Below the pieces are notes generated by a model that was given only the letters and a program-made list of their open reading frames with translations, was not told the origin of the DNA and ran no database searches. The translations under genes were made by a program, and so were the position numbers. A DNA stretch of 64,000 nucleotides from an uncultured delta proteobacterium (GTDB taxonomy: Bacteria; Desulfobacterota; Syntrophia; Syntrophales; Smithellaceae), in assembly GCA_963753975.1 (NCBI GenBank), contig CAVWEH010000002.1:320001-384000 (forward strand), written 5' to 3'. This document shows positions 1-64,000 of this stretch, in pieces. Position 1 is the first letter of the stretch. Each line of letters begins with the position of its first letter.

Positions 1-282
1 AAAGCATGCAGCAATTTTTGTAGGTATGCTCCCTTTCTAACGGTAATCAATATAGCATTGGACAAATTTCTCATGTTTTACGAAGTTCGATTTTAGTCCT
101 TATTGCCATGAAATACGAAATATATAAATAGATATCTGCTGTAAATAATGGTCATATTTTCCTTTTAAGAAAAAAGAAGTTATGTTATTTTGATACCCAA
201 ATCATCGGAAAAAGCGAAGTTCGGATATTAATTGTTTAGCAGGGCGACAAATATCAACCGACTAAGGAATTGAGAGAGACAA

Positions 283-1203
283 ATGATATTGCTTACTGGT
301 ATGACTGGAAAAAGCGGTAGATGGTTTCTGCGGAAGTTAATAAACAGTAATGATCATATTAGGAGCACGAGATTCAGAGTTGTTGTCAGAAATTCTTCAA
401 ATACTGATTTAATTAATAAAAGTGGATTGTCTATAGAAAAGGCTAATGGTGATTTGAATGATTCAATCTTTCTTGATGAAATTATGAAAGATATTGACAC
501 AATATTTCATATTGCAGGAATTCATACTTCACTAAAAGTCGTTAAAGCCGCCGTAAAGAATAATGTAAAATGGATAGTTCTTGTTCATACGACTGGTATT
601 TATTCGAAGCACAAGTCAGCAGGCGAAGAATATAGGCAAACCGAAAAACTAATTGAAGAGCTAATATCAGGTTCAAATATAACCCTGACCATCTTGCGAC
701 CAACTATGATCTATGGGAGTCTAAACGATAATAATGTTGCCATATTTATTAAAATGGTTGACAAACTCCATTTTTTCCCAGTTGTGAATCATGCAAGTTA
801 CCCTCTTCAGCCAGTGCATGAAAAGGATCTCGGTGATGCCTATTATAGAGTTTTAATCAATGAACGAATAACCAAGGGAAGGAATTATATTTTGTCTGGG
901 AAGAGCCCAATTTTGCTGATTGATATTTTTAAAACAATTGGGCGGTTGCTTGGCAAAAAAAATAAATTCATTTCGGTTCCATATCCGATTGCATATTTTG
1001 GAGCGGTAATTATATATTTCACATCACTAGGGAAAATTGATTACAGGGAAAAAGTACAAACATTAGTTGAACCTCGCATTTTTCCCTATGAAGACGCTAA
1101 GAAAGATTTCGGATATTCACCCATGAGTTTTGAAGAAGGGATTATCAATGAGATCGATGAATATAAAAAGGCTGCATTTGTTAAGAATTCTTTTAATGCT
1201 TAA
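283..1203 (+). CDS. NAD(P)-dependent epimerase/dehydratase (extended SDR family)
   Basis: N-terminal LTGMTGKSG Rossmann-like motif, TILRPTMIYG and QPVHEKDL motifs; AT-rich coding sequence. Confidence 0.85.
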   Translation: MILLTGMTGKSGRWFLRKLINSNDHIRSTRFRVVVRNSSNTDLINKSGLSIEKANGDLNDSIFLDEIMKDIDTIFHIAGIHTSLKVVKAAVKNNVKWIVLVHTTGIYSKHKSAGEEYRQTEKLIEELISGSNITLTILRPTMIYGSLNDNNVAIFIKMVDKLHFFPVVNHASYPLQPVHEKDLGDAYYRVLINERITKGRNYILSGKSPILLIDIFKTIGRLLGKKNKFISVPYPIAYFGAVIIYFTSLGKIDYREKVQTLVEPRIFPYEDAKKDFGYSPMSFEEGIINEIDEYKKAAFVKNSFNA

Positions 1204-1391
1204 ATGTGTCAGGGCACCAGCATAACTGGGCGTTATGCTCCACTTCAAGTGATATTCCTTACTATAAGATCGTTTGTTTCACCTACAAAGAAACAAGTAG
1301 TGCGAATAAATTTTTTAATAGTTTGCTTTTGAAATATTTGATCCAAAGTGATTTTCAGCGGCGGCGGTACACCGTATGCTACAACCGAATT

Positions 1392-1670
1392 TCAGGCACA
1401 TTCTTGGCTGCGCCAGCGCTTGACGATCTCATCCACATTCAAGTCTGAGGGCCCGTCCTTCCACTTCGCGTAGAAGTCTACGTCGTCACTGTTTGGAGCT
1501 GGGCACGGCTTATCGAACTGAACCCGAGTCGCTAGCGGAACCGCTTCCCCCAGCACTAGCGCGTCGCCACGTCCCAAACCAGCCGGAATGTTGACCAAAT
1601 CACCTTCGCTCTCGAGTACTAGGCTCCGGACATAGCTTTGGTCTTCGGGATTGATGATCCGCAGACAGAT
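1392..1670 (-). pseudogene. C-terminal remnant of a HerA/DUF87-type ATPase
   Basis: The frame extends upstream of the ORF call and reads ICLRIINPEDQSYVRSLVLESEGDLVNIPAGLGRGDALVLGEAVPLATRVQFDKPCPAPNSDDVDFYAKW, resembling HerA-family C-termini. No N-terminus or Walker motifs are present; GC-richer than the left neighbour. Confidence 0.75.
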
Positions 1671-1710
1671 CTCAGAAGTTAAAAAAAGAAGATCGTGCTG
1701 CGTCGGTAAT

Positions 1711-2955
1711 TCATCGACTCATCTCTTTATCCTTCTTCAGGATGTAATCAATAGTCACATTAAGAGCCTGTTCCACCATTGCCGGTTCAATGGCATCCGT
1801 CGTGTCTCTTGAGGTATGATAGACTAAATCCCTTGGCAGTTTCCCGACATTTAAATCAAAGGCGAGCATGCATGTGGCTTCAATTCCGCCTCTGGCGAAT
1901 GCCGCCGCATCGGTGCTGCCTCCTCCCCAGGGCATCCGGGCCACATGAGCACGGTATCCGAGCTCCCCGGCAATAGTTACCAGATCATTGGCCATGGAGT
2001 CCGACAGGTCTCTGGTCAAATTCATATCGTTATTGAAAAAAATCAACTTATCGGCCTTATACAAGGTATCATAACATAAAACGTAAGACTTGGTACTGAC
2101 CATCTCTTGTGCATGACGCGCGACATAGGCCATCGAGCCCCTCAGTCCGCTTTCTTCCGCGTCAACAGTCAGGCACACGATTCGGGTGTGGCTGAGCAAA
2201 TTGTTCCCTGCTTTCTTGCTGTCCGCCAGAATACGGGTAACTTCGTTGGCAAGAGCTACGGCAATCATATTATCTCCGGCGCCGGGCGAAACAGCATCCG
2301 TCGTGAACCACCAGAGAGGTAACACCGGAACAAAAGTTGCGGCCATTACGGCAGGCACCCACCACGGCGGATAGCCCATGATGACACTGGTAATGGAAAG
2401 GCCGGTCCCCAGCAGGAAGGGCAGAATACCGCCGAAAACAACAAAAGGATACAACCTGGGTGATAAGGCCATATAATGAAAGACATAGGCTGCATCATGA
2501 TGACCGCAGAGAATGATCTGCTGCTGGACATCCTGATCCGGTTCAACAATTCCTCCAATATTGTACCCTTGCCCTTTGGGGAAGAAAGGATCAAATATCT
2601 TTTTATAAAATACAATTTGAGAGGAAAACATAGCAAGAGATAATAGCAGGCAAAATAGCGCAACAACGGGCATTTTCAAAAAAATAAAGGCAACAGCAAT
2701 TACATAAAGAATTACCAAGGGCCGAATAATTTTTATACAAGCTGTGGGGTGGAACGCAAAGGATTCATGTTTTACGGAATGGAAATCGCAATGACGTGAA
2801 AACTCCTCTGCGATCGCTTTTCCGGCTCTTTCGCAGGAATCACTTCCCGCCAGCCGGTACGGGAAATTTTTGACAATATAATCCGTAAATTGAAGGGCAT
2901 GGCGAACATTTTCGGATGTTATAGAAATTTTATGATCGGAAAACGGCCTCATCAT
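1711..2955 (-). CDS. M28-family Zn peptidase with transmembrane segments
   Basis: CGHHD, PGAGDN, DAEESGLRGS, GGSTD and YHTSRD motifs. Confidence 0.85.
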   Translation of the reverse strand: MMRPFSDHKISITSENVRHALQFTDYIVKNFPYRLAGSDSCERAGKAIAEEFSRHCDFHSVKHESFAFHPTACIKIIRPLVILYVIAVAFIFLKMPVVALFCLLLSLAMFSSQIVFYKKIFDPFFPKGQGYNIGGIVEPDQDVQQQIILCGHHDAAYVFHYMALSPRLYPFVVFGGILPFLLGTGLSITSVIMGYPPWWVPAVMAATFVPVLPLWWFTTDAVSPGAGDNMIAVALANEVTRILADSKKAGNNLLSHTRIVCLTVDAEESGLRGSMAYVARHAQEMVSTKSYVLCYDTLYKADKLIFFNNDMNLTRDLSDSMANDLVTIAGELGYRAHVARMPWGGGSTDAAAFARGGIEATCMLAFDLNVGKLPRDLVYHTSRDTTDAIEPAMVEQALNVTIDYILKKDKEMSR

Positions 2956-3051
2956 GATCTCGAATTTTTTACCGGTGATGGCGAGTCTCTAGAATATCAG
3001 ATTTAACTATTTTTTTGAATCATATCAAACTATAAGAAACCCGTGCTTTTT

Positions 3052-3139
3052 TGGTGCCTGGGGCGGGAATTGAACCCGCACAGTCTCAAGGACCGAGGGA
3101 TTTTAAGTCCCTTGCGTCTACCAATTCCGCCACCCAGGC
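3052..3139 (-). tRNA. tRNA-Leu(TAA)
   Basis: Reverse complement GCCTGGGTGGCGGAATTGGTAGACGC-AGGGA CT TAA AA TCCCT, long variable arm, GGTTCAATTCC, CCA end. Confidence 0.97.
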
Positions 3140-3287
3140 CTGGATTGACGAACCGGAGAAACTCTGCGGCTTATATTATTTTTAACTTTTAGTGTCAAGG
3201 ATTTGATCGGCGATTTTTTGTTTCTTGAAGGTTGGGTAAATTTTATGCTAAGGATGAACGCAACACACAAAGACAAGGGAATATCCG

Positions 3288-4613
3288 ATGCAAGAAATTG
3301 ATATCATTATCAACGGCGGAAAAGCGCTTCTGCTTGATTATCAAAACACACATTTAGAAAACGCAGCAATTGCCGTCAATGCCGGCGAGATAGTCGCCAT
3401 CGGACAGGCCGGACAAATTGCCAACAAATACCGTGCCAAAAAAACGATCAGTGCCAAAGACTCTCTCATTATGCCCGGTTTTGTTAACTGCCATACGCAC
3501 GCGGCCATGACCTGTTTTCGCGGCATCGCCGACGATCTCGAACTTATGGATTGGCTCAATAATTACATCTTTCCGGCGGAAGCCAAGAATGTAAATAAAG
3601 AACTTGCCTACTGGGGAACGCTCCTCGCCGCCGCCGAGATGATCAAATCAGGGACCACCACATTTTGCGACATGTACATCTTCGAAGATGAAACCGCCCG
3701 CGCCGCAAAAAAAGCGGGGATGCGCTGTCTTATCGGCGAAGTACTCTTTGATTTTCCTTCGCCTAACTTTAAAACTGCCGAAGAAGGCCTCGCTTACAGC
3801 CGAATGCTCGCGGAGAAATGGCAAAATGATCCGTTGATCAACATCATTATCGAACCACACGCGCTCTATACGTGCTCCCCTTCCCTCTTGGCCCACGCGA
3901 AAAAGATTGCAGAGCGTTACAAAATACCGCTGGGAATTCATCTTCTGGAAAACAAATCCGAACAGGAACAGCTCCAGCAGAAGTATGGCAAAAGTGCCGT
4001 TTCTTTTTTAAAAGATATCGGTTATCTAAATGGACGGTTTATTGCGTTTCATTGCGTTTATCTCTCTCGCGACGATATGAAGCTCTTAGCCGCTCACAAG
4101 TGCAGAGTTTCCCATAATCCCGCAAGCAACATGAAACTGGCGAGCGGCGTAGCTCCGGTGCCTGATATGCTCCAGGCCGGCATTACCGTCGGGCTGGGAA
4201 CCGACGGCTGCGCCAGCAACAATAACCTGGATATGATCAAAGAAATGTCCACTGCCGCCAAGCTCCATAAAGTCGCCAGGCTTGATCCGACGGTAATGGA
4301 TGCCCGCACAGTCCTGCGCATGGCTACTATTGAAGGTGCTAAGGTTCTCGGCATGGAAAAGATCACCGGCTCTCTGGAAGTGGGCAAAAAAGCCGATATT
4401 ATCATCATTGGACTGAACGAGCCTCATTTGACGCCGCTTTACAGCGAATATTCGCATCTTGTTTACGCGGCAAGCGGAGCCGATGTGGATACGGTATTGA
4501 TCAACGGCAGGATTGTAATGGAAAACCGTAAACTCTTAACTATCGACGAAAATGAAGTCCTGGAAAAGGTAAGAGTAATTGCGGTCGGAGTAAAAGATAG
4601 TTTAAAGAAATAG
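3288..4613 (+). CDS. mtaD: Amidohydrolase, 5-methylthioadenosine/S-adenosylhomocysteine deaminase-like
   Basis: MPGFVNCHTH, HLLE, HNPASNMKLASG, GLGTDGCASNNNLD, GSLEVGKKAD. Confidence 0.8.
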   Translation: MQEIDIIINGGKALLLDYQNTHLENAAIAVNAGEIVAIGQAGQIANKYRAKKTISAKDSLIMPGFVNCHTHAAMTCFRGIADDLELMDWLNNYIFPAEAKNVNKELAYWGTLLAAAEMIKSGTTTFCDMYIFEDETARAAKKAGMRCLIGEVLFDFPSPNFKTAEEGLAYSRMLAEKWQNDPLINIIIEPHALYTCSPSLLAHAKKIAERYKIPLGIHLLENKSEQEQLQQKYGKSAVSFLKDIGYLNGRFIAFHCVYLSRDDMKLLAAHKCRVSHNPASNMKLASGVAPVPDMLQAGITVGLGTDGCASNNNLDMIKEMSTAAKLHKVARLDPTVMDARTVLRMATIEGAKVLGMEKITGSLEVGKKADIIIIGLNEPHLTPLYSEYSHLVYAASGADVDTVLINGRIVMENRKLLTIDENEVLEKVRVIAVGVKDSLKK

Positions 4614-4692
4614 ATATTTTATCGTTACTTATTTGTCCCGGCATTTGCCGGGCTTCGGGCAATCAATGCAAAAATAAGCTTATGAGCCCTAG

Positions 4693-5379
4693 CTATTCGT
4701 ATTCTTCGAGATATTTCTCAATATAATCACTTACACACTCATTCGGCTGATAGATGCCCAAATGGCCTTCACAGAGGATATCGGCGTTCAGATTAAGCAA
4801 AGCCTGCATCGATTTTTTCCACGCTCCTATATCGGAACCAAATGATTTGTGAAAGGGGCCGTGAATATCCTGCCCGAAAAGAATTCTTTTTCCCTCGCGA
4901 TCCAGATAAAGAGAAATGGAGCCGGGCGTGTGGCCGGGTGTATGGAGCCAACGGAGTTCTTCCCTGTCGAATTTCAATATTCCGTAAGCGCCCTTTAGTT
5001 TCTCATCTATTGGTGTCGGCGGAAATGTCGTGTCATACCAGTTGGCGGCCGTACGCACGGAATCACCGGACTCCATTGCATCCGCGTCTAATTCATGGAT
5101 TAATAATTTAGTCCCATATTGCTTTCTAAATAAAGGCGCCGCACCAATATGGTCGATGTGATTATGTGTTAAAATTAAGTGGGAAATGTTAGATGGATTT
5201 AAGCCTAAAAATTCGATATTGCCGACAAGCTGATTGAAGCTTCTGCCCGCTCCTGAGTCGATTAAAACAAGCTCTCCTTCAAAATTGATCAGGTATACTG
5301 CCGCGTCATCGGGCAGTGTGATGTTAGGGCCACCAATTAGATAAATACCGCCGATTATTTCTTCCGTCTTGATTCTCAT
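4693..5379 (-). CDS. MBL-fold metallo-hydrolase
   Basis: THNHIDHIG (HxHxDH), HTPGHTPG, CEGH; start moved to MRIKTEE to avoid overlap with pyrD. Confidence 0.85.
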   Translation of the reverse strand: MRIKTEEIIGGIYLIGGPNITLPDDAAVYLINFEGELVLIDSGAGRSFNQLVGNIEFLGLNPSNISHLILTHNHIDHIGAAPLFRKQYGTKLLIHELDADAMESGDSVRTAANWYDTTFPPTPIDEKLKGAYGILKFDREELRWLHTPGHTPGSISLYLDREGKRILFGQDIHGPFHKSFGSDIGAWKKSMQALLNLNADILCEGHLGIYQPNECVSDYIEKYLEEYE

Positions 5380-5413
5380 GGAAGTAACTTTGCATTTGTC
5401 TTTCGTCTTTACG

Positions 5414-6340
5414 TCACGGTTGGAATGTACCAATGATTTGGTTAATATTTTTTATTCTATTTCTTGCCAAATAGTTTTGCATCCCTTCTAAAATATCTAT
5501 GGTCGCGTGGGGATTGATGAAGTTAGCGGTGCCTATCTGTACCGCTTTAGCTCCCAGAATTAAAAATTCCAGTGCATCTTCGGCTGTCATTATTCCGCCG
5601 ATCCCGATTACGGGCACCGAAACTCTCTGGACTACCTGCCAGACCATGCGCAGCGCAACCGGCTTTATGGCCGGACCGGATAGTCCTCCGGTAATATTTT
5701 TTAAATTCGGCTTTCTTTTTTTTAAGTCAACGGACATGCCGGCCAATGTATTGATCAGCGATATGGCATCCGCGCCTGCTTCTTCGACAGCCTCGGCAAT
5801 TACCGCTATATCCGTGACATTGGGAGTAAGCTTCACAATTACCGGCAGGCCTGTTGCATCTTTGATTCTGCGCGTAACCTCGGCGGCAGTTTTCGGGTTG
5901 GAGCCGAAACTCAAGCCGCCTTTTTGAACATTGGGGCAGGAAACATTTATTTCCAAAGCGTGCACTCCTTTGGCCATGCTTAACTTTTTTGCTACCTTTA
6001 TATATTCATCATAAGTCTCGCCGTAGATATTGGCAATAACCTTGGCATCAAATTTTTGCAAGAAGGGAAGCTTCTCGTCAATAAAAGCATCCACTCCGAT
6101 ATTCTGCAAACCGATAGCGTTCAACATTCCTCCTGCCGTCTCCATTATTCGCGGCGGTGGATTTCCCAGACGAGGCTTTAGCGACAAACCTTTAACAACA
6201 ATCGCTCCAATCCGGTTTAAGTCAACATAATCGGCGTATTCTTCTCCATAACCAAAGGTGCCCGATGCCGTCATTACCGGATTTTTGAGCTTGAGTCTGC
6301 CCAAATTCACGGCCATATTTACAGATGTTTTAGTTTTCAT
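5414..6340 (-). CDS. pyrD: Dihydroorotate dehydrogenase family 1B, catalytic subunit
   Basis: [43 protein letters not shown]. Confidence 0.95.
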
Positions 6341-6365
6341 TGTTAAATAGAACCGTCTAAATTAT

Positions 6366-7031
6366 TTAATTATCCGCGCGACGGAGGTCAACGGTGTATT
6401 CTTCCGGCGGGCCATCCCACTCAGTGGCACGCTCCAAATCATCTAATTTATCCAAAACATGCTTTTCATACTTTTCGCGATAGTACTTATCCTTGACAAG
6501 GTTCTCTTCATGATCTGACCTTTTATACCCGTAAGTAAGGAAAAAACCTTTATAGTGTTTGTTAATGATGAATAACTCCTCCTCACCGAAGACATACGCC
6601 CACCAACTCCAAAAACCATATTTATCTTTGTAGAGTCTTTTCTGCCATTTTTGATCCATAGTGATGTCCAGATTTATTACAATTTTTTCTGAGAGTACGC
6701 GTTCATAGCACTGCATGTCCAATGTTTTGGCCGCAAAAAAAACCCCACCGTTTTTATCAGTTGTCAATTCCATCTTTATAGCTTCTTTTATTTTCCCTGG
6801 TGCTTCATGAATGAAGGAAGGGTAAAAGAAATAGCTCAGGCAACTCATATCGGGATACCAGGTAGTGAGTACATAATAGACCTTTATTCCGGTCAGTGGC
6901 TGTTTTGTCACTGCATCAATCACCTTGAGCTTCACCGGCCGTACATTCCAGTCATTAGCCAAACTAATATTGTATGACAATGTAAAAAGGAGCCCCGTTA
7001 AAATTATTACTTTAACAAAAGCTTGTTTCAT
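6366..7031 (-). CDS. Hypothetical exported protein
   Basis: 221-aa ORF with signal-peptide-like N-terminus and AAGGA RBS; no family recognised. Confidence 0.7.
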   Translation of the reverse strand: MKQAFVKVIILTGLLFTLSYNISLANDWNVRPVKLKVIDAVTKQPLTGIKVYYVLTTWYPDMSCLSYFFYPSFIHEAPGKIKEAIKMELTTDKNGGVFFAAKTLDMQCYERVLSEKIVINLDITMDQKWQKRLYKDKYGFWSWWAYVFGEEELFIINKHYKGFFLTYGYKRSDHEENLVKDKYYREKYEKHVLDKLDDLERATEWDGPPEEYTVDLRRADN

Positions 7032-7090
7032 TATGTAATCCTTCTCAAGATATCATATCGCGTGGCATTTTTCTTAATCATTAGACACAG

Positions 7091-7909
7091 TCATTCCCAA
7101 AATATTTCATCGAGATTGAATACCGGGCCGTCGGCACAAACCCGCTTATAAGTCAAGGCACCTTTATTATCTTTAACTGCAACGGCACAGCCGAGGCAGG
7201 CACCGATGCCGCAGGCCATTCTCTCTTCCAGCGACACCTGAGAGAAGAATTTATATGCGCTTAACATCTTAGCCAGTGACTGGAGCATATCCTTCGGCCC
7301 GCAGGCGTAAACGGCCGTGCTTGCCGGCGAATATTTCTTTATGTCTTTTTGAAATACTTCTGTAACGAATCCCTTCTTCCCCAGGGTTCCATCATCCGTG
7401 CAAACACTAATATTGTAACAAAGCTTTTGGAGCTTATCCAAACCTAGAATAGACTTAGCGGTTTTAGCGCCCAGGTAAAAAGTCATTGCCGATGGCGAGA
7501 AACACTTATCCGCGCATAAATGTTCGACCAAAAGCGACAGCGGAGCGACACCCATACCTCCGGCGATAAAAACGATGTTTTGCCTGGTCTTATCGCCTTC
7601 AAAGCCACGACCCAATGGTCCGTGTATTTCAACTTGTGACCCACTAATCAATCCCGCCAGAATTTGCGTTCCCTTGCCCACTACAGAGTAGAGGAGTTCG
7701 ATCCCACAGGAATCTTTTCTGCGAGAAAAAGAATATATGCTTAGCGGCCGTGCCAATAGCGGTTCGTATAACCCTGAAATTCTGATCATTACAAACTGCC
7801 CCGGCTGTGGATCACCAAACGAAGTAGGCAGGATTACCTTCATCAGAAAAATGTTCTGCCGAATCTCCTCATTTTCTACAATTTCGCCGATGAAAATATT
7901 ATTCCCCAT
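7091..7909 (-). CDS. pyrK: Dihydroorotate dehydrogenase electron-transfer subunit
   Basis: PGQFVM, RPLSI, GPLGRGF, AGGMGVAPL, EERMACGIGACLGC...VCADGPVF 2Fe-2S motif. Confidence 0.95.
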   Translation of the reverse strand: MGNNIFIGEIVENEEIRQNIFLMKVILPTSFGDPQPGQFVMIRISGLYEPLLARPLSIYSFSRRKDSCGIELLYSVVGKGTQILAGLISGSQVEIHGPLGRGFEGDKTRQNIVFIAGGMGVAPLSLLVEHLCADKCFSPSAMTFYLGAKTAKSILGLDKLQKLCYNISVCTDDGTLGKKGFVTEVFQKDIKKYSPASTAVYACGPKDMLQSLAKMLSAYKFFSQVSLEERMACGIGACLGCAVAVKDNKGALTYKRVCADGPVFNLDEIFWE

Positions 7910-7911
7910 TT

Positions 7912-8021
7912 TACCCCGTTAGAGATTGTTGCCAAACTCCGATTGCATTATGCCTCCATTTTTGGGATGACAATCAAACGACGATATTTTTCATGGAACG
8001 CCCGTCCTCTCTAACGGGCTA
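7912..8021. mobile_element. 110-bp MITE-like element with terminal inverted repeats, copy 1
   Basis: Left TACCCCGTTAGAGA, right TCTCTAACGGGCTA, flanked by TT and AA; same ends as 27569-27685. Confidence 0.8.
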
Positions 8022-8492
8022 AACATCCGCCCACATAATCAGGGCGTCTTCATGTGTTTCCGGATAATAAAGCGGCCTTATTCCTTTTACTACAAAACCG
8101 CATTTCTCGTAAAGTTTTATTGCTGCTGTATTGGATGGCCTGACCTCTAAAGTTTGGGCTCTGATTCCCAGTTGCCTTGCTATTTCCTGCATTGCTTTTA
8201 AAAGATGGAAAGCCAAGCTCTGCCTCCTGAATTCTTTTTTTACCGCGAGATTATGCAAATGAGCTTCATCGGCGACAATCCAAAAAATAATGTACGCACC
8301 CACGACACGTTTCTCACCAAAATTCAGCCGCGCTGTCAGACATTGAGCTTTGGCATTATTTAGTTCTTTCACGAACGTTGCCGCCGTCCAGGGCAAAGAA
8401 AAGGATTCATTTTCAATTGCCAATATCTCCGGCAGGTCTCTCTCTCTCATCAGATCAAGTGTTACCCGAGGAGAATCTTTTTCACAGGACAT
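8019..8492 (-). CDS. rimI: Ribosomal protein S18 alanine N-acetyltransferase
   Basis: IENESFSLPW, EAHLHNLAV, LEVRPSNTAAIKLYEKCGF, YY...EDALIM. Confidence 0.92.
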   Translation of the reverse strand: MSCEKDSPRVTLDLMRERDLPEILAIENESFSLPWTAATFVKELNNAKAQCLTARLNFGEKRVVGAYIIFWIVADEAHLHNLAVKKEFRRQSLAFHLLKAMQEIARQLGIRAQTLEVRPSNTAAIKLYEKCGFVVKGIRPLYYPETHEDALIMWADV

Positions 8493-9177
8493 GGAACAAT
8501 TCCAAAAATACGGCCACGATTAAGAATATTGCGCAAAAAACGGGGATGGCGCCGCGCAGTTTGATAGTGTTCATGGCCACGGCAATGCCCAACAGGGGCA
8601 AAAAATAATACATAAAAGAAAGGGTTGATAGAATCGCTGCGGGTAATTTCGGATATGCCCAGATTAGCAAAGTTATGAAGATCGCCTGGGAAACCAGGAG
8701 ATAAAACACATCAAATAAAAATACTTTGATTAACCCTAAGTAAACTTTTTTTTCTATCGCGCGAATGTTGCTTTTTTTCGCGTCTTCCAGCGCCTGGTCG
8801 GAAAGAATATCGTTGGATTTGATAATCAGAATATCCATCTTCTGAGCTAAAAGGCCGCACGGGACGGCCATAAGTATAGAAAGAGCAATTAATTGAGTGA
8901 ACTCGCCTCCTAATTTTTGACCGGCTATAACCGCTGTGGAAGTCGCGATCACTGCCACAAGGGAATCGTTGGGCGGGATATATGTTCCCACGGGTATACG
9001 ATCAATCCAGATGAGTTCAACAAACGCTCCGATTATCAATCCCGCGTAAAAATTGTGGAGAAGAAGGCCGGTTAAAGGTGCAATTACAATCGGCCGGGAA
9101 ATCATCGCCTGAATGAAAACACGATCAAGACATATCAGGCCGCCGCAAAAAGATATCAAAGTAATTTTTGTAAACAA
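8482..9177 (-). CDS. PTS mannose/sorbose-class IIC-like membrane protein
   Basis: QAMISRPIV, GAFVELIW, GTYIPPN; follows IIA and IIB. Confidence 0.85.
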   Translation of the reverse strand: MFTKITLISFCGGLICLDRVFIQAMISRPIVIAPLTGLLLHNFYAGLIIGAFVELIWIDRIPVGTYIPPNDSLVAVIATSTAVIAGQKLGGEFTQLIALSILMAVPCGLLAQKMDILIIKSNDILSDQALEDAKKSNIRAIEKKVYLGLIKVFLFDVFYLLVSQAIFITLLIWAYPKLPAAILSTLSFMYYFLPLLGIAVAMNTIKLRGAIPVFCAIFLIVAVFLELFHVL

Positions 9178-9192
9178 GTAAATACCAATATT

Positions 9193-9705
9193 TTATGGCT
9201 TTATATTGCAGTAATCTTTAAGTGCTTCTCTAATATTAACAGCCCGCTCGCGGGGTACTCGCTTTAATTCAATAACTACTCCGGCTTTTTCCAGAAGCGT
9301 TAGAATATCCTGAATTTCCTTATCACATAAAAAAACGGAAGGGGAGCAGCAAATTTTGAATTCTTCATTATGAATATTGCCGATATTCAATTTATCAAAA
9401 TGAAAGCCTAAATTAAAAGCCCGGCAAACGGCGGCTATATTTCTAAACAGTACAATTGTTTTTTTACCGCCATCATGAGAGAAATTATAATTTTGGGCAA
9501 AATCACCGACAGAGCTGATAATTAATTCTATTTCACTGGGCACGGCCATCCTGATCACTGTTTCACTAAAGACATCCCCGGAAATATTGTCATCCACAAC
9601 GATGATGCATTTCGCCTTGATATACGGTACCCAGGCCTCTAATATTTGACCGTGGACAAGCCTGTTGTCAACCCGAACCAAAGCTATATCGAGATCCTGA
9701 GCCAA
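9193..9705 (-). CDS. PTS mannose/sorbose-class IIB
   Basis: RVDNRLVHGQI phospho-His motif, LNIGN. Confidence 0.9.
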   Translation of the reverse strand: MAQDLDIALVRVDNRLVHGQILEAWVPYIKAKCIIVVDDNISGDVFSETVIRMAVPSEIELIISSVGDFAQNYNFSHDGGKKTIVLFRNIAAVCRAFNLGFHFDKLNIGNIHNEEFKICCSPSVFLCDKEIQDILTLLEKAGVVIELKRVPRERAVNIREALKDYCNIKP

Positions 9706-9709
9706 TTGA

Positions 9710-10120
9710 TTACCCGAGAGCTTTTTTGCTTAAAATTTCACTAGCCAGGGAAATATTTTTTTGCCCGTATTCTTTAATAAAGCGGGCTAATTCCCGCAAA
9801 TTCATGTCTTCTTTTAATTCCGACAATTTGAGCAACATTGGTAAATTAACTCCGGTAAGAACTTCAACTTTCCCTTCTTTCATAAAAGAAAGCGAAATGT
9901 TGGAAGGCGTCCCGCCAAAAAGATCTGTAAGAATCAAAACTCCCTTGCCCTTGTCCAGTTTCTTTATGGCGTTGCTGATTTCTTTTTTTATCTCCTCAAC
10001 GTCTTTGGTCTGATCGATACTAACATGCAATATGTCATTCAGCGGCCCTTTAATCAGCTCCGCTGCTTTAATCAACTCATTGCCCAGGTTCCCATGCGTA
10101 ATAATAAGCACACCGATCAT
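9710..10120 (-). CDS. PTS mannose-class IIA
   Basis: IITHG, LTDLFGGTPSN, GVNLPML. Confidence 0.92.
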   Translation of the reverse strand: MIGVLIITHGNLGNELIKAAELIKGPLNDILHVSIDQTKDVEEIKKEISNAIKKLDKGKGVLILTDLFGGTPSNISLSFMKEGKVEVLTGVNLPMLLKLSELKEDMNLRELARFIKEYGQKNISLASEILSKKALG

Positions 10121-10294
10121 TATTATACTATCCCCCTTTAAGCTATCTTCAGCCAGGCTCTTAAATTTAGAACGGTAAGCTAATGGATTGCATTATAATT
10201 GTCAAGGTTTATAGACGGACTATCTTCGAAGGAAAAAAGAAATACCCGTAGGTTTGTAAGCGATTGTAATAAAAACACTTTACTGAATATTTTG

Positions 10295-10550
10295 CTATTT
10301 CGGATTTTGCAGAACATCGGCCAGACCGGACCTGCGGGAAATACCTTCTAAAATTGCCCCAGCCAGCAAATCTTCACTCGCCCATATATCCACTTCTTTT
10401 CGCGCGCGGGTGATTCCTGTATAAATAAGCTCTCTGGTAATAACGTTAATATCATGATCGGATAAAGCCAGCAAACCCCCTTTCGAATTCCGATCCCCGG
10501 CTTTTATGAACGGTCATTGCCTACACAGTTTCGTGTCTCGGCAGAATGTA
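10295..10550 (-). pseudogene. recD: recD (exodeoxyribonuclease V alpha) C-terminal remnant
   Basis: Manual translation: YILPRHETV*AMTVHKSRGSEFER /frameshift/ VLLALSDHDINVITRELIYTGITRARKEVDIWA...SRRSGLADVLQNPK*; absent from the ORF track. Confidence 0.85.
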
Positions 10551-10624
10551 GTCCTTATATAACATTTTTTCTGTCGATCAACAAAAAATTGCCGCGAGAA
10601 TGTTTAACCGTTATTGCCGCTGGC

Positions 10625-10653
10625 TTGACTATAATATAGCTCAAGCATATATT
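10625..10653 (+). promoter_or_regulatory. Putative sigma70 promoter for the aldehyde dehydrogenase
   Basis: TTGACT-17 nt-TATATT. Confidence 0.5.
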
Positions 10654-10698
10654 AGTTGAAAGTTATATGCCAATGTAATAATCCTAACGGAGGTCGAA

Positions 10699-12081
10699 AT
10701 GGAAGGAATCTCTTTCCCTAATCTTTTAAAATCACAAAAAGAATTTTTCCGGTCGGGAAAGACACGTGACCTTAACTTCCGCGTCGCAGCGTTAACCAAG
10801 CTTAAAAATATTATCCAGGCGCGGGAGAAAGAAGTCTTAGAGGCGATATATGAAGACCTTCATAAAGTCTCCATAGATGGTTATGCTACAGAGATTTCCG
10901 GAGTGTATGATGAGATCAAATATGCTCTGGGTAATGTTCGATCATGGGTCAAGTCTGAAAAGGTTGAAACTCCGATTTTTCTTTTGCCTTCCAAAAGCTT
11001 CGTGCAAAAAGATCCTTACGGCGTCGCGCTGATCATAGCTCCTTGGAATTACCCCTTTCAGCTTCTGATGACTCCGCTTATCGGCGCGATTGCAGCCGGA
11101 AACACAGCGATTCTCAAACCATCGGAAATTTCAGCCAACACGGCGGCAGTAATGGAAAAAATTATTAATACTGCTTTCCCTGAAGAATATTTGTATGTAG
11201 TGCAGGGCGGTGCGGTGGAAACACAGGCGCTTTTGGATTTGTCTGTCGATTATATATTTTATACCGGCAACTCTTCCGTAGGTAAAATCGTGATGAGCGC
11301 GGCAGCCAAGAATTTGACTCCTATCACCTTGGAGTTAGGCGGCAAAAGCCCAGCAATCGTGCATGAAGACGCCAATTTGACGCATGCAGCGCGCAAAATA
11401 GCCTGGGGAAAATTCATGAATGCCGGGCAAACCTGTATAGCTCCGGATTATGTTCTGATTCATATAAAGCAAAAAGATAAATTCATGGAAGAACTAAAAA
11501 AAGCGATACAGGATTTTTACGGTGAAAACGCCGCGGCTCATCCACGATATTGCCGAATAATCAACGACCGGCACTTTCAGCGCTTGAGCGCTCTACTTGA
11601 CGCCAAAAAAATTGTCTACGGCGGAAATGCCCGTCCAGCTGATCGTTATATTGAACCCACAATCCTCTATCCCGTGGAATGGAGTGAACCAATTATGCAG
11701 GATGAAATCTTCGGGCCTATTTTGCCGCTACTTACATACTCCGACCTTGATGATATAATCCGAAGAATTAACGAACGGCCGAAACCTTTGTCACTTTATC
11801 TGTTCAGCGATGACCAATCGGTACAAAAAAAAATCACCGAAGAAATTTCTTACGGAGGCGGCGCTATTAATAATACTATCTTTCATTTTGTGTCCCATTT
11901 TCTGCCCTTTGGAGGAGTCGGTACCAGCGGGATGGGCTCCTACCACGGAAAAGCCAGCTTCAACACATTTACTCATTTTAAAAGCATCCTTAAAAGTTCG
12001 AGCATAGTTGATCCGGCGGCGTCAGCTGTCGCGCCTAATAAAAAATTTTTCCTGAAACTTTTTAGAAAGTTAGTTAAATAA
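10699..12081 (+). CDS. Aldehyde dehydrogenase (ALDH3/YwdH-like)
   Basis: PWNYP, LELGGKSP, NAGQTCIAPD, EIFGP, PFGGVG. Confidence 0.95.
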   Translation: MEGISFPNLLKSQKEFFRSGKTRDLNFRVAALTKLKNIIQAREKEVLEAIYEDLHKVSIDGYATEISGVYDEIKYALGNVRSWVKSEKVETPIFLLPSKSFVQKDPYGVALIIAPWNYPFQLLMTPLIGAIAAGNTAILKPSEISANTAAVMEKIINTAFPEEYLYVVQGGAVETQALLDLSVDYIFYTGNSSVGKIVMSAAAKNLTPITLELGGKSPAIVHEDANLTHAARKIAWGKFMNAGQTCIAPDYVLIHIKQKDKFMEELKKAIQDFYGENAAAHPRYCRIINDRHFQRLSALLDAKKIVYGGNARPADRYIEPTILYPVEWSEPIMQDEIFGPILPLLTYSDLDDIIRRINERPKPLSLYLFSDDQSVQKKITEEISYGGGAINNTIFHFVSHFLPFGGVGTSGMGSYHGKASFNTFTHFKSILKSSSIVDPAASAVAPNKKFFLKLFRKLVK

Positions 12082-12100
12082 AATCTGGTATAGAAAATTT

Positions 12101-15100
12101 ATGTTGCACATTCTGGGAATAGATATCGGCTCGGTTGCTCTTTCCGTGGTCACCCTCGATGAGAATGGAGATTTTCTCGACTCCTCGTACCGGTTTCACC
12201 GGGGCGCGATAGTCGAAACCCTGCACTCCATGCTTGCCGGTATCGATATTCGTCAGGTCGGCAACATCGCCATGACTCTTTCAGGTCCTCGCGTGTTGGA
12301 AAACGTTCCGCGTTACGACACGCAGATTGCCGTCATCGCCGCTGCTAAGAAATATCATCCTGATGCAGGAAGTATTCTCTTTGTTGGAGGAGAAAATTTC
12401 GGACTCATCACCTTCACAGATGAAGGAGATTACGATCGCTATCGCTCCAACACCTCCTGTGCTGCCGGCACAGGCAGTTTTCTCGATCAGCAAGCGAAAA
12501 GGCTCAATCTCAGAAGCATCGATACACTGAGTTCGGTCGCTTTCTGCAACCGCGAACCTACTCCCAAAATCGCGACCCGCTGCGCCGTCTTCGCCAAAAC
12601 CGACCTAATTCACGCCCAGCAGGAAGGCTACTCGATAGGACAGATCAGCGACGGACTCTGCGAAGGGTTAGCCAGAAATGTCATCGACACTTTAATCCCG
12701 GACCAAAACATCAGGACTCCATTGGTACTCGCCGGCGGTGTGGCGATGAATCAGGCCGTGGTTAAACATTTTCGCCATCTTTTACAGACCAATCCGGTCA
12801 TCGATGAACATAGCCATCTCTATGGAGCAATAGGCGCGGCTCTCCTGTGTCTGGAAGAATCAACTCGCAAGCCACTGAAGATAAATTCCTGGAATGCACT
12901 TTTTAAAAAAGAAAAAAAAGAAAAATCCTACGGCTACCCTCCTTTATCCCTCTCGCTCTCGAGTTATCCCGAATCTACAAGCCGCGAAAGTTATATCTTT
13001 GAGCCGGCAAATAACCATGCCACAGTGGAAGTGGATATTTATGGAGTAATAAACAGGAAGCAGAATGCGTATCTGGGCATCGATATCGGCTCCACCAGTA
13101 CGAAGGCGATCTTAATCGGCGAAAACAATAAGGTCTTGGCTGGCGTCTACACCCTTACATCCGGCCGGCCTCTCCAGGCTCTGCAGGCTCTATTGGAAGC
13201 CATCGAAAATATCGGCAGGGAAGCTGATTCCGATTTGACTTTCCTGGGCGTGGCAACTACAGGCTCCGGACGCAAGTTCATCGGACGCATTATCAAGGCC
13301 GACTTAATTATTGACGAGATCACCGCCCATGCACGCGCCGCTTTTGAGCTCGATAATCACGCAGACACGATCATCGAAATCGGCGGACAGGACTCGAAGT
13401 TCACCAATATGAAGAACGGAATGGTGACCTTTTCCGTTATGAATAACGTTTGTGCCGCGGGAACAGGAAGCTTTATTGAGGAACAGGCCGTCAAACTCGG
13501 CGTGCCCCTTTCCGAATATGCCGCGAGAGCAATTAATAGGCCCTCTCCCGTCGCCAGCGATCGCTGCACGGTTTTTATGGAGCGCGACATCAATAATTAT
13601 CTTACGGAGGGATATTCGGCAAATGAGGTTCTGGCGAGTGTCCTGCATTCCGTCTGTGAAAATTATCTGGCAAAAGTGGCAGTCGAGGCCAATATCGGAG
13701 AGAGGATTTGTTTTCAGGGGGCAACGGCACGCAACAAGGCGCTCGTTGCCGCTTTCGAGCAGCGGTTGAAAAAGCCCATCTTCGTTTCCCAATTCTGCCA
13801 TCTCACGGGAGCTCTGGGAAGCGCATTGATTCTGGCGGAAAGCGCGATAAATAATTCGCAATTCCGCGGTTTGTCGCTTTACCGGGAATCTATTCCTGTT
13901 GAAAACGAAGTCTGTGAACTCTGTCATAACAACTGCAAAATAAACAAGGTCACGGTGCAGGGCGAAACAGTTGCTTTCGGTTTTCTCTGCGGCCGCGATT
14001 ATGACACCAAGCACTATGTGGGACCGGCGCGTCGTCAGTATGAACTCATCGGTGAACGAAGCAAGATCTTTCACGTGCCAGCGAAGAAGTCATTTAAGAA
14101 GCCTGTGAAGATCGGCATTCCCAACGCGCTTTATCTTTCTGAAGAAATGCCTCTCTGGAAACATTTCTTTTCCACACTGGCTGTCGAAACCGTAACCGAC
14201 AGCGACTTCAAAGGCGCCATTAAATCGGGCAAGAAAATCTCGGGCGCTGAATTCTGCGCTCCGATGAGCGCGTTCTTCGGCCATGTGCAAAATCTGGTCG
14301 GTAAATGCGACTACATCTTTCTGCCCGTCTATCTCCAAGCGAGCAAGACAAAAGAAGAAACATACAGATATTATTGTTATTACACGCAATTTGCTGCGAC
14401 TCTGGCGGCCGGCATCAAGAGTCTGAGCTTAAAGACTAAGGCGATTATGCCGGTTGTCGATCACTATTCATTCCAATCCAGAATCGAAATGTTTTCCCTT
14501 CTAAAAACGGTTTTGCAGGCGAATTACTGGGAAATTTATCATGCTTACGAGGCCGCTCTCTCCTTTTACAGCGGCGGTCTCGCCAAACTCGTCAATGTTT
14601 ATCAAAGAGAAATGCCCGGCGAAAATGAAATAGGCGTAACTCTGCTCGGCAGGCCTTATTCCATTTTGCAAAAGACCATGAACAAAGGCATACCGGACAT
14701 TTTAACCAGCCTCAATATTAAGGCCTTTTATCAGGATATGCTGCCGCTGGCGGAAAACGATTTTTCCGAAATCGATCCTCTCCTCAAAAGACTCCACTGG
14801 AACTACGCCGCCAAAATCATAAAAGCCGCATTTTATACGGCGCACACTCCCGGGCTTTATCCGGTTTATGTAACTTCGTTTAAATGCGGCCCCGATTCCT
14901 TCACCATCGAATATTTTAAACGTATCATGGATAAATTCGGCAAGCCCTACCTGATCCTGGAGCTGGATGAACACGACTCCAACGTCGGCTATGAAACACG
15001 AATCGAAGCCGCCATCCGCTCGTTCCGCAATCACAATAAGAACAGGACGATTCGCTTGCTGCCGTCGCACGAGCTTTCGTTGAATTCGGAATGCGTAACT

Positions 15101-16306
15101 AAAATAAAAGATAAGACGCTTCTTTTCCCCTGTATCGACCCGCTGAGCTCGAAGCTGGTGGAAGCCGTATTCATCAAGGAAGGCGTCGACGCACGCCTGG
15201 TACCGCTGACTGAAAAGACGATAAAGCGCGGTCTCCGAACGAATTCGGGACAATGCCTTCCCGTCAATCTTATCGCCCAGAGCTATATTGATTACATTGA
15301 AGAAAATCTTCTCGATCCCGGACAAACAGCAGCCTGGTGCTTCGAAAGCCATATGGCCTGCAACATCAGAATGTTTCCGCAATTGATCAAAGCAATAATA
15401 GAGTCCGCCGGAAACGGTCTCGAAAATGTGGAAGTTTATATCGGAAACTTATCGCTCACGGATATCTCGGTACAGGCTTCCATCGAAACATATTTTGCCT
15501 ATCTCTTTGGCGGAATGCTCCGAAAAATCGGCTGCAAGATCAGGCCCTACGAAAGGGAAAAAGGGACGACGGATAAAGTCATCGCTCAATCCCTGAATAT
15601 CTTCTACAAGATGTTGCTCGGCGGAAGAAACAAGGATGAAGATGTGGCCAAGGTCATCAATCTTTTTCAGAAGATCGAAATCGTGCCTGAGAAACGTCCG
15701 AAGATTGCGATATTCGGCGATTTATATGCGCGCGATAACGACGTCTTTAATCAAGACCTGATTCATTGCATCGAAGAATACGGCGGAGAGGTGATCACGA
15801 CGCCCTTCAATGAATTTGCCAAACTTATCGTCAATCCCTACATGCGGCGCTGGTTTATGGAGGGAGAGTTCATGGATGTCATCTATGCGAAAACGCTGAT
15901 CACTTTCGCCAACCAGCTCGAGAAAGGCTACTACAAACTATTCAACGAATTGCTGCATGAACCGTCTCTCGAAACTAATATTGATTATAAAGAAATATAC
16001 GACGTTTTTAATCTGAAAGTGCAGCACTCCGGAGAATCCGCCGACAACCTGCTTAAAATCGCCGCCCTCATCCGGCACTATCCCGACATATCTCTATTCG
16101 TTCAGACAAGCCCCGCTTTTTGCTGTGCGGGACTGGTTACCGAAGCGATGGCGCCGCGCATTGAAGAGTACTCGGGAATTCCCGTGGTCACGCTCAACTA
16201 CGACGGCACGGGCAAAAATATAAACCAGAAAGTGCGCCCGTATGTCAAATTCCCTCGCAAAAACCACTCGCTGAAGGCCATGCAGTTCCGATTGAGCACT
16301 TCCTGA
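12101..16306 (+). CDS. Multidomain acyl-CoA dehydratase activase (two BadF/BcrAD ASKHA domains plus DUF2229-like region)
   Basis: GIDIGS twice, CAAGTGSF twice, RCAVF/RCTVF, EIGGQDSK, SFKCGPD, GYETRIEA. Confidence 0.9.
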   Translation: MLHILGIDIGSVALSVVTLDENGDFLDSSYRFHRGAIVETLHSMLAGIDIRQVGNIAMTLSGPRVLENVPRYDTQIAVIAAAKKYHPDAGSILFVGGENFGLITFTDEGDYDRYRSNTSCAAGTGSFLDQQAKRLNLRSIDTLSSVAFCNREPTPKIATRCAVFAKTDLIHAQQEGYSIGQISDGLCEGLARNVIDTLIPDQNIRTPLVLAGGVAMNQAVVKHFRHLLQTNPVIDEHSHLYGAIGAALLCLEESTRKPLKINSWNALFKKEKKEKSYGYPPLSLSLSSYPESTSRESYIFEPANNHATVEVDIYGVINRKQNAYLGIDIGSTSTKAILIGENNKVLAGVYTLTSGRPLQALQALLEAIENIGREADSDLTFLGVATTGSGRKFIGRIIKADLIIDEITAHARAAFELDNHADTIIEIGGQDSKFTNMKNGMVTFSVMNNVCAAGTGSFIEEQAVKLGVPLSEYAARAINRPSPVASDRCTVFMERDINNYLTEGYSANEVLASVLHSVCENYLAKVAVEANIGERICFQGATARNKALVAAFEQRLKKPIFVSQFCHLTGALGSALILAESAINNSQFRGLSLYRESIPVENEVCELCHNNCKINKVTVQGETVAFGFLCGRDYDTKHYVGPARRQYELIGERSKIFHVPAKKSFKKPVKIGIPNALYLSEEMPLWKHFFSTLAVETVTDSDFKGAIKSGKKISGAEFCAPMSAFFGHVQNLVGKCDYIFLPVYLQASKTKEETYRYYCYYTQFAATLAAGIKSLSLKTKAIMPVVDHYSFQSRIEMFSLLKTVLQANYWEIYHAYEAALSFYSGGLAKLVNVYQREMPGENEIGVTLLGRPYSILQKTMNKGIPDILTSLNIKAFYQDMLPLAENDFSEIDPLLKRLHWNYAAKIIKAAFYTAHTPGLYPVYVTSFKCGPDSFTIEYFKRIMDKFGKPYLILELDEHDSNVGYETRIEAAIRSFRNHNKNRTIRLLPSHELSLNSECVTKIKDKTLLFPCIDPLSSKLVEAVFIKEGVDARLVPLTEKTIKRGLRTNSGQCLPVNLIAQSYIDYIEENLLDPGQTAAWCFESHMACNIRMFPQLIKAIIESAGNGLENVEVYIGNLSLTDISVQASIETYFAYLFGGMLRKIGCKIRPYEREKGTTDKVIAQSLNIFYKMLLGGRNKDEDVAKVINLFQKIEIVPEKRPKIAIFGDLYARDNDVFNQDLIHCIEEYGGEVITTPFNEFAKLIVNPYMRRWFMEGEFMDVIYAKTLITFANQLEKGYYKLFNELLHEPSLETNIDYKEIYDVFNLKVQHSGESADNLLKIAALIRHYPDISLFVQTSPAFCCAGLVTEAMAPRIEEYSGIPVVTLNYDGTGKNINQKVRPYVKFPRKNHSLKAMQFRLSTS

Positions 16307-16335
16307 AAGAGCCCGATTATATTCCGTCGTTTATT

Positions 16336-17478
16336 TTAGCTGCTCTTTTCCATGTCATGCAGCTCCATCTTCACCGCCAGCAGCGCCAGCATGTCTTTGA
16401 GCGTAATGATGCCCACAAGCCGATCTCCCTCGGTGACAAACAACCGGCTGTTCCGCGTACGGCTCATAATTTCCAGTGCCTTGTTAGCGTCTTCATCCGG
16501 CCCGATCGTCATCGCTTCGCCGCAGGACGCCGCAACAGCTCCCACGGTTTGCGTCGACCAGTCTTCGCGGGGAACCCCCGCCACACTATTAACCGAAATA
16601 CAACCCACCAATTTCCCATAGGAAAGCACGGGATACACCTGGAAATGATGCTTGTAGACATATTCGTTAACGAATTCACTAAGCGAAATGGAACGGGGAA
16701 CCGTCAAAGGATCTCGCACCATCAGGTCTTTCACCTTCTTAGCCTGAAAAACACCGCGCGCCAGAAGCTGCTGATACGACTGCTGCGCAGCCGCCCTGAT
16801 AAAAAGACCGATCATGAGCCACCAGAGGCCGCCGATGAAATTGCCCATGAATATGGAAATTACTCCGAGGATGATCAGGCCGATCCCCAAACCCGATCCG
16901 ATTCTCGATGAAATCGCAGTAGCCCAGCGCAGGTCTTTCTTCCAGCTCCAGAGCGCCGAACGCAGCACTCTTCCGCCGTCCAGAGGAAAAGCCGGCACCA
17001 AATTGAATGCCGCCAGAACAAGGTTCAGCCAGGCTAGATACGCTAAAACACCCTCAATCGTCACCGGCCAGCCGTTTTGTTTTCCCCAAACAAGGATGGA
17101 GAATAAAACCAAACCGATTGCCACGCTGGACAAAGGACCGACAACAGCCATGAAGAATTCAGTCCGCGGATTGGCCGGATCGTTTTCCATTTCGGCAACT
17201 CCGCCGAAGATGAACAATGTGATGCCCTTCATGGAAACGCCGTATCTTCTGGCTACAAGCGAGTGCGCCAATTCATGCAGAATGATCGAAATAAAAAGCC
17301 CTGCGGCGCCCGCCGCTCCCATCCACCAGTAGGATGACGTCGAAAGACCTTTGTAATATTCAGGGAATAGACCAGTGGCCAGCGACCAGGTGATCAAAGC
17401 CGCAAGAATAAGCCAGCTTACATCAACCTTTATTTCAAATCCAAAAAGTTTGAAAAGACTTACGGGTCGACCAAACAT
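16336..17478 (-). CDS. Site-2 protease (M50) with tandem CBS domains
   Basis: HELAH, FNLVPAFPLDGG, C-terminal CBS pair. Confidence 0.93.
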   Translation of the reverse strand: MFGRPVSLFKLFGFEIKVDVSWLILAALITWSLATGLFPEYYKGLSTSSYWWMGAAGAAGLFISIILHELAHSLVARRYGVSMKGITLFIFGGVAEMENDPANPRTEFFMAVVGPLSSVAIGLVLFSILVWGKQNGWPVTIEGVLAYLAWLNLVLAAFNLVPAFPLDGGRVLRSALWSWKKDLRWATAISSRIGSGLGIGLIILGVISIFMGNFIGGLWWLMIGLFIRAAAQQSYQQLLARGVFQAKKVKDLMVRDPLTVPRSISLSEFVNEYVYKHHFQVYPVLSYGKLVGCISVNSVAGVPREDWSTQTVGAVAASCGEAMTIGPDEDANKALEIMSRTRNSRLFVTEGDRLVGIITLKDMLALLAVKMELHDMEKSS

Positions 17479-17712
17479 AATAACTCCTTATTAAACATTT
17501 GTCTTTTAAGATAACCTCTATATCGTAAAAATCAATGTATTAAATTGCAATTTATAAACAAATCCAGTAAAATGCAAAGTATAATTATTCCTGTTAAACT
17601 GAAGATAATGAAACTTTCTGGCAATATCCGGTATTCGCCTCTATAATGAGACACGGAGGTTAAAGAGGAAATGGTCAATCCTCAACAGACAAGTTTTCCC
17701 GAGGAGACATCT

Positions 17713-18195
17713 ATGACAAAATATCTACTGTTTTTGATAACATTGATTTTCGTTTTTTATGGAACGGCAAACGCCGATTTTTATAAATGGGAAGACGAAG
17801 CCGGAACTGTTCATATAACAGACTATCCGCCTCCCGAGACCGCTTCCTCGAAAAAGGTTGAAGTTCATAAATATCAAGATGACAATACCCCTGTACAGCA
17901 AGACCAGGAGGAGGAAGAAGCACCTTTCAAAGATTCCAAATCAAAAAAGAATAAAAAACCGGAAGTAATTCTTTATACCAAAGACGAGTGCAAGGATTGC
18001 GATAGTGCTCGCGAATTTCTAAAATCCAAAAAAGTTTTTTTTCAAGAATATAATATGGACCGCGATAAAGAGGCTGTCGCACAAAGAAAGGAAATAGATG
18101 ACAGCACAGAGGTCCCTTTCGCGATTATCAACAGAACTCAAGTATATGGATTTTCGGAAAGTGTTTACAATCGAGCGCTGCAACTTACTCCTTAA
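17713..18195 (+). CDS. Exported DUF4124 plus glutaredoxin-like protein
   Basis: GAGGAG RBS before ATG 17713; signal peptide, YKWEDEAGTVHITDYPP, CKDC motif. Confidence 0.85.
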   Translation: MTKYLLFLITLIFVFYGTANADFYKWEDEAGTVHITDYPPPETASSKKVEVHKYQDDNTPVQQDQEEEEAPFKDSKSKKNKKPEVILYTKDECKDCDSAREFLKSKKVFFQEYNMDRDKEAVAQRKEIDDSTEVPFAIINRTQVYGFSESVYNRALQLTP

Positions 18196-18204
18196 GAAAG
18201 ACAA

Positions 18205-18996
18205 ATGAAAACTTTAATTTATTTTTATACCGGAACGGGTAATTCTCTGTGGACAGCGAGAAAGCTCTCCGAGCAGCTAGGAAACACTGAACTTTATCCC
18301 CTGACTCTTGCAGGCCAAGAATCAATTCATCCGCACGCGGAAAACATTGGCCTTGTCTTTCCTGTACACATTTGGGGTTTGCCTTCGCTGGTTATTGACT
18401 TTGTCAACCGTTTGGAAGTGAAACCGGCAAAATATTATTTTGCGATAGCGGTTAATGCCGGGCAGGTTGCTGCTGCTCTGCTGCAATTGAAGAAAATGAT
18501 GAAGACACGGGGTCTTGACCTCTCCGCAGGATTCTCCATCAACTTACCCAGTAATTACATTCCCTGGGGAGGTGCTCCGGCACAAGGAAAACAGCAGAAA
18601 AAATTCAACGAAGCCCGCGAAAAAATTGGTCTTATTCCAGCTATTATTAAAGCTAAAGAAACAAGAAATCCTGATATGGGCCCATTATGGCAAAATATTT
18701 TGTTTTCGGCATTATATCGAGTGTCCTTTCCACAAATACCGAAAATGGATAAATCGTTTTGGGCTGACGCTAAATGTACCGGCTGCATGATATGCGAGAA
18801 AATCTGTCCGGTCTGGAATATATTGATGAGCGAAGGCAAACCTACCTGGCAGCATCATTGCGAACAATGCTTTGCCTGTCTACAATGGTGTCCGGAAGAA
18901 GCAATCCAATACGGCAAAAACACTAAAGGGAAGAAGCGCTACCATCACCCCGAAATCAAGCTGCAAGATATGCTCGCCTGCGTTCCTAAGAAATAA
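18205..18996 (+). CDS. EFR1-family flavodoxin-fold / 4Fe-4S ferredoxin protein
   Basis: YFYTGTGNS, CTGCMICEKICP, CEQCFACLQWCP, RYHHP. Confidence 0.9.
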   Translation: MKTLIYFYTGTGNSLWTARKLSEQLGNTELYPLTLAGQESIHPHAENIGLVFPVHIWGLPSLVIDFVNRLEVKPAKYYFAIAVNAGQVAAALLQLKKMMKTRGLDLSAGFSINLPSNYIPWGGAPAQGKQQKKFNEAREKIGLIPAIIKAKETRNPDMGPLWQNILFSALYRVSFPQIPKMDKSFWADAKCTGCMICEKICPVWNILMSEGKPTWQHHCEQCFACLQWCPEEAIQYGKNTKGKKRYHHPEIKLQDMLACVPKK

Positions 18997-18999
18997 TTT

Positions 19000-19072
19000 G
19001 AAGCTCTCCACGGCAAGCTGCGGAGAATCTTCGATTCTTAAGGGACAATATGATTCAGTATGCGCTCGCCAC
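19000..19072. repeat. Palindromic element between convergent genes (possible IS200/IS605-type end remnant or terminator)
   Basis: Imperfect hairpin GAAGCTCTCC-ACGGC-AA-GCTGC-GGAGAATCTTC; shares GCAAGCTGCGG with 23401-23411. Confidence 0.45.
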
Positions 19073-19082
19073 CGAATTCAAT

Positions 19083-20672
19083 TTAAGGCAGCTTTATTTT
19101 TTGACCGGATAATAACGGGTCACTACTCTTCATATTATTGAGTTTACATAATTCTTGGACAGTTACGGAATTATGTTTGGCCAAAGAAAAAAGGGTGTCT
19201 CCTTTTTTCACCTTATGAATTCTGGAAGGTTTTTTCCGATTACTATATTTGTTCTTTTGACCTGATGAGGTAGATTTATTATCTCCTGTTTTATTCGTCG
19301 GCACCAATATTTTCCGACCGACAAAAAGCTGATCTTGTAATTTTAAGTTATTGAGCTTCAAGAGAACGGCGACTTTTGTATTAAAATGCCGCGCCACAGA
19401 ATGAAGCGTATCACCATGTTTTATTTCGTAATAGGTTGTAGCTATCTCTTTATTATTTTTTACTTCTTTTTTTTCACCCGCCTCATTAATTTCATAGTTA
19501 TTTTTCAGGGCATCATTACCTTGACTAACGGAAGCAGTGCCGGATAAATACTCCTTCACTGAAGAGGCAACTGCTACTGCCAGTTTCTTCTGAAAATTGC
19601 GGTTTCTTAACAAATTTTCTTCGCGCGGATTTGATATGTAGGCCGTCTCGATTAAAACTGCCGGAATATCGGGCAACTTCAATACGTTAAAAGGAGCTTC
19701 CTGAACGCTTTTATATTTTAAACAATTAATTCTATTGAGATGATTTATTAAAGTATCGGCATAAGTTTTCGACAAATTAATTGTATTTGTTTGAAACATA
19801 TTTAATATGATCGGATTGTATTCATTTTTGCCTTCACTTCCAGGCACACCGCCGATTATATCCGACAAGTTTTCATTATTAGCTAAAAGTTTGGCGGCCT
19901 CATTGCTGGCACCGCTGGTGGATAGGCAATAGACTGTGCTGCCTTTGGCTTTACGGTTTCTGGCGGCATCGGCATGGACGCTGATAAACAGGCTGGCATC
20001 TAAATTCTTGGCTACCTGCAGCCTCTTGTTAAAAGAAACGTAATAGTCTCCTTCCCGGGTTAAAACTGCGCGGTACCCCGGCATTTTATTAATTTCTTTT
20101 TTAATTTCGCGGCTGATTGAAAGTACAATATTTTTTTCATAAACTCCCCTCTTGGCCACTGCACCCGGATCATCACCGCCATGCCCGGGATCAATTACAA
20201 TAATTTTTTTCTGCTTAAACATCGGGGTCTGCTCTTCGACAATTTCTTCTACGGGGGCTTCCCGCAAAAATATATCCACAACAATCCGGTCCGGCCTATC
20301 CTGAAACTTCTTGAGCTTAAAGACTTCCGCTTTCCGGTACTTATCCAGAATTAATTCAATTTTTACGCCGTTTTTATTAATATGATAAAAAACAAGTTTT
20401 TTAATTCCCGGCTTATTTAAGATAATTTCCTGCGGGATAGATTTATCTAAGGAGGCGTCCTTAAAATTCAAAACGAGCAGATTTTCACTTTCCCGGACAT
20501 CACAAACGGATTCGTTATCCACATCCAGAACAATTCGAGTATGATCAGGCGCAGTCCAATACCGAATATTGAGTATTTCTACGGACGCATAACAATTACT
20601 GTAGGTCAAAGCTGCTACTATAATAGTCAGGCAATAAATAATTTTCTTTAAAAGCGATTTTGCTTCATTCAT
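19083..20672 (-). CDS. N-acetylmuramoyl-L-alanine amidase (AMIN + Amidase_3 + two LysM)
   Basis: RYWTAPDHTRIVLD, IDPGHGGDDPGA, SVHAD, LIETAYISN, two GDTL LysM motifs. Confidence 0.93.
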   Translation of the reverse strand: MNEAKSLLKKIIYCLTIIVAALTYSNCYASVEILNIRYWTAPDHTRIVLDVDNESVCDVRESENLLVLNFKDASLDKSIPQEIILNKPGIKKLVFYHINKNGVKIELILDKYRKAEVFKLKKFQDRPDRIVVDIFLREAPVEEIVEEQTPMFKQKKIIVIDPGHGGDDPGAVAKRGVYEKNIVLSISREIKKEINKMPGYRAVLTREGDYYVSFNKRLQVAKNLDASLFISVHADAARNRKAKGSTVYCLSTSGASNEAAKLLANNENLSDIIGGVPGSEGKNEYNPIILNMFQTNTINLSKTYADTLINHLNRINCLKYKSVQEAPFNVLKLPDIPAVLIETAYISNPREENLLRNRNFQKKLAVAVASSVKEYLSGTASVSQGNDALKNNYEINEAGEKKEVKNNKEIATTYYEIKHGDTLHSVARHFNTKVAVLLKLNNLKLQDQLFVGRKILVPTNKTGDNKSTSSGQKNKYSNRKKPSRIHKVKKGDTLFSLAKHNSVTVQELCKLNNMKSSDPLLSGQKIKLP

Positions 20673-20868
20673 TACGCTTTAAAATATCAAATTTATTCAA
20701 GAACTGCAACCGCTAGATAGAAAAGATATTGACAAGTACTTTATATAATGTCATTTTCCGAGGCGAAAATAAGAAGTATTTGACGAAAATCAGATATGTC
20801 TTTCCCGGGTTTAGATTTTTTTGAAAGGCTCCATCGTCACCGGAAAGACTAAATAACTGAGAATATCT

Positions 20869-22398
20869 ATGCAGGAGAATCGCTTTAAAGAGGCTTTATT
20901 GAATCCCCGCGTGTTCCCGGTCACCTGGGAGCTCGTGCCGGGAAGAGGTGCCCGAGAAGCAGCCCAGGAAAAGGCTCTGGCTTATGCCAAACAGGCAGCT
21001 CACGACGGGAATATCTCTGCCCTGACCGTTACAGACAATCCGGGGGGAACCCCAGCCATGTCTGCCGATTTCATGGGTGGCGAAATTCTGCAGTTGGGCA
21101 TCGAGCCCCTTGTCCATTTTACCGGTAAAGACAAGAATCGCAACCAAATCGAAAGCCAGCTTTATGCCCTGGATCGGGCAGGCGTCAGAAACCTTCTGGT
21201 CATGAGCGGCGATTACCCTGTATCCGGATACCTAGGTAGACCTGCGCCGGTCTTTGACCTTGATCCAATTCATGTCCTGCAACTGATAGAGGATATGAAC
21301 CGGGGGCTTGAGTATCAGGGAATCAAAGGCAATGTCCGTCACCAACCCAGTGATTTTTTCCCCGGAGCCGTCGTTTCTCCTTTCAAGGCAACTGAAGCAG
21401 AGCAGATGGCCCAGTATTACAAACTGAAAAAGAAGATCGCTGCCGGCGCCCAATTCATCGTTACTCAATTGGGATACGATGTCCGAAAATTTCATGAAGT
21501 GTTCCTCTTTATGAAGCAAAACCGTTTTGACATTCCGCTTATGGGAAACATTTACATCCTCCCATACAGTGCGGCGAAAATGATGAACCGCAACGAACTG
21601 CCCGGCAGCGTCGTCACGGATAAACTTCTGGCGGAACTGGATCGGGAGCGCAACGATCCCGATAAGGGAGCAGAAGCCAGGACCATGCGCGCCGCCCGAA
21701 TGTACGCGATACTGAAGGGAATGGGCTACAGCGGCGTTCATATCGGCGGACACAATATCAAATATGAACAGGTGAAAGAAATTATCCGGCAGGGAGAGGA
21801 ACTCACTTCCCGATGGACAAACTTAATCCGGCACTTCGATTATCCCCTTCCCGGCGGCTTTTATTACTTTGAGTATGATCAGAAAACAGGCCTAAATCGG
21901 GAGAAACTGACCCAACGGCAATTTCGGCCGCTCGATGCTCAAGTCGAATGTTCATACAGTTTTTCGCGGCTCTTCCATAAACTTCTGTTTGAGCCCGGAA
22001 AGAAACTTTACGGCGTTATGAGAGGACTGAGCGGCAGAGTGGCAGGAACAAAGATGGAGAACCTTTTTCACAAACTGGAACACTGGACCAAGGTCGTGCT
22101 TTTTGACTGCAAGGACTGTGGTGATTGCGCCCTCATCGATGTGGCCTACCTCTGCCCGATGTCACAATGCCCGAAGAACGAGCGCAACGGGGCCTGCGGC
22201 GGAAGCTTCGAGGGGTGGTGCGAAGTCTATCCCGGAAAGAAAAGGTGCATCTATGTGAGGGCCTATGCACGGCTGAAGAAACACGGGGAGGAAGATGAGT
22301 TAGATAAAGGTTCTATTCCGCCCTGCAACTGGGATCTTTATCAAACCTCATCCTGGATCAATTTTTATTTGGGAAAAGATCATACTTCAAAAAGGTAA
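20869..22398 (+). CDS. metF: Methylenetetrahydrofolate reductase (MetF domain) fused to a Cys-rich MetV-like C-terminal domain
   Basis: VTDNPGG, EPLVHFTGKDKNR, MSGD, KKIAAGAQFIVTQLGYD; C-terminal CKDCGDC..CPMSQCPKNERNGACGGS..CEV..CI. Confidence 0.85.
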   Translation: MQENRFKEALLNPRVFPVTWELVPGRGAREAAQEKALAYAKQAAHDGNISALTVTDNPGGTPAMSADFMGGEILQLGIEPLVHFTGKDKNRNQIESQLYALDRAGVRNLLVMSGDYPVSGYLGRPAPVFDLDPIHVLQLIEDMNRGLEYQGIKGNVRHQPSDFFPGAVVSPFKATEAEQMAQYYKLKKKIAAGAQFIVTQLGYDVRKFHEVFLFMKQNRFDIPLMGNIYILPYSAAKMMNRNELPGSVVTDKLLAELDRERNDPDKGAEARTMRAARMYAILKGMGYSGVHIGGHNIKYEQVKEIIRQGEELTSRWTNLIRHFDYPLPGGFYYFEYDQKTGLNREKLTQRQFRPLDAQVECSYSFSRLFHKLLFEPGKKLYGVMRGLSGRVAGTKMENLFHKLEHWTKVVLFDCKDCGDCALIDVAYLCPMSQCPKNERNGACGGSFEGWCEVYPGKKRCIYVRAYARLKKHGEEDELDKGSIPPCNWDLYQTSSWINFYLGKDHTSKR

Positions 22399-22469
22399 AG
22401 CAGTAGCTAAAGTTTTAGGCTAAATTTTGATATATGTTATACTAGAATCCGTTTTAAAAGTTTTTACAA

Positions 22470-22546
22470 GGGCGATTAGCTCAGTTGGATAGAGTGCTGG
22501 CCTCCGAAGCCAGATGCCGCGAGTTCGAATCTCGCATCGCCCACCA
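22470..22546 (+). tRNA. tRNA-Arg(CCG)
   Basis: GGGCGATTAGCTCAGTTGGATAGAG, anticodon arm CTGGC CT CCG AA GCCAG, GTTCGAATC, CCA end. Confidence 0.97.
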
Positions 22547-22581
22547 AAATCAAGTGCTTATTCTAAATAACGAGGCGTGGG

Positions 22582-23370
22582 TTGTCAGAATTACAAGCGG
22601 CTGTACTCGGATTGGTTCAAGGATTGGGAGAGTTTCTGCCCATATCCAGCTCGGCGCATCTGGTCATAATTCCCTGGCTTTTTAAATGGAATGATCCGGG
22701 ACTAACTTTCGATATTGCGCTCCATATCGGTACTCTTATTGCGGTGGCAATTTACTTCTGGAAAGACTGGCTGAGACTAGTCACAATGGGATTGACAGAT
22801 GTTCGCAGCACGGAGGGTCGATTGTTTTGGTATCTGGTTGCAGCCTCTATCCCGGGAGCAATAGCGGGGTTTCTGCTGGAGAAAAAAGCCGAGACCATAT
22901 TCAGAGAGCCTATTTTAATCGCGGCTATGCTGATCCTATTGGGCGTTCTTTTGTACTGGACAGACCGGAAAAGCGCCAAGAATATTGAGATGAACAATAT
23001 AACTTTCAGAACCACTCTTTTCATTGGCTTATCTCAAGCGCTGGCGATTATTCCCGGGGTTTCACGTTCGGGGATCACTATGACCATGGGATTGCTTATG
23101 GGTCTGACCAGAGAAGGGGCAGCCAAGTTTTCGTTCTTACTATCTGCTCCCATTATATTTGGCGCCGCTCTGGTCAAGCTGCCTTATCTTATATCAAATC
23201 CGTCTGCGATAACTATAAATTTTGTTATCGGTACCCTGGTCTCTTTCGTTACCGGCATCCTCAGTATTGGATTTTTACTTCGCTATGTTCAGACCAAGAA
23301 TTTTCTTCCTTTTGCCTGGTACAGATTTATATTGGGCTCTTTAGTCATCGTCATTGTCTTGATACGCTAA
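22582..23370 (+). CDS. uppP: Undecaprenyl-diphosphate phosphatase
   Basis: GLVQGLGEFLPISSSAH, PGVSRSG, FSFLL; TTG start after GAGG. Confidence 0.95.
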   Translation: MSELQAAVLGLVQGLGEFLPISSSAHLVIIPWLFKWNDPGLTFDIALHIGTLIAVAIYFWKDWLRLVTMGLTDVRSTEGRLFWYLVAASIPGAIAGFLLEKKAETIFREPILIAAMLILLGVLLYWTDRKSAKNIEMNNITFRTTLFIGLSQALAIIPGVSRSGITMTMGLLMGLTREGAAKFSFLLSAPIIFGAALVKLPYLISNPSAITINFVIGTLVSFVTGILSIGFLLRYVQTKNFLPFAWYRFILGSLVIVIVLIR

Positions 23371-23470
23371 ATCACGGGTATGAACCCCAAAGCAAGCTGC
23401 GCAAGCTGCGGGATATTCCCTCCGCTTCGCGAGATTGTTATCGCCCCGCTAAGCTGCGCACGCGGGATAA

Positions 23471-23595
23471 TTCAACTTACAGATATTACTGCACTGTGTT
23501 TGTGGAGCACCTCGGAAACGAGCCGGTGGCTATTTTCAAAGACACGACATCCTGTACGGGATAATATCTGAGTTTCATTAGAATTGGAGTTTCAC
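23471..23595 (+). repeat. ~126-nt structured dispersed repeat, copy 1
   Basis: Aligns end to end with 30907-31032 and 38632-38757; the last 38 nt are identical in all three. Confidence 0.92.
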
Positions 23596-23603
23596 AATAA
23601 AAG

Positions 23604-23769
23604 TGTAGGTATAGTGGGGGAATCCTCACTTCAATCCCGCGACTTGGGATCCCACGGCTCCGGTAACCTAAAGGTCATCTGCGACCGGAGGAGGAATGCA
23701 CCGTAACTCGCAGGAGGTCGCGTTAGTACAGGGAGCCTTTGGCTCCTGCCGAAGGGGACTCCACCTACA
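23604..23769. other. 166-nt multi-stem structured element of unknown class
   Basis: Closing TGTAGGT/ACCTACA; nested GGAATCC/GGACTCC, CTTC/GAAG, CGCGAC/GTCGCG, CTCCGGT/ACCGGAG and GGAGCC-TTT-GGCTCC stems. Confidence 0.6.
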
Positions 23770-23959
23770 AATCAAAAGTTGCATACCTGTGGGATGAAGT
23801 ATTTGTATCTTCCCGTAATGTTGATTTTCTTATTTTCCCAAATTGCACAACATTTTAATCGGAAATAATCAAAAAACTACAGAACTCTGGCTTGACATGT
23901 GGTATAAGTATCAAAGGGTAGATAAGCGGCAAACATTAGCTATTCTGAAAGGATTAGTG

Positions 23960-26041
23960 ATGGACTTCGATGAAGGTTACCGACTGGCAACCGAACACTC
24001 TAACGAGGGTGTGATTATCGTTAGCAGAGATAAGCGCCTCTTTATCAATCAGAGATTAATAGAATTGGCCGGTTATCATACCGCTCAAGAGTTTGATAAA
24101 ATACCGTTTCTTTCCACCGTTCATCCGGACGACCGGAAAAAAGTTAAAGAGATAATAAGGAAGAGACAATCGGGAAAACCTGCTCCATCGCTCTATGAAT
24201 TTAGGTTCCTCAGACCTGATGGTTCCATTATCTATGTTGAGGTCTCAGCGTGCTCCATCACCTATATGGGACAACCGGCATCACTAGGGTATTTAAGAGA
24301 CATATCTGATCGTAAACAAATAGAGGAAAAATACCGCACTATACTGGAAGATATGGAAGAGGGATATTTTGAGGTTAACCTTGCCGGTAATTTTACCTTC
24401 GTTAATGACGCGGAGTGTAGGAATCTGGGATATTCCCGGGAAGAATTGATCGGGATGAACAATCGGCAATATACAGATAAAGAGAATGCAAAAAAAGCCT
24501 TTCAAGCGTTTAGCAATCTTTACAAGACAGGAGAATCATGTGAAATTTTTGATTATGAAGTTACCAGGAAAGATGGAGCCAAGGCAATTGCTGAACTGCT
24601 TGTATCTCTTGTAAAAGATTCGAAAGGAAAGCCCATTGGATTCCGTGGACTTTCACGTCAAATCACCGAGCGCAAGCGAGCGGAGGAGTCGCTGCGAGTG
24701 AGCGAAGAGAAGTATCGTTTGGTCGTAGAGAACGCAAAGGAAGGTATCATCATCGCCCAAGATCTTAATTTGGTCTTCGTCAATCGTGCTGCTCTAGACC
24801 TGATCGAATATTCCGGAGAGCTATTAGTCAAACCTTTCACAGACTTTATCCATCCCGATGATCGTAATATGGTCGTCGATCATCATATAAGAAGGCTGAA
24901 AGGTGAGGAAGTTCCCCTTGCTTACTCTTTTCGGCTTATCAGCCGAGATGGAACCGTAAAGTGGGTTGAATTTAATACGGCTGTTATTCAATGGAAGGAA
25001 AGACCCGCTACCCTGAGTTTTCTGAATGACATCACGGCCCGCAAGCAGGCCGAGGATAAACTGCGAGAGAGCGAGGAGAGGTACCGAACCATTATTGAAA
25101 ATATGCAGGAGGGGTATTTTGAACTTGACCTTGCCGGTAATTATACATTTGTTAATGATGCGGAGTGCAGAAATATGGGATATCCCCGAGAGGAATTGGT
25201 CGGAATGAACAACCGGCAGTATCAAGATGAAACAACCGCCCAAAAAACGTATCAACTCTTCAGCAGGCTCTACAGAACAGGTGAACCGGTTAAAGCATCA
25301 GATGTGGAAATTATCAGAAAAAACGGAACGAAAGGTTTTAACGAAATTTCGGTATCTCTTATCAGGAATAACGAAGGTAAACCAATCGGATTCCGCGGTA
25401 TTTCTCGGGATATTACCGAACGCAAGCGGGTTGAGGAAGAACGTAAGCAGAGCTTTGAGCGGATGAGAAAAGCTCTGAGAGCCACTGTCCAATCCATCTC
25501 CCTGGCCGTGGAAATGAAAGATCCCTATACTTCTGGTCATCAACGGCGGGTATCCGATCTGGCCTGGTCGATTGCCGCAGAAATGGGCTTATCGGCAGAC
25601 TGCCAAGACTTTATCCGCACCGCCTCCTCTATTCACGACATCGGCAAGATAGCCATTCCGACGGAAATACTTAGCAAGCCGACAAAACTGACTGATCTGG
25701 AATTAAGTTTGATTAAAACACACGCCCAGTCCGGATATGATATTCTAAAAGACATCGAATTTCCCTGGCCCGTAGCCGATGTCGTCCTTCAGCATCATGA
25801 ACGGATGGATGGATCCGGCTATCCTCAGGGACTTAAGGGAGATGATATTCTCCTGGAGGCCCGTATCATGGCTGTGGCTGATGTGGTGGAGGCCATTGCA
25901 TCTCACCGGCCCTATCGACCGGCACTGGGAATCGATCTTGCGCTGAAGGAGATTTCCGAGAATAAGGGCATCCTTTATGACGCAGATGCCGCGGATGCCT
26001 GCCTAAAATTATTTCGGGAGAAAAGCTATCGGCTTTTATAA
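23960..26041 (+). CDS. Four-PAS-domain HD-GYP cyclic-dinucleotide phosphodiesterase
   Basis: Four PAS/PAC units; KDPYTSGHQRRV, HDIGK, HHERMDGSGYP, HRPYRP; start placed after the AAAGGA RBS. Confidence 0.92.
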   Translation: MDFDEGYRLATEHSNEGVIIVSRDKRLFINQRLIELAGYHTAQEFDKIPFLSTVHPDDRKKVKEIIRKRQSGKPAPSLYEFRFLRPDGSIIYVEVSACSITYMGQPASLGYLRDISDRKQIEEKYRTILEDMEEGYFEVNLAGNFTFVNDAECRNLGYSREELIGMNNRQYTDKENAKKAFQAFSNLYKTGESCEIFDYEVTRKDGAKAIAELLVSLVKDSKGKPIGFRGLSRQITERKRAEESLRVSEEKYRLVVENAKEGIIIAQDLNLVFVNRAALDLIEYSGELLVKPFTDFIHPDDRNMVVDHHIRRLKGEEVPLAYSFRLISRDGTVKWVEFNTAVIQWKERPATLSFLNDITARKQAEDKLRESEERYRTIIENMQEGYFELDLAGNYTFVNDAECRNMGYPREELVGMNNRQYQDETTAQKTYQLFSRLYRTGEPVKASDVEIIRKNGTKGFNEISVSLIRNNEGKPIGFRGISRDITERKRVEEERKQSFERMRKALRATVQSISLAVEMKDPYTSGHQRRVSDLAWSIAAEMGLSADCQDFIRTASSIHDIGKIAIPTEILSKPTKLTDLELSLIKTHAQSGYDILKDIEFPWPVADVVLQHHERMDGSGYPQGLKGDDILLEARIMAVADVVEAIASHRPYRPALGIDLALKEISENKGILYDADAADACLKLFREKSYRLL

Positions 26042-26225
26042 GATGCAGCTGCCAAGCCGATAGATAAAACCTAACTTAAGGACACTGAAGAGATTTTTAA
26101 TTGAGAACTTTAAAAGCAAAGATCAGGCAGAAATAAAATCACCAAACCCCACAGATAAAAAATGACGAGAATAAAAAAACAAATTTTTTTACGAAGCTTC
26201 GAGATGGGAAAGGAGAACACAAAAG

Positions 26226-27104
26226 ATGCCGGACATAGATGGAATCAAAGATGCTAAGATGTTTTATACCGATACACCGCAAAAGACAGAGGGGTTTTTC
26301 CTCAAAGGCTCGAGTTCCCTGGATTGGGGGATGAAAAACAGGCTGGCGCGGATATTTAATCCCGTCTCCGGCCGAACGGTTATGCTGGCTATCGATCACG
26401 GTTATTTCCAGGGACCCACCACCGGTCTGGAACGAGTCGATATCAATATCCTTCCTTTAGTGCCTTACGCGGATACTCTGATGCTGACACGGGGGATTCT
26501 CCGTAGCGTTATACCGCCTTCCGCATCTCCATCCATTGTGCTCAGAGTTACCGGAGGCGCCAGTATTCTCCAAGAGCTCTCCAATGAAGATATTGCCGTT
26601 GATATCGAAGAATCCATCCGTTTGAATGTTTGTGCCATGGCTGTTCAGGTTTTTATCGGGGGCGAGCACGAAAAGGAGTCGATCATCAACATGACCAGGA
26701 TGGTTGATCTCGGTACCCGTTACGGCATTCCTACTCTCGCCGTGACCGCGGTAGGCAAAAACATGGCCCGGGATGCAAAGTACTTCCGGCTGGCTTGCCG
26801 GATCTGTGCTGAGCTCGGTGCCCACTATATCAAAACTTACTATGTCGATAAAGGTTTCGAGACCATCACTGCATCCTGCCCCGTGCCAATCGTAATGGCC
26901 GGCGGCAAAAAAATACCCGAACTGGACGCCCTGACTATGGCCTCTAACGCGGTTAAGAAAGGCGCCGCCGGTGTCGATATGGGGCGCAACATTTTCCAGT
27001 CGGAAGCACCGGTTGCCATGATTAAAGCGGTGCGGGCTGTCGTCCATGACAATGAGACTCCCAAAAAAGCTTTTGATCTCTACAATACATTAAAGAATAA
27101 ATGA
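26226..27104 (+). CDS. lsrF: LsrF-like class I aldolase/thiolase
   Basis: [58 protein letters not shown]. Confidence 0.9.
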
Positions 27105-28231
27105 AAGTTGCCTACTGGTACAACAACAAAGACATCCGGATCGAAGAAGTGCCGACTCCAAAACCCGGCCCCAAGGAGATGCTGGTCAAGGTTATTTCCT
27201 GCGGCATCTGCGGCAGCGATATTGTAGAATGGTACCGGCTCCCGCGGGCGCCGCTGGTGCAGGGGCATGAAATAGGAGCACAGGTTATCGCCCTCGGCGA
27301 TTCTGTAAATAAATATAAATTGGGTGACAGGGTATTTATCGCTCCTAAAGTGCCATGTCTGAAATGCTTTTATTGCGGAAATGGTCACTATCCTCAATGC
27401 TCTGAAATTAAAGAAAGGCTACCCGGTGGTTTTGCCGAATATATCCTGGTTCCCGAGATTCTTGTAGAGCGCGGAACATATCTACTGCCTGAAAATATTA
27501 GCTACGATCAGAGTACCTTCATTGAACCCCTGGCCTGCGTTGTCAGGGCTCAGCGGCTGGCCGGAGTTCACCCTGTTAGAGACAACGAGTGCTTCGCGAA
27601 TCCAGATGGCGGCATTAGACCAACGCAATCTGAAACTTCCAGATCAAACCTTCGGCAGGAGTCGGGGGCTTTCTCTAACGGGGTGAAAAAGGGGCAGGCT
27701 GTGATGGTCATTGGCTGCGGCATGTCCGGGCTGCTCCATATAAAGCTGGCAAAGGCTGCGGGATGTAAAGTAATCGCCGCCGACATTAATAAAGTGAAAC
27801 TGGAATTTGCCCTACGCATGGGGGCCGACGTCATCATCGATGCGGTGAATAATGTTCAGGAGCGACTGGTTCTCGAAAATGGCAAAAAAGCCGACGTCGT
27901 AATTTTATGCGCTTCGGTTGATTCCGCAGTGAAGCAGGCATGGGGATGCGTAGATAAAGGCGGCGTGATTGTACTCTTCGCTGTCCCCGGACCGGACAAG
28001 AAGATTGTCGTTCCGATCAATGATTTCTGGATGAAGGAAATCACCATCATCACTTCTTATTATTGCGGGCCTCCCGATATCGCTCACGCAATGAAGCTGA
28101 TCGAATCGGGCGAAATCGTAGTGGATGATCTGATCACGCACAGGCTTCCCTTAACCGATATCGTTTACGGTTTTCAGTTGGTATCAGACGGCCGGGAATC
28201 AATCAAAGTAATCATTAAACCCAATCAATGA
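27101..28231 (+). CDS. Zn-dependent (sorbitol/threonine-type) dehydrogenase carrying a 39-aa in-frame insertion
   Basis: CGICGSD, GHE, CLKCFYC...C, EPLAC, IGCGMSG; insertion HPVR...SNGV. Confidence 0.9.
27569..27685. mobile_element. 117-bp MITE-like element inserted in frame, copy 2
   Basis: TT-CACCCTGTTAGAGA ... TCTCTAACGGGGTG-AA (15/16 inverted match including flanks); removal restores [12 protein letters not shown]. Confidence 0.85.
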
Positions 28232-28360
28232 ACAAAGAAACTATAAAAGTCGCGAAGCCGGATTACTGACCGGGCTTGCGGGGCTGCAAAGATTAAAAAA
28301 CATAATCCTTGATTTCTTATCGAGTCTGGTATAGGAAGCACAATCACAAATTTATTGAGA

Positions 28361-28408
28361 CTCCCCTTGCCTGTGGCCGTGACCATGGGCTTTAGAGCCG
28401 AAAGGAGG
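28361..28408 (+). promoter_or_regulatory. Putative S6:S18 autoregulatory rpsF leader
   Basis: CTCCCCTT anti-SD, CCTGTGG/CCATGGG hairpin, and a CCG immediately before the AAAGGAGG SD. Confidence 0.55.
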
Positions 28409-28413
28409 AATTT

Positions 28414-28899
28414 TTGAAACGATACGAAGTTACAGCTATAGTTAAATCCGATTTACCCGATGACGATATCACCGCCCTGATCGACCGCATTCAGAAAATC
28501 ATTACCAAGCGTAAAGGTCTGATTGTTAAAATTGACAAATGGGGCAAAAGACGCCTCGCTTATGAGATCAACAAACAAAAGGACGGTTATTATTTTCTTA
28601 TCGACCTTGTTGGTGACGGTTCCATTATCGATGAAATTGAAAGAAACTATAAAATTGACGACCGCATTTTGAAATTCATTACAATAAAAAAAGAAGGTGC
28701 CGTAACTCGCGAAGGCATCGACCAGGAAATCGTAGCGGCAGAAGCAAAACGGGCTCAAGCCCGCATAGAAACCGATTCTACCGGTTCCTCTGTTGAAGAA
28801 AAAGTTATCCGTCAGATAGAAAAAGCTTCCGCCGATACAAAAGATATAAAACCACGCAGACCTTCTCCCAAAAAATCTGTTAAAAAAGACGAAAAATAA
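28414..28899 (+). CDS. rpsF: 30S ribosomal protein S6 with C-terminal extension
   Basis: MKRYE, WGKRRLAYEI, GYY; TTG start after strong SD. Confidence 0.95.
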   Translation: MKRYEVTAIVKSDLPDDDITALIDRIQKIITKRKGLIVKIDKWGKRRLAYEINKQKDGYYFLIDLVGDGSIIDEIERNYKIDDRILKFITIKKEGAVTREGIDQEIVAAEAKRAQARIETDSTGSSVEEKVIRQIEKASADTKDIKPRRPSPKKSVKKDEK

Positions 28900-28917
28900 A
28901 AAAAAGAGGAATAAGCA

Positions 28918-29187
28918 ATGGAAACAACCAACGGAGACAGACCGGTTCGACATCCCCAAAAAAAATTTTTCCATCGAAAGAAGTTTTGCCGTTTTTGCAC
29001 GGATTCGAACTTAAAAATTGATTACAAATATCCCGCCATTCTCAATAGTTTCGTAACCGAGAGAGGCAAGATTATGCCCCGTAGAATTACCGGTAATTGT
29101 TCCAGGCACCAAAGGGAGTTGGCTGTCGCGATTAAACGCGCCCGCGCTATTGCGATTATGCCTTTTGTCACCGCCGAAGGAAGATAA
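28918..29187 (+). CDS. rpsR: 30S ribosomal protein S18 (Zn-ligand form)
   Basis: [31 protein letters not shown]. Confidence 0.97.
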
Positions 29188-29202
29188 AAGAAATTTACAG
29201 AT

Positions 29203-29248
29203 TAAGCTGTCGGCCTTTTCCGGCAACGAAAAAGGCCGGCTAACTTTT
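29203..29248 (+). terminator. Possible intrinsic terminator/attenuator after rpsR
   Basis: GTCGGCCTTTT/AAAAGGCCGGC stem followed by T-rich sequence. Confidence 0.45.
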
Positions 29249-29267
29249 AATTTTCTAAGCAGTCACA

Positions 29268-30251
29268 TTGAGCAGGTTATCGATTTTGAAAACTTCCGGC
29301 AGCTTCTTTCTCCATAATCCCTTTCTCAGAATTTTATTAATTATTTTTTTTTCTGTAGCGGCGGCGGCTTTCGTTCCGATTTTCGGCTCTATTTTTCTTC
29401 TATTTCTCCCGCTGCTTTTGTTTTTTTGCGGCGTGTCCAAAGGCATGGTTAAATCATCAGGCGCTTTGCTGATTTCTTTACTACCGCTTTTTCTCCTTTC
29501 TCATTTTTTTCAATTTGATACACTTTATCTCGCAATATTAACGACGGGAATTGCCGGTATTTTAATTGCCGCGTTAGTTTTTAAAAATGTATCTATCGAA
29601 AAAACGGTACTTTATACTTCCCTTTTTATCATCACATCCATCTGTGCTTATTTCGTTTATGGCGGTTATAGCCAAAATATTAACCCGTGGCATCTCGTTC
29701 AAAAATTTGTTACCCAAACAGTTGAAGAAAACATAAAAATGTATTCCCTGCTTACCACCGACAAAGATTACATTAATTTTATAAATGACAACAAGCAGAC
29801 CATAATCAATTTCTTCACCGGCATTTTTCCTTCTTTAGTTATCGTCGCTTCCGCTTTTATTGTCTGGATTAACATGCTCATGGGAAGAGATTTGCTGCAC
29901 AGGCAAAGCATTTTATTTCCTCAGTTGGAAGGCTTATCCCGCTGGAAAGCTCCGGAATTTATGATCTGGATATTTATCGTCTCCTGCGCCCTCCTTTTTG
30001 TTCCCTTTGAGCAAATAATCATTTTCAGCCGGAACATATTGATTGTGACTTGTTTTGTCTATTTACTGCAAGGCTTTGCTATCATTAGCTTCCTTTTCCA
30101 AAACAAAAAGGTGCCGTATTTTTTTCGTTATCTTTTTTACTTTTTAATTGCAGTTCAGCAAATTCTTATGATACCAATAATGGTCGCCGGAATATTCGAT
30201 ATTTGGATCGATTTCAGGAGATTTTTTCAAAAAGACGAGACAACTACTTGA
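29268..30251 (+). CDS. DUF2232/YybS-family membrane protein
   Basis: Polytopic; YLLQGFAI and GIFDIWIDFR motifs; usual position between rpsR and rplI; start uncertain. Confidence 0.85.
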   Translation: MSRLSILKTSGSFFLHNPFLRILLIIFFSVAAAAFVPIFGSIFLLFLPLLLFFCGVSKGMVKSSGALLISLLPLFLLSHFFQFDTLYLAILTTGIAGILIAALVFKNVSIEKTVLYTSLFIITSICAYFVYGGYSQNINPWHLVQKFVTQTVEENIKMYSLLTTDKDYINFINDNKQTIINFFTGIFPSLVIVASAFIVWINMLMGRDLLHRQSILFPQLEGLSRWKAPEFMIWIFIVSCALLFVPFEQIIIFSRNILIVTCFVYLLQGFAIISFLFQNKKVPYFFRYLFYFLIAVQQILMIPIMVAGIFDIWIDFRRFFQKDETTT

Positions 30252-30290
30252 TAATTTTGCCACTATTACTTTCACCAACGGAGGGGTTTC

Positions 30291-30743
30291 ATGAAGATAA
30301 TTTTGAAACAGAGCGTGTCTTCTTTGGGCAAGGCCGGGGATTTAATCAAAGTACATGACGGTTATGCCCGCAACTATTTGATTCCCAAGGGCTTAGCCCT
30401 AGAAGCCAATGAAAAGAATATTAAATCCTTTGAGCATGAGAAAAGGAATATTCTGCAAAAAGCCGAAAAGGAGTACAAAGGCGCTGAAGACTTGGCTTTG
30501 GTTTTAGCCAATGTCACCCTTTCCTTTTCACGCAAAATCGGCGATCAGGATAAAATCTTCGGTTCGGTGACAACAAAAGACATCGAAGAAGCGCTGAAGG
30601 AAAAAGGTTACAATATTGACCGCAAAATGATTATCCTTCACGAGCATATAAAATCACTAGGCGAATTCAAGGTAAAAATCAAGTTGACAGCCGGTGTGGA
30701 AACTGAAATCAATTTAACCGTTATTGGCGAATCACAGGTATGA
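30291..30743 (+). CDS. rplI: 50S ribosomal protein L9
   Basis: MKIILK..LGKAGD..V.DGYARNYLIP, FGSVT, IKSLGEF. Confidence 0.97.
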   Translation: MKIILKQSVSSLGKAGDLIKVHDGYARNYLIPKGLALEANEKNIKSFEHEKRNILQKAEKEYKGAEDLALVLANVTLSFSRKIGDQDKIFGSVTTKDIEEALKEKGYNIDRKMIILHEHIKSLGEFKVKIKLTAGVETEINLTVIGESQV

Positions 30744-30794
30744 ATCATAAAGCAAGCATTGGAATTATTTCATGAGCTCGTTACTAGTTATTAT

Positions 30795-30905
30795 ACCCCT
30801 GCTTATGAGGGATAATTCGGCTAAAAAACTTCAATTCGCCTATAGTGACCTTTAGGTTATTCGCTTTTGAAGTTTGAGTCTCATTACCCTCCGCTGCGCG
30901 GGATT
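30795..30905 (-). repeat. Modular hairpin repeat unit (minus strand) with a nested 20-bp insert
   Basis: Reverse complement ...TAATGAGACT-CAAACTTCAA..TTGAAGTTT-TTAGCCGAATTATCCC..GGGG, the same grammar as 34433-34850. Confidence 0.75.
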
Positions 30906-30906
30906 G

Positions 30907-31032
30907 TTCAACTTACAGATATTATTGCACTGCGTTTGTGGAGCACCTCTGTAAGGAGCCAGAGGCCATCTTCAAAGACGTGACATCCCGTAACGGGATA
31001 ATATCTGAGTTTCATTAGAATTGGAGTTTCAC
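30907..31032 (+). repeat. ~126-nt structured dispersed repeat, copy 2
   Basis: Aligns with copies 1 and 3; ends 7 nt before the dnaB ATG. Confidence 0.92.
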
Positions 31033-31039
31033 TAATAAA

Positions 31040-32395
31040 ATGAGAGATATAGATCCATCTTTATACAAAGTTCCACCGCAAAATATCGAGGCCGAACAGT
31101 CTATTCTAGGCAGCATTCTCCTGGAAAACAGCGCCGTCAACAGCGCTCTGGAAATTCTTACCAAAGATGATTTCTATAACGAGGCACACCGCAAGATTTT
31201 TAGCGTCATCATCGAGCTTTCTGAAAAAAACGAAGCCGTGGACCTCATAACTTTAAGTAACGCCCTTAAAGATAAAAGCCTGTTGGATTCGGTCGGAGGC
31301 ACATCCTACCTCGCCTCTTTGGTAGATAACGTCCCCTCGGCGGCAAACGTTGCCAATTACGCAAAAATAGTCAAGGAAAAAGCGATTCTGCGCGGATTGA
31401 TCGGTTCGGCTACGGAAATCATCGGCAGTTGTTATGAACCCGGCTCCGACGTTGACGAGGTGCTGGATAAAGCTGAACACAGAATTTTTGAAATTTCCGA
31501 AAATAAAGTGCGTCCTTCTTTTTACCCGATTCGCGAGATAGTAAAGGATAGTTTCCGGTCAATCGAAGACCTTTTCTCGCGCAAAGAGCTGATTACCGGC
31601 GTGCCCACCGGTTTTGAAAGAATCGATGATTTGACTTCCGGCTTACAGAAATCCGAATTGATTATTGTCGCTGGACGTCCCAGCATGGGGAAAACCGCTT
31701 TCGCCCTGAACATCGCCCAGTTTGCCGCTATGGAAGCGCAAACACCCGCAGCTATCTTTTCTCTGGAAATGTCTAAAGAACAGTTGGCCTTCCGTATGCT
31801 GGCCTCGGAAGCTAAAGTCGATTCCCAGCGGCTGAGAAAAGGATTTTTAGGGGAGACCGATTGGCCGAAACTGACGACCGCCGCCGGCCGTCTTTCCGAA
31901 GCCCCACTCTTTATCGACGATACTCCCGCTATCACTGTTTTGGAAATGAAGGCTAAATCACGAAGGCTCAAAGCCGACACCGGACTGGGACTGATTATCG
32001 TGGACTATATTCAACTGATGCGTTCCGGCAGCTATCGCGAATCGCGCGAGCAGGAAATATCGGAAATCAGCCGTTCCTTAAAAGCGCTGGCCAAAGAGCT
32101 GCGAGTGCCGGTAATTGCCCTTTCCCAACTCAACCGCAAAGTGGAAGACCGCACCAACCGTCGCCCGCAAATGGCGGATTTAAGGGAATCCGGCGCCATC
32201 GAGCAGGACGCCGACGTTATCGCTTTTATTTACCGCGACGAAGTTTATAATAAATCGGAAGATAATACGGAAAAAGGATTAGCGGAAATTATCATCGCCA
32301 AACAAAGAAACGGCCCGACCGGGACCGTCAAACTTGCCTTTTTGGAAAAATTTACCAGCTTCGAAAATCTGACTAGAGCCGAAAGCACATCTTAA
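31040..32395 (+). CDS. dnaB: Replicative DNA helicase
   Basis: PPQNIEAEQS, AGRPSMGKT, FSLEMS, IVDYIQL, LSQLNR, LRESGAIEQDAD, KQRNGPTG. Confidence 0.98.
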   Translation: MRDIDPSLYKVPPQNIEAEQSILGSILLENSAVNSALEILTKDDFYNEAHRKIFSVIIELSEKNEAVDLITLSNALKDKSLLDSVGGTSYLASLVDNVPSAANVANYAKIVKEKAILRGLIGSATEIIGSCYEPGSDVDEVLDKAEHRIFEISENKVRPSFYPIREIVKDSFRSIEDLFSRKELITGVPTGFERIDDLTSGLQKSELIIVAGRPSMGKTAFALNIAQFAAMEAQTPAAIFSLEMSKEQLAFRMLASEAKVDSQRLRKGFLGETDWPKLTTAAGRLSEAPLFIDDTPAITVLEMKAKSRRLKADTGLGLIIVDYIQLMRSGSYRESREQEISEISRSLKALAKELRVPVIALSQLNRKVEDRTNRRPQMADLRESGAIEQDADVIAFIYRDEVYNKSEDNTEKGLAEIIIAKQRNGPTGTVKLAFLEKFTSFENLTRAESTS

Positions 32396-32509
32396 TTACA
32401 TATTATAAGTATCACGAAAAACCTTGAGCATAAATACTTCCGCATTTCAGAAGTTCTCGATTTACAGACTCAGACCGGCAAAATAATGATGATCGTTTTC
32501 CGCTAGGTG

Positions 32510-33301
32510 TCACGAACTCATTAAAGATGTGAGCATGCCGGCGAAAACCTCGGGTTTGATACTGACGTTTCCCGTAAACGGATAATCCAACACGATAATT
32601 GTAAAAAGAGTGAGCGCAATCATTGCGGCAAGAAGAGACGTCATTATTATATGCGGAACAAGATTTTCCGTACCAAACATCATAGTGAAGGCAATGGTAA
32701 TAAAACTGCCGGTGATGAGAACAAAATAGAGAAGCGGATGAATGCCGGAGCTCGCATAGACAATGCGGTGCCTCCTCATTTCTCCCGCCTCGTTCATTTT
32801 TTTCACGGATTCCATCAGAAATATTTTTTGCGTTTCGTTTTTCGGTTGAAAACTGCCATACAGAAGCCACAATTTTTCCTGTATTTTCTGCACTTTGGCA
32901 CTTCTCTGCCCCTTGGCCATAATCTGCCACTCGTCGTTGATAATGGCATTTACATAGTTAGTCAGTTCGCTTTTGAGCCGGGCGCGAAATCCGGCAGGGA
33001 AAGGGGTGGCGTCACGATAAAGAGACGCGATGCAATTAGCCTCATTATTCGTTACTTCACTTGCTTTGTCGAAATCCTGCCAGGTAATGATGACGGTGAA
33101 AGCAAGGAGAACTGCGTAAATTACGCCGAGGGCGGCAAAAATAAAACCGGCAATATCGTTGTGATGCTTGCATTTGCCATGCGGATAAAATTTCCGAATA
33201 ATGATAAGACCTATAATAGACAACGCTACATAGACGGCAACTATGAAAAAACCAAGCAGCGGCATCGGCACGTGGATGAGCAAAATTTGAATGAATGACA
33301 T
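32510..33301 (-). CDS. DUF4239 (bestrophin-like) membrane protein
   Basis: HNDIAGFIF..LGVIYAVLLAF, EA..LYR, LDYPFTG. Confidence 0.8.
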   Translation of the reverse strand: MSFIQILLIHVPMPLLGFFIVAVYVALSIIGLIIIRKFYPHGKCKHHNDIAGFIFAALGVIYAVLLAFTVIITWQDFDKASEVTNNEANCIASLYRDATPFPAGFRARLKSELTNYVNAIINDEWQIMAKGQRSAKVQKIQEKLWLLYGSFQPKNETQKIFLMESVKKMNEAGEMRRHRIVYASSGIHPLLYFVLITGSFITIAFTMMFGTENLVPHIIMTSLLAAMIALTLFTIIVLDYPFTGNVSIKPEVFAGMLTSLMSS

Positions 33302-33425
33302 AATTTTCTCCTCACAACTTGCAGTTTAAGAATGTATTACAATTAATCTCGAAGGTATTCTTTGGGAACACCATACGACGTTCCATTTAAAAGTTAATGT
33401 TTTTGTGCCACCGTTCCCGTACCCC

Positions 33426-34271
33426 CTATTTATCCGGCTTCAAATACGGCAGGGCCAGTTGCACCTTTTTCAGGGCTTGCTTTTCGATTTGGCGCGCCCT
33501 CTCCCGCGTTATGTTGAACTTATTGCCTATTTCCTGTAAGGTTTCGGGATTGTCCGCCATTACGCGATTGAGGATAATATAACTCTCTCTTTCGCTAAGC
33601 TTTTCCAGAGCGCTGGCAATATTGCGTTTAACCAAACTCCTTTCTTCATTTTTAATTAAAGCTACTTCCTGATTATCACCTTCATAAGCAAGCAAATCAA
33701 TATGTGCCGTATCTCCTTCGTCGCCGATAAACTCGTGCAAGGATACATCGCGCGAACCCATGCGCAAGTCCATTTCCGCCACTTCGGAACCTTTGACTCC
33801 CAGAGATTTGGCAATCTCGGCAAATTCCGGATTTTTTTTCGAGAGCGTCTGTAGTTGTTTTTTAGCCTGGCTCAATTTGAAGAAAAGTTTTCTCTGCGCC
33901 TGTGTTGTACCTATCTTAACTATGCTCCAGGACTTGATGAGATAATTTTGAATATAGGCGCGAATCCACCATACCGCGTAAGAAATGAGGCGATAGCCTT
34001 TATACGGATCAAATTTTTTCACGGCGTGAATAAGGCCGATATTGCCTTCCTGAATTAAATCGGCGAGTTTGAATCCGTAGTTGCGATATTCGTGGGCAAT
34101 CTTGACCACAAAGCGTAAATTAGAAACGACGAGCTTTTCGGCGGCTTCCATGTCATTGTGCTTTTTCAGGCGCACCGCGAATTTGAATTCCTCTTCCGGA
34201 GTTAAAAGCGGAAAGCGATTAATTTCCGCGATATATAAATCAAGAGTGCCGATTACTGCAGGCAGCTTCAC
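33426..34271 (-). CDS. rpoH: RNA polymerase sigma-32 family factor
   Basis: SNLRFVVKIA, DLIQEGNIGL, YAVWWIRA, RpoH box TTQAQRKLFFKL, TRERARQIE. Confidence 0.93.
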   Translation of the reverse strand: MKLPAVIGTLDLYIAEINRFPLLTPEEEFKFAVRLKKHNDMEAAEKLVVSNLRFVVKIAHEYRNYGFKLADLIQEGNIGLIHAVKKFDPYKGYRLISYAVWWIRAYIQNYLIKSWSIVKIGTTQAQRKLFFKLSQAKKQLQTLSKKNPEFAEIAKSLGVKGSEVAEMDLRMGSRDVSLHEFIGDEGDTAHIDLLAYEGDNQEVALIKNEERSLVKRNIASALEKLSERESYIILNRVMADNPETLQEIGNKFNITRERARQIEKQALKKVQLALPYLKPDK

Positions 34272-34432
34272 CGATCAGGCCTCCTTTAAACCTCTACGCA
34301 GCTTAAAGCTCGTGAATAATTGCGAAAATAAATTCTGAGCGTTAACAGACCCTCTTCTCAAAGCTCTATCCTTAATTGATTGCTCACAATAGGCTTTTAT
34401 CCAACTAAATTTTTTCGGTCAAGAAATATATT

Positions 34433-34850
34433 AATGAAACTCAAATTTCATGAGCGAAGCAAAATGAAATTTGTTAGTCGAATTAATCCCGCAAGCTAAG
34501 CACAGCGGGGTTAATGACACCGTCCTCGGAAGCAAAAGCGAACTGAAACTGGCTAGCTGAATTATCCCGTAAACACAACGGGATAATGAGGCTCAAATAT
34601 TACAAACATTGTACAGTAATATTTGCTAATGGAATCAATGACACTCAAATTTCAAAAGCACAGCGCATTGAAATTTGTAATTGGAATTAATCCCGCAAGC
34701 GAAGCGCAACGAGGTTAATGACACCATCTTCATGAGCGAAGCGAAATTAAATTTGCCAGTCGAATCAATGAGACTCGCTGAAGACGGACGGAGTTCCGTT
34801 TGAAGCGTAAGTGGAATTGATCCCGTCAGCGCAGCGTATCGGGATTTATG
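34433..34850 (+). repeat. Tandem array of six modular hairpin units
   Basis: AATGA(A/C/G)RC starts at 34433, 34513, 34585, 34637, 34717 and 34767; each has a variable stem ending in an AGTCGAAT-like motif; four carry an ATCCCG..CGGG-type hairpin. Confidence 0.85.
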
Positions 34851-34870
34851 CTTTAATAACAAGTCTCTTC

Positions 34871-34899
34871 TTGACAGGCAAACGATCAATGTTTATTCT
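34871..34899 (+). promoter_or_regulatory. Putative sigma70 promoter for the diadenylate cyclase
   Basis: TTGACA-17 nt-TATTCT. Confidence 0.6.
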
Positions 34900-34925
34900 A
34901 TAAACAAACCATCTAAGGGATTGAA

Positions 34926-35798
34926 ATGAAATCGATAAATAAAACCATGATTGAGCATGCCGTAAAAATTGCGTATGCCGTCAAGGCCGATTCATTGCTC
35001 GTCTGCGTTGATATCACACGGGATATTGCCGCGATAGCAGAAGAAATGAAAAAGCCTATCGGCGTAATTATCGTTACCCGTGAGGATGAAGAACTCTCCG
35101 AAGATATTAAGAAATTTGCCAAAAAATTGGATGTTCCCAACGTTAATCTGACCCGTGTGGGAAAAATTAAAATAGCTGTAGCCAAAGGAATAGTTTTAGG
35201 CTTTTTTAAAAGAGGAGATAAAATAGTCTGCTTGAGCGGTGTACCGAAGTTTGGTTATGCCGACAGCATCATTGTCATTGATGTCGGCAAAGAATTTGAA
35301 ATTTTAACATCTGATTTCATCAACGACGTTATCGAAAATGTTCAACCGGAAGTTTTTAACACTGCTCTGAATATCGCCTGTGAATTGGCTGCTCAAGGAC
35401 GCGAAAGCAAAAAAGCGGGAACAATCTTTGTGCTGGGGGATGATGAGAAAGTCATGCAGCTTTCCCAGCAAATGATTATCAATCCCTTTTTAGGATATTC
35501 GGAAGAGCAACTTAACATTTTGGATCCGGAACTCGAAGAAACGATCAAAGAATTATCGGCAATCGACGGCGCCTTTATCATCAAAGAAAACGGGGTCCTC
35601 GTTACCGCCGGAAGACATCTGAATGCCGCCGTGGACAGCCGTGATTTTCCGGCCGGTTTGGGGAGCCGCCATATCGCCGCCGCCGGTATCACTAACGTTA
35701 CCAAAGCACTGGCTATAGTCATTTCCGAATCTTCGGGAAATGTAACAGTTTTTAAAAACGGCAAACTTTTTGTCACTATTGAAAAGCCGGTAGAGTAA
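34926..35798 (+). CDS. Diadenylate cyclase, DacZ-like (N-terminal regulatory region + DisA_N/DAC domain)
   Basis: GRE..AGTIFVLGD, INPF.GY, KELSAIDGAF, GLGSRHIAAA, ISES. Confidence 0.85.
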   Translation: MKSINKTMIEHAVKIAYAVKADSLLVCVDITRDIAAIAEEMKKPIGVIIVTREDEELSEDIKKFAKKLDVPNVNLTRVGKIKIAVAKGIVLGFFKRGDKIVCLSGVPKFGYADSIIVIDVGKEFEILTSDFINDVIENVQPEVFNTALNIACELAAQGRESKKAGTIFVLGDDEKVMQLSQQMIINPFLGYSEEQLNILDPELEETIKELSAIDGAFIIKENGVLVTAGRHLNAAVDSRDFPAGLGSRHIAAAGITNVTKALAIVISESSGNVTVFKNGKLFVTIEKPVE

Positions 35799-35965
35799 TG
35801 AGACCAAAATTTCAGAAACGAAATGAATAACCTAAAGGTCATCTGCGACTAAAATTTGTTAGTCGTAGTGAGACTTTCTGAAAACGAGCATAACGAAGTT
35901 TGAAGAGTTAGTCGAACTATCCAATAGCCAAAGGCTATTGGAAATTATCCCGCAAAGCAGGGTAG
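35797..35965 (+). repeat. Two-unit cluster of the modular hairpin family with a nested 22-bp insert
   Basis: AATGAGAC..TTAGTCG, AGTGAGAC..TTAGTCGAA, TCCAATAGCC-AAA-GGCTATTGGA, ATTATCCCG..GGG. Confidence 0.8.
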
Positions 35966-35977
35966 TCAGGATAAACT

Positions 35978-38572
35978 ATGCGTTTTGATAAATTCACCTT
36001 AAAAGTCCAGGAAGCGATTCAGGAAGCACAGACGCTCGCTGGCTCCTACGGCCATCAAGCGATTGAGCCGGAACATCTGCTGGTTTCTTTTTTGCGGCAG
36101 GAAGAAGGCATTGTCGGAGCTATCCTCGAAAAGCTGGGCGCCCTGCCTAGTCAGATTGAACAGAAGCTTGTCGGTTTTCTCACAAAACAACCGCGCGTGG
36201 AGGGCTCCGCCACATCGGAAGCATATCTCTCCGGTCGCCTGAATAAAATTTTCGATAAAGCTCTCACCGAAGCCGCCCGTCTCAAAGACGAATACGTGAG
36301 CGCGGAACATGTTTTGATTGCGATAAGCGAAGAGAAAACCGGTGAAGCCGCAAAGATCTTACGTCAAGCGGGAGTGACCAAAGACAGTATCTTTAAAGTT
36401 TTGGTGGAAATCAGGGGCAATCAAAGAGTTACCGATCCTAATCCGGAAGGGAAATACCAAGCTCTGGAACGTTACGCCAAAGACTTCAATGAACTGGCTC
36501 GTAAAGGCTCTTTTGATCCGGTAATCGGGCGGGATGAAGAAATACGGCGCATCATGCAGGTGCTTTCGCGCCGCACAAAAAACAATCCGGTCTTGATCGG
36601 AGAGCCGGGTGTTGGAAAAACGGCGATTGTCGAAGGGTTGGCGCAACGCATTGTCAACGGCGATGTGCCGGAAAGTCTGAAAGACAAACGCGTAATCGGC
36701 CTCGATATCGGATCTTTGGTTGCCGGAGCGAAATATCGCGGTGAATTTGAAGAAAGGCTCAAAGCCGTTCTCAAAGAAGTTGTCGGTTCCAACGGTCAAG
36801 TCATTCTCTTTATCGATGAAATACATACTGTTGTCGGTGCGGGAGCCGCCGAAGGGTCAGTTGACGCCTCCAACATGCTCAAGCCCGCACTAGCGCGGGG
36901 CGAGTTACGCTGCGTCGGCGCCACGACACTTAATGAGTACCGGAAGTACATCGAAAAGGACGCCGCTTTGGAGAGGCGTTTCCAGCCTATTTTCGTCAAA
37001 GAGCCCACGGTCGAAGATACCATTGCCATTTTAAGAGGACTGAAAGAACGATACGAGGTGCATCACGGCGTCAGAATTAAAGATTCCGCAATCATCGCCG
37101 CCGCCACACTTTCCAACCGCTATATTTCCGACCGCTTTCTGCCCGATAAAGCGGTCGATCTTATTGATGAAGCGGCATCCCGTTTGCGAATAGAGCTCGA
37201 CAGCATGCCTTCGGAAATCGACGCCATTGACCGGAAAGTCATCCAACTGGAAATCGAACGACAATCCCTGAAAAACGAAACGGACAAAATCGCCAAAGAA
37301 AGACACAGCAAAATTGATAAGGAGCTGGCGGAGCTCAAAGAAAACATGAAGCAGATGAAATTGCACTGGTCTAATGAAAAGGATATTATAAAAAAGATTC
37401 AAAGCATTAAGAGCCAGGAGGAGGCATTAAAGATAGAAGAGACCAATGCCCAGCGCGAAGGCAATCTCGCCAAAGCCGCTGAAATCCGTTACGGAAAACT
37501 GGTAGCTTTGAACAAACAGTTACAAGAAGATCAGCTAAAACTTGAGGAAATCCAAAAAAACAAACAAATGCTCAAAGAAGAAGTGGATGCTGAAGACGTA
37601 GCCAAAGTCGTCTCCAACTGGACAGGTGTTCCGCTGGCGCGGATGATGGAAAGCGACGTACAAAAACTCATCCACATGGAAGAGCGGCTCAAACTGCGGG
37701 TTATCGGCCAGGATGAAGGTATTCAAGCGGTTTCTGCGGCGCTGCGGCGCGCACGCTCCGGACTGCAAGATCCCAACCGGCCCATCGGTTCATTTATTTT
37801 CCTGGGGCCGACCGGCGTCGGCAAAACCGAACTGGCACGCGCTTTGGCGAAATTCATGTTTGACAATGAGCAGGCGATGGTGCGCATTGACATGTCTGAA
37901 TACATGGAAAAACATGCCGTGGCCCGGTTAATCGGCGCCCCGCCCGGTTATGTCGGCTATGACGAAGGCGGTCATTTAACGGAAACCGTAAGACGCAAAC
38001 CTTATTGCGTCTTGCTGTTCGACGAAATCGAAAAAGCTCATCCCGACGTCTTCAATATTTTATTACAGATACTCGATGACGGGCGGCTCACCGACGGACA
38101 TGGCCGAACTGTCGATTTCAAAAACACAATCGTGATTATGACTTCCAACGTGGGCGGACAATGGATCCAGGATTCAATTTTGGACGAAAAGGAGAAACAA
38201 AACCGGTCAATGGAAGCCCTGCGCGCTACTTTCAAGCCGGAATTCTTAAACCGTATCGACGATATTATTATTTTCCGCACCTTGACGCCTGAAGATATCA
38301 ACCGCATTGTCGATATTCAATTGGCTCTTATTGATAAAAGGCTCAAAGACCGCAAACTCAGCATCGAATTGACAGATGAAGCAAAAAAATATATGGCTGA
38401 AGTCGGCTACAGCCCCGTATACGGCGCCCGCCCCCTCAAGCGTTCGTTGCAGAAAATGATTCTGGATCCGCTGGCGCTCGAAATACTGGCCGGTAAATTT
38501 ACTGAGGGAGATCGAGTTGTAGCAAGCTTATCTAAAAAAGGTGAAATAACTTTAACTAAGAAGCAGAAATAG
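35978..38572 (+). CDS. clpB: ATP-dependent chaperone ClpB
   Basis: Two AAA+ modules ([16 protein letters not shown]), long middle coiled coil, [14 protein letters not shown]. Confidence 0.98.
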
Positions 38573-38631
38573 AAATCACGGGGATAAACCCAAAGCAAAT
38601 TTGGGTTCATACCATTCGCTTTGTGGGACAA

Positions 38632-38757
38632 TTCAACTGACAGATATTACCGCAGTGCGCTTGTGGAGAACCTCTGTAAGGAGCCGAAGGCTATTTTCAA
38701 AGACATGACATTCCGTAATGGGATAATATCTGAGTTTCATTAGAATTGGAGTTTCAC
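38632..38757 (+). repeat. ~126-nt structured dispersed repeat, copy 3
   Basis: Aligns with copies 1 and 2; directly precedes the htpX SD. Confidence 0.92.
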
Positions 38758-38770
38758 AAATAAAAGGAGG

Positions 38771-39622
38771 ATGGAAATGGGGAACACTGTAAAAACCGCT
38801 CTTTTGCTCGGAGCTCTAACCGGATTATTGATGCTGGTCGGCGGCCTGATCGGCGGCCGCGGAGGCGTCTACATTGCTTTTATCTTGGCGATGATTTTAA
38901 ACTTCGGCAGTTACTGGTTTTCCGATAAAATCGTTTTGAAAATGTATCATGCTCAGGAAGTTTCCGAAAATTCAGCGCCCGGCCTTTTCGGCATTGTGCG
39001 CAATCTCGCTCTAAAAGCCCAATTACCGATGCCGCGGGTGTACATTATTCCCGAAGAGACAGCCAATGCCTTCGCCACGGGTCGCAATGAAAAACACGCC
39101 GTTGTTGCCGTCACCGAAGGAATCATGAGAATTTTGAACGAGGAAGAACTCGAGGGCGTAATTGCCCATGAGCTCTCCCATATTAAAAACAGTGATATGC
39201 TGATCGGCTCGATTGCCGCAACTCTGGCCGGCGCTATCGTCATGCTGGCGCACATGGCGCAATGGGCGGCAATTTTCGGCGGCGGCAGTGACGACGATGA
39301 CGGCGGAGGAATTATAGGGCTGATCGCCATGGCTATTCTTGCCCCTATTGCTGCTGCGCTCATCCAAATGGCGATTTCCCGTTCCCGCGAATATCTGGCG
39401 GATGCCAGCGGCGCGCGCATCACGAAAAATCCCTATGGCCTCGCCGGTGCGCTGGAAAAGCTCTCTCGGGCATCGCAAGTAATTCCCATGGATGCGAAGC
39501 CCTCTACCGCTCATTTATTTATCGTCAATCCGCTTTCGGGAAAATTGCTCATGAATCTTTTCAGCACTCATCCGCCTCTGGAAGACCGGATTGCCCGCTT
39601 AAAAAGCATGAAACCATACTAA
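38771..39622 (+). CDS. htpX: Zinc metalloprotease HtpX
   Basis: [28 protein letters not shown]. Confidence 0.97.
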
Positions 39623-39657
39623 AAACATTTTGCGCTGCAGTAATGGGAGGAATAACG

Positions 39658-40077
39658 ATGAATGAGAAGAAGAACAGGAAAAAGAAAGATTCGGGATTTG
39701 TGGTAAAAGATAAGCGTCTCTTTGCCGAATCGGATGAGCCGCGTCCAAAAGAAGAAGTAAAGCCTTCCGCTGCCGCAGAGGCGCCCAAACCTCAAGAATC
39801 CCCGGAGAGAGCAACCAACCCGGAGGCTGATTATCCACTGGTAAATTTTACTAATTTCGTCTTCTCCCTCAGCACTTCCGCTTTTTTTCATTTTGGCGAT
39901 TTTCCCGATTCTGAAGGCGGCGCGTCGCAAAAGAACTTGCCTGCCGCAAAACAAACTATTGATATTCTGGATATGCTCAATGAAAAAACAAAAGGCAACC
40001 TGGATGAGAACGAAAACAAATTAATTCAAAGTGTCCTTTATGAACTGAAGATGCGCTACGTCAAAGAAAAGGCATGA
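39658..40077 (+). CDS. DUF1844 domain protein
   Basis: GFVVKDKR, AKQTIDILDML..KTKGNL...E..L...LYELKMRYV; GGAGG RBS. Confidence 0.85.
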   Translation: MNEKKNRKKKDSGFVVKDKRLFAESDEPRPKEEVKPSAAAEAPKPQESPERATNPEADYPLVNFTNFVFSLSTSAFFHFGDFPDSEGGASQKNLPAAKQTIDILDMLNEKTKGNLDENENKLIQSVLYELKMRYVKEKA

Positions 40078-40078
40078 A

Positions 40079-40915
40079 ATGCACTGGAAGGCGCCCGCAA
40101 AAATAAACCTTTTCTTGCGCGTCCTCAACAAACGTGCCGATGGTTACCACAACATTTTTTCCCTCCTGCAAAAAATAGCAATTTATGATGAGTTAACTTT
40201 TTTGCCACGCCCTTCGGGAATTGTCCTAAATTGCCCGGCGAGCGGCCTGCCAACTGTCGAAGATAATTTAGTCTTTCGCGCGGCGCAATCTATTTTCGCT
40301 TATACTAACTATCCTTCCGGTATAGAAATCAAGCTTATCAAAAAAATCCCTCTGGCCGCCGGACTGGGGGGCGGCAGTTCCGATGCCGCTACAACTTTAA
40401 TCGCCTTAAACGAAATATGTTCTTTGGGGTTAAAAAAACGGGAACTAATGATGCTGGGAGCAAAGCTGGGGGCGGATGTCCCCTTTTTTATTTTTGGAAA
40501 CACGGCTTTGGCTTCCGGCATAGGCAACGAGTTGAAAGCCGTAAAAGCCATGCCCGAACTAAACCTTGTCCTTATCAATCTCCAATTTCCCCTCTCGACA
40601 AAAATGGTTTACGCCAACCTCAATTTGAGATTGACAAGCCAAAAAATTAATTATAGCATTCCGCGGTTTTTCGCACTGGGTGATGTAATCCGGGAATTGC
40701 ATAATGATTTAGAAGAAGTTTCGCTGAAATTGCATCCCGAATTAAATAACTTAAAGCAGATTTTGCTGTGTCATGGCGCGCTTGGTGCATTGATGTCGGG
40801 CAGCGGCCCTACGGTCTTTGGCATTTTTCCGGATGAAAAATCGGCAAAAACGGCTAGGAAGGCTATCGAAAAAGAAATTTCCTCTGCAGCTGTTTTTTTT
40901 GCCCGATCATTGTAA
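40079..40915 (+). CDS. ispE: 4-diphosphocytidyl-2-C-methyl-D-erythritol kinase
   Basis: APAKINLFL, KKIPLAAGLGGGSSDAA, LGADVPFF, MSGSGPTVFG. Confidence 0.97.
   Translation: MHWKAPAKINLFLRVLNKRADGYHNIFSLLQKIAIYDELTFLPRPSGIVLNCPASGLPTVEDNLVFRAAQSIFAYTNYPSGIEIKLIKKIPLAAGLGGGSSDAATTLIALNEICSLGLKKRELMMLGAKLGADVPFFIFGNTALASGIGNELKAVKAMPELNLVLINLQFPLSTKMVYANLNLRLTSQKINYSIPRFFALGDVIRELHNDLEEVSLKLHPELNNLKQILLCHGALGALMSGSGPTVFGIFPDEKSAKTARKAIEKEISSAAVFFARSL
40631..40659 (+). promoter_or_regulatory. Putative internal promoter within ispE for tRNA-Gln/prs
   Basis: TTGACA-17 nt-TAGCAT in an AT-rich patch of the coding sequence. Confidence 0.55.
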
Positions 40916-40957
40916 CCGCTGCATCATCCGGATGTAGCATTGATTTGTAGAATACAT

Positions 40958-41032
40958 TGGGGCGTCGTCAAGCGGTAAGACACAGGATTTTGGTTCCTGC
41001 ATTCGGAGGTTCGAATCCTCCCGCCCCAGCCA
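40958..41032 (+). tRNA. tRNA-Gln(TTG)
   Basis: TGGGGCGTCGTCAAGCGGTAAGAC, arm CAGGA TT TTG GT TCCTG, GGTTCGAATCC, CCA end. Confidence 0.97.
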
Positions 41033-41057
41033 TAAATAAAATCGGGAAAGGCTTTAA

Positions 41058-41999
41058 ATGCTAGAAAGAATTAGGATATTTTCTGGAAATTCCAACATTA
41101 CACTGGCCAGGAAAATTTGTAAAAATTTGGGTGTGCCTTTAGGCAAAGCCAATGTAACGACTTTCAGCGATGGGGAAACTCAAGTGGAAATCAACGAAAA
41201 TGTCCGCGGCATGGATGTTTTCATTGTCCAATCTACATGCTCGCCGGTGAATGTAATGTGCATGGAACTTCTGATCATGATTGATGCCATGAAGCGCGCC
41301 TCAGCCGACCGGATTACCGCTGTTATGCCTTATTATGGTTACGGCCGCCAGGATAGAAAAGTCGCCCCGCGCGCGCCGATTTCAGCTAAATTACTCGCCG
41401 ATCTCATTACCACCGCGGGAGCTAACCGTGTTCTTTCCATGGACCTGCACGCCGGTCAGATTCAGGGGTTTTTCAATATTCCGGTGGATAATCTTTTTGC
41501 CACGCCGGTTTTGCTTGATTACATGAAAAAAGCTTGCCTGAACAATACCGTGGTTGTGTCGCCGGATACCGGCGGCGTGGAGCGCGCCCGGGCATTTGGT
41601 AAACGCTTAGGGGCAAGTCTCGCCATCATTGATAAACGAAGAGAAGGACCCAATGAAGCCCAGGTAATGAATATCATCGGTAATGTCGAGGGCAAAAGAG
41701 TTCTCATCCTGGACGACATGGTGGATACGGCCGGAACTGTAGTCCAGGCCGCGAACGCCTTAAAAAACGCCGGCGCGATAGAAATCTTTGTCTGCTGCAC
41801 GCACCCGGTCTTATCCGGTCCGGCGCTTGATCGTATTGAAGGCTCCGATATTAAAGAGGTCGTTGTAACCGATACGATACCGCTTAATGATCGGGCAAAA
41901 AACTGCAAAAGAATAAAAGTTTTATCGGTATCCGGCCTTTTATCGGAAGCCGTGCGCCGAATTTATTATAACGATTCCGTAAGTTCATTATTTATATAG
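41058..41999 (+). CDS. prs: Ribose-phosphate pyrophosphokinase
   Basis: [35 protein letters not shown]. Confidence 0.98.
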
Positions 42000-42008
42000 G
42001 AGGAACAA

Positions 42009-42740
42009 ATGGAGGTAACCGATTTAGCGGCTCAAGTCCGTAAAGAACAAAAGAAAGGACCAGCCCGCAGACTGCGCCAAAGCGGATTTGTGCCGGCGAT
42101 TTTTTACGGTCGCTCCGCCGAAAATCTGTTGCTGGCGGTAAAAAATGACGCTCTGGTCAAATTACATAAAGATAAAAAAGATCACGCCTTCATCAAACTT
42201 ATTATCGATGACGGCAAGAATAAAACAGAGAAGCTTTCGCTGATCAAAGAATTGCAGGTTCAGCCTTTAACCGGCAAATTTTATCACGCTGATTTTTATG
42301 AAGTCGATATGAAGCACAAGCTTACCGTGGAAGTATCCCTGCGTTTTATCGGCAAGCCTGTAGGTGTTGATAACGGCGGCGAATTGCAGCATATCAAACG
42401 CGAGCTTAAAGTTTCCTGCTTGCCGGCCGATCTCCCTGATCATATTGACGTGGATGTGGCCTCCCTTGATATCGGAGATTCCATTAAAGTAAGAGAATTG
42501 ATTATTCCCGCGGGAATTACCGTTTTGGAGTTGCCCGACAGCGCCGTGGCCGCAGTCGCCATCGTTAAGATTGCCAAGGTCGAAGAGCCTGTAGCGGAAG
42601 CCGCTGTAACTGAGGAAGGCGCCGAAGCCGCGGCGGCCGCCGAAGGAGCTGAAGCCGTCGAGGCGGGAGCCGCACCGGCAGAAAAAGCTGAAAAGCCTGA
42701 AAAAGAGAAGAAAGAAAAGAAGGAAAAAAAGGAAAAGTAA
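42009..42740 (+). CDS. rplY: 50S ribosomal protein L25 (CTC type) with low-complexity tail
   Basis: KGPARRLR..G.VPAIFYG, HADFY, GGEL; Ala/Glu and EKK tail. Confidence 0.95.
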   Translation: MEVTDLAAQVRKEQKKGPARRLRQSGFVPAIFYGRSAENLLLAVKNDALVKLHKDKKDHAFIKLIIDDGKNKTEKLSLIKELQVQPLTGKFYHADFYEVDMKHKLTVEVSLRFIGKPVGVDNGGELQHIKRELKVSCLPADLPDHIDVDVASLDIGDSIKVRELIIPAGITVLELPDSAVAAVAIVKIAKVEEPVAEAAVTEEGAEAAAAAEGAEAVEAGAAPAEKAEKPEKEKKEKKEKKEK

Positions 42741-42835
42741 GTTTCAATATCCAGCCATACATCATCGGGCGGTAGAAAGTGCTCCTCTCGAATTGGACAA
42801 AAATATTTTCTCGGCGCAGCTCCGAGAGGCAAGAG

Positions 42836-43429
42836 ATGTATTTGATATTCGGCCTGGGTAATCCGGGCAATCGTTATCGCCTGACCAGACATAATATCGG
42901 GTTCATGGTTCTGGAAAAACTCGCGGCCGGGTTGGAGATTGATCTTAAACAAAAAAGTTTTAACGCTTTATGGGGCAAGGGCAAACTGAAAGATAAGAAT
43001 GTTCTTCTCGCCATGCCTCAAACATACATGAATTTAAGCGGCAGAGCGGTAAGAGAACTGCTCGCGTTCTTTAAAGCGGATATAAAATGTTTGATCGTTG
43101 TTCACGATGACCTGGACTTGCCTTTTGGCACGGTTCGCCTCAAAACCGGCGGAGGGAATGCCGGCCATAAAGGTTTGGAATCCATCGTGGAGAACCTCAG
43201 TTCTTCCGACTTCATGCGGGTGAGACTTGGCATCGGCAAACCGGCCGATAAAGCCCGCATTGAAAGTTATGTTCTGGAACGATTTGCATCCCGGGAGGAA
43301 GGTGAACTCAAGTCGGTTATTCAAGCGGCGGCGGATGCTGCCGCGGAAATTGTTTTATCAGGTATGCAGGAAGCTATGGTTAAATACCATACAAAAAATA
43401 TAAGTAATTTAAAAAAGGAGGATAAATAA
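42836..43429 (+). CDS. pth: Peptidyl-tRNA hydrolase
   Basis: GLGNPG..Y..TRHNIGF, PQTYMNLSG, VHDDLDL, GGNAGHKG. Confidence 0.96.
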   Translation: MYLIFGLGNPGNRYRLTRHNIGFMVLEKLAAGLEIDLKQKSFNALWGKGKLKDKNVLLAMPQTYMNLSGRAVRELLAFFKADIKCLIVVHDDLDLPFGTVRLKTGGGNAGHKGLESIVENLSSSDFMRVRLGIGKPADKARIESYVLERFASREEGELKSVIQAAADAAAEIVLSGMQEAMVKYHTKNISNLKKEDK

Positions 43430-45864
43430 TGTTACAAAACAAACGTAGTATCTGGACATTTTTGCTCAGCGGCATCTTTTTTCTTTTGCTTGCCGGCACC
43501 GCTTTCGCGGGTGAAGCGGATATTAAATTGCCTGATTTGACCAATATTGCCTTTCTCGGCGGCGCCTTGAAGGGTATTACTATTCTTAACGTCGGGCTTA
43601 TTATCTGTGTGATCGGAATGATTTTTGGTTTGATCCAATATGTACAAACAAAAAATCTCCCCGCCCATCAGTCCATGTTGGACGTATCTAAAACTATCTG
43701 GGAAACCTGCAAAACCTACCTTTTCCAACAGGGAAAATTCCTGGTCGGTTTGTGGATCCTCATCGCCGCGTGTATTGTTTACTACTTCTACGGCCTGCAG
43801 GGCTCTCCGGTAAACGGCATAATAATAATTCTTTTATGTTCGATTGTCGGAATTTTAGGCTCCTACGGTGTGGCCTGGTTTGGCATTCGCATTAACACCG
43901 TGGCCAATTCCCGCGCCGCCTTTGCTTCCATGAGCGGCAATCCCTTAAACATCGTAAATATTTGTTTAAGGTCGGGTATGAGCGTAGGGCTGCTGCTCGT
44001 CAGCATCGAACTTTTTTTCATGATCATGATTCTCGCTTACATTCCCAAGGAATTATCCGGTCCCTGCTTTATCGGCTTTGCCATCGGTGAATCGCTGGGC
44101 GCTTCCGTTCTGCGTATTTGCGGCGGTATCTTCACCAAAATCGCCGATATCGGTTCCGACCTGATGAAAATCGTCTTCCATCTGCCGGAAGACGACCCGA
44201 AAAACCCGGGCGTTATTGCCGATTGTACCGGTGACAACGCCGGCGACAGCGTCGGCCCTACCGCCGACGGTTTTGAAACTTACGGCGTAACCGGCGTTGC
44301 CTTAATCGCTTTTTTAGCGCTGGCACTCGCGGGCAATCCCGAAATGGGCGGAAAACTAATCGTCTGGATTTTTGCCATGAGAATCCTCATGATCCTGACT
44401 TCTCTTGTTTCTTATTTTGTCAATGATGTAATCAGCAAATCAGTTTTCTCCGGCAAAAAAGATTTTAACTTTGAACATCCCCTGACCAATCTGGTTTGGA
44501 TTACCTCGATTGTCTCCATCGCCGTCACCTTTGCCGCGAGTTTCTATCTGTTGGGCGATTTGACGGATAAATACCAGGGTTTGTGGTGGGCGCTTTCGAT
44601 CATCATCAGTTGCGGAACCATCGCCGGCGCTTTGATTCCGGAACTGACCAAAGTATTCACCAGCACTAAATCGCGTCATTGCGAAGAAGTCGTTAATGCT
44701 TCCAAGCAGGGCGGAGCATCGCTTAATGTTCTTTCCGGATTTGTTGCCGGCAATTTCTCCGCTTTCTGGGAAGGCATGACTATTATGTTCTTAATGTTCA
44801 TCGCCTATCTGGTATCGAAAAATCCGGCCGTCATCGCGATATTGCCTGCCGAATTCGTTTTTGCTGCGCCGGTTTTCGCTTTCGGTCTGGTCGCTTTCGG
44901 TTTCCTGGGCATGGGCCCGGTGACCATCGCTGTGGACAGTTTCGGTCCGGTCTCGGATAACGCTCAATCCATCTATGAGCTTTCGATGATCGAATCCCGT
45001 AATGATGCGAAAGCAGTTGTCAAAAAACACTACGGCATTGAACCGGACTTTGAACTGGCCAAGCACTTTTTGGAATCCGCAGACGGCGCGGGCAATACCT
45101 TTAAAGCCACGGCTAAACCCGTGCTGATCGGAACGGCTGTCGTCGGCGCTACCACCATGGTGTTCGGCATTATCATCTTGCTCGAGCGCCTCTTCGGCAA
45201 TGTCATCGCCAAACTTTCCCTTGTCCAGCCGGAAGTAATCCTGGGCTTGCTCATGGGCGGCGCTGTCATTTACTGGTTTACCGGCGCTTCTATGCAGGCA
45301 GTTACCACCGGAGCTTATCAGGCTGTTGTGTTCATCAAAAAGAACATCAAACTGGATAAGAAAGAAGCATCGATTGAAGACAGCAAGGAAGTCGTCAAGA
45401 TTTGCACCCAATATGCGCAGAAGGGAATGATCAATATCTTCATCGTCATTTTCTTTATGACCCTGGCCCTGTCTTTCTTCAACCCTTACTACTTTATCGG
45501 CTATCTTATAGCCATTGCCTTCTTTGGCCTCTTCCAGGCGATATTCATGGCCAATGCCGGCGGCTGCTGGGATAACGGCAAGAAGATTGTGGAAGTTGAC
45601 TTGAAGATGAAAAACACTCCGTTACATGAAGCAACAGTTGTCGGCGACACCGTCGGCGACCCGTTCAAAGATACTTCTTCCGTTTCTTTGAATCCGGTTA
45701 TCAAATTTACGACTCTGTTTGGTTTGCTGGCTGTGGAAATCGCCGTGACGATGACCAATGTCGGTTTGAAGCTCGGCCTTTCTGCATGCTTCTTCATCAT
45801 CGCTTTGATTTTCGTTTACCGTTCCTTCTACAAGATGAGAATTTCCGAGGAAAAACTCGACTAA
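43429..45864 (+). CDS. hppA: Membrane ion-translocating pyrophosphatase
   Basis: GGIFTKIADIGSDL, EDDPKNPGVIADCTGDNAGD, DGAGNTFKA, GGCWDNGKK, GDTVGDPFKD. Confidence 0.95.
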   Translation: MLQNKRSIWTFLLSGIFFLLLAGTAFAGEADIKLPDLTNIAFLGGALKGITILNVGLIICVIGMIFGLIQYVQTKNLPAHQSMLDVSKTIWETCKTYLFQQGKFLVGLWILIAACIVYYFYGLQGSPVNGIIIILLCSIVGILGSYGVAWFGIRINTVANSRAAFASMSGNPLNIVNICLRSGMSVGLLLVSIELFFMIMILAYIPKELSGPCFIGFAIGESLGASVLRICGGIFTKIADIGSDLMKIVFHLPEDDPKNPGVIADCTGDNAGDSVGPTADGFETYGVTGVALIAFLALALAGNPEMGGKLIVWIFAMRILMILTSLVSYFVNDVISKSVFSGKKDFNFEHPLTNLVWITSIVSIAVTFAASFYLLGDLTDKYQGLWWALSIIISCGTIAGALIPELTKVFTSTKSRHCEEVVNASKQGGASLNVLSGFVAGNFSAFWEGMTIMFLMFIAYLVSKNPAVIAILPAEFVFAAPVFAFGLVAFGFLGMGPVTIAVDSFGPVSDNAQSIYELSMIESRNDAKAVVKKHYGIEPDFELAKHFLESADGAGNTFKATAKPVLIGTAVVGATTMVFGIIILLERLFGNVIAKLSLVQPEVILGLLMGGAVIYWFTGASMQAVTTGAYQAVVFIKKNIKLDKKEASIEDSKEVVKICTQYAQKGMINIFIVIFFMTLALSFFNPYYFIGYLIAIAFFGLFQAIFMANAGGCWDNGKKIVEVDLKMKNTPLHEATVVGDTVGDPFKDTSSVSLNPVIKFTTLFGLLAVEIAVTMTNVGLKLGLSACFFIIALIFVYRSFYKMRISEEKLD

Positions 45865-45894
45865 TTAAGAATTAAAGATTTAACCAACAACGAG

Positions 45895-45922
45895 AAAGCG
45901 CCCCATTTTGGGGCGCTTTTTT
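45895..45922 (+). terminator. Intrinsic terminator after hppA
   Basis: AAAGCGCCCCA-TT-TTGGGGCGC-TTTTTT. Confidence 0.85.
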
Positions 45923-46010
45923 AATGACACTGGCTGAAAACAAACGAAGTGTAGTATGAAGCATTCGTCCGATTATCCCGCAGTGCTCCGCCTGTGGGAT
46001 TAATCACACC
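45923..46010 (+). repeat. Single degenerate unit of the modular hairpin family
   Basis: AATGACACT..GTCCGATTATCCCGCAG..CTGTGGGATTAATCACAC. Confidence 0.65.
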
Positions 46011-46301
46011 ACTAATTTAAAGCTTCACCAGTTATCTCGGTTATCGTTAACATCTACAAATCAATAATCTTATAACATTAATAAAGTTGTTGATTACGGA
46101 TTAAAAGCAGCAGAGATTGCAGAAAAAAGAAAATAGGTATTGGTGATTGTAATTTTCTCATTTTGCCGTTTCCGACAGAGTCCGCGGAAGCCAACCCCCA
46201 ATATAGATAAAATGCCAGCGCTGTTTGTCCACTTTTTTCCTTGCATCTACCGGAAATTACTGTATAAGCGTAACCAAAAATATATATGAGAGGTTTACAA
46301 T

Positions 46302-47135
46302 ATCACATCCCGATCACATCCTTTATTCTGTTTAACTTCCATTTTATTATCTCTGCTAGTTATGATGCCGAAGGTTGCCTTGGCTGTAAACTTTTATGAC
46401 GGCGCCCGTGCCAAGCAGGGCACATATTTTCTTACATATTCGTCTGTTTATGTAGCCGACGAGACGACCGATGAAAACGGAAGCACGAACAAAAAAGATT
46501 ATGGACTCATAAGCGCTCAAGAATTGCTCCGCTTTTGCTATTATTCGCCTGATTTTGTCGCCACAGCTCTTGTCCCATTTGGCTATACGGATATTCACTC
46601 TCTGCATCAGAATTCGTCGGGTCTGGGTGATATCAATCTCGGCGCCGGTTATTTCCTGCCGTTTATACAGGTTGATATCCTGCCGATGATATTCGTAGAA
46701 TTTCCAACAGGAGAATACAACGCCTCAAAAGCGGTCAATATCGGCTCAAATCAGTATGATATCAAGCCGACGATTTTTCTTTACAAGTCCTTTGGCGATT
46801 TTAGTATTGATGCCGCCGTGAAATATTATTTCCGGTTGAAAAACAATGCTACCGATGTCTCTCCGGGAGATGAGTTATATCTGCAGTGCCTTTTGGGCTA
46901 CAACCTGACAGACAAATTTAAATTAGGACCTTCGATCAACTGGATGATCAGCAAAGACAAAGAGCAAAACGGAGTAGCGGTAAGTAACAGCGCCAGAGAG
47001 ACACTTTCCGTGGGCGCCGATGTTTATTACCGTTTTTCATGGCTTAGTGTTACATTCACTTATCTTTACGACGTGCATACCGAAAATTCGCCCAAAGGAC
47101 ATTTCTTTCAAATCAAAACTGTTTACTTCTTTTAA
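46302..47135 (+). CDS. Outer-membrane beta-barrel of the SphA/Phenol_MetA_deg type; probable true start is ATC at 46302
   Basis: SGLGDI, FPTGEY....N.GSN, PGDE, C-terminal Phe; frame open from 46302 behind GAGAGG, giving a full signal peptide. Confidence 0.7.
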   Translation: MTSRSHPLFCLTSILLSLLVMMPKVALAVNFYDGARAKQGTYFLTYSSVYVADETTDENGSTNKKDYGLISAQELLRFCYYSPDFVATALVPFGYTDIHSLHQNSSGLGDINLGAGYFLPFIQVDILPMIFVEFPTGEYNASKAVNIGSNQYDIKPTIFLYKSFGDFSIDAAVKYYFRLKNNATDVSPGDELYLQCLLGYNLTDKFKLGPSINWMISKDKEQNGVAVSNSARETLSVGADVYYRFSWLSVTFTYLYDVHTENSPKGHFFQIKTVYFF

Positions 47136-47405
47136 TTATTTTCAGTTAAAAACTGTATATGCGTTTTGGAAACAAAATCTGTTGATTTCCAGAAGAAATG
47201 TTGTGTCTACCGGAAGGCTTGAGAAACTTTGCTTGCAGAAAGAAGTGATTAAGAACAGTCTTTACACTTACCGTCAATTCCGACACGCTACGCTTTCGGG
47301 ATAATCACGGACATCTACGATATCCTTCGCCTGTGGCGGGGTCAATTGAAGACTTTAGTTGCAAGCAACTCAGAGATCTTCGATACGTAATGAAGTTGAG
47401 GCTTC

Positions 47406-47675
47406 TTAATCTGCCCGCATGTTCTGATATGCTTTGGCTCTCGAATGTTTGGCTGTATTATCTGTACTTCCTAACTTCATGCCAATTATTAACGCTGCAC
47501 CGGATACCGCGCCGCAGATATTTCCCGTTCTGCCGATGCCTCCTCCCAAGGCGGATGCCATCTTCACTGCTTCTTCTGCATTCATGACCACGTCAGCGGC
47601 ATAGGCTTTAATAATAGATTGCACGCAATTGTATCCTTTTTTCAAATAATCGGAGGCCAATTCAGATTTATTCAT
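47406..47675 (-). pseudogene. Truncated C-GCAxxG-C-C family putative redox protein
   Basis: GYNCVQS, ALGGGIGRTGNICGAVSGA; the C-terminal Cys-containing half is missing. Confidence 0.75.
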
Positions 47676-47689
47676 CGTTCATCCCAATC

Positions 47690-47980
47690 TTAAATGCTCT
47701 TTTTGTTTTTTCGGATAACCAGCTTTATCGCAAGATAGGGAAACAAGAAGAGGACGATAGCGCAGATTTTAACAAAAGCCAAACCATAATAGAAAATCAA
47801 ATCATATTCATGCTTGCTCAATTCGATCTTATACCAGTTGGAACTCATGTAATAACTCCAATTACCTGCCAGAGCATAAAAAATCATCGATATCAGCAAT
47901 AACGCCGCTGAAAAAAAGAAACAACGGATAAGGATGCCGGCCAAATTTTCCATGAAATTAATTTGCTCTTCTTTATTCAT
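47690..47980 (-). CDS. Small two-TM hypothetical protein (DUF6868-like)
   Basis: AGGAGG RBS; YYGLAFVKI..LFLFPYLAI. Confidence 0.65.
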   Translation of the reverse strand: MNKEEQINFMENLAGILIRCFFFSAALLLISMIFYALAGNWSYYMSSNWYKIELSKHEYDLIFYYGLAFVKICAIVLFLFPYLAIKLVIRKNKKSI

Positions 47981-48023
47981 AACTAACCTCCTGATCAATT
48001 ACACATTGTTGTGCGCCGTCCGG

Positions 48024-48452
48024 TCAGACAGCAATTACCTCTTTCAAGCTTTCAAATACAACTCCGATATTTTTCATATCTGTTATACTAGAATCGGCTA
48101 CTGCCCGGGAAGCTGCCGATGTACATTCATACACTATCGAGACATTATAATCCAAACAAACAGCGTCAAAAGCTGTTGCTCGGATACAATTGGGATATTG
48201 ATGACCGACAAATACCGGGTCGGCTATATTTTTTCTCTTGAGAATCATATCCAGCTCAATTTGCATAAACGCGCTAAATCGATTTCGAATTAGCACAATT
48301 TCATTTTTTGCCGGCTTTAATTCATCCACTATTTCAGCGCCTTCAGTTCCCTTCACACAATAGGGTTTTTTTATAAATTCGCTTAGCCGGAATTTTTCTA
48401 TATCCGAACCGTCTATCCTTACAAAAAATATCTTCCAGAGAGCATAAAACAC
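48024..48452 (-). pseudogene. Isochorismatase/cysteine hydrolase fragment lacking its N-terminus
   Basis: CVKGTEGAEIVDELKP, RFSAF, CIRATAFDA..LDY; no N-terminal xxDxQNDF catalytic motif. Confidence 0.75.
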
Positions 48453-48717
48453 TCTTCCCTCTCTATCAAGACCTTTTTAAAAATTTAAAGTTGGAACTGC
48501 CAACAGCTTAATATTGAGCACGGATCGGGATTAAAAAATAACTTAACTTATTATCTTGACACATAAGCATAGGTTTTATATGTTCAGTGCTACTTGATTC
48601 AAGTTTTTCTCAAAGAGAAATCGGGCAAATAGTAATGGTTGGAAGTGTCCGCGCAGCGAGATTCGCCGCGGATAGTTCGGAGAGTTTTTAATCTTTTTAT
48701 GAAGAAAGGATGAAATT

Positions 48718-48873
48718 ATGACTCTACATCTTGGTATCGGTCCGGTGTTGGCGCTTATTGCGGGTATTATTATTCTTATCATACCCAAACTTTTGAACTA
48801 TACCGTCGCTATTTATTTGATCGTCATTGGAATTCTGGGGATTCTGGGTTACTACAATTTAAGCTTCAGATAA
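48718..48873 (+). CDS. DUF3096 small membrane protein (51 aa, below the ORF-track cutoff)
   Basis: MTLHLGIGPVLALIAGIIILIIPKLLNYTVAIYLIVIGILGILGYYNLSFR; AAGGA RBS. Confidence 0.85.
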   Translation: MTLHLGIGPVLALIAGIIILIIPKLLNYTVAIYLIVIGILGILGYYNLSFR

Positions 48874-48907
48874 AGAAAATTAATTTTTAATTTTGATGTA
48901 ATCTTCA

Positions 48908-48948
48908 AGCGCGGGAAGCGTTTTTTCGAATGCTTCCTGCGCTATTTT
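48908..48948. terminator. Hairpin terminator between convergent genes
   Basis: AGCGCGGGAAGCG/TGCTTCCTGCGCT followed by ATTTT. Confidence 0.65.
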
Positions 48949-48985
48949 ATTAGTAATAACATTGATTTCGCTTACGCGCTTTGAA

Positions 48986-51019
48986 CTAGGTTTTCCCGTA
49001 TTCGGAAAAAATCATGGAGAATACCGCTCGCCCCTGTGTCGCCGATCTCAAATCAGTGGAATAACCGAACATTGCCTTGAGCGGCACTTTTGCTTTTATT
49101 TCACTTACCGTCCCTTTGGGATTGACCGACTGAATCTCACCCTTGCGGGCATTAATATCGCCGATTACATCGCCCATAAATTCACCCGGCGTGATAATAT
49201 CCACGAGCATTATGGGCTCGAGTAAAACCGGATCGGCCTTGCGGCATCCATCCCGGAAAGCTGTTGCCGCCGCAATCTTGTAGCCCTGAGCCGAGGATTC
49301 TCCTTCCCGGAAAGAACCGCCGGTTAGGGCGACGCCGACATCCGTTACCGGATAGCTGTTCAGACATCCGCTCATCGCGGCTTCTTGTATGCCTTCGATG
49401 ATGGCTTCATGATACTCTACTGGAATTATGTTTTCATCAACCATAATGATTATCTCATTTCCCAAACCACGTTTGCGCGGCGTTAAAGAAAGGCGAACAT
49501 GGCCGAAATGTTTCTTTTCGCCCAGTTCTTTTTCGAATACACCTTCCACTTCCACCTGCTTTTGGATCGTTTCCCGGTAGACAACCCGAGGTCTCCCGAC
49601 GTTTACGCGCGCATTGAATTCCCGCCGTAAGCGATCAACGATAATTTCCAGATGCAACTCTCCCATGCCGGAAATTATCGTCTGCATGGTTTCATCTTCA
49701 TATTTCACTTTTAAGGTCGGGTCTTCTTCCACTAATTTTGCGAGTGCAGCCGCGAGCTTTTCCTGATCTGCGGGAGTTTTAGCTTCAATGGCCTGGCTGA
49801 TAACCGGTTCATAAAATTCTATTTGCTCCAGTATAATCGGATGTTTTTCATCGCAAAGAGTATCGCCGGTCGTCGTCTCTTTCAGCCCCAAGACCGCGAC
49901 TATTTCTCCCGCCCCCGCCTTATCGATTCTTTCCCTTTTATTGGCGTGCATGCGCAAAAGACGGGCAACTTTTTCTTTCTTCTTTTTTATTACGTTATAA
50001 ATTTCATCGTTAGCTTTGATCTCACCGGAATAAATACGCAGATAGGCAAGTTTCCGGCCTTCATCGAGCATGATCTTGAAAGCCAAAGCCGCGAGCGGCT
50101 CTTTGTCGGAACTATGCCTTACTTCTTCCTTCCTGGTAACAGGATTAATTCCTTTGACCGGAGGAATATCCTCCGGCGACGGTAAATAATCGATAACCGC
50201 GTCCAGTATCGGCTGGATTCCTTTGTTGCGCAGAGCCGCGCCGCAAAGAACGGGCACTATTTTCAGTGAAATGGTCGCCTTTCTTAAGGCTTTATAGATC
50301 TGCGCTGCTTCAATTTTTTCACCGGCCAGGTATTTTTCAGCGAGATCATCATCCAGCTCGGCAAGTGTCTCGATCATTTTTTCCCGCGCACGCCGGGATG
50401 GAGATATAAATTCTTCGGGTATTTCCTGAACGGTTAATTCCATGCCCTGGCTCGCCTCATCCCAGGTAATCAACTTTTCATTGAGCAAATCGATAACTCC
50501 GCGAAAATTGTCTTCGCTCCCTGCGGGAATCTGGATGGGAACGGGAATAGAAACAAAGCGTTCGCGCATCATTCTCACCGCTTCAAAAAAATCAGCGCCT
50601 ACCCTGTCCATTTTATTGATGAACGCGATCTTGGGAACGCCGTACTTATCCGCCTGATGCCAGACAGTCTCCGATTGCGGCTCTACGCAGCCCACAGCGC
50701 AAAACACGACTACGGCCCCGTCGAGTACGCGTAGGGAACGTTCCACTTCGATTGTAAAATCCACGTGGCCGGGCGTATCGATGATGTGAATATCATGATT
50801 TTTCCAGGCACAAGTTGTGACTGCCGAAGTAATGGTTATGCCCCTTTCCTGCTCCTGGAGCATCCAGTCCATAACAGCTTCGCCGTCGTGGACTTCTCCC
50901 ATTTTATAGGATCTGCCGGTGTAAAAAAGGATTCTTTCGGTTACGGTTGTCTTTCCCGCGTCGATGTGCGCGACTATACCGATATTACGCGTTCGTGATA
51001 TTTTGGATTTCGCCGCCAT
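48986..51019 (-). CDS. fusA: Elongation factor G (stand-alone copy)
   Basis: [47 protein letters not shown]; start set at MAAKSK. Confidence 0.93.
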
Positions 51020-51026
51020 AAGAAAA

Positions 51027-51650
51027 TCAGCTTCTCTTCTCTTGCGCCGGAGCGAAGAGTTCCGGATCGGGACGAAAAGCATTCTTAGTGGAAATATGAC
51101 CTTTGATAGATGATAGCTCCTTGCCTTCTATTAATATCTTAACTTTTTTTATGTCCGGGACGTTTTCAGTTATCGAATTGGTTAAGGAATAAATTGTCGC
51201 CATTTCCGCCGTAGAGCCGCCCGGGTGCAGTTTGATCAGATTTTTGTTGAAGTTGACAAAAGCAGTGCCTGTATCATCAAGCTTTACGTCTCTTACGGTA
51301 ACACCGGCGGGAAATGTATTAACCAGCCCTTCTTTCGAACCATCCAGCAGAGCCTTAACAATTTCTTTTGCCTGCAGTGCGGGGTCATCTTCTTTAATCA
51401 CATAACGTTTTTCCGGCATTAAAAATCTTTCCTGCGGGTCGGAAAAATATATTATGGCTATTTGCTTTTCCTTCTTTTTCAGGGAGTCCATATCAACCGG
51501 CGGAAACAAGGCGTCAAATAAAATCACAAAGAAAAAAATCAATAACGCAAATATCGAACCGACGATAATAGAAAAATAAAGAATCCTTGTAGATTTCTTT
51601 CTTTTCCTTCCTTTTGCTTCTTCTGTCCGACGTTGCCGTTTGGTCGTCAT
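51027..51650 (-). CDS. GerMN-domain membrane-anchored protein
   Basis: N-terminal TM, IYFSD, ALLDG, GGSTAE...[15 protein letters not shown]. Confidence 0.85.
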
Positions 51651-51897
51651 AAAAAATTAACTCCTTAAAAAAACTGCGTCAATCTAGGGTATTTTTACTT
51701 GGCTGTCAAGAAGAACAAAGTATTATTAAATATAGACAATTACTGAATTTCGATTCATTTTTTTTGACTTCTATTTTAGCGTAGCGTACTTTAAATTGAC
51801 GAACAGCAAATACTTTATAAAAATAATAGCCCATGCATTCTCCATATGATGAAACCAAGAACACGTGAGCTATTATGCAAAGTCTTCTATTCCGGAT

Positions 51898-52478
51898 CTA
51901 ATAATTTTCCGCTAAAACCTCATAGTACGACTGTGGGTGTTTACAGGCAGGGCATTCTTTGGGCGCTTCATTCCCTTCATAGACATAACCGCAGTTAAGT
52001 GCAATGCCATTTAACGGCTGCTTTCTTCTTGAATACTTCATTATTTTCGATGTTCTTGATAAGTTTTCTGTATCTCGCCTCATGAAACTTTCTCCACCTT
52101 GGATATTTGTTCAAAAGACCGCGCTACTTCAGGGAAGCCTTCGTTGGCGGCATCTTTGGCAAAATTCGCGTATAGCGTAGTCCACTCCATGTTTTCCCCC
52201 GCCGCTGCCGCTTCCAAATTCTTTTTCGTGTCCGCAATTACTCCTGCGGGGTAGCCGGCCGTAATTACAACATCGCCACCCTCAAGATATTTAAAAAATA
52301 CTTTGGCATGTTCTTTTTCGTTTTCTGCAGTTTCTATAAAGATTCTGGAAATTTGCTCCAAGCCTTCTTTTTTTGCCGCGCTGGCAAAGTAAGTATATCT
52401 GTTTCTCGCCTGCGACTCACCGGCAAATGCAGCCAATAAATTTTTTTCCGTTTTTGTTCCTTTAATTGACTTGCCCAT
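51898..52478 (-). pseudogene. rbr: Rubrerythrin, split by two apparent +1 frameshifts (pseudogene or sequencing error)
   Basis: AFAGESQARNRY, ENEKEHA, then KVEK/FHEARYRKL..KWHC/LNCGYVYEG..CPACKHPQ in shifting frames. Confidence 0.85.
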
Positions 52479-52565
52479 ATTTATTCCAACTCCTTTCATT
52501 TTTATCATTTTTAATTGCTGTTTAATACTTTTTTCGGAATATTCTATAAAATATTTATGAACATC

Positions 52566-53137
52566 TTAACCGATTTCTTTTCCCGACAGAAAAAGCCTGT
52601 CCTAAATATTCGCCCACGCCATGATAAGTTAATGTTTCCGGTCCAAAAATTACCGGCTTTATTTTGGCCATATCAGGCATACCGTCTTTTCCCAGCATGT
52701 TGTCGTCAACTTTAACGTCCATAATCTCAGCTACGAAGTGTGTATGGATGCCTATTTCGGTAGCTGCTTAAAAGCTTACACTCCACAATCATGGGGAATT
52801 CCTGAATGTAGGGGGCATCTATTTTCTCGCTTTTCACCGCCGTGATACGGGCAATAGAAAACTTATCCACTTTTTTCCCCGATACCATGCCGCAATAATC
52901 GGCAATTTTAACCTGCGCGGCAGAAGGAATGTTTACTGTAAAAGCTTTGCGCTCCATAATATTGCCATGCGTATATGTGGCCTTCCTCAAGGAGATTGCC
53001 ACACAAGGGGGCTGGGAACTGCATATTCCTCCCCAAGCTATTGTTGTGGCATTAGGTTTGCCGTTTTTATCATATGTCCCGATAATCCAAACGGGCGTGG
53101 GATAAAGCAGAGTTTTTGCTCCAAAAGATTTTTTCAT
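52566..53137 (-). pseudogene. Flavin reductase (flavoredoxin-like), frameshifted
   Basis: [26 protein letters not shown], then off-frame [15 protein letters not shown]...YLGQAFSVGK. Confidence 0.85.
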
Positions 53138-53354
53138 AATTTCCTCCTCTCTCCTTAATGGGAAGATAAATTTGCTTCTTTGTGTCCAATAATGTAAACT
53201 TAGTCATCAAAATGGCGAAGTCAAATATGGTATAAATGTAATTTTCTTAATCGAACTTATAATGGAAGTGTACGAAAATAACCAAAGTAGTAGTTAAATT
53301 GCCTATTATATAGATCATGTAGAAATATTCAATTATCAGGAGGTTCTTATCATT

Positions 53355-53543
53355 ATGGCCAATATAATGCCGGAAGGAGAAAATATAAAAAAGGCAATCA
53401 AATGGATATCCGGTAGCCTAGAAGAAAAGGACAATCAGCCTTTACCGATTCTCATCGAAAAAGCCGTCTTCAAATTCGACCTGTCTCCAAAAGATGCGGA
53501 TTTTTTAACGGGCTTCTTCGGCAAACGCAAAGCAGAAAAGTAG
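53355..53543 (+). CDS. Small hypothetical protein
   Basis: AGGAGG RBS; PEGE.IKKAIKWIS...A.FKFDLSPKD.FL. Confidence 0.7.
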   Translation: MANIMPEGENIKKAIKWISGSLEEKDNQPLPILIEKAVFKFDLSPKDADFLTGFFGKRKAEK

Positions 53544-53554
53544 TTGTAAAATAA

Positions 53555-54639
53555 TTATAACTTAAAGTCTGCCAGATCAACCTGATCAATTTTATCGGGT
53601 CTCCAGCGGGGCTTATCATCCCTATCGAGAAGTCTCGCTCTTACGCCTTCGAGGTAATCACTGATGACTTTGTTAAAAAACCGGCCGCTTTCAGGTCGGC
53701 AGCAAATACCTCCGGCAATGGTCTCCCTTCATTGTGCCGCAGTAATTTCAAGGTTAAAACAAGCGCCGTCGGGGATCTCTCGGCAATGCTGGCAAAGACT
53801 CCATCGCATAGTTTCTGCTGCTCGTCGCATTTAGTTAAAGAAGCTAAAATATCTTTTAAATCAGCTTTCCCCGCAAAATATTTTGCCACCCAATCATCCA
53901 TATCTTTATTGGCGGGAACATTAAAATCTATAAATTTTGATATTTTCCCGACAATTTCTTGTTTTAAAATATCTTTATTTAATTTTTCTCCTGCATCAAA
54001 TTTTTCCAAAGTTTCTATTAACTCCGGAATATTTCTAGAGTTCATAAAGTGCGTAGCCAAGCCCAGGCGAATACATTCCATCCCGGACATGTCATAACCG
54101 GTGAGACCAAGGTATTCCGGATAGCCCCTGGGGCATTTTGAAAACAGCCAGCCCGTAGCGCCCACGTCCGGGAAAAAGCCTATTTTTGTTTCCGGCATGG
54201 CCATTCGTGTTCTTTCGGTAGCAACGACGACACTTGCGCCCGCCGCAATACCCAGGCCGCCACCCATAGTTATGCCGTCCGCAATGACGACAATTGGTTT
54301 CGGTGAATTGTGAATCATCAGATCGAGAGCATATTCCTTTTTAAAAAATAAATTCACTTCGCCGTACGCCTTATTTTTGACGTTTTTTGTTAATTCCTTG
54401 ATGTCTCCTCCGGCACAAAATCCTCTGCCGCCGCTGCCGTAGAAAAGAATAAAATTACACTTTTTATTGGCAAACTCGTTTTTCAAATAAGCCGCAATAA
54501 CATCAATCATTTTTACATTGAGGCTATTTAATGTATCCGGACGATTAAGGATTATCGATATCATGGATTTGGTGCGACGTGAAATTACCGGCGATAATTT
54601 TTGATTTTCCGTAATTTTTTTGGATTCACCTAAAAGCAT
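53555..54639 (-). CDS. 3-hydroxyisobutyryl-CoA hydrolase-like crotonase, frameshifted near the 3' end
   Basis: LNRP..LNSL, FCAGGDI, GITMGGG, AMPETKIGFFPDVG; off-frame tail DYLEGVRARLLDRDDKPRW ending at 53555. Confidence 0.85.
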
Positions 54640-54672
54640 TTATCTCAATATCGCTAAACGACAAAATGTTTA

Positions 54673-55137
54673 TTATTCGATCTTGGCCATTTCCTCATAA
54701 ATCTTTAACTCTATTATATCAAACAAATCAGTATATTGCTGTTTATTTAAAAGCCGCCGCATCTCCCAGCCCTTTTCGGTTTTCTTCTCTGCTATAACGG
54801 AAAGAAACACTTCACATTCTTTCCAGTTGAGTTTCTTGACATAAGCGCTGCTTCTTATACGCCAATCACCTTTCGTGATAAAATCCGTTTCTACCGTTTC
54901 TTTTTCCTTATTGATCGTAACATTAATACCCATATCATCTTTATCCCTGAAAACACCGGCAATCGCTCGAAGAACAAATTTTTCCTTCGCTTCAAATGTG
55001 TGCCTGTACTCGTCGGGTCGGGAAATAACAACCTGGCCGATCTCCGGACCGCAAGATACCGAATTAATAACATGGAAAATAATTACTAGAAGAAGGACTC
55101 TGCGCCAAACCATAACATTTGCCTCATGATGTTCCAT
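54673..55137 (-). CDS. Hypothetical protein, possible lipoprotein
   Basis: Hydrophobic stretch followed by VSCG; start uncertain. Confidence 0.6.
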   Translation of the reverse strand: MEHHEANVMVWRRVLLLVIIFHVINSVSCGPEIGQVVISRPDEYRHTFEAKEKFVLRAIAGVFRDKDDMGINVTINKEKETVETDFITKGDWRIRSSAYVKKLNWKECEVFLSVIAEKKTEKGWEMRRLLNKQQYTDLFDIIELKIYEEMAKIE

Positions 55138-55141
55138 CGCG

Positions 55142-55717
55142 CTATTTTTTATTTCCATTTACCCACCAGTCGCTTTTTTCCCTAAACCACCAATTAGAAG
55201 AATCCGTTTTTATAATTTCCCCGGCGAGTTTTTTTGCCTCTTTTGTGTTGAGCCTGCGCCTTGCATATTTTATCCACTCATCTGCATATTTATTGCCTAA
55301 ATCACCGTATTCCTTTAGCTGTAAGATAAGAGCAATCTGATCCGCGTCCAAGGCAATCAACGCTTCTTTCGTTTCTTTCCGGTTAAATTCATCAATTATC
55401 TCTTTAATATCGCTGCCGAAAAAAAGGCCTGCGGTCAATTCCCGCACAGCTTTTTCCTCATCGACTTCAACATATTTTTTATTGACATAATTCATATCGC
55501 CTGTGCGGGCTTCCGGCAAATCGTGAAACAAACACATTTTCAATACGCGCAACTCATCGAGCGATTTGTCCATTTTACAAAGACTGTAGCCGACAAATAT
55601 AGTGCGCAAAATATGCTCCGCCACCGATTCTCTGCCGCTGCCCAGGAATTGACAACCGCTGCGCGGCGTCCTATTAAGCATCCCTACTTCAAACAAAAAA
55701 TTCGCAATATTGTCCAT
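55142..55717 (-). CDS. HD-domain phosphohydrolase
   Basis: PRSG..FLG..ESVAEH, FHDLPEARTGD, DAD. Confidence 0.9.
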   Translation of the reverse strand: MDNIANFLFEVGMLNRTPRSGCQFLGSGRESVAEHILRTIFVGYSLCKMDKSLDELRVLKMCLFHDLPEARTGDMNYVNKKYVEVDEEKAVRELTAGLFFGSDIKEIIDEFNRKETKEALIALDADQIALILQLKEYGDLGNKYADEWIKYARRRLNTKEAKKLAGEIIKTDSSNWWFREKSDWWVNGNKK

Positions 55718-55718
55718 T

Positions 55719-55937
55719 TTAGTCCTTCTTCAATATTTTTATTCTGTTGGCCATCATTTCCGCTGTCTTTTTTATCTGTATCTGCAGCGAAGCAATGCTC
55801 TCCGGCCTCATAGCGGCGATCTTATCCAGTTGCGTTTTCCAATGTTCCAAAAGAGCGATTTCATTTTCTTTAATTTTTTTTTCAAAACGTTCCTGATACT
55901 CTTTAATGAATTCATTGGATGAGTCCATTGACGTCAT
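55719..55937 (-). CDS. Small coiled-coil hypothetical protein
   Basis: GGAGG RBS; closely coupled to the HD gene. Confidence 0.65.
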   Translation of the reverse strand: MTSMDSSNEFIKEYQERFEKKIKENEIALLEHWKTQLDKIAAMRPESIASLQIQIKKTAEMMANRIKILKKD

Positions 55938-56084
55938 TGCTTATCCTCCCTTTTTTAAAACTGGGGCATTATATCATTGAAGGTTCATCTTGCAACAAGC
56001 AATTTATAAAATGAAGATTTGACACTGGCGGTCAAATACTATAAAAAGGCTCCACAAAATTTATGAAAACATGGATGAATAAAT

Positions 56085-56954
56085 ATGCCTGATAAACCTA
56101 ATCCCGAGGATATAGCCGGCGGACAAGCTCTAATCGAAGGCGTCATGATGCGACACGGCAATAAAATTGCCGCCGCGGTGAGAAGACCGGATAAAAAAAT
56201 TGTTTTTCAGGAACGCGATTATATCCCCCTGACCAAACGGCACAAATTATTAGGATTGATGTTTATCCGCGGAACGATCACCTTATTCGAAATGATGATC
56301 ATCGGAATAAAATGTCTGATGTTCTCGGCGGAAGTCGCCTTGTCCGAGGAAGAAAGAAAACCAAAAAGCTGGGAAATATCCCTTTCTTTCATTATCAGCT
56401 TCACTATCGCGATTTTTTTCTTTATTGTCGTTCCAGCTTTCTTCTTTACGAAGATAAAATATTTTGTTTCGAATTTAATTCTACTGAACCTTCTGGAGGG
56501 TTGTGTCCGATTGGGAATTTTTCTGCTTTTCCTTTTTTCCACCCTCTTGATGGAAGATATGCGCCGCGTTTTCATGTATCACGGAGCGGAGCACAAAACC
56601 GTCTTTGCCTGGGAACATGGCCGGGAATTGACTCTCGAAAATGTAAAAGATTTTTCCACTCGTCATCCGCGCTGCGGAACAAGCTTTATTCTGTTCGTAA
56701 TGATAGTGTCCATTCTGGTTTTTTCCTTGCTGGGACGTCCGGATTTTTTACATAGAGTTATCTATAAAATTTTGCTTCTTCCCGTTGTTGCCGGTATTTC
56801 TTATGAAGCTATCCGCTTTACCGGGAAAAACAGTCACTGGAAATGGGTGCAATTGCTGAGTTGGCCCGGGCTAATGCTGCAAAAGATTACCACCCGGGAA
56901 CCATCCGATGACCAGATTGAAGTCGCCATCGCTGCAATGAAAAAAGTAATTTGA
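56085..56954 (+). CDS. DUF1385 membrane protein
   Basis: GGQALIEGVMMR, YHGAEHK, HPRCGTSF, QKITTREP. Confidence 0.93.
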   Translation: MPDKPNPEDIAGGQALIEGVMMRHGNKIAAAVRRPDKKIVFQERDYIPLTKRHKLLGLMFIRGTITLFEMMIIGIKCLMFSAEVALSEEERKPKSWEISLSFIISFTIAIFFFIVVPAFFFTKIKYFVSNLILLNLLEGCVRLGIFLLFLFSTLLMEDMRRVFMYHGAEHKTVFAWEHGRELTLENVKDFSTRHPRCGTSFILFVMIVSILVFSLLGRPDFLHRVIYKILLLPVVAGISYEAIRFTGKNSHWKWVQLLSWPGLMLQKITTREPSDDQIEVAIAAMKKVI

Positions 56955-57142
56955 AACCGGCACAAACTCATCAAAATCGAATTTCCCTTATCCAAAATTG
57001 ACTTTTAATCTTCATTGTCACACCAATTTCATCAAAAATAACGCCTTATAAGGGTTTGACTTTTATTATTAATTGAAGTATTTTAATACAAAAATATTAT
57101 ACATTTTTTATCTACTCTCTTAATAATCAGGGGGAAAACGTA

Positions 57143-58885
57143 ATGATTAATCAGTTTATTTTATCATTGCTTGTGATTATTTTTTCAACCTTCTTTTCTT
57201 ACCTGCCGGCGGCGGCAAAAGAAGACACGGCGCAAATTACACTAAAAAAAACGGCCATATCTAAAAAAAATACATATACTTACACCGTAAAGAAGGGTGA
57301 TATTCTTTCGGCTCTTGTGAGAAATATTCCCGGCATTACGGAAGAGGACATTGCTGATAATTACCGGGTCATTCAAGAGCTTAATCCTGATATAGCCGAT
57401 CTCAATAAACTCAAGGTGGGGCAATCCCTTATCCTCCCCGGAAAACCTTTCGCATATTCCGAAGAAAAGAAAATGCAAAGCGCAACCGCAGCTCCCGAAA
57501 CTGCAGTCGCTCCTCCCGCCGTTCCTCCGGCGGCTCAGTATGGCAGCGGCCAGTCTTATAGAATAAAAAAAGGTGATACCTTAATTAGAATTATATACCG
57601 CGAACTAAAATTTAAAACTGACACAAAGAAAATACTTAAAATTATTCAGTCAATGAATCCCAATGTTGTTGATGTCAATAAAATTTATGCCGGAGATACC
57701 ATCAAATTGCCATCTAATGCTGTCTTTTTCCAAGCCGTAAACGAAGCTGGTGCTGCCCAAAAGGAAGAAAAAGTAGTTGAAAAAACTACGGAACAGCCCG
57801 GCAAAATAATCGAAATAAAGGAAAAAATGTCCATGCCGCCTGAGGCGCGCCTTGCCGTTCTTAAACATGTCATCACCCGGATGAATGGCTCATTTACTGC
57901 CACGGGTAATTATTACCTCCCTATCCCGAAAACCGGTCAGGTAACGATCGATTGCTCTAAAATGCCGGTGATCGAATTTGACAACAAGATAACCATATTT
58001 CTTGATTTGGAGAACCGCGCACCCGATAATTTAAAAAAGATTATTAATGATAACTGGACTAACTACTATTTAATTAAAGCTGATAAAAAAGATGATGTCA
58101 TTGCAATTCTTAAAAAAGTTTTCGATGCAACCAAAAATTACAGTATGACCAAAAGAGACAAGCCCATGACCATAGGAAATCTTCCCTCTGTAGAACTTTT
58201 TGTCGACTGGGTAATCGTCAAAACCAACGCAAAAGAAGCACAGGCATTAACGCAGGGATTGCGTATAATTTATGAAAATAATTTACTTTTGCCCAAAGCA
58301 GTTAAAAATTATGCACTGAAGAACGGCGTAATCATTACTGAAATCTCCGAAGAATCCGGCCTGGTCGGAAAACCGGAAGAAATCTATTCTCTGCCGCCAA
58401 TGCCTGTATATCCTACCACATCAGCCAAAGATTTTTCTTACGCGCTCGTTTCCAATTTGGGATTTAATGCCGAAAAGGATGTTGACATCAAAATATTCGA
58501 TACCGCGAAAGACGGAGTTAATCTGTCGATTAAAGCCGATGTTCTGGTAAAAGACGGGAACAAAAAATATGTTATTTTTTCCAAAAACCTGACCCAGCAA
58601 TTCATCACCGTATTGAAACAAGCCGGCAATGAGCTTATCTTTGTCGCCGACAATGAAGCTCCGAAAAATATCATGGAAAAGATTTTACGCGCTTTAAATA
58701 TTACTTTTGCTTCCGGCTACTTTACTTTTTCCGGCATCGATAGAAATCAGGCTCCTTATACTATTAGCTTCGGCGGCACGAAAATTAAGACGGATAAAGA
58801 TTTGTACGTTATCGATTTTGACATCGATCAGGAATTGCGCGGTTTGCTCAGTGAGGTATGGTCGGCAAATATTGCCAGATATTGA
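57143..58885 (+). CDS. Exported protein with two LysM domains
   Basis: Signal peptide; YTVKKGD..LNP..L.VGQ.L.LP and YRIKKGDTL..NP..IYAGD.IKLP. Confidence 0.85.
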   Translation: MINQFILSLLVIIFSTFFSYLPAAAKEDTAQITLKKTAISKKNTYTYTVKKGDILSALVRNIPGITEEDIADNYRVIQELNPDIADLNKLKVGQSLILPGKPFAYSEEKKMQSATAAPETAVAPPAVPPAAQYGSGQSYRIKKGDTLIRIIYRELKFKTDTKKILKIIQSMNPNVVDVNKIYAGDTIKLPSNAVFFQAVNEAGAAQKEEKVVEKTTEQPGKIIEIKEKMSMPPEARLAVLKHVITRMNGSFTATGNYYLPIPKTGQVTIDCSKMPVIEFDNKITIFLDLENRAPDNLKKIINDNWTNYYLIKADKKDDVIAILKKVFDATKNYSMTKRDKPMTIGNLPSVELFVDWVIVKTNAKEAQALTQGLRIIYENNLLLPKAVKNYALKNGVIITEISEESGLVGKPEEIYSLPPMPVYPTTSAKDFSYALVSNLGFNAEKDVDIKIFDTAKDGVNLSIKADVLVKDGNKKYVIFSKNLTQQFITVLKQAGNELIFVADNEAPKNIMEKILRALNITFASGYFTFSGIDRNQAPYTISFGGTKIKTDKDLYVIDFDIDQELRGLLSEVWSANIARY

Positions 58886-58921
58886 TATTTTTGTTTCTGA
58901 ACAAAAAAGGATTTATTTTTG

Positions 58922-58953
58922 GCGCTACGGACTTGTTCTCCGTAGCGCATTTT
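58922..58953 (+). terminator. Intrinsic terminator-like hairpin
   Basis: GCGCTACGGA/TCCGTAGCGC followed by ATTTT. Confidence 0.7.
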
Positions 58954-58988
58954 AGTTTATTTTATAGTTGGGACAATGGAATTTCATT

Positions 58989-59969
58989 ATGGTTAAGGCC
59001 ATCGCCCTTTTTTCCGGCGGCTTGGACAGCATATTGGCGGCAGAGTTAATCCGCAGACAAAACATAGATGTTCGCTGCTTGACGTTTACAACGCCATTTT
59101 TTAACGCACGAAAAGCCGAGGTGGCAGCGAAACGAATAGGTCTGCCGCTGATTGTCAAAGACATAACCGGCATTCATCTCCAGATGCTTAAGTCTCCCCG
59201 GTATGGCTACGGCAAAAATATGAATCCCTGCATCGATTGCCATACACTAATGCTGCAAATAGCCGGCAAAAAAATGGACGAGTCGGGCGCCGATTTTATT
59301 CTGACCGGCGAAGTTCTGGGGCAGCGTCCGATGTCGCAGGGACGACAGTCTCTTTATGTTGTAGCTAAAAACTCCGGCTACGCGGACTATATTCTACGCC
59401 CTCTCAGCGCCCAACTCCTCGAACCTATCCCAGCCGAAAAAGACGGCAAGATCGACCGTTCACGATTGCTTGCTTTTCAAGGGCGCAGCCGTAAGAAGCA
59501 AATTCAATTAGCCGCCGATTTTGGCATCAGCGATTACCCGGCGCCTGCCGGCGGCTGCCTCCTTACCGATCAAATGTTTACGATTCGCCTTCTGGATTTA
59601 TTTTCTCATCAGGAGGACCAGCAAACACGCGACATCGAACTATTGAAATACGGCCGCCATTTCCGCATCGGAACCGGGGGCAAAATTATCGTCGGCCGGA
59701 ATAACATCGATAACGTTGAATTGCAGAGGCTTTCCACGGAGAATGATCTCCTGCTTTTTGTCGCTGATTTTCCCGGACCTCATGTTTTGGTGCCTTACGG
59801 CGATAAATCGGTACTACCAACAGCCGCTTCCCTTTGCGTCCGTTACTCTGATGCGCCCGCCGACATTGAAACCAGGGTAATTTGCCAACATGCCAATGCT
59901 TCAACAGTAATCAATGCCAAAGCGGCAACAAAAGAAGATTGCACACGCTGGATTATTCAGTCTTGCTGA
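58989..59969 (+). CDS. ThiI/MnmA-like PP-loop tRNA thiolation protein
   Basis: SGGLDS, NPCIDCH, TGEVLGQRPMSQ, PAGGCLLT, GRHFR. Confidence 0.85.
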   Translation: MVKAIALFSGGLDSILAAELIRRQNIDVRCLTFTTPFFNARKAEVAAKRIGLPLIVKDITGIHLQMLKSPRYGYGKNMNPCIDCHTLMLQIAGKKMDESGADFILTGEVLGQRPMSQGRQSLYVVAKNSGYADYILRPLSAQLLEPIPAEKDGKIDRSRLLAFQGRSRKKQIQLAADFGISDYPAPAGGCLLTDQMFTIRLLDLFSHQEDQQTRDIELLKYGRHFRIGTGGKIIVGRNNIDNVELQRLSTENDLLLFVADFPGPHVLVPYGDKSVLPTAASLCVRYSDAPADIETRVICQHANASTVINAKAATKEDCTRWIIQSC

Positions 59970-61497
59970 TTTTATTGCCGGTTAGATGCTCCGGACGCAA
60001 AAGATCGTCTACAGTCTTTACGGGATTAAAGACGTAAAGAGGAACCTCTACGAAAACAGTGTTCCAGTGAGCCATGCCGCCGTTCCACAGACCCGGAGCT
60101 TCCAGCGCTTTCAGGCGCCGTCCCCTCTCGTTCTTACTAGTAATTAAATAGGCATCCGGATTTACATAATTATCCAGATTAAATTTTTCCCCGCGATAAT
60201 TCTTTATGCAGCAAACCATATCAACCGGATTAAAATATTTTGCCCCCGACCAAATAGCGGTTTGTTTCGGTTTGTCTTTATCAACGTGCCCGATTTCTAC
60301 AATTTGTCGCGTCTGCGTACCATCTTTTTCATTTACCCAGAAGGTGCTGCCGCCGGGCTCTCCTTTATTTTTTACCACTCCGCAGATGCGCAAAGGGCGA
60401 TTTAGAAAAGAAAACAAAATTTGTTTTTTCCGTTTTCCTGATTCCTGCGAAAAATCCGCCGGAAATACAATATTGAGCGTTCGCGAACAGAAAGCAATTA
60501 TTTTCTCTATATGCGCAAGGTTGAGTTCTCCCTTTTCCAGTCTGCTTAAAAAAGTAAATATTTCTTTTTGAGTTTGCAGAGCCAGACCGCCCAGCAATTT
60601 TTTATACGGAAGAATTTTTTCCAGATATCCTTCCGGCACAACATTATCGATGTTTTTTACAAAAATAAAATCGGCGTTAACACTGCTCAAATTTTTAAGC
60701 AGCGCACCATGCCCGCCGGGGCGGAACAAGAGTCTGCCCCTAGTATCTCGTAGCGGTAAATTATTTTCATCAACAGCAATGGTATTGGAGGCCGGTGACT
60801 GTATGGATAAAGTAATCTTATACTTGACAGCGAACAGATTCTCATATTTTCTTTGCAGCGTTTTTATATGTTTTGCCGTAGCTGCCTTGCATTCGGCAGC
60901 CGCCGTGAAATGAACAAAGCTTAAGTTCCCGGTGCTGCGAATATATTTACCTGCTTCGTAAAGATGTTCCTCGAGTGCTGTTCGTGTATTGTCTGAAGAG
61001 TACCGATGGAAAGGAATTAAAGCCTTAGGCAGCTGCCCGAAATTTAAACCATCGGGAAGTAAAATAAATTCCAACAAATTCTTTATGTTCTTTTGATCAA
61101 AAAACTTTTTCCCCTGTCTATTCCGTTCAATCAGAATAGAAAAAGCCAATTTATTTAATTTTCGGAAAAAGAGACGATCGAGGTCAGGGGATCCGAAACT
61201 GCCTTTTTCGCAAGCAGAAAACCATTCGACAAACATACGGCTTGCTGCGCCGGAAGCCGGCACAAACTTTAACAGTTTATATTTTCCGGCATCATTTTCG
61301 TAAAGGGCAATCAGCTTTTTCTTTTGCGCCGGAGTAACGGAGATGATCCCATCTTTAACTGTACAAGGACGGTTCAAATCGAAAAAAGCGGAACCGCGCC
61401 GGTATATATTCAGTTGCTTATCCACGTCCTGCCGACTCAAGCCCAAGGCTTTGATTTGCCGGATATCGTTCTTCGAAAACAAGTTCATCTCTTCCAT
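59953..61497 (-). CDS. DUF4301 family protein
   Basis: KFVPASGAASRMF, PKALIPFH, FRPGGHGALL, KNIDNV, FNPVD, PGLWNG, FNPVKTV. Confidence 0.92.
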   Translation of the reverse strand: MEEMNLFSKNDIRQIKALGLSRQDVDKQLNIYRRGSAFFDLNRPCTVKDGIISVTPAQKKKLIALYENDAGKYKLLKFVPASGAASRMFVEWFSACEKGSFGSPDLDRLFFRKLNKLAFSILIERNRQGKKFFDQKNIKNLLEFILLPDGLNFGQLPKALIPFHRYSSDNTRTALEEHLYEAGKYIRSTGNLSFVHFTAAAECKAATAKHIKTLQRKYENLFAVKYKITLSIQSPASNTIAVDENNLPLRDTRGRLLFRPGGHGALLKNLSSVNADFIFVKNIDNVVPEGYLEKILPYKKLLGGLALQTQKEIFTFLSRLEKGELNLAHIEKIIAFCSRTLNIVFPADFSQESGKRKKQILFSFLNRPLRICGVVKNKGEPGGSTFWVNEKDGTQTRQIVEIGHVDKDKPKQTAIWSGAKYFNPVDMVCCIKNYRGEKFNLDNYVNPDAYLITSKNERGRRLKALEAPGLWNGGMAHWNTVFVEVPLYVFNPVKTVDDLLRPEHLTGNKISKTE

Positions 61498-61703
61498 ACA
61501 AATATAATATTTAGTAATTCTGGAATAACATCAAGTTTTAACATTGGCAAGAACAAATGCTCTCGGTGCAACTTATGAACTAAAGTATTGATTGTGTCTG
61601 GACGCAGCAAATCTTTCCTATAGTTAACTTTTATATTGCAATAACTAGACAATTAGCATAATTTTCAACAAATTAAGACAAAAAGTATTAAAGGAGAACC
61701 AAC

Positions 61704-62060
61704 ATGAGAAAATTTCTTTTTTGTTTTTTCTTTGCCTTTCTAATATTGTTTTGCGCAACTTTATTAAATGCCGCGGATGATGGTAAAAAGACTATCGACA
61801 AGAGCTTAACATCTGCCGTCGCCGATGACGCCAAAGAAATCAAAAAAGAATTTCATAAAACAAAAGATGAAACCAAAGAGGCAATTGTGCGCGATGTAAA
61901 AACAATTAAAGAGCAAACGCCTAAGGATGTCAAAGAAGTAAAGACCGAGTTTAAAAGAAAATCGAATGCCGCGAAAACCAACACCAAAGAGGAACTCAAA
62001 GAAATTCGCGAAAGCTTGAAAAAACCGATAAAACCGTCAACTACGCAGCAAAAGAAATAA
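61704..62060 (+). CDS. Small exported Lys/Glu-rich helical protein
   Basis: AAGGAG RBS, signal peptide, repeated KE motifs. Confidence 0.7.
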   Translation: MRKFLFCFFFAFLILFCATLLNAADDGKKTIDKSLTSAVADDAKEIKKEFHKTKDETKEAIVRDVKTIKEQTPKDVKEVKTEFKRKSNAAKTNTKEELKEIRESLKKPIKPSTTQQKK

Positions 62061-62286
62061 TCGACTGCTAGCCGGCAATTTCTCATGATTTAGTTCACTA
62101 ATACGACATTTATTCTTCAAATGTAATCGGATTTAAACAAATACTCTCACCCAATTAATATCTTTTCGTATGAATAATTATTATACTACACAGGAGGAAA
62201 AAAGAAAAAATACATAGGGGAAAATCAGGCGGGTTCCGGAATGTCGGGATATTCTTCATTCCCGGTAAGACACTAAAGCGAAGTCT

Positions 62287-63759
62287 TTATTGCCCGGATA
62301 ACTCTTCCGGCGGTAAAATCCTCAGTCTGCTGTGTTTCCGACTATAGAAGAAGTAAATGATTATACCTACCGCCATCCAAACAAAGAGGCGTATCCAAGT
62401 GTCAACCGGCAAAAACGCCATCTGGAGAAGGGTCACGAAAGCGCCGGCTATGGGAACGAACGGAACCCAGGGCGTGCGGAACACGCGCGGAATTTCCGGA
62501 TGACGGTAGCGCAGCACGAGCACGCCTATACATACGATGACAAACGCTAACAGCGTGCCTATGGAAACCAGTTCACCGAGGATATTAATGGGAAAGGTGC
62601 CGGACACCATTACCGCAGTACACCCGGTGAGAATCGTCGGTATGTACGGAGTCTTGAAACGCGGATGCACGCGGGCAAACGCCGCAGGCAGTAAACCGTC
62701 GCGCGCCATGGAAAAAAAGATGCGCGGCTGGGCCATGAGCAGCACGAGCACTACGGAACTCAGGCCGGCAAGGGCACCGATCTTAATGAACGGCCGGAGC
62801 CAAGCAATGCCCGGACCTGCAGCATTGACAGCGACGGCAATGGGATCCGGGACTGCCAGGTTCGTATACTTCATGATGCCGGTAAGCACCCCAGTCATGA
62901 GGATAAAAATGATAGTGCAGATGGCGAGCGAACCTAGAATGCCGATCGGCATGTCGCGCTGAGGCTTGCGCGCTTCCTGAGCCGCGGTTGAAACCGCGTC
63001 AAAACCGATGTAGGCGAAAAAGATCACGCCTGCACCGCGCACCACGCCGCTCCAGCCGAATGATCCGAACTGGCCGGTATTATCGGGCAGAAAGGGCGAC
63101 CAATTGGCAAGTTTGATGAAAAACAAGCCTACGCCGACAAAGAGAACAATAACAATCAGCTTGATAAACACGATGACATTGTTAAACCGTGCCGATTCGC
63201 GGATGCCGATGACCAGGAGTGTGGTCATGAGTCCGACGATAAAAATGGCCGGACAATTCAGAATTGCGCCGGTTGCATGCCAGCCGCCTGTGGCAGAATA
63301 GGCCAGCGGTGCCTGACAGAAAGCCGCCGGGATCTTGATATGAAAATCTTTTAGAAAACTGACCATATATCCCGACCAGCCAACCGCAACTGTTGATGCG
63401 CCGAAAAGGTATTCGAGCACAAGGTCCCAGCCGATGATCCACGCCAGAAATTCACCCAGTGTCGCATAAGCATAAGTATAAGCACTGCCTGAAATCGGGA
63501 TCATGGAAGCGAATTCCGCGTAGCATAGGCCTGCCAGCGCGCACCCGATTGCCGAAAGGACGAACGAAAGCACGATTGCCGGACCGGCGTAAGTTGCCGC
63601 AGCCTGGCCGGACAACACAAAAATTCCTGCGCCGATAATAACGCCTATCCCAAGGCTAATCAGTCCCCAGGGGCCGAGAACCCGTTTCAGCTTATGTTGC
63701 TCGACTTCAGGCTCTTGCATGATAAGTTGCAGTGGTTTTCGCGCAAATAAACATTTCAT
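62287..63759 (-). CDS. APC-superfamily amino acid permease
   Basis: IIGAGIF, CYAEFAS..P.SGSAYTY, FFAYIGFDAVST, RDGLLP. Confidence 0.95.
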   Translation of the reverse strand: MKCLFARKPLQLIMQEPEVEQHKLKRVLGPWGLISLGIGVIIGAGIFVLSGQAAATYAGPAIVLSFVLSAIGCALAGLCYAEFASMIPISGSAYTYAYATLGEFLAWIIGWDLVLEYLFGASTVAVGWSGYMVSFLKDFHIKIPAAFCQAPLAYSATGGWHATGAILNCPAIFIVGLMTTLLVIGIRESARFNNVIVFIKLIVIVLFVGVGLFFIKLANWSPFLPDNTGQFGSFGWSGVVRGAGVIFFAYIGFDAVSTAAQEARKPQRDMPIGILGSLAICTIIFILMTGVLTGIMKYTNLAVPDPIAVAVNAAGPGIAWLRPFIKIGALAGLSSVVLVLLMAQPRIFFSMARDGLLPAAFARVHPRFKTPYIPTILTGCTAVMVSGTFPINILGELVSIGTLLAFVIVCIGVLVLRYRHPEIPRVFRTPWVPFVPIAGAFVTLLQMAFLPVDTWIRLFVWMAVGIIIYFFYSRKHSRLRILPPEELSGQ

Positions 63760-64000
63760 AGTTCAATTATTGTCGGATTGATAGGGTATTGTTTTTTCCG
63801 GGTTAACTGTACGTCGGCTCAATACATCTGAATTCAATTTGTTAAGATCGTACATCTTTTATGCTTTCGACGACCTCCTTACATAATAAAGTTTATTTAC
63901 CTCATCGATTTTGATTTAGGTCGTTCAAATATTCGGAAATTGTATAGCAATAGCAATTACATGCTGAAATATTACATATTTATAGAAATTCGTCAATCGA

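Follow-up and report, generated by a model that had tools for sequence, protein, structure and literature searches.

The 126-nt element that occurs three times in the window, i.e. the whole 64,000-nt stretch of DNA analysed here, is best explained as a short hairpin repeat of intergenic DNA with a decayed right-end piece (~60 nt) of a PATE (palindrome-associated transposable element), a gene-less mini-transposon of the IS200 type, in its loop. The chimera likely arose once and was likely copied between arrays, and we assign this reading a probability of about 0.8. The three repeats are likely to be mobile junk DNA copied between sites, and not regulatory or catalytic RNA. The first-pass annotation had proposed a plus-strand structured RNA carried inside a minus-strand unit of a modular repeat scaffold. 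The second half of that proposal is borne out, as the insert does lie inside a unit of such a scaffold. The RNA half is most likely wrong: the insert corresponds to a PATE right end with minus as its active strand, breaks of the inner helices exceed covariation, and the element is absent from orthologous spacers.

The source genome (G000, 2.43 Mb, 95% complete), in which the window is C2:320001-384000, carries 16 long copies of the element, including the three in the window. Sequence comparison recovers these three at the positions reported before and in a single orientation (Table 1), with pairwise identities of 87-89%. The neighbouring genes had also been named correctly, as judged from Pfam matches: uppP/bacA is followed by a PAS/HD-domain gene, rplI by dnaB, and clpB by an M48 peptidase gene (htpX). 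Copy 1 lies ~250 nt ahead of the HD gene, with a second repeat in between.

Table 1. Positions of the repeat features in the window and the composition assigned to them.
Feature	Position	Strand	Composition and context
Copy 1, long module	23471..23595	+	tag, left arm 23480-23489, 12-nt loop, insert, right arm 23562-23570, right tag, half terminal module
Insert of copy 1	23502..23561	-	decayed family-2 PATE right end, CCAC end at 23502, plus 5-bp hairpin ending in PATE left-end tip
Copy 2, long module	30907..31032	+	arms 30916-30925 and 30999-31007; 7 nt before dnaB start
Insert of copy 2	30938..30998	-	PATE right-end remnant
Copy 3, long module	38632..38757	+	arms 38641-38650 and 38724-38732; before htpX ribosome-binding site
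Insert of copy 3	38663..38723	-	PATE right-end remnant
Host hairpin array behind uppP, ending in copy 1	23370..23595		not present behind uppP in G011, G010, G005
Host hairpin array at rplI-dnaB junction, ending in copy 2	30730..31032		junction empty in 11/14 congeners
Host hairpin array in clpB-htpX spacer, ending in copy 3	38574..38757		G011 empty; G005, G013 short hairpin at same place
Stand-alone family-2 PATE	23635..23764	+	directly behind copy 1; TCCCG start after target TCAA (23631-23634), CCAC end

The element is a chimera, in which the outer stem and the 38-nt end come from a host family of hairpins and the extra ~60 nt from a second family. The outer stem described earlier is the host arm; it is present in all three window copies, as are the hairpin variants that had been quoted. 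A geometric search returned 100 host modules in G000 versus one in a base-shuffled genome. The commonest form is a short relative, in which the same arms close a 12-nt loop. The span is 32 nt in 59 of the 100 modules. Perfect 10-bp arms are present in 46 of these 59, and 33 arm sequences can be told apart. Read from the sequence of the minus strand, the module contains a 2-nt bulge, tandem G.A/A.G pairs and GAA-type loops. Tandem G.A pairs and GAA-type loops are stable in single-stranded DNA. The modules are lined up head-to-tail in mosaic intergenic arrays. The window holds one further array of this kind at 34430-34770, with two or three related modules between two divergent genes.

The last 38 nt of the element had been described as invariant and as a possible protein-recognition site. 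They are identical in the three window copies; genome-wide the invariance fails, only 5 of the 16 long copies being identical here. The segment consists of the host right tag and the right half of the terminal module, which explains why GAGTTTCA is doubled in it. It also terminates two short copies without insert in G000, and in many relatives other modules stand in its place. It is neither invariant nor specific for the long form. Two further observations concern the host. At a metagenome locus (L040:300-400), the loop of a host hairpin consists of nothing but the small ATCCC..GGGAT hairpin; this version derives from the long form by deletion and makes one long palindrome. In G000 (C5:49194-49478), a 94-aa open reading frame resembling a GIY-YIG protein, with the motif judged by eye, adjoins a host module with its end.

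The ~60 nt of the insert are matched by a second family, family 2, which occurs as ~110-bp stand-alone elements at ~20 loci in G000. With a profile made from seven stand-alone copies, three long copies are hit (positions 2-58, E 1e-6 to 1e-4), and the three window inserts align both with family 2 and with an IS200 right end. The family is gene-less and without terminal inverted repeats, and has palindromes near both ends. Empty sites in relatives lack the element cleanly, with no duplicated base, at three of four loci, and the fourth is diverged but of the right length. The guide and target counts, which are partly built in because the left guide was part of the search patterns, as was the last target base for 80 loci, are as follows for the TCCCG..CCAC strand: the 88 left ends are preceded by TCAA in 44 cases, TTAA in 25, TTGA in 4 and TCGA in 4, amounting to a TYRA target in 77 of 88, and the left hairpin has GAAT at its foot in 71 of 88. 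TYRA is seen in the empty sites as well. At the right end, GGAG stands at the hairpin foot in 46 and the CCAC end is present in 53 of 77 sequences, a set that includes long copies and noise. The pairs GAAT/TCAA and GGAG/CCAC fit the guide/cleavage rule of IS608.

A tnpA-bearing counterpart is found in a relative, G065, which has nine matches to an IS200-type tnpA, seven of them with a stop. In the eight right ends of this IS200 that were compared, the GC-rich hairpin is homologous and has a TCCT loop as in family 2; the guide GAAG and the end TCAC again obey the rule. Among the ends of 48 Y1 loci, only this right end resembles family 2, while its left end and its TTAT target differ; no autonomous element with a family-2 left end was found among the loci compared. 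Since the empty sites are clean, the target is TYRA, the guide/cleavage pairs fit and the right end is IS200-like, family 2 falls within the sequence definition of a PATE. On these sequence grounds we conclude that family 2 is a PATE, with the minus strand as the active one in the long copies of the window. Two additional signals do not enter this conclusion. Guide AAAT and target TTAA covary (7:4 versus 16:38, Fisher p=0.04), a result not relied on because some rows are orthologous. The G.T versus A.C counts in family-2 hairpins give no strand signal (16:28 and 27:29, nine interrupted copies included).

The exact left-end pattern of family 2 occurs in 3 of 401 genomes of the phylum, all of them inside the family, and family 2 is also found in several Nitrospirota MAGs. 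Named records with the repeats mostly belong to Smithella, Smithellaceae or Syntrophaceae or are delta-proteobacterial MAGs, and no viral contig matched either of two exact patterns of the repeats. Nesting is seen in several forms. The stand-alone PATE in the window carries a 21-nt micro-hairpin (23664-23684) in the loop of its left hairpin, and further copies of this unit lie in the left or the right hairpin of PATEs and in the loops of host modules. Whole host arrays sit at one fixed point in the middle of family-2 PATEs (G000 C4:299050-299310, L125, L143, L146, L153), the reverse of the nesting in the long copies. At L330 and L332 of G065 (~1380-2040), a tnpA-bearing IS200 lies at TTAT inside family-2 PATE copies, and at L328 an IS200 right end is abutted by a host array. 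As for genes nearby, a tRNA-Sec gene begins 4 nt behind a family-2 copy (L066:31-126), and a tyrosine recombinase in three pieces adjoins a degenerate copy at L397 (G000 C2:602300-603300).

In the long element the PATE right end reads on the minus strand, and its CCAC end falls exactly at the boundary between host arm and loop. The left hairpin and its guide are missing, so that the 60-nt insert does not have two intact ends with guides, and the right guide GGAG has decayed to ATAG, ATGG or AGAG in G000, being intact in one G006 copy. PATE movement would have occurred as single-stranded DNA through an IS200-type TnpA, either in trans or in the past. In the founding event a PATE most likely landed once at the arm/loop boundary of a host module, where TYRA often sits (11 of 59 standard host modules). 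The inserted PATE would then have lost most of its left end, perhaps between two internal CGCGGG repeats, leaving a remnant that, with its decayed guide, presumably could no longer move by itself and became a passive passenger of the host module. Since then the disabled chimera has likely passed from array to array through recombination or conversion at the arms that the modules share. At its left junction it differs by one base from a clean TnpA insertion, TCCCG being preceded by ATTA and not by TYRA. An intact PATE inside a host loop was not found, either in 116 genomes of the family searched with one pattern or at the loci examined.

The distribution of the long form indicates that this is nested mobile DNA, probably spread by module swapping. 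All long copies have both junctions in common and fall into three sequence subfamilies, with an insert length of ~60 nt throughout, and near-identical sub-variants are present at distant loci of G000. DNA relatives of copy 2 are patchy, being found in 7 of 14 congeners and in 21 of 36 family genomes searched. At the rplI-dnaB junction, 14 congeners show a bare junction (11), a simple array (2) or an array ending in a short hairpin (1), and never the long form. The clpB-htpX spacer was compared in five genomes: G011 is empty, G005 and G013 have a short hairpin in place, G010 has another module, and the long form is present in none of the four that are evaluable (G006 excepted). Behind uppP, the three matching genomes have no repeat and a different gene next (long form 0/3). 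Two further loci give 0/5 and 0/3 relatives with the long form; one of the two has the short hairpin in place in G010 and G005. In total there are three loci at which the short hairpin of the relatives is located exactly where G000 has the long one. The arrays also touch coding sequence: at 30730-30743 of the window the array insertion overlaps the gene end, rplI being three codons longer in G000, G011, G010 and G006, and at 38560-38580 the clpB frame continues into the array in G005 and G013.

The search for a mover gave no candidate, as no Y1 transposase was found in G000, which is 95% complete, or by tblastn beside any of 143 loci. TnpB (PF01385) has no match in G000, so a tnpB upstream of the right end, as expected for an omega/reRNA, is lacking. 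The cognate RAYT (PF01797) has no match in G000 either and is also absent from G002, G005, G010 and G011, four of the seven repeat-rich congeners. The proteins that recur beside 80 family-2 loci are only PAS and ABC proteins, products of orthologous housekeeping genes and spurious frames over the repeat. The fixed geometry of the host, with arms that are perfect yet freely varying, its head-to-tail arrays, the occurrence among relatives of both forms, short and long, at one position of an array, and the left tag, which often reads RYYYAAC, would suit attC-like recombination sites of an unrecognised cassette system, the long module being a cargo cassette swapped by a dedicated enzyme. The probability of this seems very low to us. 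The integron attC core RYYYAAC...GTTRRRY lacks its right part in the host, where GTTTCAT is found instead; the best match to the integron integrase (TIGR02249) in G000 scores 81 bits against a cut-off of 265; the cargo is non-coding debris; and no enzyme gene was found to recur beside host arrays.

It is doubtful, if conceivable, that the host hairpins of Smithellaceae are cargo cassettes of an undescribed system. Its enzyme, distinct from TnpA, RAYT, TnpB and integron integrases, would recognise the hairpins by their shape (10-bp arms, 2-nt bulge, tandem G.A) and exchange entire modules between arrays in place, together with anything that the loop contains. If this were true, the 126-nt module, tagged by its PATE fragment, would be a natural tracer of module swapping. 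Movement of the host is not explained by the PATE reading of the insert.

To return to the RNA claimed at first, the insert may have begun as PATE debris and now be a selected plus-strand structure, its GNRA hairpin serving mRNA stability or translation of the gene behind. The covariation bears directly on this. We collected 63 distinct long copies from G000, relatives and 34 metagenome matches (2 of the 34 being chance), and placed 61 of them on a tree, two with a foreign left arm being left out. The host arm, with four compensatory events, is the only helix that covaries. The inner stem, for which covariation between copies had been claimed, has no compensatory event versus 24 breaks, and its C-G pair is C.A in 23 of 61 copies. 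The CTCY..GGAG hairpin fares better in its loop, which conforms to the described GNRA in 47 of 61 copies with a varying N position, than in its stem, where two compensatory events stand against 11 breaks; two copies rebuild this hairpin with other pairs. For the GCC/GGC helix the ratio is 1 to 16. The ATCCC/GGGAT hairpin is nearly invariant, in part because the search pattern held GGGAT. Stem-breaking substitutions in additional copies, which the first-pass annotation itself had named as evidence against an RNA motif, therefore far exceed compensations in the inner helices. The small hairpins seem to be mostly refoldings of the decaying PATE hairpin. The RNAalifold consensus of 16 copies picked for diversity contains the host stem, ATCCC/GGGAT, a 3-bp GCC/GGC helix and a weak helix across the left junction, and retains neither the inner stem nor the GNRA hairpin.

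Folding does not prefer a strand. The G-U pairs on the plus strand had been taken as evidence for that strand, and yet neither strand stands out: G-T exceeds A-C only modestly (80:51, 35:24, 16:10), the plus-strand excess being clear at a single loop-closing pair. For the whole element, the mean fold z-score as RNA is -2.6 on the plus and -2.9 on the minus strand; folded as DNA, either strand gives -3.2. The z-scores of single copies are unremarkable (plus -0.5 to -1.5, minus -1.6 to -2.4). The search against Rfam that had been recommended yielded only tRNAs in the window at the gathering score and nothing for copy 2 at E<=10; ten family-2 loci searched together with copy 2 at E<=10 or 5 gave no match on the elements. 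The long copies in G000 are mostly in sense orientation (12:2, p=0.013), the ratio being 25:20 among short arrays and 6:5 in family 2, but other genomes do not show this bias again (downstream 13:9, upstream 5:10). The repeats show no replication-strand bias in G000, and copy 2 no excess of promoters or terminators. The sequencing runs offered small shares (at most 0.12) and contigs of relatives. In one RNA run, host modules and the form shorter by 60 nt are present; these contigs carry neither strand nor level.

Besides the GNRA loop with its two compensatory events and the sense orientation in G000, a selected RNA would account for an insert length held at ~60 nt in three diverged subfamilies and for copies 2 and 3 lying within 20 nt of start codons inside probable operons. 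These points are countered by the break-to-compensation ratios of every inner helix (24:0, 11:2, 16:1), the lack of an Rfam match, the missing long form at orthologous loci, the orientation bias confined to G000 and the folding without strand preference. In addition, no gene context of the long form is conserved across relatives, the neighbour genes being unrelated. We thus regard the RNA reading as unlikely, with a low probability that it owes to the conserved GNRA loop, and retain the nested PATE fragment as the explanation of the insert.

Two aspects appear to be new. The first is a PATE family with a TYRA target in Smithellaceae and some Nitrospirota. The second is that a fragment of a PATE could be traced as it spread in the loop of another repeat. 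A limited literature search, of less than full print coverage, listed no paper that mentions Smithella. With no more than three copies to compare, nested mobile DNA can evidently pass for a covarying RNA motif, a useful warning for motif-discovery pipelines. The long module is also a marker for the in-place remodelling of hairpin arrays in genomes without a recognisable transposase.

Mosaic arrays of REP elements are known (PMC3116915). The host, too, consists of multicopy extragenic palindromes in mosaic arrays built by insertion into or beside units, as described for REP, REPIN and BIME elements (PMC3116915). It differs from them in having no RAYT in G000 and no GTAG tag, and in that the arm sequence is free whereas the geometry is fixed.

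The ends of family 2 resemble those of the IS200/IS605 family. IS608 of Helicobacter pylori (PMC3201880, PMC5934647) enters the DNA 3' of a tetranucleotide, with nothing gained or lost. Its guide/cleavage pairs are GAAT with TCAA at the right end and AAAG with TTAC; the first and second bases of the guide pair with the second and first bases of the site. Our own reading, drawn from these two pairs, is that guide base 4 pairs with site base 4. IS200/IS605 ends (PMC5934647, PMC3201880) and family 2 have in common that insertion is 3' of a tetranucleotide and makes no duplication, that each hairpin has a 4-nt guide at its 5' foot, that the right cleavage site lies ~10 nt behind the hairpin, and the GAAT-TCAA pair. 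Unlike IS200/IS605, family 2 has neither tnpA nor tnpB in the element or in G000. In contrast to IS608, it is the left end of family 2 that has the GAAT/TCAA pair, and the hairpin there is similar to that of a right end.

The PATEs of Haloquadratum walsbyi are among the closest known systems. According to PMC3119063, they share with family 2 the lack of genes and of terminal inverted repeats, similar palindromes near both ends, the lack of target duplication, a 4-nt target, core deletions and nesting with small repeats; core deletions and the nesting of small elements are described there. Dyall-Smith et al. faced the same puzzle there, namely PATE insertions with disrupted tnpA genes (PMC3119063). 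The 60-nt insert alone, unlike the PATEs of that organism in the same account (PMC3119063), is not a complete PATE. In Haloquadratum walsbyi small mobile repeats enter the palindromes of PATEs (PMC3119063); here, a PATE right end is also found inside the loop of another repeat, and the chimera seems to have spread as a unit.
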